From Pelomyxa schiedti (taxonomy: Eukaryota > Protista > Evosea): a DNA stretch of 64,000 bases. The notes beneath the pieces were generated by a model that worked only from the letters and a program-made list of their open reading frames with translations, made no database searches and had not been told where the DNA came from. Numbering within the stretch: the stretch's first letter is position 1; every line of letters starts with the position of its first letter. This document shows, piece after piece, positions 1 through 64,000 of the stretch. Location of the stretch: assembly GCA_020536535.1 (NCBI GenBank), contig JAHLWZ010000797.1, positions 62,001-126,000 of the forward strand. The letters run 5' to 3'. Position numbers and translations under genes: made by a program.

Positions 1-325
1 TTATTCACACACTTTGACACATTTGAGATAGGTGGATTTCCTGCCTTGGCCGAGAGGTGATAAATGACTGGCGTGGATGGGACTTTGACTCCCAGGGTGC
101 TGGAACAGTGATTGATTATGATAGAATCACCTTTTTGACAGTTAAAGCATCTGGGCACATGGTACGTAAAATCACCTCCATTTTATCTTTGTTATTACAC
201 AAATAGGTTCCCTTGTACACACCCAAAGAAGGATTTGGTAAGCACACCCCAATTCCCTGCACTCCTTAATTCTAATAAACATATCAGCTATGTTCCAGTG
301 CTGGATGGATAACCATGTGTGTTGA
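1..325 (+). CDS. Serine carboxypeptidase (S10 family), 3' end only
   Basis: Removing introns 162-206 (gtacgt..ag) and 238-287 (gtaagc..ag) gives WISCLGREVINDWRGWDFDSQGAGTVIDYDRITFLTVKASGHMVPLYTPKEGFAMFQCWMDNHVC*. This carries the S10 catalytic-His motif TFLTVKxxGHMVP. Stop TGA at 323-325. Confidence 0.85.
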
Positions 326-438
326 GCTGCCTGAGAAGATAGAAGATAGTAGGTTCTTTCTCTGATTCCGTGTCGGTTCCGGCACGTACACAACGGCTGA
401 ACATAAAAAATTCCTTGGCAATCACAAGAAACTGTAAA

Positions 439-2874
439 ATGTCGAGGTGTGTGCCGGTTGGTGATTGTGCCAAGCAGACCGAGGCCAGGAGGATCCTGTT
501 TATCTCCAAGATCTTGTGGCAAACAGTGATACCCGAGGCGATTGCGGTGCGCCCGTCCGTCACCAAGGTCCCGCCGCTCACCGACGACGAGCTCTCGAAG
601 CTCAAGGAGAGGTTCCCCGAGGCCAGCCGCGGAGGCGTCCCCCTCGGCCCAAACCCTCAGTGCGGGTGCTGGAGCGCCCACGCCGGCGGCTGCCTGCCCG
701 ACATGTCGGTCGAAGACCCCCAGGCGTGGGCCCCCTACGTCGCCGCCGTCGCGTGCGTCGGCGACGCGTTCTTCACCCTGCGGCCGCTGGCTTCGCGGCA
801 CCTGCTGGCCTGCATGGCCGCCCAGTACTTCCACGTAGAAGAGCAGGCCCTGGTCCTGTGCGCCAAGCACGGCGCCCTGGGCCTGGCCAGGACCCTGGTC
901 GCCGAGTGGTACAAGACGTCGCCGCCTGTTTCTGTTCCCGAGTGTTCATCTCGGCTGAGTTCGGCGGTGGCCAGCTCTGCGCCGCCTCAGTGGCTGACGC
1001 CGCCGCCGCCGCCTTGGTTCTACAGTGGGGCTGCTACTCCGGGTTCTGTGAAGACTGTGGCTTGTGCTTTGCTGGAGGGAAGCTGTGGCTCCGGGAACAT
1101 GGACTTTGTGGAGTGGGTAATGTCACTGCACGGGAGCATGATCTCCCGCGGCGACATGAGAGTGGCGTTTATAAGTGCTGCTCTGCAGAACAAATCCACG
1201 GTGGTGCTGGATTGGATATGGGAACGAGTAACTCCTCCATTTGGGCTAGAAGAAGTTTGGATTGCCAAATCAGCTATAACTGAAGTTGTTCTTCAAAGGG
1301 CGGCAAATTCCTGCCACAATATTTCCGAGTGGTTGATGTCTCACTTCAAATTGCTCCCAAAGGATATTGGCGATAACCCCCGTTTTGCGTATTACCTATC
1401 AGAGTGCGCAAAATGCCCACAAAAGGCCCCAAGTCTGCTATGGTTCATTTCCTACTTCCATAACCAGTGCTCAGACTACGCTTTTCCACAAGCTTTGAAT
1501 GCTGCCTGTGTGGCAGGAAGCATGTGTTCAGTTGAACTCATATTTGCGTCTCTTTCCATTGAGGAGGTGAGCAAACTCAGTAAAGACACATGGGACCCAA
1601 TCTGTGCTATGTGGATATGCGAAAAGATAAGCCAACCCCGACCGCAAGGCATCTTTTCGCAGAGTTGTATCTTTGGGCACCTTGAACTTGCTCAGTCACT
1701 GGCAGTTGAACTTGGCGTAACCGCACTCGAAGTTAGAGCACAGAGACATCATCTTCTTTCTCAGGTCCTTGGGCGCAAGCATTTCAATGTTGCCCGTTGG
1801 CTGCTTGACAGATATGGAATTGCACGAGGAAAAGGCCCCCGTGTGTTGAGAATGGTGTGCCGGGCTGGTAATCTTGATTTCGCGCAGTGGCTAGTGGCCA
1901 GGTTTACCTTTCAGCAAGGGGCAGCTAAATGCAACAGAAATAGTGCTCTCAGCACCTGCTGTCGTGATGGTAACATCGATCTTGTGAAGTGGCTCGTTGG
2001 GCATTTTTCACTCACTGCTCAAGATGCACGCAGCCGCGAAAATGGCGCTCTCCGTGCCTGTTGTGATAATGGGCATTTTGCACTCGCGCAGTGGATTGCC
2101 GACCACTTCTCCCTCACGACTGATGATGCACGATCACGGAACAACTACGCACTTCGCGTCAGTTTATATACTGGGCGGCTGGCTGTAGCTAAGTGGCTTA
2201 TCAAACGATTTAGCCTCACCAGTGAAGATGTTGCCAGCGCCATCGCATCAATCTCGATATACTGGGATCACATTAACAAATGGCTAGCAAGCAACTATTG
2301 GTCAGTATATCATCCTCCGGCAGAACAAAACTTCTTCGTAACTGTTCCAAGTGTACATCAGGTTCACACACGCAACTGGACTGCACTCAGTTCAATGCTT
2401 AGTGTCAGGGCAGAAACAATGACAGAAGAACAACTGGCCGGACTTCTGAATGGCTGGATATTCCCAGCTCCCGTACTGAGGTGGCTGGTTGAACGGACCT
2501 CACTCCGGAGCCGCTTCGCCAGAGCCAGGACAGTCTTTCCCCCCGTAATGAGCCTCTTGGTAGCTGACCCCACCATGGAACAAATGAGGTGGATTGTATC
2601 CACTCTTGGGATACACCCAGGAGATGACCGCATCGACGTATCCACTGTGCTCCTCAACACCATCAGGTTGGGTAATAACCGTGTACAACCGCACCTTTTC
2701 AACACTGCAGTGGAGTGGGTTTGCGAGTACTTCAATGTTACTCCGGCACAAGCACAACCTGCACTTGACTATCTTCAACGCACTCCACCTTACAATACAG
2801 GTTCTAAGGCTTTCCTTCGCTGGTTTCAGGAAAAAACCGGTACAACTCCCTCTGCTGGTTGTCTTCTGCAGTAA
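439..2874 (+). CDS. Intronless ankyrin-like repeat protein (lineage-expanded family)
   Basis: First ATG at 439 within the 370..2874 ORF. Tandem repeats of about 37 aa, e.g. ALSTCCRDGNIDLVKWLVGHFSLTAQDARSRENGALRACCDNGHFALAQWIADHFSLTTDDARSRNNYAL. N-terminal ISKILWQTVIP motif. Confidence 0.75.
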   Translation: MSRCVPVGDCAKQTEARRILFISKILWQTVIPEAIAVRPSVTKVPPLTDDELSKLKERFPEASRGGVPLGPNPQCGCWSAHAGGCLPDMSVEDPQAWAPYVAAVACVGDAFFTLRPLASRHLLACMAAQYFHVEEQALVLCAKHGALGLARTLVAEWYKTSPPVSVPECSSRLSSAVASSAPPQWLTPPPPPWFYSGAATPGSVKTVACALLEGSCGSGNMDFVEWVMSLHGSMISRGDMRVAFISAALQNKSTVVLDWIWERVTPPFGLEEVWIAKSAITEVVLQRAANSCHNISEWLMSHFKLLPKDIGDNPRFAYYLSECAKCPQKAPSLLWFISYFHNQCSDYAFPQALNAACVAGSMCSVELIFASLSIEEVSKLSKDTWDPICAMWICEKISQPRPQGIFSQSCIFGHLELAQSLAVELGVTALEVRAQRHHLLSQVLGRKHFNVARWLLDRYGIARGKGPRVLRMVCRAGNLDFAQWLVARFTFQQGAAKCNRNSALSTCCRDGNIDLVKWLVGHFSLTAQDARSRENGALRACCDNGHFALAQWIADHFSLTTDDARSRNNYALRVSLYTGRLAVAKWLIKRFSLTSEDVASAIASISIYWDHINKWLASNYWSVYHPPAEQNFFVTVPSVHQVHTRNWTALSSMLSVRAETMTEEQLAGLLNGWIFPAPVLRWLVERTSLRSRFARARTVFPPVMSLLVADPTMEQMRWIVSTLGIHPGDDRIDVSTVLLNTIRLGNNRVQPHLFNTAVEWVCEYFNVTPAQAQPALDYLQRTPPYNTGSKAFLRWFQEKTGTTPSAGCLLQ

Positions 2875-3008
2875 CGCTTGTATTAATACTACTTGTTGTT
2901 GGAATGAAAAAAATATTCTACAGAGAAGGCAAAAAAACCGTTCTTTTGGAACGACTAACACAAGGTCTCTCTTTTTTTTAAAAAACAAACAAAGAGAGAA
3001 GAGGGTTT

Positions 3009-5649
3009 TTAGGACTTGGATGTGCGGACTCCTCTCCTCTGCAAAGCAAGTCAGAAGGTTCTTTTGGTGTGATTTAGGTATTATACCTGGGCACGTTGTG
3101 CAAGCTCTGCTTCGAGGGCTTCTGCCTCGGCATCGAGCCGGGCCATCTCATCGGATATGGCCGATGTGGGTGCAGGCTTTGGTTTTGCTCCCGTGGTTGC
3201 TTTTGCCAGGAGGGCAGCTTCTTCCTCCATGGCTTTGGTTTTCTGCAAGGCAGGTTAGAAGTTGGGTTTTGGTGATGTACTAGATAGCTACCGCTGCGTT
3301 TTCGACCTCGAGCCTTCGAGTTTCTTCTTCAAGTCGGGCCAGTTCGGCTGCAACATCATCCTATACAAGTCAGTTTTGAGTAACAAAAACAGGGAAGGAA
3401 TACCACTGGTGGAGCCTCTGGTGTTGTCTTCGTAGCGGCCGCTGCAGCAGCTGGTTTCTTAACTACTCTCTTGACCACCCTCTTAACGACTCTTTTCTTT
3501 GGGGCGCCATCGGCCGAAGTGGGGAGGGCTGTTGTTGTGGCAGAGGCGGCAGGTGCAGGAGTAGTGGTAGTGGTGCCGTCGGCGGCAACCTTCTTTCTGA
3601 CAACTCTTCTGACCACCTTTTTCTTGGGAGCACCTTCGGCTGGTGTTGTGGCAGATGAAGTTGTGGCGGCGGGTGTCGAGCCGTCAGCTGCTGGCTTCTT
3701 CTTCACAACTCTCCTCACAACCTTCTTCTTGGCTGCTCCAGGAGCAGCAGGATCTGCAGGAGTAGTAGCTGCGGCACCTTCAGCAGCGGGTTTCTTTTTC
3801 ACTACTTTCTTGACCCTTCTGACGGGTTTCTTTATCGCTGTGAGTTGGGCCAGAGCATCTTGCATCATTTTGGCTTCCAGCTCCTTGAGTTCCCTTTCAT
3901 AGGCAGCTTCACGCTTCTTTCTGTCAAATTCCATCTGTCGGCGAGTAGCTTCGTCAATGGCTCCTCCCATTGCGGCCTCGCGCTCCCGGATTGCTGCCTG
4001 AGGTGCATTACACAATGATTTAGGGCACCGGGGGTGAAGTGTACCTCTCTTTTAGCAGCCTCCTCTTTTGCCTTAAGAACCTGCGCAGCAATACGGTTCT
4101 TGTTTTCAAGTTCTGTACTTATTGAGAAACCACACTAGTATTGGAAGCATGAAATACCCTCTTGAGCTTGTCTCTTGAAATCCTCCTCCATTTTTATTCT
4201 TTCGGCTTCCTTCTTTGCAGCCAGCTTGGCACGGTTGTCAGCAACCCTTGCTGCCATAAGTTTTTCATGCTCTAGTTCCTCTCGCATTTTTCGTTCTTCT
4301 ACCTATTTTCAATACAATTAATATTAAAGAAATACTTTACATAAATTCTACTTACTTCACGGGCAGCGGCGTCTCGCCTGGCCTTTTCTTCTCGGCTGGC
4401 TACAATTCTTGCTGCCAGTCTGGCTTTTCGCTCTTCCTCTTCCCTAGTAGGGGATTAATCTTATTTAGGTTACGGAGCCAATTAAGGGTACTTGACAGCA
4501 GCAGCATATTTTTCTTTTTCCATCTCTTCCATTTCCCTCTTTTTCTTCTCCATGGCAGCCTTCTTCTCAGCAATCTGGAAAACCGGTTATACAACAACTA
4601 ACATTAGGGATTAAATACTCGTTTTGCCATTCGTGCCTTGCGGTCTACTTCTTCCCTAAGTATGATTACCTTTAGAGAAATAATAGAAGGACAACTGTTG
4701 TTCGCGCTGATAGGCTTCTTGTTCTCGTCTTTGTTTTTCTGCGATTTTATCAGCACGCTCCTTGCGTCTATTGAGAAGGTAGGTAAGAGTTCCCAAAGAA
4801 TCATAATATCACCTTTGGGCAATGGCATCACTTAGTCGTGCTGCGTTAGCACGCTCTTCTTCTTCTTGTCGTTTGAAGGCTTCTTCATCTTTTCTCCTTT
4901 TTTCTGCCATCCTTGATTCAGTCTTTTTCGGTATTAGACTAAATTTGACACTAGCCGACGCATACGGCAGCTTTTCGGGCTTCAATTGTTTCCCTAAGCC
5001 AAGAAGTATTATTTTTATTCTTCTCAACTTCGTCTTGCCACATCCTCTCTTCGAGTTTCCTGTTTTCCTCTTCCTAGAAGAATAAATTACGAACGCAGAG
5101 AGATGGAGGCAGTACCTTTTCACGCCTTAAAGAAGCAATCCTGTCCAGCACTTCCTGGCGCAGTTTTGCCTCGATCTCAGCAGGGGACATGCCAGTGAAT
5201 TGTTTAGACTAGTGAAAAAGTAAGACGGCAAAGCCACCATGACGGGCAGTACCTCTTCATCTTCTTCCTCTATTTCTTCCTCTTCTTCTTCAGCTTCCTC
5301 CTCCTCACCCTCTTCCTCTTCTTCGTCCAACAAATCCTCCTCGTCCACCTCCTCCTCGACTTCCTCCTCAACTTCTTCCTCGACCTCCTCGTATTCCTCT
5401 ACCTCCTCCTCAACTTCTTCATATTCTTCCTCGTCTTCTTCCTAACAGTAGTCAGACATGGTGTTGGAATGGAAAAGTGAGGAAAAACAGCACAAATAAC
5501 AGTGCCACCACAACAAAACCAAAAGGGAAAGAAAGGGTCAAAAAAGAAATCACTCAAAAAGATGGAATGCAACGGGGAAGGAGGGAACAAGGGAAGGAAA
5601 AAAAAAGGTATTAGGACTGTGATATGGACACATGACACACGTGCGACAT
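3009..5649 (-). CDS. Multi-exon protein: poly-Glu N-terminus, E/K/R coiled coil and basic KKVVRRVV repeats
   Basis: Proposed first exon ATG TCG CAC (5649-5641), intron 5640-5442 with CTGAC branch and TTAG acceptor, then EEDEEEYEEVEEEV. Many short GT-AG introns follow. The 3356..4015 ORF carries the basic repeats. Last exon ends RRGVRTSKS* (TAA 3011-3009). The first exon is uncertain. Confidence 0.7.
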
Positions 5650-6033
5650 TTGTGCCTGTTTGTTTTTTATTTTTTTTGGTTGTTTCCCTTCGGTGTGGCA
5701 ACCCGGCGTAGATTTGTTTTTTCTTTTTGTTTTTTTTATCGGCTTTTCTATTAACACTTTTTACTTTTTTTTTCCCTTTTGTCTTTTTTTGGTTTGGTAT
5801 TCATTTCTCTTCATCTTTTTTTCGGGAATAAGCAACTTCGGGGGCAGATCGCTTTACCAATGAAAACAACTTTTGTGTGTAAAGCTATGTTTAAATGGTT
5901 TTGTTTTGGTACTGCCCCATTGATGATTGCATTGATATGGTTTCTTGTTTGGCAGTAACAAACATATTCAGTAGTACATCACAATCAAGCTAGTTGTTGG
6001 TGCTTTTTCCTGTGTTCAGGCTGCTATTGTGTG

Positions 6034-8544
6034 TTAGAAAGCACCTTCCAGAAGAGCCGAAATCTGCAGCTGTGAGTAAATAGAGTACATCCAGTTGCTA
6101 AGGTGTTCGTGTGAGACTGAAACAGAGCCTGTCCTTTGTGTCGAGACTGTGAATGGTACTACCATTAACTCTGATATTTGTTCTGGCTCTGTGATTCCGT
6201 GGAATACGGCTACTATTGGAACCATGAGCTGCATTATTGACATACACTGTGGGGTGCCAAGTGTGCTGGCACCGGAACTATATTTACTGTTCTGTGGTAA
6301 ATACAGGGAGATAGGTGGACTGGGATGTACCTCATAAGTTCTGTTGCACGCGTAGAAATTTTCTCATACTGCAGGTCATGTGGTGCTGTGATTGGGACAT
6401 CATATATCAACGCCTTCGTCATGCTGGTTAATTGTTCAGTTGCCTCCAACATTTGCTTGGCGATATCCTCTGCGTCATCCTTGTCTTCTGTGTCAGCTTT
6501 GTCTTCTAAGGCTGAGGCACTAGCAGATTTTGCAGGGGACTCGGAGTCTACATTTGGGGGTGGAGATGTTGGTACTGATGAAGAATCTCCCTCGGTCGCA
6601 TTGAGATGGGTCTTCCTATGTAATACCCGCAACGTAGAAGATTGCATCATGTCGGCGATTGCGTTGTTGCGAACAAGTGCCCCTAAGTGAACCATATCAC
6701 TTTCAGGTTGCTGAAATTGTGCAGTAGTATCATATAGCTCCGGGCTATGAATAACTAAAAATTCGGCAAGAGCTGATGTCCGGCGTAGGTAACCACATGC
6801 AGCATTGATAGCGGACCAAGCTGTACTGCCACCACCTGGCTCAGAATCTTCGCTAAAATGAAAATATGAAACGGATCAAAATCTCAAATGACAACCATAC
6901 GTGGGATTCCAAAGAAGACAGGGGCCTATTACAATTGCGAGGCAAGAAGGTGTCATTCTATTAGAGGCACTATGTGAGCAGAGCATGTGCCAATACAGAA
7001 GAAGGCCCATCAAAGTTTCTGCGTTGGCAGTAGGTAGTAATTCGAAAATTGAGCGCATTCTTGATACAATCACTGGGACTTGGTTTTGTCCTCCTTCTAA
7101 AAGGAGTGAGGAAAATCCTGCCAATCATAACCTGCACACCCAAAACAGTCAATAATTTAGTGCCTAGGTCATGAGTGAGTATGGGCTCAGGCAAGCTCCT
7201 CAAAAAAACTTTAAGAACATTTGACAATGTGTGAGGATCAGTTTGTGAGGGAATCCTGAATAGAGTCAGTAGTGCCTTTATAGATAGATACCGATACGGC
7301 TGACGGAGGGCAAGTAATCGTCTAGCTCTGACTATATCAGAAGCACCTCCTGATAATCTGAACAGGCCCTCCACTTCAGAGTGCATGTATAAAATACCAA
7401 GTAATTCGGTGACCTCATATGGGATATTGATATGCGCTTGAAGGAGGCCCTGTTCTCGCTGTTGAACGACAATTTGCTCAAGAGACAATCCTGTAAGACA
7501 ACCTGATGGATCGCAAGCCATTTTAAGTGTCTTCTTCCAGTATTCATCTGAGTTTCGGTAAGTCTTACACAACTTACAATTACATACAATCGGATTGTGT
7601 GTTGGCAATGAGAGTGAAGTTCGAGTTTGAACCACACAAAATGCGTATGTGCAAGTCTTTATCTGTGAAGCCAAGACTTGTCACTTCCTGGAAGGCTATT
7701 TCCGCTGCCAGTTTGGTATCCTGCCGTAATAACCACATTAAGGAAAGATATAGTAAGCAGTAACACGGTGCCCAAACATTCAACAGACATACACACCACG
7801 CACATGTATCAATCTGAGTGTATCTGCTTGTACAATTCCAGTGCACTTCTTATGTCGTCCCATTTTTTTGAGTATTATGGGAGTCCCACCTGTATCGCTT
7901 CCACTGCTTCGAATTGCTGGAGTTGGTACTCTCCTGGTGTTTTTGTTATGAGAGAACCAACAATTACATTATACTAATTCAAAACAAGTATTTTACGAAA
8001 CGCACTCCGTTTTAGAAACGCACTCCTCCATCTGAACTGGCGGCGTTTTTGATTTTGATGGCTCTTCTTTTGATTTTGCTGCTAGGAGGTGAGTTAGAAT
8101 AGAATAACGGTTAGCCAAGATGCACACTGCAAGTTGCTCCAGTTACAATACTGACGCACGATGTGGCGTTGTGAACCGCGCCGCCGCACCGAGTGCACAT
8201 CAAAACAGCAGTCAATGGCCTCATTGGGTTCCTGGCCCACAGAACAAGAAACATAAGTGACGCCCGGTGTTTTTGAATTAGTAAACCCACAATTAATACC
8301 TGCACGCGATGCACGTCCTGGGCCGGTGTATGGTTTTCCCTGTGAAGGTATGCGATTGTGGGCGTTCGGGGAACGGATCGGCAGCGCCGCTCGGTGCCGA
8401 CGACGAACACGAACGCGACAGCGGCGTGGGCGACGGAACATCCTCAGAGTCCCCGCTTGGTACGCGTGCCGACGAACCCAACTTCAACCGGTTCAACATC
8501 CCTTGATTGGGTGGGATTTCTTCTGCTAAATCGCTTGATCTCAT
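6034..8544 (-). CDS. C1 domain-PH-RhoGAP protein (chimaerin-like)
   Basis: Spliced C1 domain HTFTGKTIHRPRTCIAC|RNPMRPLTAVLMCTRCGGAVHNATSCVSIVTGATC, then a PH-like segment. RhoGAP has the intact Arg finger EGLFRLSG, DPHTLSNVLKVFLRSLPEP and NRMTPSCLAIVIGP. Start at 8544 or 8499. Confidence 0.85.
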
Positions 8545-8712
8545 TTTTTTGTACAACCAACAAACCACGGAGACCTTGAGACCTACAGTTGCCAACGCGG
8601 TTCTTGCAAAGTCTACCGGCCAGGAGAGGGGGCGAGAATCCAAACAACAAGTCTGTTGTGTAGTCTGGAAGTTGGCAGGGAACCAAATCTGTTTCTTTTC
8701 GCCCAGTGCCGA

Positions 8713-11130
8713 ATGAACAACAGCGAGGCCAACAACGGCGGGAGCAAAGGCGCGACGTCCGGAGGCAGCAACGGCGTCGAGACTACGGGGGGCACGACGA
8801 CGGAGCAAGAGATGTGGGACCCCTACGAGGCCGACGAGGGGTACGACGAGCCCGACGAGCCCACCGACTACCAGGTTGTGTACACAACCCCCAGTCAGCA
8901 ACAACCGCAGTCGCTGGCCCAACAGCAGAGGCAGCAGCAGGCGGCCAGCCAGGGCGGGCTGATGATGCAACAGCAGACCCAGCAGCACGCGATTATGGGT
9001 GCATCGGGCCACCCCCTGCAGCAGCAGATGGGCTCGTCGTCGGGATCCTACGGCGCGGCGACCAGGGCGAACATGGCGATGGGTACGGGCACGGGCACGG
9101 GGACCGGAGTTATGGGAATGGGGATGGGCACCGGGACAGGAATGACAATGGGTATGGGAATGGGAATGCAAATTGGAGGCGGGAGATCGCCCGAGTACCC
9201 GAGGTCGTCGTCCCCGCTCGGTTCGCCACCGTCGCCTCCCCGTTTTGTGAATGCATCCAGCCCGGCAATTATGGGATCTCCCACATCCATGTGCAACTGC
9301 CGATGTGGGTGTCAGGCGTGCTCGGCGCCTCCAACGTACCAACTTAGTCCCAGAGTGGCAGAGGTATGTCCAAGTTTTTTTGTTTCTTTTTTTTTTTTTG
9401 CTTCTGGATGGATAAATGTTCGATGACGTTGTGCAACTGAATAAAATGTGCGGCTATTTTTGGCTCTCTGAAAATTGGTTTTGTAGCTCCTGCCTGGTGG
9501 GGCTGTACAACTTAGGCCACTTGCTGAAAAGACATTAGCCAGTAGCGTTGCATCACTAGCTATGATTGATCGAGGTTTCTTTTCTATTTTTCTCGTTTCT
9601 TATTTTAAGTACTTGCTTAGTTTCAAGTACTGCAAGGGCTGAAACTCCTGGCAAGATAGCTGCCCGAGAGATTATTGCCAAACTGCATACGAAGTCAGAA
9701 ATTTTCTCTTTGGGATTCTTTTAACTTTTTCCCCCACTCAGATTTGTCGAGGTTTCAAGTTATAACTATGAACAGTTTCATCCTTCCCACAGGTCCGAAC
9801 TTGCCCTACAGAGACCGATTCTAATCTACAAATATTAGATGGGAGCCTCCCACAGAATGTATCACTGTACAACAACTCATTGTAGTTATTGAGGAAACTA
9901 TTGCCATTCTCCAAAACGAGCCTACACTGCTTCGGCAGAAACCCCCAGTTTATGTACTTGGTGATCTTCACGGAAACTACAAAGTAATCCCTTTTGAGTG
10001 GTCAATATCTTTATTTATCTGTGTTACAGGATTTAGTATGTTTTGCCAAAGCGTTTGGACTTTGGGATCACTTTGAAATTGTCCCTGCAAAATTTTTGCT
10101 ACTCGGAGATTATGGTTTCTTTTTTTTCAGGAAAATCTATTTTATTCAATGATATCTAGTTGACAGGGGGCCTCACAGTATTGAAACTATTGCCTTACTT
10201 TTTGCTTTGAAAGTCCTTATACCAACAAAAGTAAAGTTACCCCCAGGATAGGCCCTTAAAAATATTCCATCCAAGATTTTCCTGCTCAGAGGAAATCACG
10301 AGAGTAAAGAAATCAATGGTGACACACACACCTACAAAGAAGGGTCTCTTCTTTGGCAATGCCAAGTTGCCTATCCCGAGCAAGGTACAGATTTCCTCCA
10401 TTCGATATTGCAGCCGACTTTTTGTTAAAATAGGTGAACTACTCTGGAAGAAAATGAATAAATGTTTCCGGTACCTCCCTATCGCCTCTGTTATAGACAA
10501 CAGGATCTTCTGTGTCCATGCTGGGATACCTCGTGCGCTTACGCAGAACAACATCAACTTATTAAACGAGATATTGGCTGTATGTATTTCCTTGTGTGGA
10601 AATAACTTAATGTGTTAGACACCACGGCCCGTCAAGGTACTTCAATCACAATTCGTTTTTGATCTGCTATGGGCGGATCCTGCTACTGAAGACGATGAAA
10701 GGAAATTGATTGGTTCTAATTTGAAGTTTGAATAGTGCCTTTGCTTACTCTACTTAGGAAAGAATTTATTCCCCCGCGGATTTGGTGCCAATCCGCGAGG
10801 CACCGGAACTTGTCTTTTTGGGAAATTGGCAGTCAAGATATTCTTTGAACAAAGCGGATGCTCACACATCATTCGAGCCCACCAGTACCCCCATGTATGT
10901 TCCGATCACTATCTTCGAGGCCTCATAAACCCAACAAACAGGACGGGATACAACTCGCTAAAATGGCAACAACTGTTACAGTTTTTTCGTCATCGCACTA
11001 TTGTGGGAATGGCAACAAAGCCGCAAGTGTACTTGTACACAACAACACACTGGAGCTTATTATCTCCAACACTGAATCTGCTGTAACTATTCCACCACCA
11101 TCATCAACCCCCCCACCAAACTCCTCCTAG
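8713..11130 (+). CDS. PPP-family Ser/Thr protein phosphatase with Gln- and Met/Gly-rich N-terminal extension
   Basis: Spliced motifs GDLHG, GDY|VDRG, RGNHE, HAGIP, DLLWADP, IIRAHQ and FSSSHYCG. The 3' end is slightly uncertain. Confidence 0.9.
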
Positions 11131-11390
11131 GATACCACATCCCCAGACAACAAGCCAAACAACAAGCCCAACTCAGAACAATTCTCCTGGGTTCAAGAAT
11201 TCAAAAATACTCACCACAGCACTCCCATTAGACTTGCTATTCGAAAAACACAAACGCAGTTGCACAAAGAATTTTTTTTTCTTTGGTCTTGATTGACACT
11301 GTCCGCCGGTTCCCTTGTGCCCGGTCTCATTTTGTCGAAGCAGATCCAATAAACCCATAAAAATAAAACAAATAGCACCCTCATCACACA

Positions 11391-14300
11391 ATGTTACCCT
11401 GTCCAGGAAACAACTTGGCTATGTCGTCGATCACGCAGCAGAGACCACCACCAAGTGCCGTTAGTGCCAACAATGGTCCCACAATGATGACATACAACCC
11501 CCGTTCGTCGGGAAACCAATGCGTTGGTGTTGGCGTTGGTGGCGTTGGCGGCGGCGGCATGTGCAACCTAGGTGCTGGTGACAACGGCGGCGGCGCTGTT
11601 GTGCGTAACGGCGGAGGCGGCGGGGGTGCTGTTGAGGATCCCTTGAAAATACATGTGCAATTGCCTAATGGGGTGGTGCCTGTGGCTCCGCAGTTGCCCT
11701 TCCAAAAACCACAGCAAATGGCATCAGAGTATACATGTACTTGAGTGATTACTTGTTATTTTCACCTTTTTCCTGTTACCTTTCTCTTTTGACTGTTTCG
11801 CTAACAATAGCCTTACTCCCTTTTTACAGTACAACAAAATGCCACCTTCCAACCGAGTAATTCTGGCGAGGTAAAATCTTTTTCTCTAAGTATGTACTGT
11901 TGACACTAACGTATTTCCTAGGGATTTCATCACACTTTGCCTCAACTTGGCCCTCAGCAATCACCGCAGGTAATGCAGCACACAATACTTCAGCATCAAT
12001 TACAACAAAACTCCATCCAACAAACATCACAATTTCGTTTGATGCCGCAACAACAGCAACAGATGCAGCAACAACAGCAACAAATACAACAGCAAATACC
12101 ATTTCAAGCACAAAACTATGCACAACAACAATATCATCAACAAGGCCAACCAAGGCAGCTACAACCCCAGTCACTTTCTACACCACAAAAGTCCTTTCAC
12201 GGGCTACATTTGCAATTGCAGTCTAATCTCCCACAAGTTCCTTCCCAACCTCCACTCCAGACACAAGCATCGCAGATACCACCACCACAACCACAGACCC
12301 ATGCACAAATTTCACAACCACAACAGCTTATAACACTCCCACAAAGTGTGCCTCAGATGGTCCAGCAGGTTCCTCTCCAACAGCCACTTCAACAGGTGCC
12401 ACCACAACAACCCCTTCAACAGGCTCCTTTTCAGCCAACAACAAACCAAAGTCAACCTCAACCTCAAGCAGCAGAAATCCAAAAGATATTCCAAGCCCTT
12501 CCACCCACCACACAACAACAAATCCATGTGAAGTTACTGACAGCAAAATTACATCAAGTACAACAAATGATCCAACAGCTGCAAGCCGCTCCTCCAACTC
12601 CACAACAACAGCAAGATATAGCGCACCTCTCTAAGCAACAGCAATACTTAGAAGCCAATATTGCTGCATTACAACGACCAGTTTCCAAGGTTACAACTGC
12701 ATGCAACCTTTTTATTCATTAATAATAGATGGAACCCCCAAAGCCTGGTACTGGAACATTAACCAGCGAGAGAACAGTCCCTTCGCCAGTCAACATGTCT
12801 CCTATACAGCAACAACTTCAATCTCCCATGCTCTTTCGACAGCAACAACAACAACAACAACACAATTTTCTTGTGCAACAACAAGCTCACTTACAAACAC
12901 AGATTCCACCGCAAGTTCCTCAACCTTCCACTGTCCAACAAGTGCCTCTGCCGGCCCGACCTGCCCGCCAACGTAGACAAAATCTGAGATCAAGAGACTT
13001 AATAGATTCCAGTGAGTCCGACACAGATGAAGATGAATTTGATGAGGAAGTAAAATCAGTGTCCTATAGCCTTCGAAAGAGACGACGTGTACCTTATAAA
13101 GACACAGATGAGGGGAACCCCAGTCTGCTTCAACCCAAGAAAGGGAAAGGAAAAAAATCCACACAGGAGCCAAGTGATGTGGCTCCAGTTCTCAGTGGAA
13201 CATTAAGTACACCTGTGGCAACTGAAACCAGTATCACATCATCTTCTACCCCTGTTGTTAATACTTCCTCCACTGCCACAACAAGCAGTTGTAGTTCCAC
13301 AGAGAATTGTGTGCCAACAATTTGCCCGTCACCACCTGAAACTAGGTCGTACCACACACGTTATGGTGTAAAGGAACACCCATCTCCCACGAACGTTGAG
13401 AGTGCTATCATCCCATTACCTTTGACAGAAGTTGGTATGTTTTACCTTGTGTTGTTGAAGACTTAAAACAAAAAAGAAAAAGATGACAGAGGTATCATCG
13501 AAAAGATAATTGCTCACACTCTTGAATGCGTTGGAGATCCTGAACAAAATGTAGAGAGTACTTGCGCCACTGTGAAGAAGGAAACCTGTGATACTGAACA
13601 TAGTGCCCAAGACCACTCGGCCGTCAAGCCAGAAAGTGTTCAAGTGGATCCCAACAACTCTGAAATGGGAACAAAAGAGGCTACTCCAACTCGTGTAACT
13701 TCCAGCAAAGATGTGACAACAGGGATACCGACTATGGAATCTGATAACACACAAACAACAATTTCGCCTCAAGGAGAAAGACCACGAGAACACCTTCTTC
13801 CAGTGGAACAAGACTCCAAATCTGAAACCCTCATCAAATCAGAAACAATTGACACAAAGGATACCCATGGAACCTGTGTATTGAAAACAGTGGTAAAACC
13901 TGAGACTACTGTCATCCCTGAAGGAAGTACAACCACCATAAAGAAAGAGACTGTGGAGCAGAACCCTGCGATCACCAAACCTGTGATGAAATACTTGGTG
14001 AAATGGAAAGACAAATCTTATGTTCACTGTGAGTGGCTTACTGAAGCGCAAGTACTACGTAAGGAAGGGAAGCAAGGTTCAGCAAAAATTAAACGATACT
14101 GGACCAAGCGAGGAAATGACTCGGATTCATCTAGCGGAAATGAGGATACCACTGATGAATTGTTTCCAGTGGAATACACACAAGTAGACAGAATTTTTGC
14201 CTGTGGGGAGGAAGAAGATGGGGGAAGGCCAATGTATTTAGTGAAATGGGCTGGCTTACCCTATACTGATTCAACATGGGAATATGCTGAGGATTTTAAG

Positions 14301-17300
14301 GATGACAAAAAAATTGAGGAGTACCGTAAATTTCATGTTCTCCCATGTGAACCACCACCACCTCCTCTGCCATCACGACTGTGGGTCAAGATGGAACAAA
14401 CACCCGAATATAAAGGCGGTAATACACTAAGGCCTTATCAACTTGAGGGGTTGAATTGGTTGATATTTTGTTGGTGCCAGGGGAGAGGATCCATTCTTGC
14501 AGATGAGGTAACTCCGTTTATATTTTGCAAGTTAATCTTTATCCAAAGATGGGACTTGGAAAAACTGTCCAAGTTGTTGCATTTTTTGAGCATCTCAGAG
14601 TTGTGCAACTACTTCCTGGGCCTTTTCTTGTTGTTGCCCCTCTTACAACAATTGGTCACTGGGTCAAGGAGCTGCAAGAATGGACTGATATGAATGTAGT
14701 TGTTTATCTCGGGAATAAAGACAATAGAGAGTATATCAAGAAGTACGAATGGTTTTACTTGGACCATGATGGCCAGCCATTGGGCAAACAGATCAAATTC
14801 ACTGTTCTCGTTACAACATACGAGATGGTCATGACTGATGCCAATGACCTCGCTCGCATTCAGTGGCAAGTAATTGTTGTAGATGAGGCACACAGAGTAA
14901 GCTCTCGATCTTCTTTATTCTTCCTTTTTTGACCTCACGTACAGATGAAAAATGCACAGTCAAAGCTTCTTACTGCTTTGAAATTGATCAAGGGCTACCA
15001 CAGAATCCTGTTGACAGGTTAAAAAAAAAAAAAAGGCTGGAAGCTAACAGCATCTAAAAGGAACCCCAATACAGAATAATACAAAGGAGCTATGGTCATT
15101 GCTGAACTTCATCGAGCCCAGCAATTTTGCAAGTCAAGAAGGATTTTTACAGGAGTTCGGAAATTTACATGATGAACAACAAGTGAAAAATTTACAAGAA
15201 GTTCTACATCCCCACCTATTGCGCCGTATGAAGAGTGATGTAGAGAAGTCAATCCCCCCCAAGGAGGAAACAGTGGTAGAAGTGGAGTTGACTGTTTTAC
15301 AGAAGCAATACTACCGAGCAATTCTTGAGAAAAACCGTGAATTTCTCAACAAGGGATGTGCAAATAATGCCAATGTCCCAAACCTTCTGAATATTGTGAT
15401 GCAGCTGAGAAAGGTGTGCAACCATCCATTCCTGATACCTGGAGTTGAAGAGAAAGAAGCTGGCCCCGACAAATCACCAGAGGACTACAACAATGCACTC
15501 ACCCGCAGCTCGGGGAAATTGGTTCTTCTCGATAAGCTTTTACCAAAGCTGCTTGCTGCAAAGCACAAGATCCTGATATTTTCACAATTAAAAGGTGTAT
15601 TAGACCTGCTGGAAAAATATCTTCAATTTAAAGACTATTTGTATGAGAGATTGGATGGGAGTGTGAAAGCAAATGACAGGCAGATGGCTATTGAGAGATT
15701 TTGCAATCCGGAGTATCAAAGATTCATATTTTTACTGAGTACACGAGCTGGTGGGTTTGGGATTAATCTAGCAGCTGCTGATACAGGTATTGCCATCGAC
15801 ATTTTCAATTCGATTAAAACCGTGTTGAAGTTGTTATTTATGACAGTGACTGGAATCCACAAAATGATGTACAAGGTTAGATTTGTGAAAGGCAAAGGGT
15901 TTCCTCTAACATTTTTTTAGCCCAAGCACGTTGCCATAGGATTGGACAAAAGAAAGATGTAAAAATCTACCGACTCCTTTCTCGAAACACATACGAAATG
16001 ATAATGTTTGATCGAGCCTCAAAGAAACTTGGTTTGGACCAAGTCGTCTTGCACACAATCGGCTCCAATAACAACCATACACCCGCTGCTGGCAAGCAAG
16101 TTTCCTCTGCAGCAGCTCTTTCAAAAGAAGAGATAAATGATATGCTTAGATATGGAGCATACGATTTATTTCGTGAGAGTGATACTGAGAGTGCCAGTGC
16201 CAGTTTCTGTGAAGATGATATAGAAAACATCCTTGTCAAACGTAGTTCACGTGTTGTGTGGAAGGAAGATAACCAAGGGAGCATGTTCAGTAAAGCAACA
16301 TTTCATCTGGATGATCAGACTGCAAGTCTTGATGTAAAAGATCCCCACTTTTGGGAGAAAGTATTGCCCCAAGCCGCAACTGCAAAATCGTTGCTTGATC
16401 AGATTACAAACTTAGTCGCTGGCAAAAGTGAAACTGACCAGAAAGTCTGGCTTGAATCAAAGAAGGACTCTTTTTTGCACAACTTACAGAGGCTGGTGGA
16501 AGCTATGGTCACGGGGTACAATGAAGGAAAGGGGAAAATACCCCAAGATAGAGACATTTTACGTAACCTTCTCCTGTTTTGTGCAAGTCACACTACCACT
16601 CTTTTTCCAAGCGAGCAACCGAAAATCCTGGAGTGGCTGAGTGATATAGATTTTTCCCGAAGAAAGAGAAAAGTTCACAAGGTTGATAGCCCTGAGCAGC
16701 AATCACCACAGTTATCAGATTATGATTCTGACTCGAAGAACAAACACAAAAAATCAAAAAAGAATGTCACACCCACTTCACCATCAACCACAAAACCCAC
16801 ATCAAAAACAAAACGGGCACCTCCATGTACGATTCCAAGCAATGTTAGCAGAAAGCCTACAGTTGACATTTTATCCCTGGACTGGTTGAGCCCCAATCAA
16901 CCAAAGGCACTGTTTGAGGCTTTTTTACTCTATTGCCGTCCATGCTGGAAGCAGATTCAGACGAGAGCAACTGGATATTCCCATCACCCTCAGCACGAAT
17001 TGTCAGATATTGTTTGTACGTTTCTACAGCAGTGCATTTCTTTTGCCCTTCCATACGACCAACAAATGTTCACTACAGTGCTACAGCATCTCACTTCCCA
17101 CAAGAAAACGGACAAACTCTCACGAAATAAACCCAGAAGGAAAAAGCAACCTGACTTGAACGCAGCATTGTATTCTGTTCCACAAACAGAAGTTACACTG
17201 AAGCTAAGTGAACTAGCAGATAGAATGCGGCTACTTGAGCAACTAAACACTGAAATTTCAGCCAACCCAAATAACTACACTGTCCTTGACTTTGGACGTA

Positions 17301-18202
17301 GGCTCGCTCCATGGTGGGATGTTACACATGATCGTGATTTATTACTGGGTACGTTTAGGCATGGATGGGGCTGCTATCCTACCATTTTTGCCGATAGTGA
17401 ACTTTGTTTCGTTAAAAGCATGCAGCAGTATAAAGAAGGTCCACAATCAGAAATTGTGGCAGAAAAAGGTAGTACAATTCAAAGCCCTACTGCAAACCCT
17501 TGCACTGCGTCGAAACCTATATCGACCGCGACAAGTTTGACACCTTGGCCAAGTGACGAGATATTTCATCAACACCTCAAATTCTTACTTGAGTGCATAA
17601 GACAATCAAAGGAAACTGCGGCAACCCATTCCCGCCGGAAACGGGCAAGTGCCTCTGCTTCAGCTGTTATTGCTAGTACAGCAGCGTTCGCTGCTGGAAG
17701 TTCTGTTATCTGGGAAGACACCGCTGCAGTGAGGCCAGGTAGGAGGAGAAATCCCAAAGTTGGTCTGTACGATAGTGACAGCCAGTCTGGTAGTGAAGGG
17801 GAGGAGGAAGATGACTTTTCTGGGAGCGAGAGCTCCAGCGCAAGTGAAGTTTCTTCCAGAATGCGGTTACATTGTCACAAACCCCCAAAACAAACCAAGA
17901 ACCCCAGCACACGCCGACACATTCCGCAACACTGGGGTGGTAGTTCACTGCACCCACAACTCACAGGCACCCCCACACCACCTCCGGCTCCATCTCCCTC
18001 CCCCACCCCATCCCTCACACCGTCACTCACCCCCACACCCATAACACCAACCACCCCAATGACGCCCAGCCAAAGCCAAACTCCCACCCTTCCCTCATCA
18101 GTTTTGTGTTCTACTCCAGAAGCACCCCCCATCTCAACACTAACACCGGCATTGGCCCCTTTACCCACCCCTCCCTCAACAAACAACACTTCCGGCTTAT
18201 GA
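11391..18202 (+). CDS. Chromodomain-helicase-DNA-binding protein, CHD6-9/Kismet-like
   Basis: Q-rich N-terminus and two chromodomains ([16 protein letters not shown]; [17 protein letters not shown]). SNF2 motifs [13 protein letters not shown]|[30 protein letters not shown] and [10 protein letters not shown]. Also [20 protein letters not shown]. Start at 11391 or 11421. Confidence 0.95.
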
Positions 18203-18224
18203 CAAACCACATAACGAGGCCTCC

Positions 18225-18770
18225 GTGTATTTGGCTTTTACAACTGAAAATATCTTTACAGTGACTTGCAAAAGTCGCGAAAAAATTGCACTGGGCAGAG
18301 GATGGGTGGTGTTGGCCGCAGAAAGGTCCAAACAAGGAAACCCTCAGAGCTTTCGCGGATTTGTGTACTCTGATCATAGAACCGCTACTCTTAATTACGC
18401 ATCGGGTTGCGGGTGTAACGACGACGAAGAGTGACTGCAGTTACGATGCACTGCACCGTGGAACGGTAACAGTGTCGCTGGAGATCTCACAGAAAAACGT
18501 ACACGAGCACGAAGGTCTTTCTGCCTCTGAGGGACACTATGTAGCCATGGTGCGCAAAGAGGACAGCCAATGGACGCTATACAATGACTCTGCATGCTAT
18601 GACTTCAAATTTGGTTAGTAGTCAAACCCATGTGCCCCAACAGGCGATAATAGCCCTCAGGAAATGAGTGCGACGAGAAAAATGCTTACATGTTCTTCTA
18701 CCAGTACAGAAAACCAATCACTGGTGACGGCGGGCCGTGCGGCGGTTGTGTGGCGTTTGGCTGGTTGTAG
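18225..18770 (+). pseudogene. Ubiquitin-specific protease (C19) C-terminal remnant
   Basis: His box HEGLSASEGHYVAMVRKEDSQWTLYNDS. Intron 18614-18660 joins it to NECDEKNAYMFFY. I found no Cys box or clear start, and the upstream part is in a different frame. Confidence 0.6.
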
Positions 18771-20510
18771 AGGGTTGTGTGTTGGGAAATGTGGCTCCGC
18801 TGGTGTAAGAGAGGCTTGTTGCTGTTGTGTGTTGTACCGTCGGTGCCAATATATGAATACTATTTACATAGCTTCTTCTCACCTTTTGGTGGTTTACATT
18901 CGTTGCACTGTGCCTTTGGTGAACTTCTTGTTTTCTTTTTAGGTGGTTCTGCTGGTATTTCCTGAGACTCTTCAATTCTCAACTCTGGATGGAACATTGC
19001 CATGTGAGTATCATAACATTGTTTTGCTTCGTAAGGCTCAATCCTTCCACAGTGTGGGGACAGATCTGGGTCAATAGCACAAGGACAGAAGAACAGTTCC
19101 CCAGAGCAGATGTTATCTGAATGATAAAGCTGGCGTGTAGTTTTCCTATTTTCCAAAGAATACTGCTGACACAACTTCATGCATTCATTGACATCTTGAT
19201 TGGAAAGACTCTGCCGAATAGCCCTGTGACCATGGCTTGGAGGATTGTATGCCTTCTCAACCTCCACAACAGTTCGTTGTATGCTTGTATTATCGGCATA
19301 ATTCTTGCTGTTGGCAGTGCCTTGGTGTTGGAAAGTTGCTGTCTTTGCAATGAGCCAGTGCTTGGACAATCTGCATTCGCTGTGAAGTGTAAAGATATTC
19401 ACGAACATAAAAACGCTTCATTTTTCTCATTCCACAAATAGGGATTTCGAAAATGCATTCTTGTGCAGTGCCATTCCACCCAACCCAGGCAACCTGCAGT
19501 ATCTCTGAGGCAAGGCTAATCTATGAACTGCTATCACTGTGTGGAGCCTCTGATGAAAAGGTATCTTCATTCACCTTTTGAAAGTTGCTTATATTTTCAA
19601 TAGGGATCCCTCCCTGTATAGACCCAATAAGCATCTGTGATGACATATCCCTCTCTAGCTCTTTCCGCACTTCAACACCATCAAAGCTGATTCCACCAGG
19701 AAGAACTACATCCTTCAGGCCTTGTTTGAGGTGAGCTATCCTTTCCCTGAACTTATTGCTGCATCACTTGTACTGAAGTTCGGTGGCGTTATTCTTTTTG
19801 TAGGCTACTGACTTAAGGTAGAGGAAGGCCCACTTTCTCTTTTGATGGTGGCAGGTGACCCCTACTTCCTCCTGTTACATATCCGCGAATGAGTACATAT
19901 CCAGTCTTTCCACATATTGTATGACCCCAATTGATCATCTCTGCTGTATACCGGATCTGTCTTCTATCTTTCAAAGTTCAGGGACCCACGTTGGTACTCC
20001 AAATTCAGCACAGCAAGTATGTCATGCACAAGGCACTCTTTTGAAGTTCTGTTTGCTAAGACAAGCTGGGTATGTTCAAGTTCCATTATCAATACATTAA
20101 CCTTTTTTTGTAGTGGTTTCTTTTCCGATTCTAAAAGACTGACTACCCGGCACTGACTTTGCTGTCATAGTTTTTTTTCATCCAGCAGAGTGACCCACTA
20201 GTTTTTCTCTGTTGGTAGCGATGGATATCATAAGCAATGCGATACAGCTTTGCACACTCCCAGCAGCGCTTCTGGTATGAGTAAAGAGGTACCAGTTCAA
20301 GAACATGGGGTGCAGGTACTGAAACAGCAAAGTAGCACTGTAAAGTGTTGTTTCTAATAGCTGCCAGCTCATGATTGAAAACAAGAACACTCCCAAATGT
20401 GCTATCTAGGAAGCCATACAAGTCGGCATTGGTTCTTCTACTTATTCCCTCACAATACCCAATAGGAGGAGGTTGCAATTTACTGATTGATACAAGTCGT
20501 GCTCGGCCAT
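18718..20510 (-). CDS. Hypothetical multi-exon protein
   Basis: ATG at 20510 (MAEHDLYQS) with GT-AG introns joining ORFs 20143..20478, 18860..19408 and 18718..18975. No recognised domain. Confidence 0.5.
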
Positions 20511-20575
20511 TCGCTACACCGACACCCGAAAGAAAAATTTGGGGAAAAAAAAAAAAAGATGTTCCTAGAGAAATT

Positions 20576-21823
20576 TTACAACTTTGCCACTCCTATTTTT
20601 TGCAATTGTTCGTGAGTGAGCATCACCTGGTTGTTGCCGTTTTTCTTCTTGAATATTGCTGTTAATATGCAAAGTAGGTACGTTTCCGAATATGACTTGC
20701 AATAACAAGTAGGGTAATTTTTTTGCACCTTTAAGAAAATCTAAATTAACAACTAAAAATATAAATCAAAATATACCCATTCTTTGAGTTGCTGTAGCTC
20801 GCTGTCGGGGAAAGTAACGCAAATATTGTCGCCGTCTGGGGCTTCGTAGTATTGTTGCAATAGTTCCTTGTTAGCCTCAATGGCAGTAACACATGCATGA
20901 AGTGATGCACACCTAAATGTATATATATAAGAAGAGAGAACGGTGGAAGGGTGTTTACTTTCTAAGTTTTTTTATTCCAGAGTGTGTGTATTGTGTCGTT
21001 ATTTGTTGGACTGTTGAAAATAGAAGACCAAGTCCTATTAGACAAAAAGTTAAAGGGATTAACAGAGCCAGATGAAACTTACTAGCTTGCGACGGCCTCG
21101 GGGGACAAAAATCGTACTTTTTAGTCATGGTGTTGTATGTAAAAGTGATATAAGTAGCAGGAGTTATGGCACAATGGAACCTGCTGATTGTATTAAAAAA
21201 AAAACTGCGTGAAAAACTCGAAAGACATACTTTGTAAAAAGCCACCACCTTGTGTGGAGCGTGATAGGGTTCTCAGGCTCAGTAGAGAGGCCATTTTGGA
21301 AGAGATATTCCTTGTACGGGAGATCGTGAGCAGGTTCATCCATTGCCATTAGAGTTTCATATTCACGAATCTTTGTCTCGTCTTCTAATACTGAAGGGTG
21401 TGGCGTGCTCAAAATCACCGAGTATCGTTGACAGCAGATGATTCCAGCTTCATTGAACTGCAAAACTGCTTGCGCAGCAGCCGCGGTTTTTGTCCATGAA
21501 ACTAGCACGTCGCCAGGGCCGAGCTCACGTATGAACTCGACGACTCCATTCCTCCCGCCATCGCATATTTCAACGGCCATGAAGAAGAGCTGCGTCGTTG
21601 TTTTGGACCTGTCAATACTGTATATTCTTACGACTGTTCCTGCATGTCGTGGTCGTCCGAAAGCCGCGTTGAAAATGGCGAGGATGTGGTCAGCCTTGAT
21701 ATGACACCAAGAACAATCTACCAAAAACGAGCGTGCGAACATTACGAGCTCCGATATTGTGCATGATAACAAAAACGGAACAAGTCGTACGAGGGCTGCA
21801 ACTACATTTGTTTCAGAATCCAT
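20576..21823 (-). CDS. Hypothetical protein
   Basis: ATG at 21823 (MDSETNVV) opens a long first exon of about 200 codons. Several short introns follow and the putative last exon ends KIGVAKL*. No recognised domain. Confidence 0.55.
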
Positions 21824-23603
21824 CGCTACAAACACACCAAACACAACAAAGAAAGGGGAAAAAAAATGAGAAAAAAATAACAAGTAACATACGTGACTAT
21901 TGGGAAGGGCGTCGTGGCACCACCCAGATCTGGGACTTTTTTTTTCTGTGGTTGTTTCCTTGTCAGATTCGGTTCGTTTTTTGGTTGGCATGTCGCCAGG
22001 CAACTGACTGTCTGTCTCTGGGAAGCATTTCGGTAGACACTTCGCTTCTAGATCTAGAAAAATTTCGGTCTGGGAAGGGTGATAAGGAACACAAACTAAT
22101 AATAAACAAGAGATCTCTATCGCCCGTAGCATGGAAACTACATGGAACGGATCTGTGGTGGAACCGTCTCCCCCCGTACACACCAACACTAGAGACAACC
22201 TATTGAATCACTTTCACACCACGCTCTCTGCAAAATCCACCCACTCACTGCCGAGGTTCTGTTTATTGTTGCTCACATTGTACCAGTATCTGTGTCACGC
22301 ACTTTATACCACAATTTTCGGTAGCCACAATCATCGTTTTCAACAATTTTCCCACAGTATACTGCCATCTCTAATATCCGGCCTCACTGCTCAAGTCAAC
22401 AACTAGCAACAAGTTTGGCACCGCCAAAGGGGACTGCGAAAAGCCAACTGTGGATCGAGCCAGATTGAAAGCTGGTGCCTAGGTTCCCTCCCAGGGGCCT
22501 GTACCATGTGTTGTGTCACGGGTGACACTCTTTGTGTTGCCTGTACCACTAATTCATGTCACGGGCTTACTCCTGCTCTCAGCTGTGCTCAGTTCCGCGG
22601 AACTTTTTCACTTTCCTTTGGCAACTTCACCTTCAAACTTCTTCCAACTTCCAACTTTGCCTTCACTCAACCAGCCTTTTTGCTCCCTCCAGTTCTGTCT
22701 GGTCAAGATCCCCATTGGAAATCTATCATAAGTTCGTCCTGTGTGCGAGATCTCTCCTCAGGACCTTAATGACATCAGAAGCATGCCCATCGTTTCTCGA
22801 AATGGTATCCTCCGCTTCCACTGGTCATAATGCCGAGTTCTCATGCGTCACATCCTGAGGAGGTACACTTCTCTCTGTGACCTTCTCAACTCACTCCTAG
22901 ACGCTCTCAGGCAATAGCAGTTGCTGCCACCGTTATGCGGTTACTTTCTATCCCTCCTTGCTTTACGGAATTTGGCAATGCCACTGGAATCAACTGTTGT
23001 ACCCAGTTCTGTTGGTGCAGGTGATATCCATTTCTAAAGATTTGCTGTTGACTTCCTGTAGGATGCGCCCCGCGGATTCCACTTAGGAGTCATTCCAACT
23101 GACATTCCTTTCCAGCTACATCGACGAGTTGCAATGAGCCCAACTGGATCTCATCAACGCCCATGTTCATCAAAATGAGAAACACATGAATCTGGACATC
23201 TGGAAGGTGGGGTGTTTGGGCTCAGTTGTAACAACAATCCCATCTCAACAGGCACATAATCCTCTCCTTGATATTTGTGGATCCTCATCTTTCAATACCA
23301 CACAATAACACTTACAACAATCCAACACACCTGTTACACTGTATACCTTGAAACACCAAAATAGAAATTTTGAAAAAGTATACACTCGAACTTTAACAGG
23401 GACATAAGTCCATAAGTCTGTTGTGATACAACATAAAAACCCCGTGCTTGTGCCTTTTTTTTCCCCGCCTTCTTAAAAAAATCGAAGGAAATTACGTGTA
23501 AATTTGTTGTGATGCAGAAATCTGGTGACAACGAGGCCCACACCGAGGCAATGTATGAAAATGGGAGCGGTGTTGCAATGTCTTACCTCACTCAACACAT
23601 TAT

Positions 23604-24819
23604 TCACATTTGGAGAAACGACATGACCAGTGGGATTGTGGAACTGCAGTGGAATGCTGCATATTTGTGGTGAGCGCAGAGTGCTATGGCATCACTCATC
23701 CCACAGCACCATATGCAATGGCTTCGATTTGTTGAGCTCTTTGCCGTTGAAGAAGTCTTGTAGCAATTGCTGCACTTTCGGAATACGAGTTGATCCTCCC
23801 ACCAAAAGAACATCATGGATTGAGCTCTTGTCAGGCATGTGTCGCGAAGTACTTTCTCAACTGGATCCAGAGCTGATCGGAACAAGTCGCGATATTAAAC
23901 TTGTGATAGTTGTGTAATAGTCAACTCACTCAAAGAGCTGGTCAACCTCAATGGACGCCTGGGCTTGCGAAGAAAGGGTTCTCTTAGCACGCTCGCAGGC
24001 AGTTCGCAGCCTCCTCAGAGCTCGAGCATTGCCACTCATATCCTTGTTGTACCTCCTCTTGAAGTCCTTGGCAAAGAAGTCGACCATCCTGTTATCAAAG
24101 TCCTCGCCACCGAGATGGGTGTCACCTGACGTTGCCTTGACTTCAAAGACTCCCTCCTCAATGGCCAGCAGAGACACATCAAACGTGCCGGCCCGCCCAA
24201 GTCGAAGATGAGGATGTTCCTCGCACCACCCATACGCAATAGCAGCAGCCGTGGGTTCGTCGATGATCCTGAGAACGTTGGGCCCAGCAATAGTGCCGGC
24301 GTCTTTTGTGGCCTGCCTCTGAGAGTCGTCGAAATATGCAGGGCATCTGTACAATCGTTTTTTAGTCAAATGTTTCACTGACAATTACAACAACAAAAAG
24401 AAGAAACTAACGTTATAACAGCATCCTTAGGATTCAGCAATCTCCTTCATCTTTGTGAGGACCATTGACGAGATATCCTCGGGGGGTGACAGCGTTCGAG
24501 TCGCCGCGATGTGCCACCTGGATCATGGGCTTGTCACCCTTGTTGAGCACCTTGAACGGCCAGTGCTTCATGTCATACGGAACAGAGGGGTCGCTGAAAC
24601 GGCGCCCGGTGAGCCGCTTGGCGGTCAACACAGTGTTCTCCACGTTCATCGCGATCTGGTTCATTCGCCGCGTCGCCAATGAGCCTCTCTTGGTCGGTGA
24701 ATGCAACGTCCCTCCTGGTCATTCGCAATGATCTCAACTCGGTCGTTCTGCCACACTCCGGCACATGAATAAGTGGTGCCAAGATCAGTGCCAACCGCCG
24801 TTGCCTAGGATGCTGCCGT
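23604..24819 (-). pseudogene. HSP70: Cytosolic Hsp70 pseudogene (nucleotide-binding domain only)
   Basis: [39 protein letters not shown] and [12 protein letters not shown] are present. ACG stands where the start is expected, an in-frame TAG follows four codons later, GNRTTPS is deleted, there are several frameshifts and no substrate-binding domain. Introns are retained. Confidence 0.92.
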
Positions 24820-25048
24820 TGTGTGTTTGAGGACTGACTATTGTGTAACCGTCGGGTTTTGTTTTTGGTTTGGTAAGTTTTTTTTCAAATCGACTGTGGG
24901 GAGAGGAAAGTAACAAGTTGCTTGTTCGGAATCATGTGGGCTGCATCCACAGTTACCTCACAACCCAACCTGGTATCAGAGAGATATTAGCTCTGACGGC
25001 GCCAAACTCCCTGATGATGAACATTCCTGTAGGTCGGCTATTTCGAGG

Positions 25049-28000
25049 CTAGTGGTACATTGGGTGTTGGGACTCCAACAAGTGTAAAAGGGTTGTACAG
25101 TTACTGCTACAGGAGCCGGGGAAATAAACATCATACCGTTGTTGTGTCTCTGTGCCTAGAATAATGTGAGAACTAGCTTGAAAATCTGGAGGAGGTACCT
25201 ATTTTTGAAAGGAATAGGCTAGAAGGTTCCGCTTGTGGCGGCAAGCTACTTATGAACACTCTTGGTACATCGGTTCCTACCTGTTTAAATTTTAGAAGCT
25301 GATGGGAGTGATTCGATATTGGAACCATGTTGGCCATAGCGGAAACAGTTGGCGGCAGGGAGGTTCCAAGAAGTATAAAAAGGTCACACTAGCGGTGCAT
25401 ATTAGTACTTTGGAATAACTAGGTTAGGTGGTTGTGCCTGGGAAATATCTTCATCCACAAGTTGAAAAAATCTACTTGGGAGTTGATCTCCAGTAAATAC
25501 AAGGTCTAAAGCGAAAGCTCAGTTAGGTGGAACTTAAAAGCCCTAGCTGACCTGGTTTGATTATTTCGTGACAATTGGTGCACAGTGGAACTTGGTCAAT
25601 GTCCAAACAACCTTCCTTAGTTAGAGAAAAGGCTAGGGTGTACTGAGTACTTTTTAGGTAATCGAAATTGTAACCCTTCCCACAGTAGATGCAAATCCCA
25701 CTGAGGAAAGAGCCATTGATGTGCACAATTTTTGAAAAAGGTATTCCTTACACTTTCATTAATTTCTTTCAAAGTAACACAGTACTGTCTTTTTTTCTAC
25801 CAGAAGAATACTCGAGCATATCAATGTTAGTTGTATACACTCTACATAATACATCCATATCAGATAATAATCTTGCCATATTATGTGCTGCTCCTGGCTT
25901 CATTTTTTGTTGTTTGTGACAAGTGGGTACTGCTGGAGAAGTCTTACACGTAATAGCCCTGGTGTAAGTAAGGCCCTTCCAAACGAATAAGCAGCCACAG
26001 GATTTTTCAAAAACGTTCTATTACCACAGTTATGACTTGTTTGAGGGTAGTTGTCTTGTGGTGCATCTATGCGAAACTACAGATTAGATACAAACTGTTT
26101 TTGAAAAAAGAGAGAGACATCAGATATTCCAAAGTGTTGTTGGAGGTCATCTTGAGAAATGGAGGTTAAGTCAGGCACTCCTGTCCCCTCACTTGCAAGT
26201 TCACCACTTTGGAGGATAATTATTAGTCCTTGCAGGGAAACAAGCTTGTTTGCATGTACATACATGACTACAACGATATTTTTAAACCGTGATTGTAATA
26301 TAGTACCAGCGACCTCATTCAATGTATTCAAAGTGAAATCTCGTTTGGTGGGTTGAAGTTTGAGAGTTTCTGATATCAATTGCTGTAATGTGATGTCATC
26401 TTAACACCTAGTAAGGAAAAAAACAATCACAAAATGGGTGAACGAACTTTCTTGTTCCTGTTTGTTTCTCAGGGTTTGCACAATGACATCAATTTCCTTT
26501 TAGGCGTGTTACAGACATGAGGGTAATTCATAATGTACCGATGACTCAGGCTTAAGGTTACATTGAGTGCACCTTAAGATTTTAAGTTGGCATAAATTTT
26601 GCGGGACACATACCATACAACGAAATCTTCGGTAAGGGCGAGTGTTATGTAGTGTGTGCTTTTTTGGGCGTGCACAGCCATATGACCTTGTTTCCCTTGG
26701 TCAGGAGGAGAACCTATGCTAACAGACGACGATGACGTTGGAGAAAGCCAATGAGAGAGAGATGAGCTGGTCTTCCTCAGTGAGAGTCTGTATGTAGGTG
26801 GAGCTCTCGAAGGTGGGGGAGGTGGGGGTGGGGGTGGAGGGGGAGGTGGAGGTGGAGGTGGGGGCACAGAGGGATTTGATGGATTTGCAATAGACTGTGA
26901 TGTGGAAAGTTGTGCGGAATCGGAAATTAATGGCAGTGGAAGTGAAGGTGACTGCGAAGGTGAAGGAGGTGTGTTTTGGAAAGATGAGGAGAGAGAAATG
27001 GTAATTGGTGGGGGGTCAGTTAAATCACTGGCCCTTAAATGAGGAGAAGAGGGAGGAGAAGAAAGGCGTAGCCTAGAGGTTCCACAGGCAATGTGACCAC
27101 ATTTCAAGCACAAAAGTAGTTGCTTTGTAGTACCACATTCTTTACAAGAGATGGATGCAACTGGACAAAAAGTTAGACATAACTTTTGGGTGTTTTTGGA
27201 CAGTATTGCCCCAACGTACGGCTAGCCAAAGGAATGCATTTTGACGGCGCCACCTGATGAGTGTGAGGGCATTTGGACCTTCTCAAGGGTGTGCGGGATT
27301 CCGTAGGAACTGTGCTGGTTCCTGCCTGGTGAGTAGAAGAAGCACCCGAGCTCGAGGCCGTCGACGCGGTGCTGGCTCCTGACTGACTATTACCCGGTGA
27401 TATGGAACCCGTACGGCGGAAAGTAGGAACAACGGTTCCCACCGATGCAAGCGTGGCGAAAGTCAACGGGGCCGCGTTCCCGGCATTCACGGCGTCCCTC
27501 TCTTTCTCAAGAATCTTCCTGCGAGCTTCCTTCGGGTTCATCGTCGGGTCGCAGTGCTTGCTGTCGGCCTCGGTCGGAATGGCCACCGGCGGCGGGGTGG
27601 TCGACGTCGCCGGCGCACTCACGGCATTGTTGGTACCGCCAGAGCCACTCGCCGCCGATGAAGAGGCAGAGGCAGAGGCAGAAGCGGCAGAAGCAGCCGC
27701 AGAACTTGTGGCGGCGGCGGCGAGCTGCTCGCGGGGCAGAGGGAGCGGCCTGGTGACCACAGGCCCGCTGGGGGTGACGCCCCCATTTGGCGGCAGGACC
27801 GCGGGAGACAGGGGAGGAGACTTCACGGTCGTTATTGGGGACGGCGGGGGGCTCCTGGCTGTGTGAGGGAGCGGGAGTTTGCGTATCCCGAAGGAGGACG
27901 GGAGGGCCGCGGAGGCTGAGGCCGAGGCGGAGGGGGAGGAGGAGGGGGAGGCCTCACCCTTAGAAGAGACGGAGGACGAGGCTGCTGCGGCGGCCGCGGC

Positions 28001-28165
28001 GGCAGTGAACAGCTTGATGTACTCGGCCATCTTGGGGGACGTCCCGGGGCTCGCTGTCCTCACTGCGGGGTGGGAACTGGAGGTTGTAGTATTAGATACG
28101 GTCGCGCTAGACAGCGACGGCACCGGCGCCGGCGAGGGCGTGGCTCGCCTCCCACGCGTTGTCAT
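25049..28165 (-). CDS. ZnF-UBP + Sir2 (class I-like) sirtuin, apparently catalytically inactive
   Basis: Ser/Ala-rich N-terminus. ZnF-UBP: CKECGTTKQLLLCLKCGHIACG...GHMAVHAQKSTH. Sir2 domain: GELASEGTGVPDLTS, TTNIDMLE, IVHINGSF, CIYC...CTNC, KP|DLVFTGD, CDLFILLGTSL and DVPRVFI. Confidence 0.85.
26812..26864 (-). repeat. Poly-proline-encoding triplet repeat
   Basis: GGN triplets on the + strand encode a run of about 18 Pro on the - strand. Confidence 0.9.
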
Positions 28166-28342
28166 CGCCAACGAACGAAAGTGTGTTGCTTCTGTTCAAT
28201 CTCAAAGAGTCATCATGCTCATGGAAGGTCAGTACTCACTGTGACACCTTTCTAAAGGGGATTTGAGCGCTGATCACTATGCCGTTACTGGGGGGAGCAA
28301 ACACTCTGAGGGTTGAATCTCAGAAGAATTGAGAACAATAAA

Positions 28343-31300
28343 ATGGACGACGAGCGGCAGGGTGACGAAGTTCTGAGGGGACTTCTTACGGAATTGAGAA
28401 CCGAGAGGCAGGTAATTGGTGTCAAGGGGGCGTTGGACAGGTTGGTGCAGTGGTGCGCCGGGCAAAGCGGATCGAAAAATGCGGATCTGTCTGGTGCCGT
28501 GTGGAGGTGGACTAAGATTGCCGGAGATGCGACTTGTTGTTTGTTGCATGTGGTGTTGGTTGACTGGAGGGCATGCCTTACTGCAAGAGAGAGGAAGGCG
28601 CTCTTTGACGACTTGTTCAATGTTTGGATGTCACATTTGGGACTGTGGATTGGGTTGAATTCTGCAGCGATCTTGCCTGCGGAATTGACTTGTACAATTT
28701 CTTTCTTTTCTTTTTTTTCTCCGTCTAGAATGACGCACTTCTGTGACAGACAATCAAAGACAAGACATTATGGATTACCTTGTTGAACTTCTTCGTGGCT
28801 TCATCGGGGAAGAGAATACTGCCTCCGGCTCGCGCTTCTGTGGCTTGATTGAAGACCTCTTGACGCTAGACGATGCTGGAAAACTGTCTAAAAATCTGGA
28901 TTCGGATGCGCTTTGGTCCCATGTGTTAATGTGTATTGGCACCATTCCTACAAGGGTCTTTAACGTGATGAGTGAAAGGGCACCCCTCTTTGTTCAGAAT
29001 AAGTCAGTTTGCCGCGCCTTGTAATTCCCTATAACTGGATGCAGGGAGTGGACGAGACGGATCAGTTTGCAGTGCTGTCTGCTTCTTAAAAAGTACAGCA
29101 CCAGCCAAGCAAAGCCACAATTATGTGTACTTGTTGGGAAAATACTTGGAAGACTCTGCCGGCTTGGATGCCCAGGCATGTTACCTACCTCTGTTTCTCT
29201 GGAGTTGTGAGTCTGGCCTCATGTGATGGTGTGGTCTGCTTTTTGTCTTATCCCACTGTGCATGTGACCATTTTCTGAGCACGCACTAACTTGCATCTTC
29301 TCCCTTTCAAATGCACTACAAAGAGTGTGCAGCAGCGCCTATAATCAGTCTCCTTGAATCAAGTACACATAAAATCACTCTTTTGCCAGCAGTGCTGGAG
29401 CATGTACCGGACTCTGAGCTGGAAAACATCACGGGCGCTCTTCTTCTCCAATCACGTGGTAAAAAAAAATAGCAGGAACTTATTTGGGTGTAATTGCATG
29501 CAGAAACAACAAATGTGTCACTCACTGAAGCTCTATCTCAGTTACGGGACCGCAAGCACTTCAAATTCTTGCTTGTCAATAAGTTCACTCTAGTTCGAGT
29601 GTTTCCTATCAGTGTGATAAAGATATTATGTGGGGTGATTATGAAGTGTGGTTTCATTCCTTTATCTCTGGAGGCTATACTTAAAGCTTGGAGCACATCC
29701 ACATTTGTAACTCACTGCCCTCTTGAACAGCATGCTTGTAATCTCCCCCGTCTATCACCCTTCATGACTGTTGACCTTTGTTCAGACATTAATTTCCTTC
29801 TCCTTGAAATTATGCAACTTGCGCTGGAGAGTGAGGTTACAGCGAGAATAGCTTTAATCTTAGAAGGCATACAAGTTCACATGTACAACTCCACTAGTGA
29901 AATAAAGATCATGGGTCTGGTGAGATCCCACCCTTCTCTCGTTTGGTCTAACACAAACAGAAAGTGGCTGAAGCTCTGTCAATCATAATGCATAAGCCAA
30001 TTACTTTTTCAGAGCTTCACCGAGAAAAGGAGAGTGCCTCTAAGCCACCCTCCTCTGAGAGCAGCACTGTCAATACTCCTCTTGAACCAACTAATTCACC
30101 TGTGAGTAAGCCTTCTGCTGATAACCATGAGAAACCCAAGCACAAAAAATGTTCCCTTTCTCTGTTGTAAAATGAAGTAACCAGCAACAAAAGTGATCGA
30201 GGTGGACCCAGATGAAGTTGTAAATCTTAGTGACCCAGGTATCCAATCTCATTTGGACTTTAATTAAACTAAATCAAATTCCAGAGTACGAAAGTGAGGA
30301 AGAAGATGGCCCTGCAGAGGAAGACCAAGGAAAACTGTGTTCAAATGGAGACGAGTTTCAGCCTTACGATCTGACTGATGACAAGTCGGACCTTGCACCT
30401 TTCAAGACCCCAAAGTCAGTCTTTTAGTTCCCCTTTGAAACTTTTGCATGGAAGCGTGCAAAGTAAATGAGCACCCAGGTATATTCGGCAAGCATACGCC
30501 CTTCTACAGGAGCACTCTGATGACCTTGATGCCACCTTGGCGGCACTCAAATCTATTATTGCAATTTCAAAAGAGAAGCCACACGCACTAGGTTCCTCTG
30601 CAAAAACCCAAAGATCCATCATTTTAATAATAAATAACCAGTGGAACTTGCTGAGAAGCTCACAATGGCCGTTCTTCACGTTAGTAACAAGTGGAGTTGC
30701 CCGGAAATCAAGCCATTGAGAAACCAGGCCCTTCTTTCACTTGCTGTAATGTGTCCCGATGTGACTCCTGGGTTTGTTTTGCGTTCACCTTGATCCATCT
30801 CACCCCCTACCAGCGTCCTTGTATCTCTTTTTTACAACTCGTCAAGCACTAATTATGACCGAGAAATTATTCTCACAACCCTCAGCGACGCTGCTGACCA
30901 ACTCAGTGGCAGCCAGAAGGTACCTTAGGCATCACTCTTTTCCACTCCACCTGAACGTTTTCCAAATAATAGAAAGAGGCGCAATCAGCACCCCAAGCAC
31001 CGCCTCGCCCATTAATTGAGGAAGTTGTACATGACAATAAACTCCCCACAGAGATGATAATTGGTCAATCAACACGAAGATGGCACAAGAAGCCATCCAC
31101 ACCTCCTGTTATCATACACAATCAGCTCCTGCCTATTGTGCACCAAATTTTCTATCCTATGCTGCAAAATTATGATAAGCATATGTGTGTATACTGTGCC
31201 CATTCGTGGCCAAATTTAACTTCAAAGTAGACCTACATTGGACCTTCTTTCAGAAGGTGCACTTCTATCCCACTTTACCCTAGTAATGGGAAACATCCTT

Positions 31301-31761
31301 TGCAATTCAGGTTAGTACTTGATTTTTTTTGTTGTCTCCTAAACTATGACCACTAGAAAACTCTCCCAGTTTTGTTCACATGTGCCTGTGTATGCTTGAT
31401 TTCCTCTATGCTATACACAGGCACAAAGAACCTTCTGTAAGACGCTGCATACTTGTTACTCTACACAGGTGGGAAAATTTCAACTTTTATGCTTTTAATT
31501 CTTGATGCAGGATTTTGTGCCTTTGCTCCCCTCGGGTGATTGCCACAGAATTGTCACGTAAACTCGGCCCTTTTGAGCCATGGCTTCAAGGTGGGAAGGG
31601 ATAAACAAACTGATGGCACTACTAATATACACTCAGATGTCACAAATCCAACTACAGGGGACCCTGATCCCGATTGTTGCTTTTTTGCTACCAAAGTTCT
31701 TGGTGTATTGGAGGCCAAACTTCATGTATTAGTGCGAGCACCAGACACTGATTCACTTTGA
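28343..31761 (+). CDS. TELO2: Telomere length regulation protein TEL2 (TTT complex)
   Basis: Multi-exon HEAT-like protein with DEFQPYDLTDD and the C-terminal GDPDPDCCFFATKVLGVL motif characteristic of TEL2. Confidence 0.8.
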
Positions 31762-31876
31762 CCACAGTTTTGGATCCATTTTTCTAATTCATACAATAAT
31801 TGGCGCCAATCCCCGGCATTTACGAACTCTTAGCACCTCAATTCCTATGTACAAATTATAACATAAAATCGAGGAA

Positions 31877-32199
31877 ATGCAGCAGAAGGAAATGGCTGAC
31901 ATTGCAGTGCTGTTGACAGAGCTTGGTGTGAGACCGAACTTTTTTGAGTTGTGGTTTGTTCTCATCCAACAAAAGAAAAGAAACAATCTCGGTTGTTGCA
32001 ATGTGAAGAGATGCTTCTACAAGCAAACAAGGCTCTGGATCTTGGCGTGTCAGTTCTTGTTGCGGCCACTCAAGCCATGTGGGACGAGATTTGCGGTGAC
32101 AAGCCCAAACCTGATGAAATGGGAAACCCAGCGATCCAACCAACCAAGGTTGTACCACCTCCCTCATCCTCCAATCTCGCCCAATCCGTGGAAGAGTGA
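31877..32199 (+). CDS. Small (~90 aa) coiled-coil protein
   Basis: One in-frame GT-AG intron gives MQQKEMADIAVLLTELEKKQSRLLQCEEMLLQANKALDLGVSVLVAATQAMWDEICGDKPKP...SVEE*. Confidence 0.6.
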
Positions 32200-32339
32200 C
32201 ATGCCCCACAAACATCCAATACCCCGAAAGCCGCCAAACAGGCGGTTTTTTTCATTTCAAATAAACAGCAAACGGCGAACAAGCCAAGGAGGCCACACAA
32301 AACATTCGAAACCAAACCAAACAAAGTTTCAAATAAACA

Positions 32340-34641
32340 ATGAGTACAGAAGCCCCACCAAGCACCGTTTGTGCTACTTCGACGTGCTCTGCCACAGCAA
32401 CTAGCGCGTCTGCATCTGCGTCTGCGTCTGCGTCGGCGTCGGCGTCGGCGACGCACGTTGGTGCTAGTGTTCACGGCGACGCGAGTAGCAACGCGCCGCC
32501 ACGTCATAGCGCCGATCTGCCAAAGACACTGAGACGTATTCAACTGCCACCTGGGAAGCCATGCAAGTTGTGTGAGCTGAGGTCACACGAGATTGTACTA
32601 ATGGAGGTCTGTGGCACGCCCACCCAACATTCACTAAAATTGTCTAACTGGCTTTTCCACCTGTTTTTTTTTTTTTTTTTTACCTCTAGAACTGCAAAGA
32701 CAACAAAATCCTTCTTAGAATGAATCAAAGGCTGTCAATGATTGTGTTTGTTAATTGCGAGTATGTATTTTAGGAAACCTAATTCCTGTAAACAACACTC
32801 TCTTTAGAAATTGTATTGTGAAACTTTTGGACTCTGCTCTTTTGACGTCTAGGACTACTCGCCTCATCAATTGCAGAAATTGTGAATTCGTGTTTGAGGG
32901 TATGTTCTTATTGTAAGGTCTTTTCTAACTAGGAAGGTAGATATCGATTCTCGTAAAGTAGAATGTTTTGGGTTACAAGAGAATCGGCTGGTTTTCATTG
33001 GTGACACTGTGTTGCTTGAGTCCCAAGTTGTTATTTTCCGTGATGGTCAGTGAATACAATCCTAGTTGATGACTTAACTCTTTGCTAGGGTGTGTAGGCA
33101 ACCGGATTGCTACAGCAGAGATAACCAGCAACGAGATCATTGATATCACTTATGATGTATCTTCCTTGTGGAGTACTCCAGTACGTAACAAAATACTAGA
33201 TAGAGAAAGTTGTCGAAGTACCTCCTAGTGATAGTGACCAGTGGGTTGGTTACCTGGACCAAGCAAGAAATATCAATTTCGTTCGCTTGACCGAGTCTGG
33301 AGCCTTTAATCCGGTTGGTGAAGGTCTATTGTTATGGTCTAACTCAAATTTAGGTGGGTGCAGCTCATATTCAAAAACTCCTACCCTTCATACAAGCATC
33401 CCTTCCCGGAGATGATGCATTTAACCAGCCAACTGCCCGTGTCACAGCACAACAAATTCTTGATGCCCTAGAAGTGGTAGCCAAAGTTCCCAAGGTTGAC
33501 GAGGAACTAATCAGTATGGCATACGATGCTGAAAGGAGAGAGTATCATGAACCGCTGGAATCTGTGAAAGCCAAAGTCTATATTAAAATATAATTCGCCA
33601 CTTCTCAATCCTCTCTAGGCAAAGATTGTAGCTGATATGATACTGGCATCGAAGCATACAGTTGTGTATTCAGGTGCTGGCATAAGTACCAGCTCGGGTG
33701 GGTACAAGGCTTCTCAGTTAACCATTTAAATGTACTTAAGGAATTGGCGATTTCCGGGGACCGACTGGCCTGTGGACTTGCCAAGATAAGGTAAATGCTT
33801 TTTTGTCTCCTTTACTTTATGGGTTATCAATGACAATCACTAGGGAATTCATGTTAAAAGTAAAACATACAAAGAAGTTGAACCAACGTATGCTCACTAC
33901 GCCATTACTGCTCTGGCAAAGCGGCAGCTGGTGCATTTTATCTTCACCACAAATGTTGACGGGTTACATCTTCGCAGGTATCTTCAGTTTCATAGGTTTT
34001 ATTGTTTTGATAACGTCACAGTGGTATGCCGATGCATATGGTTGTGGAAATTCATGGCTCTTGCTACAGGGAAGTTTGCAAGAATTGCAAAAAGGTCGAA
34101 ATTCCAGTAATACTTGGAGACCTTATTTTCCCAAGGTGTTTATGCGGGACTACGATATCTGGAATGATTCCGTGCAATCTTACACAAACCATTGGACAGG
34201 GCGGTACTGCGACTTCTGTGGCGGCAATCTCCTAGATACCGGCGTTGCCTTCGGAGAAACATACAGAGACCCACTTGATGCAGTCAAATCTACCTACCAC
34301 GCAAGGAAAGCCACACTGGCAATAATTCTTGGCACCTCCATGAACGTCCAGAGCTCCGCATCCTACCCAGAAAAGGTACGTGACATTCTCCCATAACACA
34401 GCTCATTTACCAAAAACCACAGTGCCTTAGGAACAATGGACACATGGTTCTCGTCAACCTCCAGGCCACACCTTATGACGCAGTCATGCAACAAGAGGGC
34501 AATGTGCGTGTTTGGGCCCCCATTGACCAGTTCCTCAGTCTTGTTGCCGAGCACCTGTCACTGGATGTTCCTATGATAACTGACATAAGACCTCAGTGGC
34601 ATGAGCCTGAACCCCAGAAGGGTTGGTGTAACATACTTTAA
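32340..34641 (+). CDS. SIRT6/7-type (class IV) sirtuin with N-terminal C-CAP/CARP-like beta-helix and C-terminal CaaX
   Basis: Intron 33576-33618 joins EYHEPLESVKAK to AKIVADMILASKHTVVYSGAGISTSSG|IGDFRGPTGLWT. Downstream motifs TTNVDGLH, EIHGS, CKNC...CDFC, FGE and LGTSM. The protein ends QKGWCNIL*. N-terminal repeats: MENCKDNKILL, FVNCENCIVKL and LINCRNCEFVF. Confidence 0.9.
32404..32450 (+). repeat. Hexamer repeat (GCGTCT/GCGTCG)n encoding Ala-Ser
   Basis: Directly visible tandem repeat in the first exon of the class IV sirtuin gene. Confidence 0.85.
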
Positions 34642-34779
34642 GAGGGAGGGTTCCTACTGTAAACCCTTGATAACCACGGATACAACAGATTGGCCGTAGA
34701 ACCGCTGTCATTCTAACCTCACTCAGACTGAGGCAGGAAAAATACTAAAAGGATGGATTCACACCCAACAGATTTTTTT

Positions 34780-35998
34780 TTATTCTGTTGTCCTTGCTCC
34801 ATCATGGGCCTTCTCTTCCTGGGAGGGTGTGGTAGTTGTGGAGATGGGTTCAGATGTGGTTGTGGTTTCACAGTTTGATGTTTGTTTTGTGGGGGATTGG
34901 TGTGTATCAGTTTCTGGAATTGGGAGGTGTTGAGAGTTGTCTTCTTTTTGCCTGGTTCCAACCTTTTTCTGCTTTGGCTTGAGCTTCCTCACTTTTGACA
35001 ATTGGCCATGTCCTACTTGTATATCAACAAGCAGTCGGAATGGCTTCAAAACCGCATCAACAATGGAAGGGTTTTGGTCCAGTGCCGATACACAGAAGGC
35101 AACTGCTTCACATGTGGACAAACCATTAGGAATCTCCTTCCGTATTCGATATTCAGATAGCGGTGGCTTGGCAAAGGCAACCTTTTTTTTTTCCTGGTGA
35201 GTAACAAATACCATTATGAAATATAGGTGTAAGGACCACACACCCTTCTCAGAGCTTTTAATTCGGGATTAAACCGAAGCAACCTGTCGGTCTGGTACCA
35301 AGTGCCATCCAGAACAAACAAATTGAAGATGGAACTGTTGCTCACAGTGGTATCAATTATGTTGCCCGTCTCATGCTCTCTCAAGTCTGAATCTGTTGCA
35401 TGGCAGAGACTCTCGGTGGATTGTGTTGTGTGATGTGATAGCTGCTGTTCCTCCGGTTGTGAGTTTGGTTGGGGCGGTGAATTTAGTGACAAGGAATCGA
35501 ACTGCTCTGCGAGGATATTTGGCTCAATGGCCCCATCACCGGGGTACAAGAGGAGTGCATTTGGTTGTTTCATCAGTTCACAAACATGTGAAGGTAGAGA
35601 ATGCAGGTGTCTTGTGACAAATACATCGACATATTTGAGTGCAAGTTGTATGAGGAATACTGTGTTTTTGCTGGATTTTGTTTCCACTGGATGCTGTGTA
35701 AGGAGTTAAATGGTGTACGAAATCAACATTAGATATAGTTTTACACAACTGTTTAGAAAGGTGGTTTTACTTGCAGAATGAAAATATGCGTCCTAGTTTC
35801 TAAGGGCTCAGGAGGAAGTGCACGACACAAACAAACGCTGATTGCCCGTCTTCATCCCGTTAAAAGAAGAAAGAATACAAAACAAAAGGGTTTTGTGTAC
35901 TTGCACTTCCCACAAGTAGGTCTTTTGGGCTTGGGGGTGCTCGCGGCAGTGGTGGGCTCCGGCAGCGGGAGAGGGAGCTCAGGAGTTTCGTCTCCCAT
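34780..35998 (-). CDS. DTWD2: DTW-domain tRNA-uridine aminocarboxypropyltransferase (DTWD2/TapT-like)
   Basis: CGKCK|RAISVCLC, LLLYPG, LFVLDGTW, SEYRIRKE and GLSTCEAVA motifs. Confidence 0.9.
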
Positions 35999-36054
35999 CA
36001 CGATCAAACGGGCAAGTTTCTCTCGATTTTTTCTTATTAAATTGTTGTCTGGGC
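35999..36054. promoter_or_regulatory. Candidate minimal bidirectional promoter/5'UTR region between the DTW and HAT1 genes
   Basis: Only 56 bp separate the divergent ATGs at 35998 (-) and 36055 (+). Confidence 0.5.
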
Positions 36055-37847
36055 ATGGCCGACGGCGGGCTTGGGGCGATGTCGTTGTCGACAGCGTCGT
36101 GCACTACGACTACGCGGAGAGACCCTTTTACTTGTGTGGCCAACGATGTCATTCACATGAAATTCGGTGTGTTGGCTGAGCGAGGATCGGATCCGGCTGT
36201 TTTTTTTTTTTCTTTTAACTTGCAATCTTGCATTGTGCAGTCAGAAGGAGGGAGGATATTGATGACGAGTCAACTACTTTCCACCCCGAGTACACACATC
36301 AAATTGTGAGCGAGGATCAGCAGATCAGAGGGTACAGTGACCTAAAAGTTTTGTTGTATTACACGCCGTCGGCTAGCACATGTTATTTTGCCGTGTCTTT
36401 TAGAGAGCGCACTTCTGGTTTTTTTTTTTCTTTTTTCTCCCCTCTCGCTTCTCACAGAATTTAGATGCGGTGGATATCTGGAACTTGATACGCCAAATAA
36501 TGCCTGAAACTGCTCGTCTTGCCGGCAGTGTAGACGAATTTTTAGCAGTACCTTTCTTCTTTTGGAGTGTCACGTCACTTTTCCTCAGGCTGTAGAACAA
36601 GAGCAGATGGGTGGCAAATTCAAACCCCCAGGACACCAAGTCCACGAATACACATTTGCAAGAAATTCCACCCCCTTGACAACTTCTGATTCCTCCCACC
36701 AACTACCACCACCATCACCAACAAAAATTCCGAGTCCCTCTGACGAAACATTTGCTGTTCATTTTTCATCAATTGCGGATGATCCCAAAGCTGTGGCATA
36801 TCATAGTATAATTCAACCGTTTGTGCTCTGGTTTATTGATAATAGTAGCTTCATAAAGACTGAAGAACCCGGGTGGAGACTTTTCACAATGTAACCTTTT
36901 CCCTCCCACTAAAACTTCCAAACATACTGCAGATTCAAAAAAACAGAGGGTTTAAAAGTTGGGGAATATTCTTATCAAATTATTGGATTTTCCACTGGCT
37001 ACATGTTTTACCATCCATGGGGAAAAGCCCGCTTACGTGTAAGGTTGGCCACTAAGTTTTTGCTAATACCTAAAGTGCTGCTTTTCCCACAGCCAGTTCA
37101 TGATTTTTCCGCCTTTTCAGCGCTCGGGGCATGCAAGTACCTATGCCGCCCTAAATGGCTGTAGCCTAACACACCACAGCACAGTTACTGCGCGCAATTT
37201 ACAATGTTGTCAGAGCTGACCCAACAATTGTAGATGTCACAGTTGAAGGTATTAACAAGTCAATGAAACAAAAAATTGGAGTGGGTTGGGGTAACCACAA
37301 CTTACACTTTAACCAATTTGAAGATGCCTCAGATGAGCTCACGTATCTTGTGCCAGTCTCATGTTCTTGTTCTTAATTTTATTTTTTGCAAAGCCGGGTT
37401 AGAGATTTACTGGACCTGCACGACCTCCAGGAATCTGGCTTCTGGCCCGTACTGCAACAAGCACCAAAGCTTACCCGCGAGGCATATGCCACCCTGAGGG
37501 AGCGTTTAAAGCTCTGCTGGGTATTCAAATAGTTTAGCATTACACACTAACCCCTTCCAATAAAGATACAAGCAAAGCGCTGTCACACTATCCTCAGACT
37601 GAAGTATGCCAAAGAGCAGCATGACGAGTCTGTAAGCCGGCAGCTGCGCCTCTACTACAAGACAGTTTTGTACTGGACACTCAAACAACAACACACCAAG
37701 GGCAGCTCACAACAGACATCACGCCGGTCACAGCAGAACACCGAGGCAACCACTGGTGAGAACTTAAAATTGCAGCTTCACCAAATGTGGCTAGAAGTGG
37801 AAAGAGAGTTCAATGAACTATTGGAAATCGTCCAATCAAAAATGTAG
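36055..37847 (+). CDS. HAT1: Histone acetyltransferase type B catalytic subunit
   Basis: FHPEYTHQI, QIRGYSDL, QPFVLWFIDNSSFI, QFMIFPPFQRSGH and VDVTVE motifs. The last exon ends KM* (TAG 37845-37847). Confidence 0.9.
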
Positions 37848-38104
37848 AGGCATCTACAACCAATAGAAAAGTTCTATGTTCTTCGTCCATGGCGTCTTTA
37901 AACAACTGTAGCCCACGCTCAGGTTTTTCTGCCCGGGCCTGTTTACTCAAGCCCCTTTGGCTCCTTTTTCACTGGAACTGCGGAAACATTACCCGCAACT
38001 GTGTGCAATCTCCCCTTGGTTCGACCTGATTTTGAGACCCTGGAGTAGCTTTTTCGGCGGACATAGTTTGACCCCAAAATTGCAGGTGCGGCGCCCCGAA
38101 ATTG

Positions 38105-40300
38105 ATGGGGTACCAGGCCAGGGTTGTCTTGGTGTCTAGGGTAGTGTGGGACTGGGTTCTGCCGTGGTTGGTGCCGTGGGGCCGGCTGACGCGAGCGGCG
38201 CCCGCCGCGCTCAAGTGCAAGCACGCGGCGGCGATGTGCGTGGTGGCCGAGGCCATGTTCCCCCTCGTGCCTCGCGTGTGCTCCTCCCTCCTGGCCCACA
38301 ACGAAAAACGGCGCCCCGTCCTTTCCGCCGCCGCCGGGGCCGGCAGCCCCCGTTGCATCAGCTGGGTCCTGAAGCACAACAACAATAACAGCAGCAGCAT
38401 CACTAATTGCATTGGTGGTGGCAGTAGTAGTAGTGGTGGCAGCGGCGAGAGTGAGAGTGACATCAGGAGGAGAGGGAACAAAGATTTTATGGAGGTTCTG
38501 GAGGGCCTGTGTGCTGGTGGTCACCTTGGAATGGCACAGCGGCTGATTGATGGCAATTGGCCCGGGCTTACGTGGTGGAACGAGGGCGGCGCCAGTGGTG
38601 CTTCTTCCTCCGACGGGATTGAGGATTACGTGAGGGACTCACATATTCTCAGGAGAACGTGTGCCTCGGGTCACAGCGATGTGGCCAAGTGGCTGATTGA
38701 GAAGTTCAACATCAGGGAGACTTGGGAGTTTACCGATCCGCTTGTCGGGGCCTTGAAGGGTGGACACTTGGAGTTGGCTCAGTGGCTGACGGCCACGTTT
38801 GACTTGGTTACAAAGCTCCGCGACTTCGAAACTTACAACTTGGATGTCCACTATGAAGCGTGCAAGACTGGAAAATTGGATGTCCTCAAGTGGTGCTTTG
38901 ACACCTTCCCTTTACGTGATAATAATGGTTCATACCGTTATTTTGCAGCTTGCATGCGGGGAAAAACAAGTAACTACGTGGAAGCCTGCCAGTACGTCCA
39001 AGATAAGTTTGATTTTCCTTCTCCTCCATCAGACACAATCCTTGATAACATACAAAACGTGGATGTACTAAAATGGGTAAAATCGGCATTGCCAGTCTTG
39101 GTTACCGGCATCCACAGCACTCTTTCAAACTGCATTGTAGAGAAGCTTTGCAGAAAGCTAGAAGGGGCTAAGTATATTGTTGAGGCCTGCTCAATCGTCC
39201 CGACGCCGATGCTGTTCCGTGCAGTCTGTCGAAATCCAAAAGGTGATATCCAACCTGTGAAGTGGTTATCAACAAGAGTTACATGCTCGCCAGTGGATTT
39301 AGAGGATGCACTCATAGCGGCTTTGGCCAAAGGTAACATTGCAATTGCTTCGTGGTTGGATGAGACCTTCAACATCTTGAAACTAGTCATTTCTGCATCC
39401 GCACCCAAAGTAGAGACAGGTTCAATGCTTCTAAGAGTGTGTAAAGAAATGGAGGAATTTGAAGCCCGAGTGGAAGGTATAGAGTGGCTTCTGAATCGCC
39501 TAGGAACAATAGGAGTGCAAGAAAGTTTTATCGTCGATTCTGTGGAAGAGCTTCTGTTTCATACCAAGTCAGCAGCCGCTGCCATGTTCCTCATCGACAA
39601 GTTCTCCATCAGTGATCCACGGCGTTCTGAACTTATGTTTCCTCTTCTGAATGAAAGTGTTCAATCTGAGCCTATCTCGCATATCAAAAGAATAATTTCC
39701 ATGGGGGAGTTCAGCAAAGAAACTGTGGCACCGTGCCTTAAGAATCCCATTGGCGTGCAGTCTGCCAAAACTGTAAGGTGGTTGATCACACACTTCCGGC
39801 TTGACCGCGAGGATATCACGCAAGACAATAACTGCCTGCTGTTCCGTATGTTATCATGGAGACAAAAGACCTGTGCTGAATGGCTCATCACGAATTTTCA
39901 CATCACCTTGGAAGAGGTCCGGCTTCCCTTCTCCCTCCCATATAGTAATATTGTATTACCTTCAATGTTGGTCTGACCTCACTCACACCCTAACCTATCT
40001 GTTTAGGTTTTGAGTTTCACTTGGGAACCTTCTAATGATTTGGTCGAGATGGACTTATCCACCTGGAAGATGATACTGAGGATGTTCCCAGGTATAACGG
40101 CACCAATGATAAAAGAGAAGTTCCTGTTCCTTGTATGCCAGTCCCCAGTAATTGCACAGTACACAATGAAGCTATTCCCTGAAGTTACTCTTGCTGACCT
40201 TGTTGGTTTCTGTGCCGGTTATTCGCGCTACGATTTCCCACCGACCACTTGTTGCTGGTTGCAGGAGGCCCACCCTCTAATATGGGACCCGTTCGACTGA
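38105..40300 (+). CDS. Ankyrin-like repeat protein (same family as 439..2874)
   Basis: VVLVSRVVWDWVLPW N-terminal motif and repeats such as LEGLCAGGHLGMAQRL, LRRTCASGHSDVAKWL and ALKGGHLELAQWL. One probable intron near 39930-40007. Confidence 0.75.
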
Positions 40301-40539
40301 CCTTATCATTCCCAAAACCACGAAAAGAAAATAGGAAAAACCATTTGATTGGACAGTGCAACGCAGTTGCAGGAATTAAATTTTATCTCTTTTTGTTTTT
40401 CGGCTCCGAGGGTGGTGCGCCTAGCGACATCAGCGTGCGAAACAACGAACGAAAGTAGTCCGCGGTGGGCAACAACAATCGTTTCTTACAAAACCAACAT
40501 TGTGTGTGAGATCGCGATTATCGCCGATACATTGACTTG

Positions 40540-41806
40540 ATGGCGGCCGCATCTTCGTCGCTTTTTTTGGACACTGGGTACCTGCAGTGCAACGTAGTGG
40601 TTCACCCAGTCGTGATATTCAACATTTTGGAGCACCATTCGCGCAGAAAAGTGGAGGAGGCAAACTCGCGTGCCGTGGGCACCTTGCTGGGAACAACCAC
40701 CGGAAATGTCGTCGAAGTCTACGATTGCTTCCCTGTGCCTCACACAGAGGAGGAGGCAGTAAGGCTTCTTTTTCTCTCTCTCCTGTTTTTTTTTTTTTTT
40801 TATTTTATTTTTTTTTGTTAACATTAACTAATTGGTGAGTGCATGGCTAATGTACTTTGTGTGTCTGCAGGTAGAGATATTCAAAGATTTTCATTTGGCT
40901 ATGTTAGAACTTCACAAGAGGGTGTCCCCTAAGAGGACTGTTGTGGGCTGGTAAATAAATTTCTGGGGATGGGATTTATTACAACCAATTACAAAAAACT
41001 TTCTCCTAACCCTTTAGAGGTATGCCACTGGGAGAGAAGTTACTGAAACTTCCGTTATGATTCATGATTTCTATTGGCAACAGATGAATGCTGCCCCCAT
41101 CCACATAACCGTGGACACGGAACTGAGACCAAACGAACCTCTTGCTGTAAAGGTTTCTTTATTTTCTTCCATCTTCGATTTCAATTCATAAACCTGCCAG
41201 GCGTACGTTAGTGCAGCACTGAGATTTGACACCAAGCAACTTCTCACTTATTTCTATCCAATTTCTCTGGAGATCAGAGCAACTGAACCTGAAAAAGTTT
41301 CACGTTAGTAGTCAAAATTTTTGGTACCAGAATTCTGAAAGCCCCTACCAGTGTCTTCATTTGCCAAAGCAAAAGAATCAGATGAACCCAGTGATATGCA
41401 AGATTTGACTGCAGTACAGGGATCACTCGGCTCCCTTATTCAAAAGCTTGACTCTGTCATTGCCTACGTTGATGAAGTGAAGGTTTTCCCCCTGTTACCC
41501 CCATCACAATTACTGACTTATTATAAGTCCGGGCGCCGCGAGGGAGACACCCGAGTAGGGAAGATGTTAGTCGAAGCACTTAGAAAACTCCCACACCACA
41601 CACCCGCTTCTCTTGAAAACTCATTCGCCGAAAGCACACAAGAACTACTCATGGTGCTGTACCTGTCAAGCCTCACCCGCGCACAAATGGTTCTGTCTGA
41701 TAAGATCATGATGGCCACACAACACCTCCAACCACCAACCCCACTGCCCCCCGCAGTCCCTCCCACACCCACAGCAAGGTCTTCAACACCGTCCCATGGG
41801 CTATGA
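40540..41806 (+). CDS. EIF3F: Eukaryotic translation initiation factor 3 subunit F (MPN-)
   Basis: VHPVVIFNILEHHSRR, RAVGTLLG, CFPVPH, VVGW|YATG and QELLMVLYLSSLTRAQ. Confidence 0.9.
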
Positions 41807-41874
41807 ATTCTTCAATGGATTAACCCGTAACTGTTTCCTTTTTGGTTCGGAAAATTTTCGTTCAGTAACCTGAC

Positions 41875-44800
41875 TCAGAATCTTGCTTGGGCTACCGAAC
41901 TTCCTTGGTTGTTGTACAGCTTCCGTGTGTCACGTTTGGCGTGGAACAACTTGGCGCTGATGTTGTGTAGCAGCTCCTCTCGCTTGTTGGTGATTCCACT
42001 GAAGAATCGCACTGCTCAAACAAGACGGTTACATGGCTGAATAAAATAATCAACAGACCGGAACGCTGTCATTTTCCTTATCGTCGCTCAGGATCGGCGG
42101 TCTGGTGTTTTTTTTATTTCGCCACATAGTAATTGAAGAGCTCGTTTTTACTTTTAGTTTTACATAAGCCGGAAGCTGTGAACAATAGCAGAGCGAAGGG
42201 GTGTCATGATCGGGACAGAGATTGTGCATCCTGTCGTGGTGAATGAGATAGTCCGGACTGGCTCAGTGAGTGCATCAAAGATGATGCTGACGATGCTGGT
42301 CTCGATGGCGGCACCGGTGGAAGAGGTTTCGCCGTTGGTATATTTGGTGCTGTGGGTTTGAAGGTCTGTTGTTGCGGTTGCGGCTGCGGCTGTGGTTGTG
42401 TTTGTGATTGTGGCTGTGGCTGTGGTTGTGGCTGTGCTTGGTTTGGAGTTGTTGATTTTGGTTCTGGCCCTGGGGATTGAACCTGTGGTTGTGATTGGGG
42501 TGGGGTGTGTGAGCAAAATCTCTCGCTTACCTTGCACCATGCAGTGCAAGTGAACGGGCACCTCGTTAGAAGTATTATGGGCTTGGTGGGGTCAGTGCCT
42601 GGGGCTGATGAAGATAGGCTGTTGTTGTTATTATTATTGCTGGTGCTACTACTGTTGTTGTTGCTTGTACTAGTGTTGGGGTTACTGTTGTTTGCGGTTA
42701 ATTTGAACCTGGTGGAATCCAGTTGAGTGATGCTCCATGCGGTGTGTGGAAATGATGCAGGGGGTTCTCCTGGTGTGATGGGCCACTTGAACAGTAGGAT
42801 TTCTTCTTTGGAATACTCGCACCATACCTGCTTGTTCCGAAATTTAGAGGTTTGGGCCAAAAGTCCCTGCATTAGGGGCAGCGGTTGGGGATTGTAGGTG
42901 TCAAGTGGCCGGTCGTGGAATTGGTTATAGAGGTGCTCCAGGAATTCCCTACATAACAACGTTAGCATGACCTAAATTGGTGATTTGGGGAAGTGGTAAG
43001 AGATACTTTGGAAAGTCATCCCCCGAGTTTCCTCCAGTGTTAGTTGCTAACCAGCGTTGGAGGGTAAAGGCCTGCATCCTTATAAGTCGGAATTCCGATT
43101 TCGCTAAAGAATTGAAATCATACCCCTTGATGATCTGATATATGAGGTTCGGCAATAATGGCAGTCATGGCAAGGCTTACAACCGCGTTCTCGTCTTTGA
43201 AAAACTGTGAATCATACTGCTTACTCTGCAAATACAATTTTGCGTAACACTTCAATATGTTTCCCTTCTTGTCATTGTTCGGAGGAAGGTAAATCATTCT
43301 CCGGAGCATGCGCAATGACATTTCAAAATCGTAAAGATGTAAGTCCATTTTTCGCAGATAGGCCATCAAAATGGCGTCTTGCTTATCACCACTTCCCAAG
43401 TAGTCCCCGAGTAATGGGGGCTTTAGGGCGGCTCTGTTGTCAATCAGAAATTGTGCCACGGAGGCAGGATCTTTGCCTGGGGCAAGATGGGGAACACCTT
43501 TATCAGGACTGTCTGAGGTATTTTGAAGAAGCACTGGCATTGGCATCGGTAGTGTTGGAGAGGAGGAGACTGGGGGTAACTGGGTGCTTTTTATGACAAC
43601 AACCTCTTTGGGAGTGTCACTTGAACTTGATTGTTGTGAAATTGTGCTCACGTCATTGTATTTTGCAGTGGGATTACTGTCAGGGGTTATTGGCCTGACA
43701 CTGTTTAATAGGTCGGATCTGTTGCGTGGAGATTTGGTACGAGGTTTCATTTCAAGACTTGGTTGGGACTCCCTTGGCGAATTCGAGGCATCAAGTCCCA
43801 TCCCGCTTTCTGTTTTCGTAGATATTTGGCTGATGGTGCCTCTTGCTTTCACACAAAAATTATGAGTACATTTTTTTTCACACTTCTGGTGCACGAGAGA
43901 TGAACAATCTATCTTCCATCAACTCAAGTGAGTAAAAAAAAGAGGGAACACATACTCCGGCACTTGTATGTGTTGGAGAGGCTGGTAAGTTTATAGCACA
44001 CTATGCAGATTCCACTTTGAATTGGTGACGCGGGCGATAGAGGTTCGAATTGGTGGGTATTCATAGCCGCGGGCCAGATTAATAACCTTTTATCAGAGTG
44101 CACTTTTCACTAAATGTTAGAACAGCAAACACACTATGTGACAGAAGTGTTTTTTTGTGCGTGGATGTCTTTGTGTAAACCAAATTACCAGTCCATATTG
44201 TGCCTCGAGATTCAGCAAGAACAAAAATTGCAGCAGTTGGCCGGGGGGAGCTGAAAGGAACAACTTGATGCCCCTCCCGTGTCTAAAAACCTTATTTAGA
44301 TCTGGTGGAAGACACATGCTGATACAAACCTGCGCATCCCAAATCCACACGCCTCCTTGAAGAAAGCCCCAAACAACCCCTCCCAGGAACATGAGTCTTG
44401 GGGGGAGTGACACAGGCAATATCCCCTTTATATTACCCTGGACAAGTTTGTGAAAAAATAGTTATACTAAAAAAGAGAGTACATTAAGGTCCCATATTGC
44501 AAGAGACTGGCTTGTGTGTGATGACCAGATTTCAATCATCTCGTTGGATCTTACTGCCACAATAGATTCAACTTGCCCTTTCTGGGGTTTAAGGTCGTTT
44601 ATTTTTTGGTCCTATGCATTGTCCGTCAGTACAATAGTGAGGGATACGAGACGTTTTACATGTGCATTCACTGTAGAAATTCCATTTGAAGTGCCCAACC
44701 ATATTGTTTTACCAATCAACAGTGCTGATGTTACAGTAAACGATATTGGTATAACTTTTTTGCATTTGAACTTCTAAGAAATGTAAGAAGAGAAAGAGTT

Positions 44801-47800
44801 CCGCATTACCAAACTGAGGTATTCCATATGCGAATTGATCTATCTGAGCCAAATGACCAAATATGTGTACCAACTTCCAATAGAGAAACAACTGGTCCAT
44901 TTGTGTGGCCCTCCAGTTCTTGACTGCAACATGAATGTACCTGAGAAAGTGAGCCAGATTTGAAAAGCCATTGGACACACACAAGATTGAATATTCTTAC
45001 AACACCATCTTCACACCCCATCCACAAATGCTGTGTCAATACAATTGATGTCACCGGGGAACGTACTTCGTAGGTGGCACATGGCATGTAATGTGTTGGA
45101 GAAATAAGAGTAAGTTTGGGTGTATGATTGAAGGGAGAGAAACTCATCATTAGAAAATCTCTGCAAAAATCCACCATCTCCTTTCCTGCCACCTATCCAC
45201 ACCGCCTTTCCAGAAACTTCCAAGCAGTTTGGAGTTCCGTCAAGGCCAAATATTTTCAGAGGCTTGAGGTCACTGGGAACCGGGCTTATTTCTTCCTGTA
45301 AAGAATAAATTTTATCTCAAAGAGACGTGAATTACCAAACTCTGTTCAGCACTGGGACTTGATGTTTTCAAGGGCGCATCTTTTATGCTGAGCTCACTTT
45401 GGAGAGTATTTCCACGTAAAGAGGAGCTAGCAGAAGGGAATATGATATTGTCTATGGAACCAGTGTGTTCAGAGGTACTGGCTGTGGTATTGGAGCTGGT
45501 GAGAGAAGAAGATTCCACTCTATCAGGCCCTCGTACACCCTCGTTCCCACTCTGACTTCCACTTCCAAGTTTTTTACTATCACAATTTTGCGCCTCGACT
45601 GGTTGTAAGGGAGGCAGTATTTTCAGTGTTCGAGATGCCAATATCAATCTTTGTGACAATAAGTTGATGGTGTCTTCCCATTCCTTATGGATTTTTCTTT
45701 GCATTTCGCACTCGAGATCGGGAGTATTTGCACTGGCAATCGACGACTGGGGATTTGGTGGCTCAGGTGGTCCAACAAGACGGGCAAAATCGATCCACTT
45801 CGCATCTGAGAGACTCTGTAGTGGTAAGGTATCATTGACGAAGAAGTGCCTTACAGAAATTCTAGACTCGACGGCATTTTGTTCCAGACATATTATCGGA
45901 TTTGTTGTGTCAGGTTGCCTGACTTTTTTTGTTTTTGAAGGTGGGAGAAGGGTTCAATAAAATAGGAAGAGGGGAAGCCAAGGTTACATTGTGGCACCAG
46001 AGAATTTCCGACTAAAAGTTTTAAAATGAGTGAAACAAAATAAGCGGGAGAAGGAAGTTGTACCCTTTAATCTGTTAGGCGCGTCAGCAATTTCAACGTT
46101 CAAAATCTGGCCAGAGCTAACTTGTAACTTGAGATACACTTCTTGACTTCCTACCTGCTGCCAGTAAGGCAAGTTCACAATGCATTTCTTACCATTTGTT
46201 TATTTCTGATTTTTTCCAGCTTTTCCTTAGTTTTAAGGTGGCTCTTGCGTTCTGTTTGTAATTCGGTCTCAAGGGAGCCGCGAGCCTGAATGAATATAAG
46301 GTAATGCGAATTGTTGGTTTTTATCCACCTCTTCACTCTCACGCATTCGTGTGAAAAGAGACTGCAAATAATTGTTAATCTCTGTATTTCGTGATCTCTC
46401 TTCTTGTAATTCCTTTAACATAGTTAGGTTTAAAAAGGATGTGTGAAAAAAAGCCAGACTTTTTCAATGTTCAGGCGTCTGTGGTATTCCCGTTCCCGAA
46501 CATCGGAAACTTCTCTGTAACATACATAAATATGTTAAAAGTGTTTTCTTATTTCAACCTGCGTAATATGGTAATTTCATTTATAAATTCTGTTGTGACT
46601 TTCTTGTATTGTTTGTTTCGGGTTCTTTCTTTTAAAATTTCTGCCTTCAGTGTTTCAATATCATTTGTGTCTTAGAGGGGTCAATAGCCATATGGAAATA
46701 TATTCAGGTTGAGGTGTACCTAGTAATTTATTCATTTCATAGTCACTATCAACAACTAACAGAATGTCAGTTCAGTGTGAGACTGGAGGTAAGAGGTAAT
46801 ACTATTTGATAAGTGTTCAGCTGATATTTGTTCAGTGTTATTCTTTGGCGAGTGTGCTGGGGGGGGAGGTGGCGGTGGGGGAGGTGGCGGTGGTGGGGGT
46901 GGAGTAACGGAGGGGATTGAAGGAGATAGGGCTGGAGCAAGTGAGAGCGCTGGAGATACGGCTGGTGTAATCGATGGGGAGAGTGTGGTTGCACTTAGGG
47001 AAGGTGGGGTTCTTGGTGTGGTTGCTCTTGTATGGGGAGATGGTGGAGGATGGATATGGCTCTCACTACTGCTGGAGTTAGTCCTGCAATGTGAGCTCTC
47101 ACTGCTTCCGTGAGAGCCAGATACCTGTGAAGTTTCATGATGGAATTCCACAGTGCCATGGACAGGAACTCTTGGGCTATTTTCCATAGTAGGCATGTCT
47201 GAATCATGGCCTATTGTTCTGCTCCTCATCCTACCAGGAATCTTAGTGGCATCACTAGGAATAGTAGCATCAGGAGACGTGCTGCTGGTTGCACCAGTTG
47301 CAGGAGTCGGTGCTACAGAACGTGAATAGCTGACAGGCAGTGTTGCGAGACCAGCCAAGCGACGTGAAGATGGGTGGTCAGCCGAGCTGCGTATAGTATC
47401 TTTATTAGATGCCCGTTCATCTTTATCAGAACTGGGATTTGCACTCTGGTTGTTAGGAGGGGTGCCACTAACACTGGCACCACTGCCGCTGCCGCTGTTG
47501 CTGCCATTATTGCCACAACTGCTGCTATTACTATTACCACCGGTATTGGCATGGGACAAGTCCTCCGAGGAGTGCTGCAGCGTTTGCTGCTTGAGGGACC
47601 GCAGGAATTCCGGGGGAGCGCCGTGTAGGGTGTGCGCGTGCCGCGCGTAGTTGACCTTCCCCGACGAGTGCGTGGTGCTGCTTACGCCGACGGCGCTGAA
47701 CCAGTCCGTAGCGGCCGCAACAACAGACCTGCTGGTACCTGTGGCAGGCCCGGAGGTGTCGGCCCCCCTTGTGGTGTCAGTTCCGCCGCCGCCGCCGCTG

Positions 47801-48597
47801 CTGCTGGAGTTGGTGCTCTTGCTCCCGCCTACGCCTCCGCCGTCGCTGTCACTACCGCTGCTACTGTGACTGTGGCTGTGTGTGTGCGTGTGGCTGTGGG
47901 TGTGGGTGTGGCCGTGGCTGTGCCCCCCGCTGCCTTTGCTCTTGTGGCCCGAGTCGCTGTCCTTGGCGTTGCTGCTTGTGCTGGCGGAACTGCTGCTGGC
48001 GTTGTTGGCTATGTTGGTGTTTATGATGTTGTTGGTGCTGTTGTGGATGGTGCTTCCCCAGCTGCTCCGTCTCTGTTGCTGCTGGTTTTGCTGCAAAGTA
48101 AGAGTCGCCAACATCGACGCCGACGGTGACGCCGCATTAGACGACGACGACGACGACGGCGACGGCGACAGCTGAGCCTGAGAATTCGCCGCCGTGCCGG
48201 TGGACGAGCCCGACGACGACGACGAGCCCCTCTCGTTTAGGGAGATGACTTCGGTCATGGAGAGCTGCCTGGCGGCCCCGAGCTGGTGTTGCTGCTGCTG
48301 CGGCTGCTGGGACTGGGGCTGCTGCTGCTGCAGGGCCCTGGCGAACGCGCTGTGGGCCGGCGACGCCGCGGCCGTCGGCGAGATGAACACCGAGGACACC
48401 GGGGTGCGCAGGAACTTGGACGCGGTGGCGACCCTGGGCGACTCGGGGGACACGCCGCTGGTGCCCGAGCCACTCGCGGTCGCCGCGGCGCTCGAGCCCG
48501 TGCTGGCGCCCGTGCCCGAGGAGTTGGTTGTGGTGGTGCCGCTGGGCTTGCTGGTTGCCGCGGTGCTCGCGCCCCTGGGGGTGCCGTTGCTGATCAT
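41875..48597 (-). CDS. Large scaffold: low-complexity/poly-Pro, coiled coil, WD40-like, degenerate Sec7, PH, coiled coil
   Basis: The 46756..48597 ORF continues through spliced coiled-coil exons. WD-like segments HLWMGCEDGVVRIF and LEGHTNGPVVSLLEVGTHIWSFGSDRSIRIW. Sec7 helices AQFL...LGDYLG...SLRML...YLPPNNDK...YAKLY. PH-like exon follows. That all parts form one gene is inferred. Confidence 0.7.
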
Positions 48598-48756
48598 CGG
48601 CGCTCGTTGCGTTGTTTGTTTTGTTTTTTCGCTTCAAAGGGCCGTTCGCCAAAGAGGAAGACTCTTCCGGACATGCTTCCATGTTTGGGCTACGTGAAAG
48701 TCCGATTTTGTAGTGCAGTTTTCGGCGGGGTGGATTCCTTGTTTTGTTTTTGTTTT

Positions 48757-50834
48757 TCAACTGGAGTGTGTTGTGGTGGATGTTGCGGGCGCCTGGGGAT
48801 TCTCGACCCATAAGCGCGCTCGGTAGTCATTGGAGCAGGTGACCAGTGTGTTCTCCACTGGCGATGCGGCGATCCACCGTACTATATTGGTGTGCCCGGC
48901 TAATCTCTGAACCTGGAATTTGGGTTAGTGGGAACTTAGGGTTCTATGCAATTGAAGCCAAACCTGTTCTCCTGTCCGTGAATTAAAAACTACAGCGCAG
49001 GTAGCTTGCTCGTCTGATCCGATTATATAGTCCTCGTTCCAGTTGAAAGTGGCTTGCAGTCTATACTTTTGGGTCTGTGCCAAATGTTATATATGCGGCT
49101 TTTTTTTGTTGTGACTGCACAGTACCTGACCAACCGTTATGGCTGTTAACTGTTGTCCAGTGGTAAGCTCCCATAGTCTGACGGTAGCGTCCTTCCCACT
49201 TGAAAGGAGGTACCTCTGATTTTTAGAGAACTGGATTGAACAAACCTTTCAATTGAATCAATTAGATGAAACTCAATAATTATTTGGAGTCATACTTCGC
49301 ACCCTGAATGGGCACCCTCTAATGTATTTATACAAGCATGCGTAACTCCATCCCAAAGTTTAATGCTGTACATCATAAGAAAGTAAAAAAGGAAATTTAT
49401 GGGAACAAACCTTCCATCTTTTGATGAACTTGCAAAGACATTTCCTTGGGGGGCATATCTGACCTGCATTACTTTATTATTGTGTGCAGGGGAAAAGTAT
49501 GCAATACCATTGTTACTGGCCCTCGGTGGTGGTGTTGAGGGTTTGGAGAAGTATAACAATTTGCTGTGGTTACATCATAAAGTCTAACAACATTATGGTC
49601 CGTTCCTGCTAGAAAGTAGTCACCAGTAGGGTGGAATGACACAGACCGAACATTGTGTGTATCCTTCATTGATGTTATTTCACATAAGAGGGAAAATATT
49701 CTACTTTTAGGCAGCGGAAGGCTCTTTTAACTTGGCCCTTTAAATCATAAAACTTGACTGTGCAATCCCGACTCGCACTAATGAGAATTGGCATGGTTGG
49801 ATGAAAATCTAATTCGTTTATAGACTGAAGCAATAGTTAGGGAGCACAGAGAAAGGGTGGGAGAAACCTGTGTGTGATCATAAAAGGTTCTTATGACAGG
49901 TCTTATTGGGGATGACTCGTCAGTCATTGAGGAGTCAGATTTACTGGTTTGTGTGAAAGATTTCATTTTTTCAACATCCAGAAGTTTGAGTGATGTGTCA
50001 GCAGATCCTGTAGCAACCAATGTTCCTGTAGTTTGTGAACAACAGATGACGCGGGATGCAAACTACCTTGTGGGTTGAACTTGGCGACTCTGCAAGCATT
50101 TTTGTGGGTCGTAACGAATCGAGTGACAAAGGATGACGGCGGGGCTGGTGCCACAACCCTTGTTCCTAATTACAAGAGCCCAATTAATTCACAAACTGTG
50201 AACATACATAGGAAGATTAAAGAGTGAGGATGTCAACAGGCGAACTCAGGCAGGAGATACAGACAGATAGAGAGACGTACAGCAAAGGTAACACATCAAC
50301 GAATGCTGGGTATAAACGTAGAAAATATGAGTGTGTGTACCATTTGCCTCTGCCTGCAAGTCCAAGCACCTTTCGCCATCATCAAACTGGTGAGCTTCAG
50401 TGAGAGTGGTTAGGCCAGGAATGGATGCAGCCGCATCGAGCTCCTTCTGCTTGGCCTTGCCCAGAGTAACAAGTTGAAGCAGTTGTGAGCCCCGGCCTCC
50501 TCGGCCTCCTGGATGGTATATTTGTGTAGCTTCTGACAACAACGCTGCAGCTTGTGCATATCCATCTGTTTGCAGTTGCCTGATGGTACATTGGTGTTGC
50601 CTAGCCAAAAGACAAAAACCCAAACATTACAAACACAGCAACGTGGTTGACAACACAATCGGTTTTTTTTTTATCCCCTGTTTTGTGGGTTTGGTGAAGA
50701 TATCGCAGGGAACATACAAACCCTATTACGAGTTCATAAAGTTCGTGGGGGTCCACAAGCTGTTGATTACTCGGTTGATTCGCCGGCGTGGTAGGAGGCG
50801 CCGACGGGGCTGCGGACGCGCTCGCACCAATCAT
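48757..50834 (-). CDS. CSTF1: Cleavage stimulation factor 50 kDa subunit
   Basis: Dimerisation motif LYELVIG|QLQTDGY. WD40 motifs FVTTHKNACRVAKF, TGSADTSLKLLDV, PVIRTFYDH, VRSVSFHPTGDYFLAGTDH and TCSNDYRARLW. Confidence 0.93.
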
Positions 50835-50981
50835 CACTGGCCAATTTAGTGTAGATCTCTCCTTAAGAACCCAAGTTGGTTGAATAGTTACAGTCCCCAG
50901 GGCCGCCGTCGGGGGAACTCCTCTCTCTTTTGGGTTGGCGTCTGGCCTCGATTCCAAGGCCGTAGGAGAGAACAGATTCCG

Positions 50982-52496
50982 ATGTTTTTGAACAAGAAGA
51001 AGAAAATCACCAACCGCCCTCTTCGGTTGCGAGGAGACATGCCAAACGACGGGTACCTGTACGTGACGCCGCGACCCGGGAGCCCCGATATTATCACGGA
51101 AGTGTTGGCGTGGAGCTGGAGTTTCGACTCCATGTCCCACCCCGCCCCGCGCCCTCCCCTCCGCCGCGGGCGCCGCCGCAACCGCCTCGCCCTGGACTAC
51201 GCCTACGCAGCCGACGAGGGCGAGTGGGAGGGAGGGGACGAGGACGGGCAGCAAGGGGGCGGGGGCGAGGAGCCGGCGGCGGACCCGATGAGGATGGGGG
51301 ACGTGAGGGGGTGGAGCGCGGCCAGGACCGTCGAGTGGCTCGCCGACACCATGCACATGCCCCAGTACGTCAAACCGTTTACCGAGAACATGGCATGTTG
51401 ATCGATTGATTTGATGGAGTTATTACTACTACATATAGACGCGGGGAGATGGAGATGCATTTCACACACACAGATTGTTTGTCATTTCACTTATCTGCCC
51501 ATTTTATGTATGGAATTCTGACTAATGGGAAAGGTGGACGGGGAGGTTCTGCTGGAATTGGATGAAGATGACCTGAAAGAGAGTCTTGGAGTGACAGTTA
51601 TAGGTCACAGAATCAAGATTCTCAACGCAATTCGCAAGGCCCGTTATTATCAGAAGCGCCGCAAACCCGCTGTCGCTGAAAATAGGTTCTCTGCCACACT
51701 ATTTCTGGACGCAGCATCCCACAAGACTCTCTTTACGAGCGTGATTGGGGGCACTCCCTTATACAGTGTTGTACTGGTCAACTTCATTGCAAAAAACCGA
51801 CATAGTGTTGGCGATGATGAAGACGACGCTTCTTCCGGGATAAAGCCCGCCGAAGGGCAGCCCGTACATGCACTTGAGATGAGAAATGTATCGTGCAGCT
51901 CTATTTCAGCTGGAGGGTCTGGAGGTGAAGACCGCTTCACCTGCAGCATAGACTTTACCCCAACGAAGTATTTCATTCGAAGAATACCTTAGTAAAACTA
52001 ATACCCAAATTCCACCAAGTTTCTCGATCCATTACCTAGGTGTGCATGATTGTTCTAAGCCAGACTTATTGTATAATTACTTCCTCTCGTCACCCGTGGA
52101 TCCAAGTGTGCTGGAACCAACATTCTGTGAGAACCACAACTTGATGGATTATGCACCTGGCATTTCTCTATGTGTTGTTGATGGGAAGCTGGACACTCTC
52201 GAATGGGGAAAAGCAATTTCCTGGTCCCCCAAGAATCACAAGGTTCCTTCTCTGCAACACATTTCCTTAGTTTCACACCCTTTCTCCACAAACCAAACCC
52301 CCAGGCGTACCCTAGAGCTTTTAGGAGCATGGTTTTCCTGCTGCTTCTTATGCATCGCCGTAAAGAATGTCCCTTGCACGTTCTACCTCTTCACGTTCTG
52401 TTGAAAGTGTTCACCCTTCTCAGTACAACCTATCAGGTGAACCCTTTTGATAAATGGCCTCTGCCAGAGCCAGGACTACAAAAAGAACGGGATTAA
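50982..52496 (+). CDS. SAM-domain protein with C-terminal F-box-like motif
   Basis: SAM domain VRGWSAARTVEWL...YVKPFTEN|..VDGEVLLELDEDDLKESLGVTVIGHRIKILNAI. C-terminal LHVLPLHVLLKVF. Confidence 0.75.
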
Positions 52497-52547
52497 TTTT
52501 CAATTTTTATTGGTAACGCGTTGGCTTATTTATTATTGGCTGGGGCT

Positions 52548-53650
52548 CTAGTGGTGATCAGGGGAGCGTGTTTCTGTTGGTGGTTGGTCCTCTTTCCCAC
52601 GGGAGGGTGAGTGGGACTTCTTGGGCGAGCGGGGGTGGTGGCGGCACCGGGACCGGGACCGGGACCGGGATTTGGACTTGGAGTGTGCTGGGGACTTAGA
52701 GCGGGGCCGTGTGCGTGGTGGGGAGCGAGAGCGGGAATGGGAATGGGAGCGTGAGTGCGAGCGGTGGCGCGAGCGGACAGGGGAGCGGGAGCGGGAGCGA
52801 GAACGTGAGCGGGAGCGGGAACGAGACCGGGAGCGGCGGGGTGACCGCGAGTATGACGGGGACCTGGACCGGCGTGAGCCACCCCACCTGCCCCCACTTG
52901 CGGGTCTCCCAGTACAGTTTCTGGCTATGTGACCTTCATACCCACAGGTGTAGCACTTGACGGAACTGGCGGGTCCTTTGAGAAGGGTTAAGGTAAAGAT
53001 GGTGTTTAAGTACCAAGAGAGAAGGTGCTGCTTATTAGAGTATGATGACCTCTGTCCCATCAGTGCGATGAACACATTGTGTGAAATGATGAACGTGGAA
53101 CACCAGTGTGAAATGAGAGCGCAAAACACCAATGTGAATGTGATGATGTGAAACGTGTTCAGTCATTGACGAACTTTTTGGGTGTAAAAATCCACAAACA
53201 AAACCGCGCTAGCAAGCAAGGGAGAGAATTATAGGAGAAAAACATAAGGAAATCAGAAACACAAGTAATGGGGGAAAAAAACAAAAGGGAGAGGATGGAA
53301 ACCCCTATGACCAGAAGAAGGACCTCTTCCGTGAGCCCATTGAACTGTTATTCTGGCTCCGTGTAGAGTAGAACTATCCATGTCATGAATGGCATCCTCG
53401 GCACTTCGCTTATCACGAAACTGTATAAACCCGTAACCTTTTTCGAAGCATTACAAAGAGAACGTAACAGTGAAAACTAGTACCTCGCCCAGTGATAATT
53501 ACACATTTTTCTATCTCCCCAAATTGTCGAAATGCCGACTCCAACTCATCGTTGGATGTGCCGTAATCGAGACGACCTGTTGTTACCTCATAAGACCCAC
53601 AACCCCACATTATTAACTGAGATCCCGCCCGCACCGATAAACAGCGACAT
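52548..53650 (-). CDS. SRSF7: SR splicing factor with RRM, CCHC zinc knuckle and RS domain (SRSF7/9G8-like)
   Basis: MSLFIG|[21 protein letters not shown]...[25 protein letters not shown] knuckle and a long RS tract. Orthology to SRSF7 is by architecture only. Confidence 0.9.
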
Positions 53651-53751
53651 GTCACCCGGCACACTCAAGTTAGTTTTTTTTTTCTCTTTCTTCTTCTTTA
53701 CAGATTTTTGATTGCAACTGCCTCAGGGAATTTTCCCCGACGGAGGCACAC

Positions 53752-56700
53752 TCAGCTGAGGTCGTCGTGAGTGCGAGATTCGAGACTTGGGTTGCTGGTG
53801 TTACTATTTTTGCCCCACAGGGAGGCTATTGAGGCGAGCGTTTGTTGGAGGTGACGTGTGGCCGTGGTGGGTTGTTGTGCAGTGAGTAGTATCCTGTACA
53901 TATCCTTGAGGGTGTCTACTTTCTTGGATTTCTTGGTGGCTGCGGCGTCGCTGCGTGCGGGGGTGTTGCTGCTGAGTGCTTCCTTGAGCAAATCGCGGAC
54001 GGTGAACGAGGCCGAGGTCAGGGCAATGCGGGTGCTATCGGCATTCACCTCCTTGTTGATTGATTGGATCCCAAGAAGGGTTTGCAAGGCTAGACTGAGA
54101 TTTTTGCTACGTTTGTCAGAAAGTGAAGATGTTTGGAGTTTCGCCAGCTCACATGTAATACGAATAAATTCGTCTGGATCGGACTGAAATAGATAAGAAC
54201 GGTGCTATCTAGTTTATTGTCTTACCTCTGAAGTATAGAACAATAGGGCTTGCTTGTAGTGATTCGCTGCGAGTTTTTCCTGTCGCTCCAGTACACGAGG
54301 TACGTAGTTGCCTGATGCTGTTTGGGCAGCAATGGCAGAGTATACTCTCCCCAGAGAGAAATGCGCACGGGCCATGTGATTACCGAGCTAAAGCGAGTTT
54401 GAGTGATGATCAGTTTCGAGGAGGAGCTACCTTTAGATCAGTATACATCTTCAAGGCTTTTAACATGAGTTCTGCTGCTTCTTGAAGGCAGTCAGGCCGT
54501 CCTTGCATAATTCTCGTTCCAAGGCTCAAAAAGGTTGTAGCTTCGACTTGTAAAAACAAAATGGCATTCACATAATATACCGAGTTCAGAAGATACTTTA
54601 TTCCAAATGTCTGTGTATCTGAGACGAGCAAGTGTCAGATTATCTTTTCAATCAGAGACGCACCCTTGCCCATGTTCAAGAATATCTTGTGCTGATTTGT
54701 ATATTTGTATGGCCTTAGTATAATGTACTTCTTCCTCAGCTCCAAAGGGAACATTGGAGTTCTCATCTGTTGGTGGAATCGGCCCGTTTTCGGTCTGTGG
54801 CGCCCCACATGAACCTACCGTTGTAGATGCAAGTCTAGCACGTTCACACTCAGCGGACAGTCTCATTACATGGCCAAGATTACAGTGGAGTAGTGCTATA
54901 TTCGCCTTATCTAGAGTGCTTAATGAACTCTCCACGATAAGACACGTGAACCATTAATTGAGCGAAAAGTATCAATTCCCAATGTAAAATTCCACGCGGC
55001 TTTTGTGGGGCGGTTTATATTTAAGAAGTACAGTCCAAGTTGATTTTGCACATTTCCAAGTTTCCGGGTTATGGCCCTATTTTTCAAATCAGTGTGAGGT
55101 TTGAGGGAAGGAAATATACATAAACTCAGAGTTTGAAACCTCACGTGTGATCTGATTTTGTGCCCTCATGTAGAAAAGAGCAGCCATTCGGTAGTTGGCT
55201 TCGGGATCCAGGGTAATGTCTTCAATTAGAGAAAGCATCTGTGCGAGACTGGGTTGTTTGCCTCCGGAGACAGGAAAAGCTTTAACAAGTGAACCAGAAG
55301 AAAAAGAATAAAGCAACACACAAGGAGCAGCAAGATTTATTGAGAATTCGTGCTCCAGAGCACAGACATGTGAGTCTGCGCGGTGCTGACTTAGAGATGC
55401 TGGAGTCAGGCTACTAGGGATAGAAATATAAATATCCCCAGCAAGTGCAAGCAGTGAGCCGAAAAGAACCACCTCGTACCGCGAGGGCTGTGTATTTGCG
55501 TGACCTGAGGGAATGGAAGTAGCCGTGACAGAAGCAATTCCCGAGAGTTCAAGGAGTCTTAGGGCACCTCTGACGAAAGTAAGACAGAAAATCGATTCAC
55601 TTGAAGGCTACCCTAAGTGACCTTTGGATTTCAAGGAATTTGCTAAGTAGTAGAGGCAGGCAACTAGTTTGATTGCCATTGACCGCAACTTCAAGGAGTG
55701 GAAGCGTCTATTTCGGGGTTCTATTTTTAAAGCCGCAGACATCATTGTATCAATTCCCTGAGTGGCATGTTATAAAGGAAGGATGGGCTAAGAGGTACTT
55801 GAACAAGGTGTTTGGCAGCTTCACAATGAGTACGGTCTGACTCAGACAACCGTGTAATTGAGGTGCCAACTGTAACAACAGACAAATTTTTCTCGCTTGG
55901 AAGGGTGGCACTCTGAAAGGTGGAAGGAAGAGGAGGAAGAAAAGGCGAGGCCAGTTGGTATAAGTGAGTATCGGCAATCCGTTCATGAGCATCTGCCCAT
56001 ATTGTTGGGTATCGCTCCTATACAGAAGTTACGTTGAAAGAGAAAAACCCATGTACTTTGTCCACTAGCTGAATGGTACCCTGAAAGAGGTCTCTGCTCC
56101 TCGCTGGGGAGTCTGGCAAGTCTGCTTGGAATACTCTTTCTTGTGTAAGTGAACTCTATATTTAGGCGGTACCTGTAACCAGTCCGATAGCACAACATTG
56201 CCACAGCATGGGAAAATGGGCGCTCTAAAAGGCATAACCTTGAAAGTTAAACAAAAACAAGAAATGCAAATAAAAAAACCTGGAGTGCATTCTAAGCTTG
56301 CAAATAATTCACAGAAGTTGCTTATGTCATACACATTTACCGAAGATTCCCCAGAAGGCTGTTTTTCATTTACTTGGAGTTGAGGGACTCACTCATACCT
56401 TAAAGAGCCAGTAGGTTCCAGCAAATTTTGTACAAGTTGAATGGAGAAACTTTATCAAGGAGAGTGCCTGATCTTAAATGTGGTTATCAATAGCTAAGTG
56501 TCCAAAGGTATTATTTCCGTACTCATAGCGACTTCAGGCTTGAAGTTTAGACTAGGGTCACATTGTATAAACTTTGGTAGTTCTTCTGTTGGAACAACTT
56601 GGTACCCCTTTTATTGATATAAGGTTGACCCTCCCATCAAAAGAACTGAGAGTAACTAAATTAGTTATAGAAATGCCAAACCTGCACAACGCCTTCTTTA

Positions 56701-58070
56701 TGGTAACAAATTGCAACAGCAGAAGCATTGCAAAGTACATTTTCCAACCATAAGTCTAACCATGTGGAAGAATCTGGAAGTCCGACACGATCAAGATCTC
56801 GGAGACACAAAGATACAAGTGCGTGATCAGAAGTGCAAAATAGTGGCAGGTCACTTCCATGTATGATTTCCCTTTTTTCCACAATCTCTTATTTCTATTG
56901 AAAGAGGGAAATGCCTACTTATCACACAACGTGAATCGGTATAAGCGAGTGAATGATTTTGGAGGATCGCTGAGTTCAGGAGGTGGGTTTTTGCTGTAAA
57001 GTACTTTCATAAATTCTGTGTGCGGTCAGTATTAAGCTGGCAAGGGATTTAATCTATACCATCTTTTTCTTTGATGAACTGTTGCGATTCGCCTGAGGTT
57101 TTTGTGGTACTGGTAGTGTTTGATCTAGTCTCCAACGAGTGATACAGAAACTTGGAAAATAGTGTATTTTGATAAGTATTCTCGGGGTTCTTCTTTTTTG
57201 CTGGCCCCTGTGAAGTTCCAGAGTAGCTTAGGAATTAGAAGGAACATGCTTCTCAAGAGTGTACCAAAGGGATACTGCCGTCTATGACCAGCGATTGGCC
57301 AATTCTGTGAATCGCCAAGGAGACAGACTCAGAAGTTCCGAATGGCATTTTAAAAACAGATTTCAGATTTTGGGTTGGGGCTGTACTCATTTAATGGGCA
57401 GCCAGCAAAAAAAGAGTATTTACCTATAATGTCAACAGCATCCCCGAAGTCCGTGAGAGAACTACTGGGAAATTCTTCAAATATGCGGAAAGGATTGGCC
57501 TGAAAACCTCCAGATGAACACAAATATGGCCAGATATCTACACCAAGCTGCACTAATATGAGCCTTCAGTTGGAGAGGTGAAGACAACCCTTTCATCATA
57601 CGCAAGCCACCAAGGGGGTGTAACTTTCAAGTCAGTTCCATTTGGTAGAATTTTCAAAACCTGGATGTTCTTCAGAATGAAGTCCCTCTCCCACATATGA
57701 CATAGCAAGATAACAGTGTAGAAAGACAAACTGGGTGTTGTGTGACAGCATCCCTGACGATTTTTACTTTCGTTGCCACTGTGCCAGGCTGCGGAGCTGA
57801 TGGCACGTCCGAAGTGGGTAGATTAACCCCAACTGTAGAATCTGGTAGCGCCGGAGACGTGTTTGATTTGGCATCTGCTGCAACAAGCAGATCTTGGACC
57901 CCACCGTCACAACCACATGCAATTACTTCGACTTGCGGTCGATCTCCGGGCGAACTTTGTTGTGCCGAGGGAGGTTCCTTCAAAGACAGTGTCGCTATGG
58001 GTGTACGTGCCGCCAATCGCAGCGGATCTGCGTACTGGTCACCAACCACAGACACACTCAGCTGCATCAT
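53752..58070 (-). CDS. EDRF1: Erythroid differentiation-related factor 1-like protein (C-terminal TPRs)
   Basis: IIHGSDLPLF...VSLCLRD and WLDLWLENVLCNASAVAICYHKEGVVQ match the EDRF1 conserved blocks. TPR-like LGNVQNQLGLYFL. Confidence 0.8.
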
Positions 58071-58230
58071 CTCCTCGGTTTTTTTCTCTAATAGGGTTTT
58101 CCAAGTAGGAAGTGTTTATTTTCTCATTGAACGACAAGTCTTCGGCTTTCGGCCGACATTTAGGAAAAATTTCAAACATTTTTTTTCTACTTTACAACAC
58201 TCAACAAGCACAACCCCATTGGGGTTGTGT

Positions 58231-61200
58231 TCAGTACTGTGCCTGTTCCACAACAGAACAGTCTGCAGCTGGAATTGTCCATACATCTGGCCTAGATTGA
58301 TACAGATCTCTCAGTTGTTTGATTGCGTCGAGGGCTGTGGTGCTGCTTGGCCGTTTCTCGGGCACGGGATCGACGCAGCGGAGGTACAGGTCGTGGACGG
58401 CCTGCGGTACTGCCGCGGGCATTGTGGGACGCTTGTGGTATTTGGAGGCCTGGATGAACACTTGGTGGCTGAGGAACAGCTTGTACTCGGCAAATGGGAG
58501 TTGCCATCTCTGCGTCACTACGCAGTTGCACAATTCCCACAGTAGAATTCCGAACGAATATATGTCCGACTTGTCGGTGAAGGACTGGGAGAAATAGAGC
58601 TCCGGGGCCGTGTGCGACAAATTCCCTCTTGGTTTTCTCAGCGTGTCCATATTTTCTCTACTGCCGAATCGAGCCAATCCAAAATCGCAAAGCTTAATTC
58701 TTCCACTGGAAGATACTACACAATTGCTTGATTTCAGGTCTCTGATTTTTAGTGTGAGCAAACTCAAAACATTACAAGGGACATCCTACCTATGATACAG
58801 AGGAGGGTTCATCGTGTGCATCGCAGTGAGGCCGGTAAGGATATCTTCAAGATAACCAAGGGCCTCTGACCAACCAATAGGAGCCTTTGCGTCCTGCATC
58901 ACACTGTAGAGTGAACCTCTGTTGCACAGCTCCATCACGAGGAGGGGCTTCATAGGCTCTGAAATGCATACACCGTAGAAGGTGACAAGCCATCCAGATT
59001 TTACGGTGCTCAGCACTGTGAGTTCGTGAAGGAAGTCCCGCAGCTGCTCTTCGTTGGTAACTTGGACTCTTTTTGCTGCTGCCATTTTGCTCTCCATGCC
59101 ACTTGCGTCCAAGAGCTCACAAGAGAACACTTTTCCAAATGCACCGCTACCAATCTAAAACGAAGTAAGCTGACACTGCTTAAGTTAGGTTGGTAACTAC
59201 ATACAGGTACAAGATTCTTTAGCCTGGCGGAGTCAATGATAAGTGAGGAATCCACTAATTCAGTGACAGCACTTATTATTCCGCTTGCTTCTATCGGTGC
59301 TGGTCTGCATTGAGCGAGACAGCTGGACTTTGACTTTCGGATAGCCGGAACCGGGCTTCCTACCAGCCGGGGCTGGGATACTGGTGAAGCCAGCATTGAA
59401 ACGGAATCGGCTGTACAAGGCCTCCTGAGAGCGGGAGAGCCCAAGTTGAGAGAGCCTGGCCTCATAGTAGGCGAGAATGGACGCAGGACTGGAGAAGTGG
59501 GTGCCTGCTGACATTCCCTCTGAGGGTCTGCTGCTACCTGAGGAAGAGAAATAGAAGCCGGGAGTGACTTGGGAGAGCTGGGGCTCACGGCCGGTGAGGA
59601 ACAAGAGGATGACAGCAGAGAATAATAAGCAGGAGGTGTACTGCAGAGTGGATGGGGACTCTGGATCAACTCTGTCTTGGGGGAATAGCACCGCGGAATA
59701 ACGGGGCTTGCTGGGCTTTGTGCCAAAATGCAGGGTGGCGACACGATTTTTACTGGTGAGAGTAAGTATAGGTTGCTATTAGACTGTCTTTTCACAAGAG
59801 CCGTCATGTGTAGTAGTTGTAGTGTTAGTTTGTTGTTGTTATTGTTTTCTTTATTTTTGTGGGAGGGAAGCTGTTCTTTCTCAGCGTATAAAAAGGTTCC
59901 CTGTCAGTTACTTGGGACTTCATCTACGCAGATTAGTCGGCAGAGAGAGAAACCCGAGCCCTCATTTGCAAAAAAGGAAAGGTGCACAACTGGATCATCC
60001 CATTCACTGTCCCAGAAAGGTAACCTCGCCAGGGATTTTCACCGGAATTTGGCTATGTCGACGAAAATCCGCAGGAATTTGTGGCAATTATAGACGAGAT
60101 CTGGCTGAACGAAAACCGTGCCCCCTAACACGTTCGCGACGATATCACCCCCAACAAAGCCAGTACAACCAGGGGGGACTGACCACCAACTTGCACAATC
60201 TGCAATCTGCTGCGCGAAAAAGGGAAAAAAGAAAAGTTTGGTGTGAATTTGATTCTTCTTGAAGGGCACAAAAAGGGGTGTTATCAAGAGTGTGTGAGGT
60301 TGCGTATGGTCGCGTTGGTGGTTTGTATCTTCTCGGCAAGTTCCTGTAGGTGTTACAATTATGGGAGGCTGGAATTGAAATAGGATTGGGGGTACACACC
60401 CTTGCTTTCCTTAGTTTGAGAGCATGAAGTTTTTCTAGGTTTACAACATCTGGTGGTGGAATTTGCAAGTCTTGTGTGGGATAGTCACCACTATTGGGAG
60501 TAAATTGAGAGAATAAGGGAGGCATGTGGGTACGTGAGAGAGGTGGCATCCATTGATTTGTAGTCAACTTGTGAGCACACAATCAAGTTGGTGATCTCTG
60601 GAATGACTGGCCGTAATCTTTTGTTTGTGAGTCTCTGACATCTGGCCACCCAATCTTTTTACCTGGATGTGGGGCTAGGGGTGACAAGGAATTTGTAGTC
60701 TACATTGTAGATAGGACTGCCAGATGAAGTAAATAATACAAATAGAAGTGGCTGGGAGTCTGCTGTACTCTCAAATCTGAGAAAACATGAGGGTGACGAA
60801 CTGTAACAAAAAGATGCACATTTCGTGAAGGGATTTATGAACAGCAGTTTCCCGTAGTGATGGGTGAAGTGAAGTACACTTGCGATACTTCCACCAGCCC
60901 AGTATTGTCTGTAGTGTGCATGATAAGTGACAAAGTGTAGGCAGAGAGTGCTTTACTTGGTTTTCAGGTGCAAGTTGTAACAGATGGCTCGTGTTTGCGG
61001 TACCAGAACTGTCGTAAAAGGAGAAGGCGGGTGAGGAACTTACAAAGGCAGAAATATCTGCATGAGACAAAAAAGCCGGGGCAAATGGTTAACAAAGAGC
61101 AACGATGGAAAAAGAGGGAAGAAAAAACTGAGTGATATGACTGTGGTTGTTTTGTCGGACATGGAGTCTTCTGTCGTAGACACCACACTACGTGTAACAC

Positions 61201-61432
61201 TCCCCAGGACTGCTCCTTCCTGTGCCACCGTTATTTAATTCCGAATCATGCAATACAAAAAAAAAAAAAAGGAATAATCAATAATTTCTAAAGAAAACCA
61301 ATGCCAGGTGAGCACGACAAAAAAGAAACGAAAAAAAAAAAAGGGTTGCACCATGTCACCGCCCTCAGCCACGGACAACTCGTACAACGCCGATGCAAAC
61401 GTAACCCCCGACAGCCTCACGACAATACTCAT
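58231..61432 (-). CDS. TKL-group protein kinase with long N-terminal region
   Basis: IGSGAFGKVF, AAAK, E in the alphaC helix, H|RDLKSSN, DFGLAR, TAPE, DIYSFGILLWEL and KRPS. The N-terminal exon structure is uncertain. Confidence 0.9.
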
Positions 61433-61642
61433 TTTGGCACCTTCTTTTGGTAAGTGATAGTTTCTTCTTGCCTTAAGCCTGAGAGAGGTGATCTGAGCCC
61501 ACCCACTTCATTCCGCTCTGTTATCAAGAGCGTGATATCAATCTCTTCTCGTCTTCATTGCAGACACAGTGTGGTGCTGTACAGGAAACGAACACTTCTT
61601 TGGCTAAATTGGTTTTTTTTTCCGGTTTCACCAAAGACGACG

Positions 61643-64000
61643 ATGAACGGGGGCGCTTTGCGACAACAGATACCGTGGTGTGTATATTGCGCGCAGAGGG
61701 TGTCTCCCGACTGCGTAACACTGTCGTGTACCGCCGGCGGCGTCGCCCACTCCCTGTGCTCCCAGTGTTTCCGCATCCTCTTCGAGTTCTTCCGCACACA
61801 GCAGCACCAGGCCCTACCAACTCCCCCGCCGGCGTCCGCCACCTCGAGGCCTGCGACGCCGACCGGGGAACCGCGCCAGCAGCCCGACGTGGTGGCGATC
61901 ACGTGCCCGCTGTGCGACTCCGTGACGACGCTGCCGCTGACCGACGGCTGTCCCACCGGTGGGTCCCCCAAACCCACGAAATCCGACGGTCCAGGGACGA
62001 CTACTGCTGCGATGGGAGCCACTTCCCCCCCACCCACGCCGTCGCCGACGCCGACGCCGGCGCCAGTGGACGACCACGTAGTGTGCGCCGTGTGCTTCGA
62101 GGCAATTGCGGTGTCACAGTGCCTGGGCTGCAAGTATTTCTATTGTGATTCGAAACAGTGCCTACAATTTGCCACGAGGCAGCATGCTGTTGTTGCTCGT
62201 CATAAGGTTTGGTTCGCCCAGTCGACACACACACAAAAAAAAAAAAAAAAAATCCTCACGTATATACAAAAGTTTGAACTAGCACCGTTGGATTCTCCTT
62301 CTAAACCATCCCCTAACGTGGAGGAGAGTACGAGTCTCAGATGCCAAGACCACGGCAAGAAGCTAACATTGTTCTGCCAAGAGGACAAAGTTCCTGTTTG
62401 CTCTCACTGCCTTTTGATTGGTAAACCTTGCCTTCACGAAAAACTACACCATGGGGAGCGGGTCTTTCTCCATTTCAGCCATGTTAAACTTAACTCAATT
62501 CAAAGGGTCGCACAAGGAAGGCGAACGCACACATAAGTGCACGGGAATCAGTGAGGCATCTCCTGCAATTAAACAGAACTTAAAAGCCAATATCAAGAGC
62601 CTCGACGACAAGATAAAAGCGACGAAATCAACCTGCAATGCTGTTTCAGAGACGTCTTCAAGAGTAAAATTGTCAGCAGATGAAGCAACCAATATGATTG
62701 AAAAGACCTTTACTGAATTGTTTGATGCACTGGCAACCAGAAAGTCCGAGTTGCTGAAATCTTGTGGAGCTCTCTCATTCCAGAAACGTGTGGAACGTAA
62801 TTACCTATTGTAGTAACGTACTTGTAGTCTCACTACTGCGGGAGAAGTCAGAATCCCTTGAAGCACAAGTGAAGTGCATCACAGGTTCCATGACAGCCGC
62901 TCAGGCATTGTGTGAAACATCGGATTCACTAAAAGTGTGTGCACTTGGCCCGGCAATGGGCACGTGGAATCACCGTCTTAGCGGAATTCCTTCTGCTCCG
63001 ATTAATTGCGGATCGAAGATTTCTTTTTCATCAAGTCTTACGGGGTTGAAAGAAGTAATCCAGTCTTTCGGGTCTGTTTACAGTGGTATCATCTCCTCCT
63101 TCAAATGGATTTGTTAACTCAACAAACAAAGTTGAAATTTCCCTTGAATCAAGCAGCTTCACATTGTCCGGTTCTATTCCGGATATTGCATTTGTTGGCG
63201 ACACTGTTGATTTCAGTGTCTCACCTGCCTCAATAAAAACGGCCGACAACAATACAATAGGGAGCATCACTGATCTCCGAAACTTATTGCAGGTCAATGT
63301 TGTACCTCCCCCCACCACTTCAGTTGCATCTACCAGGATCCCCTGGACATCAGAAAGGTTCGGACCTGCTTCTTTCAAATTGGAACACGTTGGAAATTAC
63401 ACAGTCTGTGTTGAAAGAGTTTCTGATGTGAATACCGGCGTCAGTATGACACAAGATAAGAAAGTTCTGTGCACCATTGAGGCATTGGGTCCGCCACCCC
63501 CACCACAAAACTTAACAGCCCGTTCCACAGAACCTGGAGTGATCAGTGTGAGCTGGGACCGTCCCTCTGCAATCCCCCCAAAAGCACAGGTTGGATACAA
63601 TGTTCTTGCTGCAGTCGGGGCATTCAAAGTGGAGCTGAGGCAACACAAGGAAACGCAAGCAATCATCAGGGACATTCCAACTACACAAGGGGACAACGCG
63701 CCAATCAAAGTGTCAGTTTCTAGTGTTTCATTGTGCGCGGCCCGTAGCAGTTCCGGAACTGTGTGTGACACCGTGACTGGAGCCACTTCTGATGTTTATG
63801 TTTCTCCCATTCCACCCAACAAACTGGATTCTACATGTGCAGGTTCCGTAGTCACAATTGGACTTGCTGGATTGAGTTGCACTGTGCCAGGTACCTGCAT
63901 TGTGCTCGCTGAGAGAGGGTTCATGAGTGGCTCGCACCACTGGGAGTTCACTGTAACAAAGGTAGGCAGCAACTCACACTGTGGCGTTTCCCTCAAGCCT
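61643..64000 (+). CDS. TRIM-like protein: RING, B-box1, B-box2, coiled coil, Ig-like, FN3, SPRY (3' truncated by window)
   Basis: RING CVYC..C..HSLCSQC..CPLC. B-box1 CAVC..CLGC..C..C..H..H. B-box2 CQDHGKKLTLFCQEDKVPVCSHC. FN3 PPPQNLT..VSW..GYNV. SPRY start GFMSGSHHWEFTV. Confidence 0.85.

What the first reader, a model, noticed from the sequence alone, without database searches (positions are those of the whole stretch)
32340..34641. SIRT6/7-type sirtuin fused to a CARP beta-helix and ending in a CaaX prenylation box
Seen: an in-frame intron joins an N-terminal domain with NCxNC-type repeats to an intact class IV sirtuin, and the ORF ends KGW-CNIL*. Established: CaaL is a geranylgeranyltransferase-I signal, C-CAP/cofactor-C beta-helices occur in actin- and tubulin-associated proteins, and SIRT6 removes long-chain acyl groups. 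Known SIRT6/7 proteins are largely nuclear. Inference: this could be a membrane-anchored, cytoskeleton-linked deacylase, an architecture I do not recognise.
Basis: partly seen in the sequence, partly recalled or inferred. Interest (0 to 1): 0.72.

Follow-up and report, generated by a model that had tools for sequence, protein, structure and literature searches.

The report
Lipid-tailed CARP-sirtuin fusion gene of an amoeba
This is a real, expressed 13-exon gene of the anaerobic amoeba Pelomyxa schiedti that joins a CAP-like beta-helix (CARP) domain to an intact SIRT6/7-type sirtuin. The pairing is already published for sponges, but this copy ends in a lipid-anchor signal, and its amoebal family often carries membrane anchors.

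Summary
This gives one open frame of 577 codons from 32340 to 34641 that ends KGW-CNIL-stop, with no splice after the stop.

The C-terminal half is a class IV sirtuin: catalytic His, four zinc Cys and the GAGxS and DFRG motifs are present. The usual QNxD motif reads TNVD, as in the whole family.

The N-terminal domain gets no Pfam hit exon by exon. The same domain of the closest paralogue (about 60% identical) models at pLDDT 92 as a CAP-type CARP beta-helix: VIA-align Z 13.8 to CAP1, 8.7-10.4 to TBCC and RP2.

The architecture is not new. Gold and Sinclair (2022) described CAP-C plus Sir2 as animal "SIR8". This scan also noted another CARP-sirtuin on a different contig of this genome.

Two things are new:
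- An amoebozoan subfamily of about 35 proteins, with at least 9 copies in P. schiedti.
- In that subfamily, 4 proteins end in CaaX and 10 in a tail-anchor helix, against 9 of 175 other sirtuins.

The CNIL box is absent from the three closest paralogues, so prenylation is plausible (about 55%) but unproven. A link to actin or tubulin is untested.

The parts
32340..32606 (+). Exon 1 (aa 1-89). Inferred ATG at 32340, a low-complexity (SA)n stretch, and the first strand of the CARP domain from about 32577.
   Evidence: ORF and frame. RNA covers only 32553-32606. Paralogues align from model aa 26. The family domain HMM starts at model aa 80.
32690..32760 (+). Exon 2 (CARP coil, ends ...VNC-E)
   Evidence: The joint 32760|32808 is in an X1 contig. 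Intron 1 is implied by the contig length. 74% identical to P0001.
32808..32899 (+). Exon 3 (CARP coils, with the NC..NC pairs and the LDSA motif that is invariant in the family)
   Evidence: Joints. tblastn to paralogues. Alignment A1.
32941..33045 (+). Exon 4 (CARP coils)
   Evidence: Joints. 67% identical to P0001.
33089..33156 (+). Exon 5 (CARP). It ends at 33156, not 33180.
   Evidence: The RNA joint 33156|33200 skips 43 nt, GT..AG.
33200..33313 (+). Exon 6 (end of the CARP domain)
   Evidence: An X1 contig reaches 33311. An X3 contig starts at 33268 and joins 33312|33353.
33354..33575 (+). Exon 7 (helical linker and start of the first sirtuin helix)
   Evidence: Joints in X2 and X3. The linker is helical and confident in the paralogue model.
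33619..33697 (+). Exon 8. Holds the NAD-binding GAGISTSS motif at 33673-33696.
   Evidence: Joints 33575|33619 and 33696|33740. Alignment.
33741..33790 (+). Exon 9 (IGDFRGP motif; Gly in place of the usual Pro)
   Evidence: alignment.
33844..33977 (+). Exon 10. Holds TNVD at 33949-33960, where the family has Thr for the usual Gln of QNxD.
   Evidence: Pfam SIR2, E 3.4e-5. Family invariants.
34022..34094 (+). Exon 11. Catalytic His codon at 34053-34055 and the first zinc CxxC at 34077-34088.
34136..34375 (+). Exon 12. Second zinc CxxC at 34208-34219 and the GTSM motif.
   Evidence: Pfam SIR2, E 5.6e-4. SIRT7 is the only PDB hit, 1.5e-4. 154 relatives.
34423..34641 (+). Exon 13. VNLQ motif, last helix, flexible tail, CaaX-type box CNIL at 34627-34638, stop TAA at 34639-34641.
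   Evidence: Joint 34373|34421 in X1-X3. Contigs are identical to the window through the stop. Translation.
34642..34764 (+). 3' untranslated region, at least to 34764, unspliced
   Evidence: X2 contig to 34764 and X3 contig to 34717.

Best explanation
The locus is one expressed gene of Pelomyxa schiedti for a protein of about 577 residues.

Anatomy, in order:
- a disordered N-terminal stretch of about 80 residues;
- a right-handed beta-helix of the CAP-C/CARP type;
- a helical linker of about 60 residues;
- a class IV (SIRT6/7-like) sirtuin with all catalytic, NAD-binding and zinc-binding residues except a family-wide Gln-to-Thr change;
- a flexible tail of about 25 residues ending Cys-Asn-Ile-Leu.

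Family: it belongs to a mostly amoebozoan subfamily of CARP-sirtuin fusions related to the animal 'SIR8' kind. It arose by recent duplication within Pelomyxa.

Inferred mechanism:
- The sirtuin removes acyl groups from lysines using NAD+.
- The CARP domain, packed against it, selects the partner or substrate. Actin, tubulin and an Arl-type GTPase are the known CARP clients.
- The terminal Cys is geranylgeranylated by GGTase I, then trimmed and methylated, which holds this copy on a membrane.
- Other family members reach membranes through a tail-anchor helix or N-myristoylation.

Shown: the gene model, the domains, family membership, the motif, and the presence of the prenylation enzymes.

Inferred: enzyme activity, prenylation, membrane location and the client of the CARP domain.
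For: - Gene model: splicing and the last exon come from RNA contigs. The frame is a continuous 577 codons.
- Sirtuin: SIR2 Pfam hits on exons 10 and 12. Motifs are intact in alignment with SIRT6 and paralogues. The paralogue's sirtuin domain hits SIRT6 at 7.5e-48 and SIRT7 at 1.2e-44, against 2.4e-28 or weaker for other classes.
- N-domain homology: the N-terminal exons are homologous to the N-domains of 26 or more proteins. The family HMM hits the local spliced model at 1e-50.
- N-domain fold: the domain model has pLDDT 91.9. Foldseek top hit is CAP1 C-terminus, E 1e-4. VIA-align gives Z 13.8, 13.4 and 13.3 to CAP CARP domains, 8.7-10.4 to TBCC and RP2, and 7.6 or less to unrelated beta-helices. 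ESM Atlas CAP_C clusters match at TM 0.71-0.78.
- Whole protein: the full-length paralogue model has pTM 0.80 with a disordered C-terminal tail.
- Species: paralogues are named Pelomyxa schiedti in NCBI.
- Tree: the gene is sister to P0152 inside a P. schiedti-only clade.
- Anchors: 4 CaaX and 10 tail anchors among 35 family proteins, against 9 of 175 other sirtuins, Fisher p = 3e-7.
- Prenylation machinery in the genome: three prenyltransferase beta loci, alpha-repeat loci and ICMT.
Against: - The three closest paralogues (P0152, P0001, P0151) and the Mastigella co-orthologue P0004 lack CaaX, so the box is young or fortuitous. No strict orthologue from another species was found to test conservation.
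- There is no polybasic stretch and no second Cys upstream of CNIL (sequence).
- About 2% of unrelated sirtuins in my set also end CxxX.
- The anchor enrichment is not corrected for shared ancestry. With the window gene left out, CaaX alone gives p = 0.056.
- Pfam CAP_C and TBCC do not hit this gene's exons. The fold evidence comes from a paralogue.
- The Gln of QNxD is Thr, with unknown effect on catalysis.
- The 5' end is unconfirmed.
Confidence: 0.6

Rival explanations
1. Same gene and domains, but the CNIL ending is a chance or very recent ending that is not prenylated. The protein would be soluble (cytosolic or nuclear) like its closest paralogues.
For: P0152, P0001, P0151 and Mastigella P0004 have no CaaX. 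P0152 has a Cys at the aligned place followed by 15 more residues. There is no polybasic or palmitoyl second signal (sequence). 3 of 175 unrelated sirtuins end CxxX.
Against: CNIL fits the GGTase-I rules (aliphatic a2, X = Leu) and sits on a Pro/Gly-rich tail that is disordered in the paralogue model. CaaX arose at least three times in the family and is kept in two diverged sister proteins, P0013 and P0161. Ten further members carry tail anchors. The enzymes are encoded.
Confidence: 0.35
2. The CARP domain works like RP2 or TBCC, as a GTPase-activating or binding module for an Arl2/3-type GTPase, or for tubulin, rather than like CAP on actin.
For: TBCC and RP2 are clear structural matches, Z 8.7-10.4. 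Seven of 26 family domains give weak Pfam TBCC hits. RP2 is itself lipid-anchored (established knowledge). One member carries a Rho-GTPase-binding PBD domain.
Against: CAP CARP domains match better: Z 13-14 with rmsd 2.2-3.2 and Atlas CAP_C TM 0.71-0.78. No Arg is invariant in the family domain; the invariant residues are Asp-Ser, and Asn and Val are nearly so. An RP2-like arginine finger is therefore not evident.
Confidence: 0.15
3. The sirtuin domain is not a deacylase. Because of the family-wide TNxD in place of QNxD, and Gly for Pro in IPDFRG, it would act mainly as an ADP-ribosyltransferase or as a non-catalytic NAD or acyl-lysine reader.
For: Thr-Asn-x-Asp is invariant in 30 family members. 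This copy and its Pelomyxa paralogues have IGDFRG. SIRT6 and SIRT4 have ADP-ribosyltransferase activity (established knowledge).
Against: The catalytic His, the Asn and Asp of the motif, GAGxS, Arg of DFRG, the four zinc Cys, GTS and VNLQ are all kept under strong conservation. This argues for a working NAD-dependent enzyme.
Confidence: 0.15
4. Two separate genes or transcripts (a CARP protein and a sirtuin) were wrongly merged.
For: No single RNA contig spans exon 1 to exon 13. A cDNA 5' end with a template-switch oligo lies at 33248 in X2.
Against: The X3 contig runs from exon 6 (CARP) through all joints to the 3' UTR. The X1 contig runs from exon 1 to exon 6, and the two overlap. There is no stop in the spliced frame. 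The same fusion occurs in more than 30 proteins, including complete transcriptome ORFs of Mastigella, Mastigamoeba, Physarum and Balamuthia.
Confidence: 0.03

Closest known systems
Animal SIR8 (Gold and Sinclair 2022, Mol Biol Evol, PMC9486876): class IV sirtuin with an upstream CAP-C (PF08603) domain in sponges, corals and jellyfish
   Same: The domain order is the same: a CAP-C/CARP beta-helix, then a class IV Sir2 domain. Sponge members (Ephydatia P0210, Corticium P0268) align over the full length with amoebal CAP_C-sirtuins.
   Different: The window gene sits in a different, mostly amoebozoan clade, and the backbone between the clades is unresolved. Its CARP domain is too diverged for Pfam. 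The paper sampled no Amoebozoa and dated SIR8 to the animal stem. No lipid or membrane anchor is described there.
Human SIRT6 and SIRT7 (class IV sirtuins)
   Same: They are the best solved-structure matches by sequence. The catalytic His, the zinc site and the NAD motifs are shared. SIRT6 removes long-chain fatty acyl groups from lysine (established knowledge).
   Different: SIRT6 and SIRT7 have no CARP domain and no CaaX, and they are nuclear or nucleolar. They have QNxD where this family has TNxD.
CAP/Srv2 C-terminal CARP domain (PDB 1k8f, 1k4z, 6fm2)
   Same: It is the best fold match to the family N-domain: Z 13.1-13.8 with 116-122 residues aligned.
   Different: Sequence identity is only 8-15%. 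The domain is at the N-terminal side of an enzyme instead of the C-terminus of CAP. There are no WH2 or HFD parts. Actin binding is untested.
RP2 and TBCC (CARP-domain Arl2/3 GAPs; RP2 is N-terminally acylated and membrane-bound)
   Same: They share the CARP beta-helix fold, Z 8.7-10.4. The idea of a lipid-anchored CARP protein is also shared.
   Different: The structural match is weaker than to CAP. There is no invariant arginine in the family domain. The anchor is at the other end and of another chemistry.
Other CARP-sirtuin of the same genome (scan note s1-411111; probably P0104, KAH3745828.1)
   Same: It is from the same organism and has the same pairing of CAP-like domain and class IV sirtuin.
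   Different: It is in a different subfamily.

Membership tests
Class IV (SIRT6/7-type) sirtuin | Sir2 catalytic domain detectable by profile | tested here: met
   PF02146 on exon 10 (E 3.4e-5, 24.3 bits) and exon 12 (5.6e-4) by reference. Paralogues score 83-93 bits.
Class IV (SIRT6/7-type) sirtuin | Closer to SIRT6/7 than to classes I-III | tested here: met
   Exon 12 alone hits only SIRT7 in the PDB. The sirtuin domain of the closest paralogue hits SIRT6 at 7.5e-48 and SIRT7 at 1.2e-44, against 2.4e-28 or weaker for others.
Class IV (SIRT6/7-type) sirtuin | Catalytic His, GAGxS, DFRG Arg, Asn and Asp of QNxD, four zinc Cys | tested here: met
   All are present in the exon translations and aligned with SIRT6. 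They are invariant in 30 family members.
Class IV (SIRT6/7-type) sirtuin | Gln of the (S/T)QNxD motif | tested here: not met
   The motif reads TTNVD (33946-33960). Thr is invariant in the family. The consequence is unknown.
SIR8 (CAP-C + Sir2, Gold and Sinclair 2022) | CAP-C/CARP domain upstream of the Sir2 domain | tested here: met
   Met by fold, through the paralogue domain that is 58% identical. Pfam PF08603 itself does not reach this gene's exons.
SIR8 (CAP-C + Sir2, Gold and Sinclair 2022) | Falls in one clade with sponge and cnidarian SIR8 | tested here: inconclusive
   In the sirtuin-domain tree the sponge proteins and the window's subfamily are separate supported clades on an unresolved backbone (quick search, SH-aLRT only).
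SIR8 (CAP-C + Sir2, Gold and Sinclair 2022) | SIR8-specific motif of about 9 residues | not testable with these tools
   The motif is given only in a supplementary figure and is not in the text I could read.
CARP / C-CAP-cofactor C beta-helix | Right-handed parallel beta-helix superposable on CAP, TBCC and RP2 | tested here: met
   pLDDT 91.9. Z 13.8 to CAP1, 10.4 to TBCC, 8.9 to RP2, and 7.6 or less to unrelated helices. The test was done on paralogue P0152:135-305, not on this gene's own joined sequence.
CARP / C-CAP-cofactor C beta-helix | Binds G-actin (CAP) or acts on Arl GTPase or tubulin (RP2, TBCC) | tested here: inconclusive
   No experiment was possible. No invariant Arg for a GAP finger was found. 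The complex prediction gave no answer.
CaaX prenylation substrate (GGTase I) | Cys at -4, aliphatic a2, X = Leu or Phe, at the true C-terminus | tested here: met
   C-N-I-L then TAA at 34627-34641. RNA contigs pass the stop unspliced.
CaaX prenylation substrate (GGTase I) | Flexible, exposed linker before the box | tested here: met
   The tail is Pro/Gly-rich (sequence). The equivalent tail of the paralogue model has pLDDT below 50.
CaaX prenylation substrate (GGTase I) | Prenyltransferase and processing enzymes encoded by the organism | tested here: met
   Three beta-subunit loci, alpha-repeat loci and ICMT loci. Which beta is GGTase I was not resolved.
CaaX prenylation substrate (GGTase I) | Box conserved in orthologues | tested here: inconclusive
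   It is absent in the three nearest paralogues and in Mastigella P0004. It is present in Balamuthia P0010 (CQLF) and in P0013 (CLVQ) and P0161 (CVIF). No strict orthologue was found.
CaaX prenylation substrate (GGTase I) | Actual lipid attachment | not testable with these tools
   This needs labelling or mass spectrometry.

The most novel reading that the evidence does not exclude
CARP-sirtuin fusions are an old eukaryotic family, present in Amoebozoa, Heterolobosea, a cercozoan and sponges, so older than the animal stem proposed for SIR8. Their amoebal branch would be a set of membrane-tethered class IV sirtuins that reach the membrane by tail anchor, CaaX or myristoylation. At the membrane they would remove acetyl or fatty-acyl groups from lysines of cortical proteins such as actin or small GTPases. 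The window gene would be the geranylgeranylated member in Pelomyxa.
Probability: 0.3. Interest if true: 0.7.

Novelty: new variant of a known kind. Interest (0 to 1): 0.45.

Why it matters
Class IV sirtuins are studied as chromatin enzymes. SIRT6's strong defatty-acylase activity has few known membrane clients.

A family in which the same catalytic core is fused to a CAP-like domain and repeatedly given a membrane anchor would point to a non-nuclear, cortex-directed role. Three anchoring chemistries are seen: tail anchor, CaaX and myristoyl. That role would be directly testable, for example with a Cys-to-Ser mutant, deacylase assays and CARP pull-downs.

The finding also moves the origin of the published 'SIR8' architecture, or of its convergent twins, well outside animals. 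The published survey held no Amoebozoa.

For this single gene, the value is that of a clean, expressed example. It is not a new kind of system.

Tried and rejected
(1) Pfam on exons 2-7 by reference gave nothing. Six-frame scans of the genome with CAP_C and TBCC did not hit this locus. A profile of the N-domain against PDB sequences gave only chance LIM hits. Sequence methods alone therefore do not name the domain.

(2) Complex prediction of the paralogue CARP domain with a P. schiedti actin exon (L005:172-1200, which lacks about 30 N-terminal residues) gave no answer, score 0.00. This is no evidence either way.

(3) My first sequence-only splice sites for introns 5 and 6 were wrong and were replaced by the RNA joints.

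(4) Three word searches did not return this gene's own annotated protein, so I had no protein id for it.

(5) Joined step left out. The spliced 577-residue model was never sent to Pfam, HMMER libraries, structure prediction, fold search or any database tool. Those steps were done exon by exon by reference, or on paralogue P0152. The joined model was built only inside local scripts from window.fa. There it was used for length and frame, blastp, phmmer and hmmsearch against proteins already fetched, and two trees.

(6) The idea of an RP2-like arginine finger was considered. A hand alignment puts the 'VDxR..EC' Arg near RP2 Arg118, but that Arg is not conserved in the basal clade and no residue-level superposition was available.

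(7) P0146 and P0244 (ZnF-UBP sirtuins of P. schiedti) are not the other sirtuin-like gene of this window.

(8) Literature searches for a prenylated, CaaX, tail-anchored or amoebozoan CARP sirtuin found nothing relevant.

Full report
**What is there.**
Reading the + strand from 32340 gives short coding blocks in changing frames, separated by GT..AG introns of 40-83 nt. I laid three single-cell RNA runs (X1-X3, one sample) and one DNA run (X4) on 31200-36200.

- The RNA contigs carry joints at 32760|32808, 32898|32940, 33044|33088, 33156|33200, 33312|33353, 33575|33619, 33696|33740, 33788|33842, 33974|34019, 34091|34133 and 34373|34421. All are GT..AG on the + strand.
- Intron 1 (32607-32689) lies at a poly-T tract that the tool skipped. 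It is implied by the 523-nt length of the X1 contig that runs from 32553 to 33311.
- The RNA corrected two of my own splice calls. Intron 5 is 33157-33199 and intron 6 is 33314-33353.
- With these 13 exons the frame is open for 577 codons and ends KGWCNIL-TAA.
- X2 and X3 contigs continue unspliced to 34764 and 34717, so the CNIL ending is the real C-terminus of the mRNA seen.
It is 43 nt long and would bring a stop if retained.

There are two weak points. No RNA covers 32340-32552, because a template-switch oligo marks a cDNA end at 32553. And exon 1 to exon 13 is bridged by two overlapping contigs, not by one.

**Organism.**
Earlier notes of this scan name the genome as Pelomyxa schiedti. 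This is borne out by NCBI names of the paralogues. It also fits the 2021 and 2023 single-cell runs of one study.

**The sirtuin half.**
- Pfam SIR2 hits exon 10 (3.4e-5) and exon 12 (5.6e-4).
- Exon 12 alone finds 154 relatives among 1.8 billion representatives. In the PDB it finds only SIRT7.
- The sirtuin domain of the nearest paralogue hits SIRT6 at 7.5e-48 and SIRT7 at 1.2e-44, far ahead of other classes.
- In alignment, GAGISTSS, DFRG, the catalytic His (34053-34055), both CxxC pairs, GTS and VNLQ are present.
- Two departures: IGDFRG for IPDFRG, seen in the Pelomyxa clade, and TNVD for QNxD.
- The Thr is invariant in all 30 aligned family members. It is therefore a family trait, not decay.

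**The N-terminal half.**
Exon-wise Pfam and genome-wide CAP_C and TBCC scans do not touch this locus. The exons are nonetheless clearly homologous to the N-terminal parts of many 500-680-residue sirtuins. A profile of 26 such domains (A1) hits the locally spliced model at 1e-50 over residues 80-216.

A joined sequence has no reference, so I folded the same domain of the closest paralogue (P0152:135-305, 58% identical in the domain) with the family alignment.

- The model has pLDDT 91.9 and pTM 0.86, and is all-beta.
- Foldseek puts CAP1's C-terminal domain first, E 1e-4.
- VIA-align gives Z 13.8 (1k8f), 13.4 (2b0r), 13.3 (6fm2, the CARP domain on ADP-actin, rmsd 2.2 over 116 residues) and 13.1 (1k4z).
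- TBCC then scores 10.4-8.7 and RP2 8.9. Unrelated beta-helices score 7.6 or less.
- ESM Atlas CAP_C clusters match at TM 0.71-0.78.
- Seven of 26 members give weak TBCC Pfam hits and four give CAP_C hits, best 3e-6.

The full-length paralogue model (pLDDT 80, pTM 0.80) shows a disordered N-terminus, the helix domain, a helical linker, the sirtuin and a disordered last 20 residues.

**Is the architecture new?**
No.
- Gold and Sinclair (2022) named a class IV family 'SIR8'. About half of its sponge, coral and jellyfish members have a CAP-C domain upstream of Sir2.
- Precomputed Pfam annotations show PF08603 plus PF02146 on many proteins.
- This scan had already noted another CARP-sirtuin on a different contig of this genome.

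What the paper did not have is Amoebozoa. Named members here come from:
- Amoebozoa: Balamuthia, Mastigamoeba, Mastigella, Pelomyxa sp., Physarum, Pyxidicula, Protostelium, Stenamoeba and Flabellula;
- the cercozoan Apiculatamorpha;
- Naegleria and Willaertia, by full-length similarity;
- the sponges Ephydatia and Corticium.

In a sirtuin-domain tree the window gene lies in a supported, mostly amoebozoan subfamily. The sponge proteins form another clade, and the backbone is unresolved. I therefore call it SIR8-like, not SIR8.

Within the subfamily the gene is sister to P0152, in a clade of four P. schiedti paralogues, with Mastigella next. P. schiedti has at least nine copies of the subfamily.

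**The CaaX box.**
CNIL meets the sequence rules for GGTase I and sits on a flexible tail. The genome encodes three prenyltransferase beta loci, alpha repeats and ICMT.

Against a function:
- None of the three nearest paralogues, nor Mastigella P0004, ends in CaaX.
- No second membrane signal is present.

For a function, the family pattern:
- Balamuthia P0010 ends CQLF.
- Two diverged sister proteins end CLVQ (after a Lys-rich stretch) and CVIF.
- Ten others end in a hydrophobic tail-anchor helix followed by basic residues. These include P. schiedti P0282 and proteins of Physarum, Pyxidicula and Protostelium.
- Several members start MG..., which suggests myristoylation.
The odds ratio is 12 and p = 3e-7.
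- That test has no correction for relatedness. CaaX alone without the window gene gives p = 0.056.

I read this as a family that is often membrane-tethered, in which this young copy gained a CaaX. I put prenylation at about 55%.

**Mechanism.**
Shown: one mRNA, the two domains, intact catalytic residues, the motif, and the presence of the prenylation enzymes.

Inferred:
- NAD-dependent lysine deacylation, possibly of long-chain acyl groups as in SIRT6.
- Partner choice by the CARP domain.
- Membrane attachment by geranylgeranyl.

The actin link is only a fold resemblance. A complex prediction with a truncated actin gave no answer.

**Verdict.**
This is a new variant of a known kind and is moderately interesting. 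The interest lies mainly in the family-wide membrane-anchor pattern and in the pre-animal spread of CARP-sirtuins.

Noticed in passing
window 25049-28165: An earlier scan note (s1-377999) reports a second sirtuin-like gene, a ZnF-UBP 'pseudo-sirtuin', only about 4 kb upstream of this gene's start. The ZnF-UBP sirtuins P0146 and P0244 of P. schiedti do not map there.
   Followed up: partly
window 31231-31799 and 34815-35693: Both neighbouring genes are expressed and spliced in the same RNA runs. The upstream + strand gene has GT..AG introns at about 31309-31354 and 31466-31507, and its frame ends at TGA 32197-32199. The downstream - strand gene has a CT..AC intron at about 35180-35241.
   Followed up: no
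window 32400-32450 and 32653-32690: Exon 1 holds a GCGTCT/GCGTCG repeat that encodes (Ser-Ala)n. Intron 1 holds a run of about 18 T. RNA contigs stop short of the first (cDNA 5' end at 32553) and the reads tool skipped the second.
   Followed up: no
window 33396 and 34147: Two variants lie within the gene. G>C at 33396 (Ala to Pro in the linker) is in the DNA run X4 only. G>A at 34147 (CGG to CGA, silent) is in X1 RNA and X4 DNA. Both look like allelic or strain differences.
   Followed up: partly
P0051, P0217, P0235, P0146 (proteins): The same sirtuin radiation carries other N-terminal modules. P0051 has a Rho-GTPase-binding PBD/CRIB before the CARP domain. P0217 and P0235 have Kelch repeats. 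P0146 has ZnF-UBP plus a weak CAP_C hit.
   Followed up: no
P0086 (Pyxidicula), P0122 (Flabellula), P0205, P0230: In these sirtuins the CARP-like domain lies after the Sir2 domain, not before it. The pairing therefore exists in both orders.
   Followed up: no
G000, many contigs: The P. schiedti assembly gives at least 88 actin-family matches at E <= 1e-20. About 19 of them are near-identical-scoring conventional actin exons, which is a very large actin gene family.
   Followed up: no
P0163 (P. schiedti), P0024, P0272, P0034: Several family members begin Met-Gly with Ser or Thr at position 6, or with Cys nearby (for example MGGIFCC). This suggests N-myristoylation or palmitoylation as a third anchoring route.
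   Followed up: no
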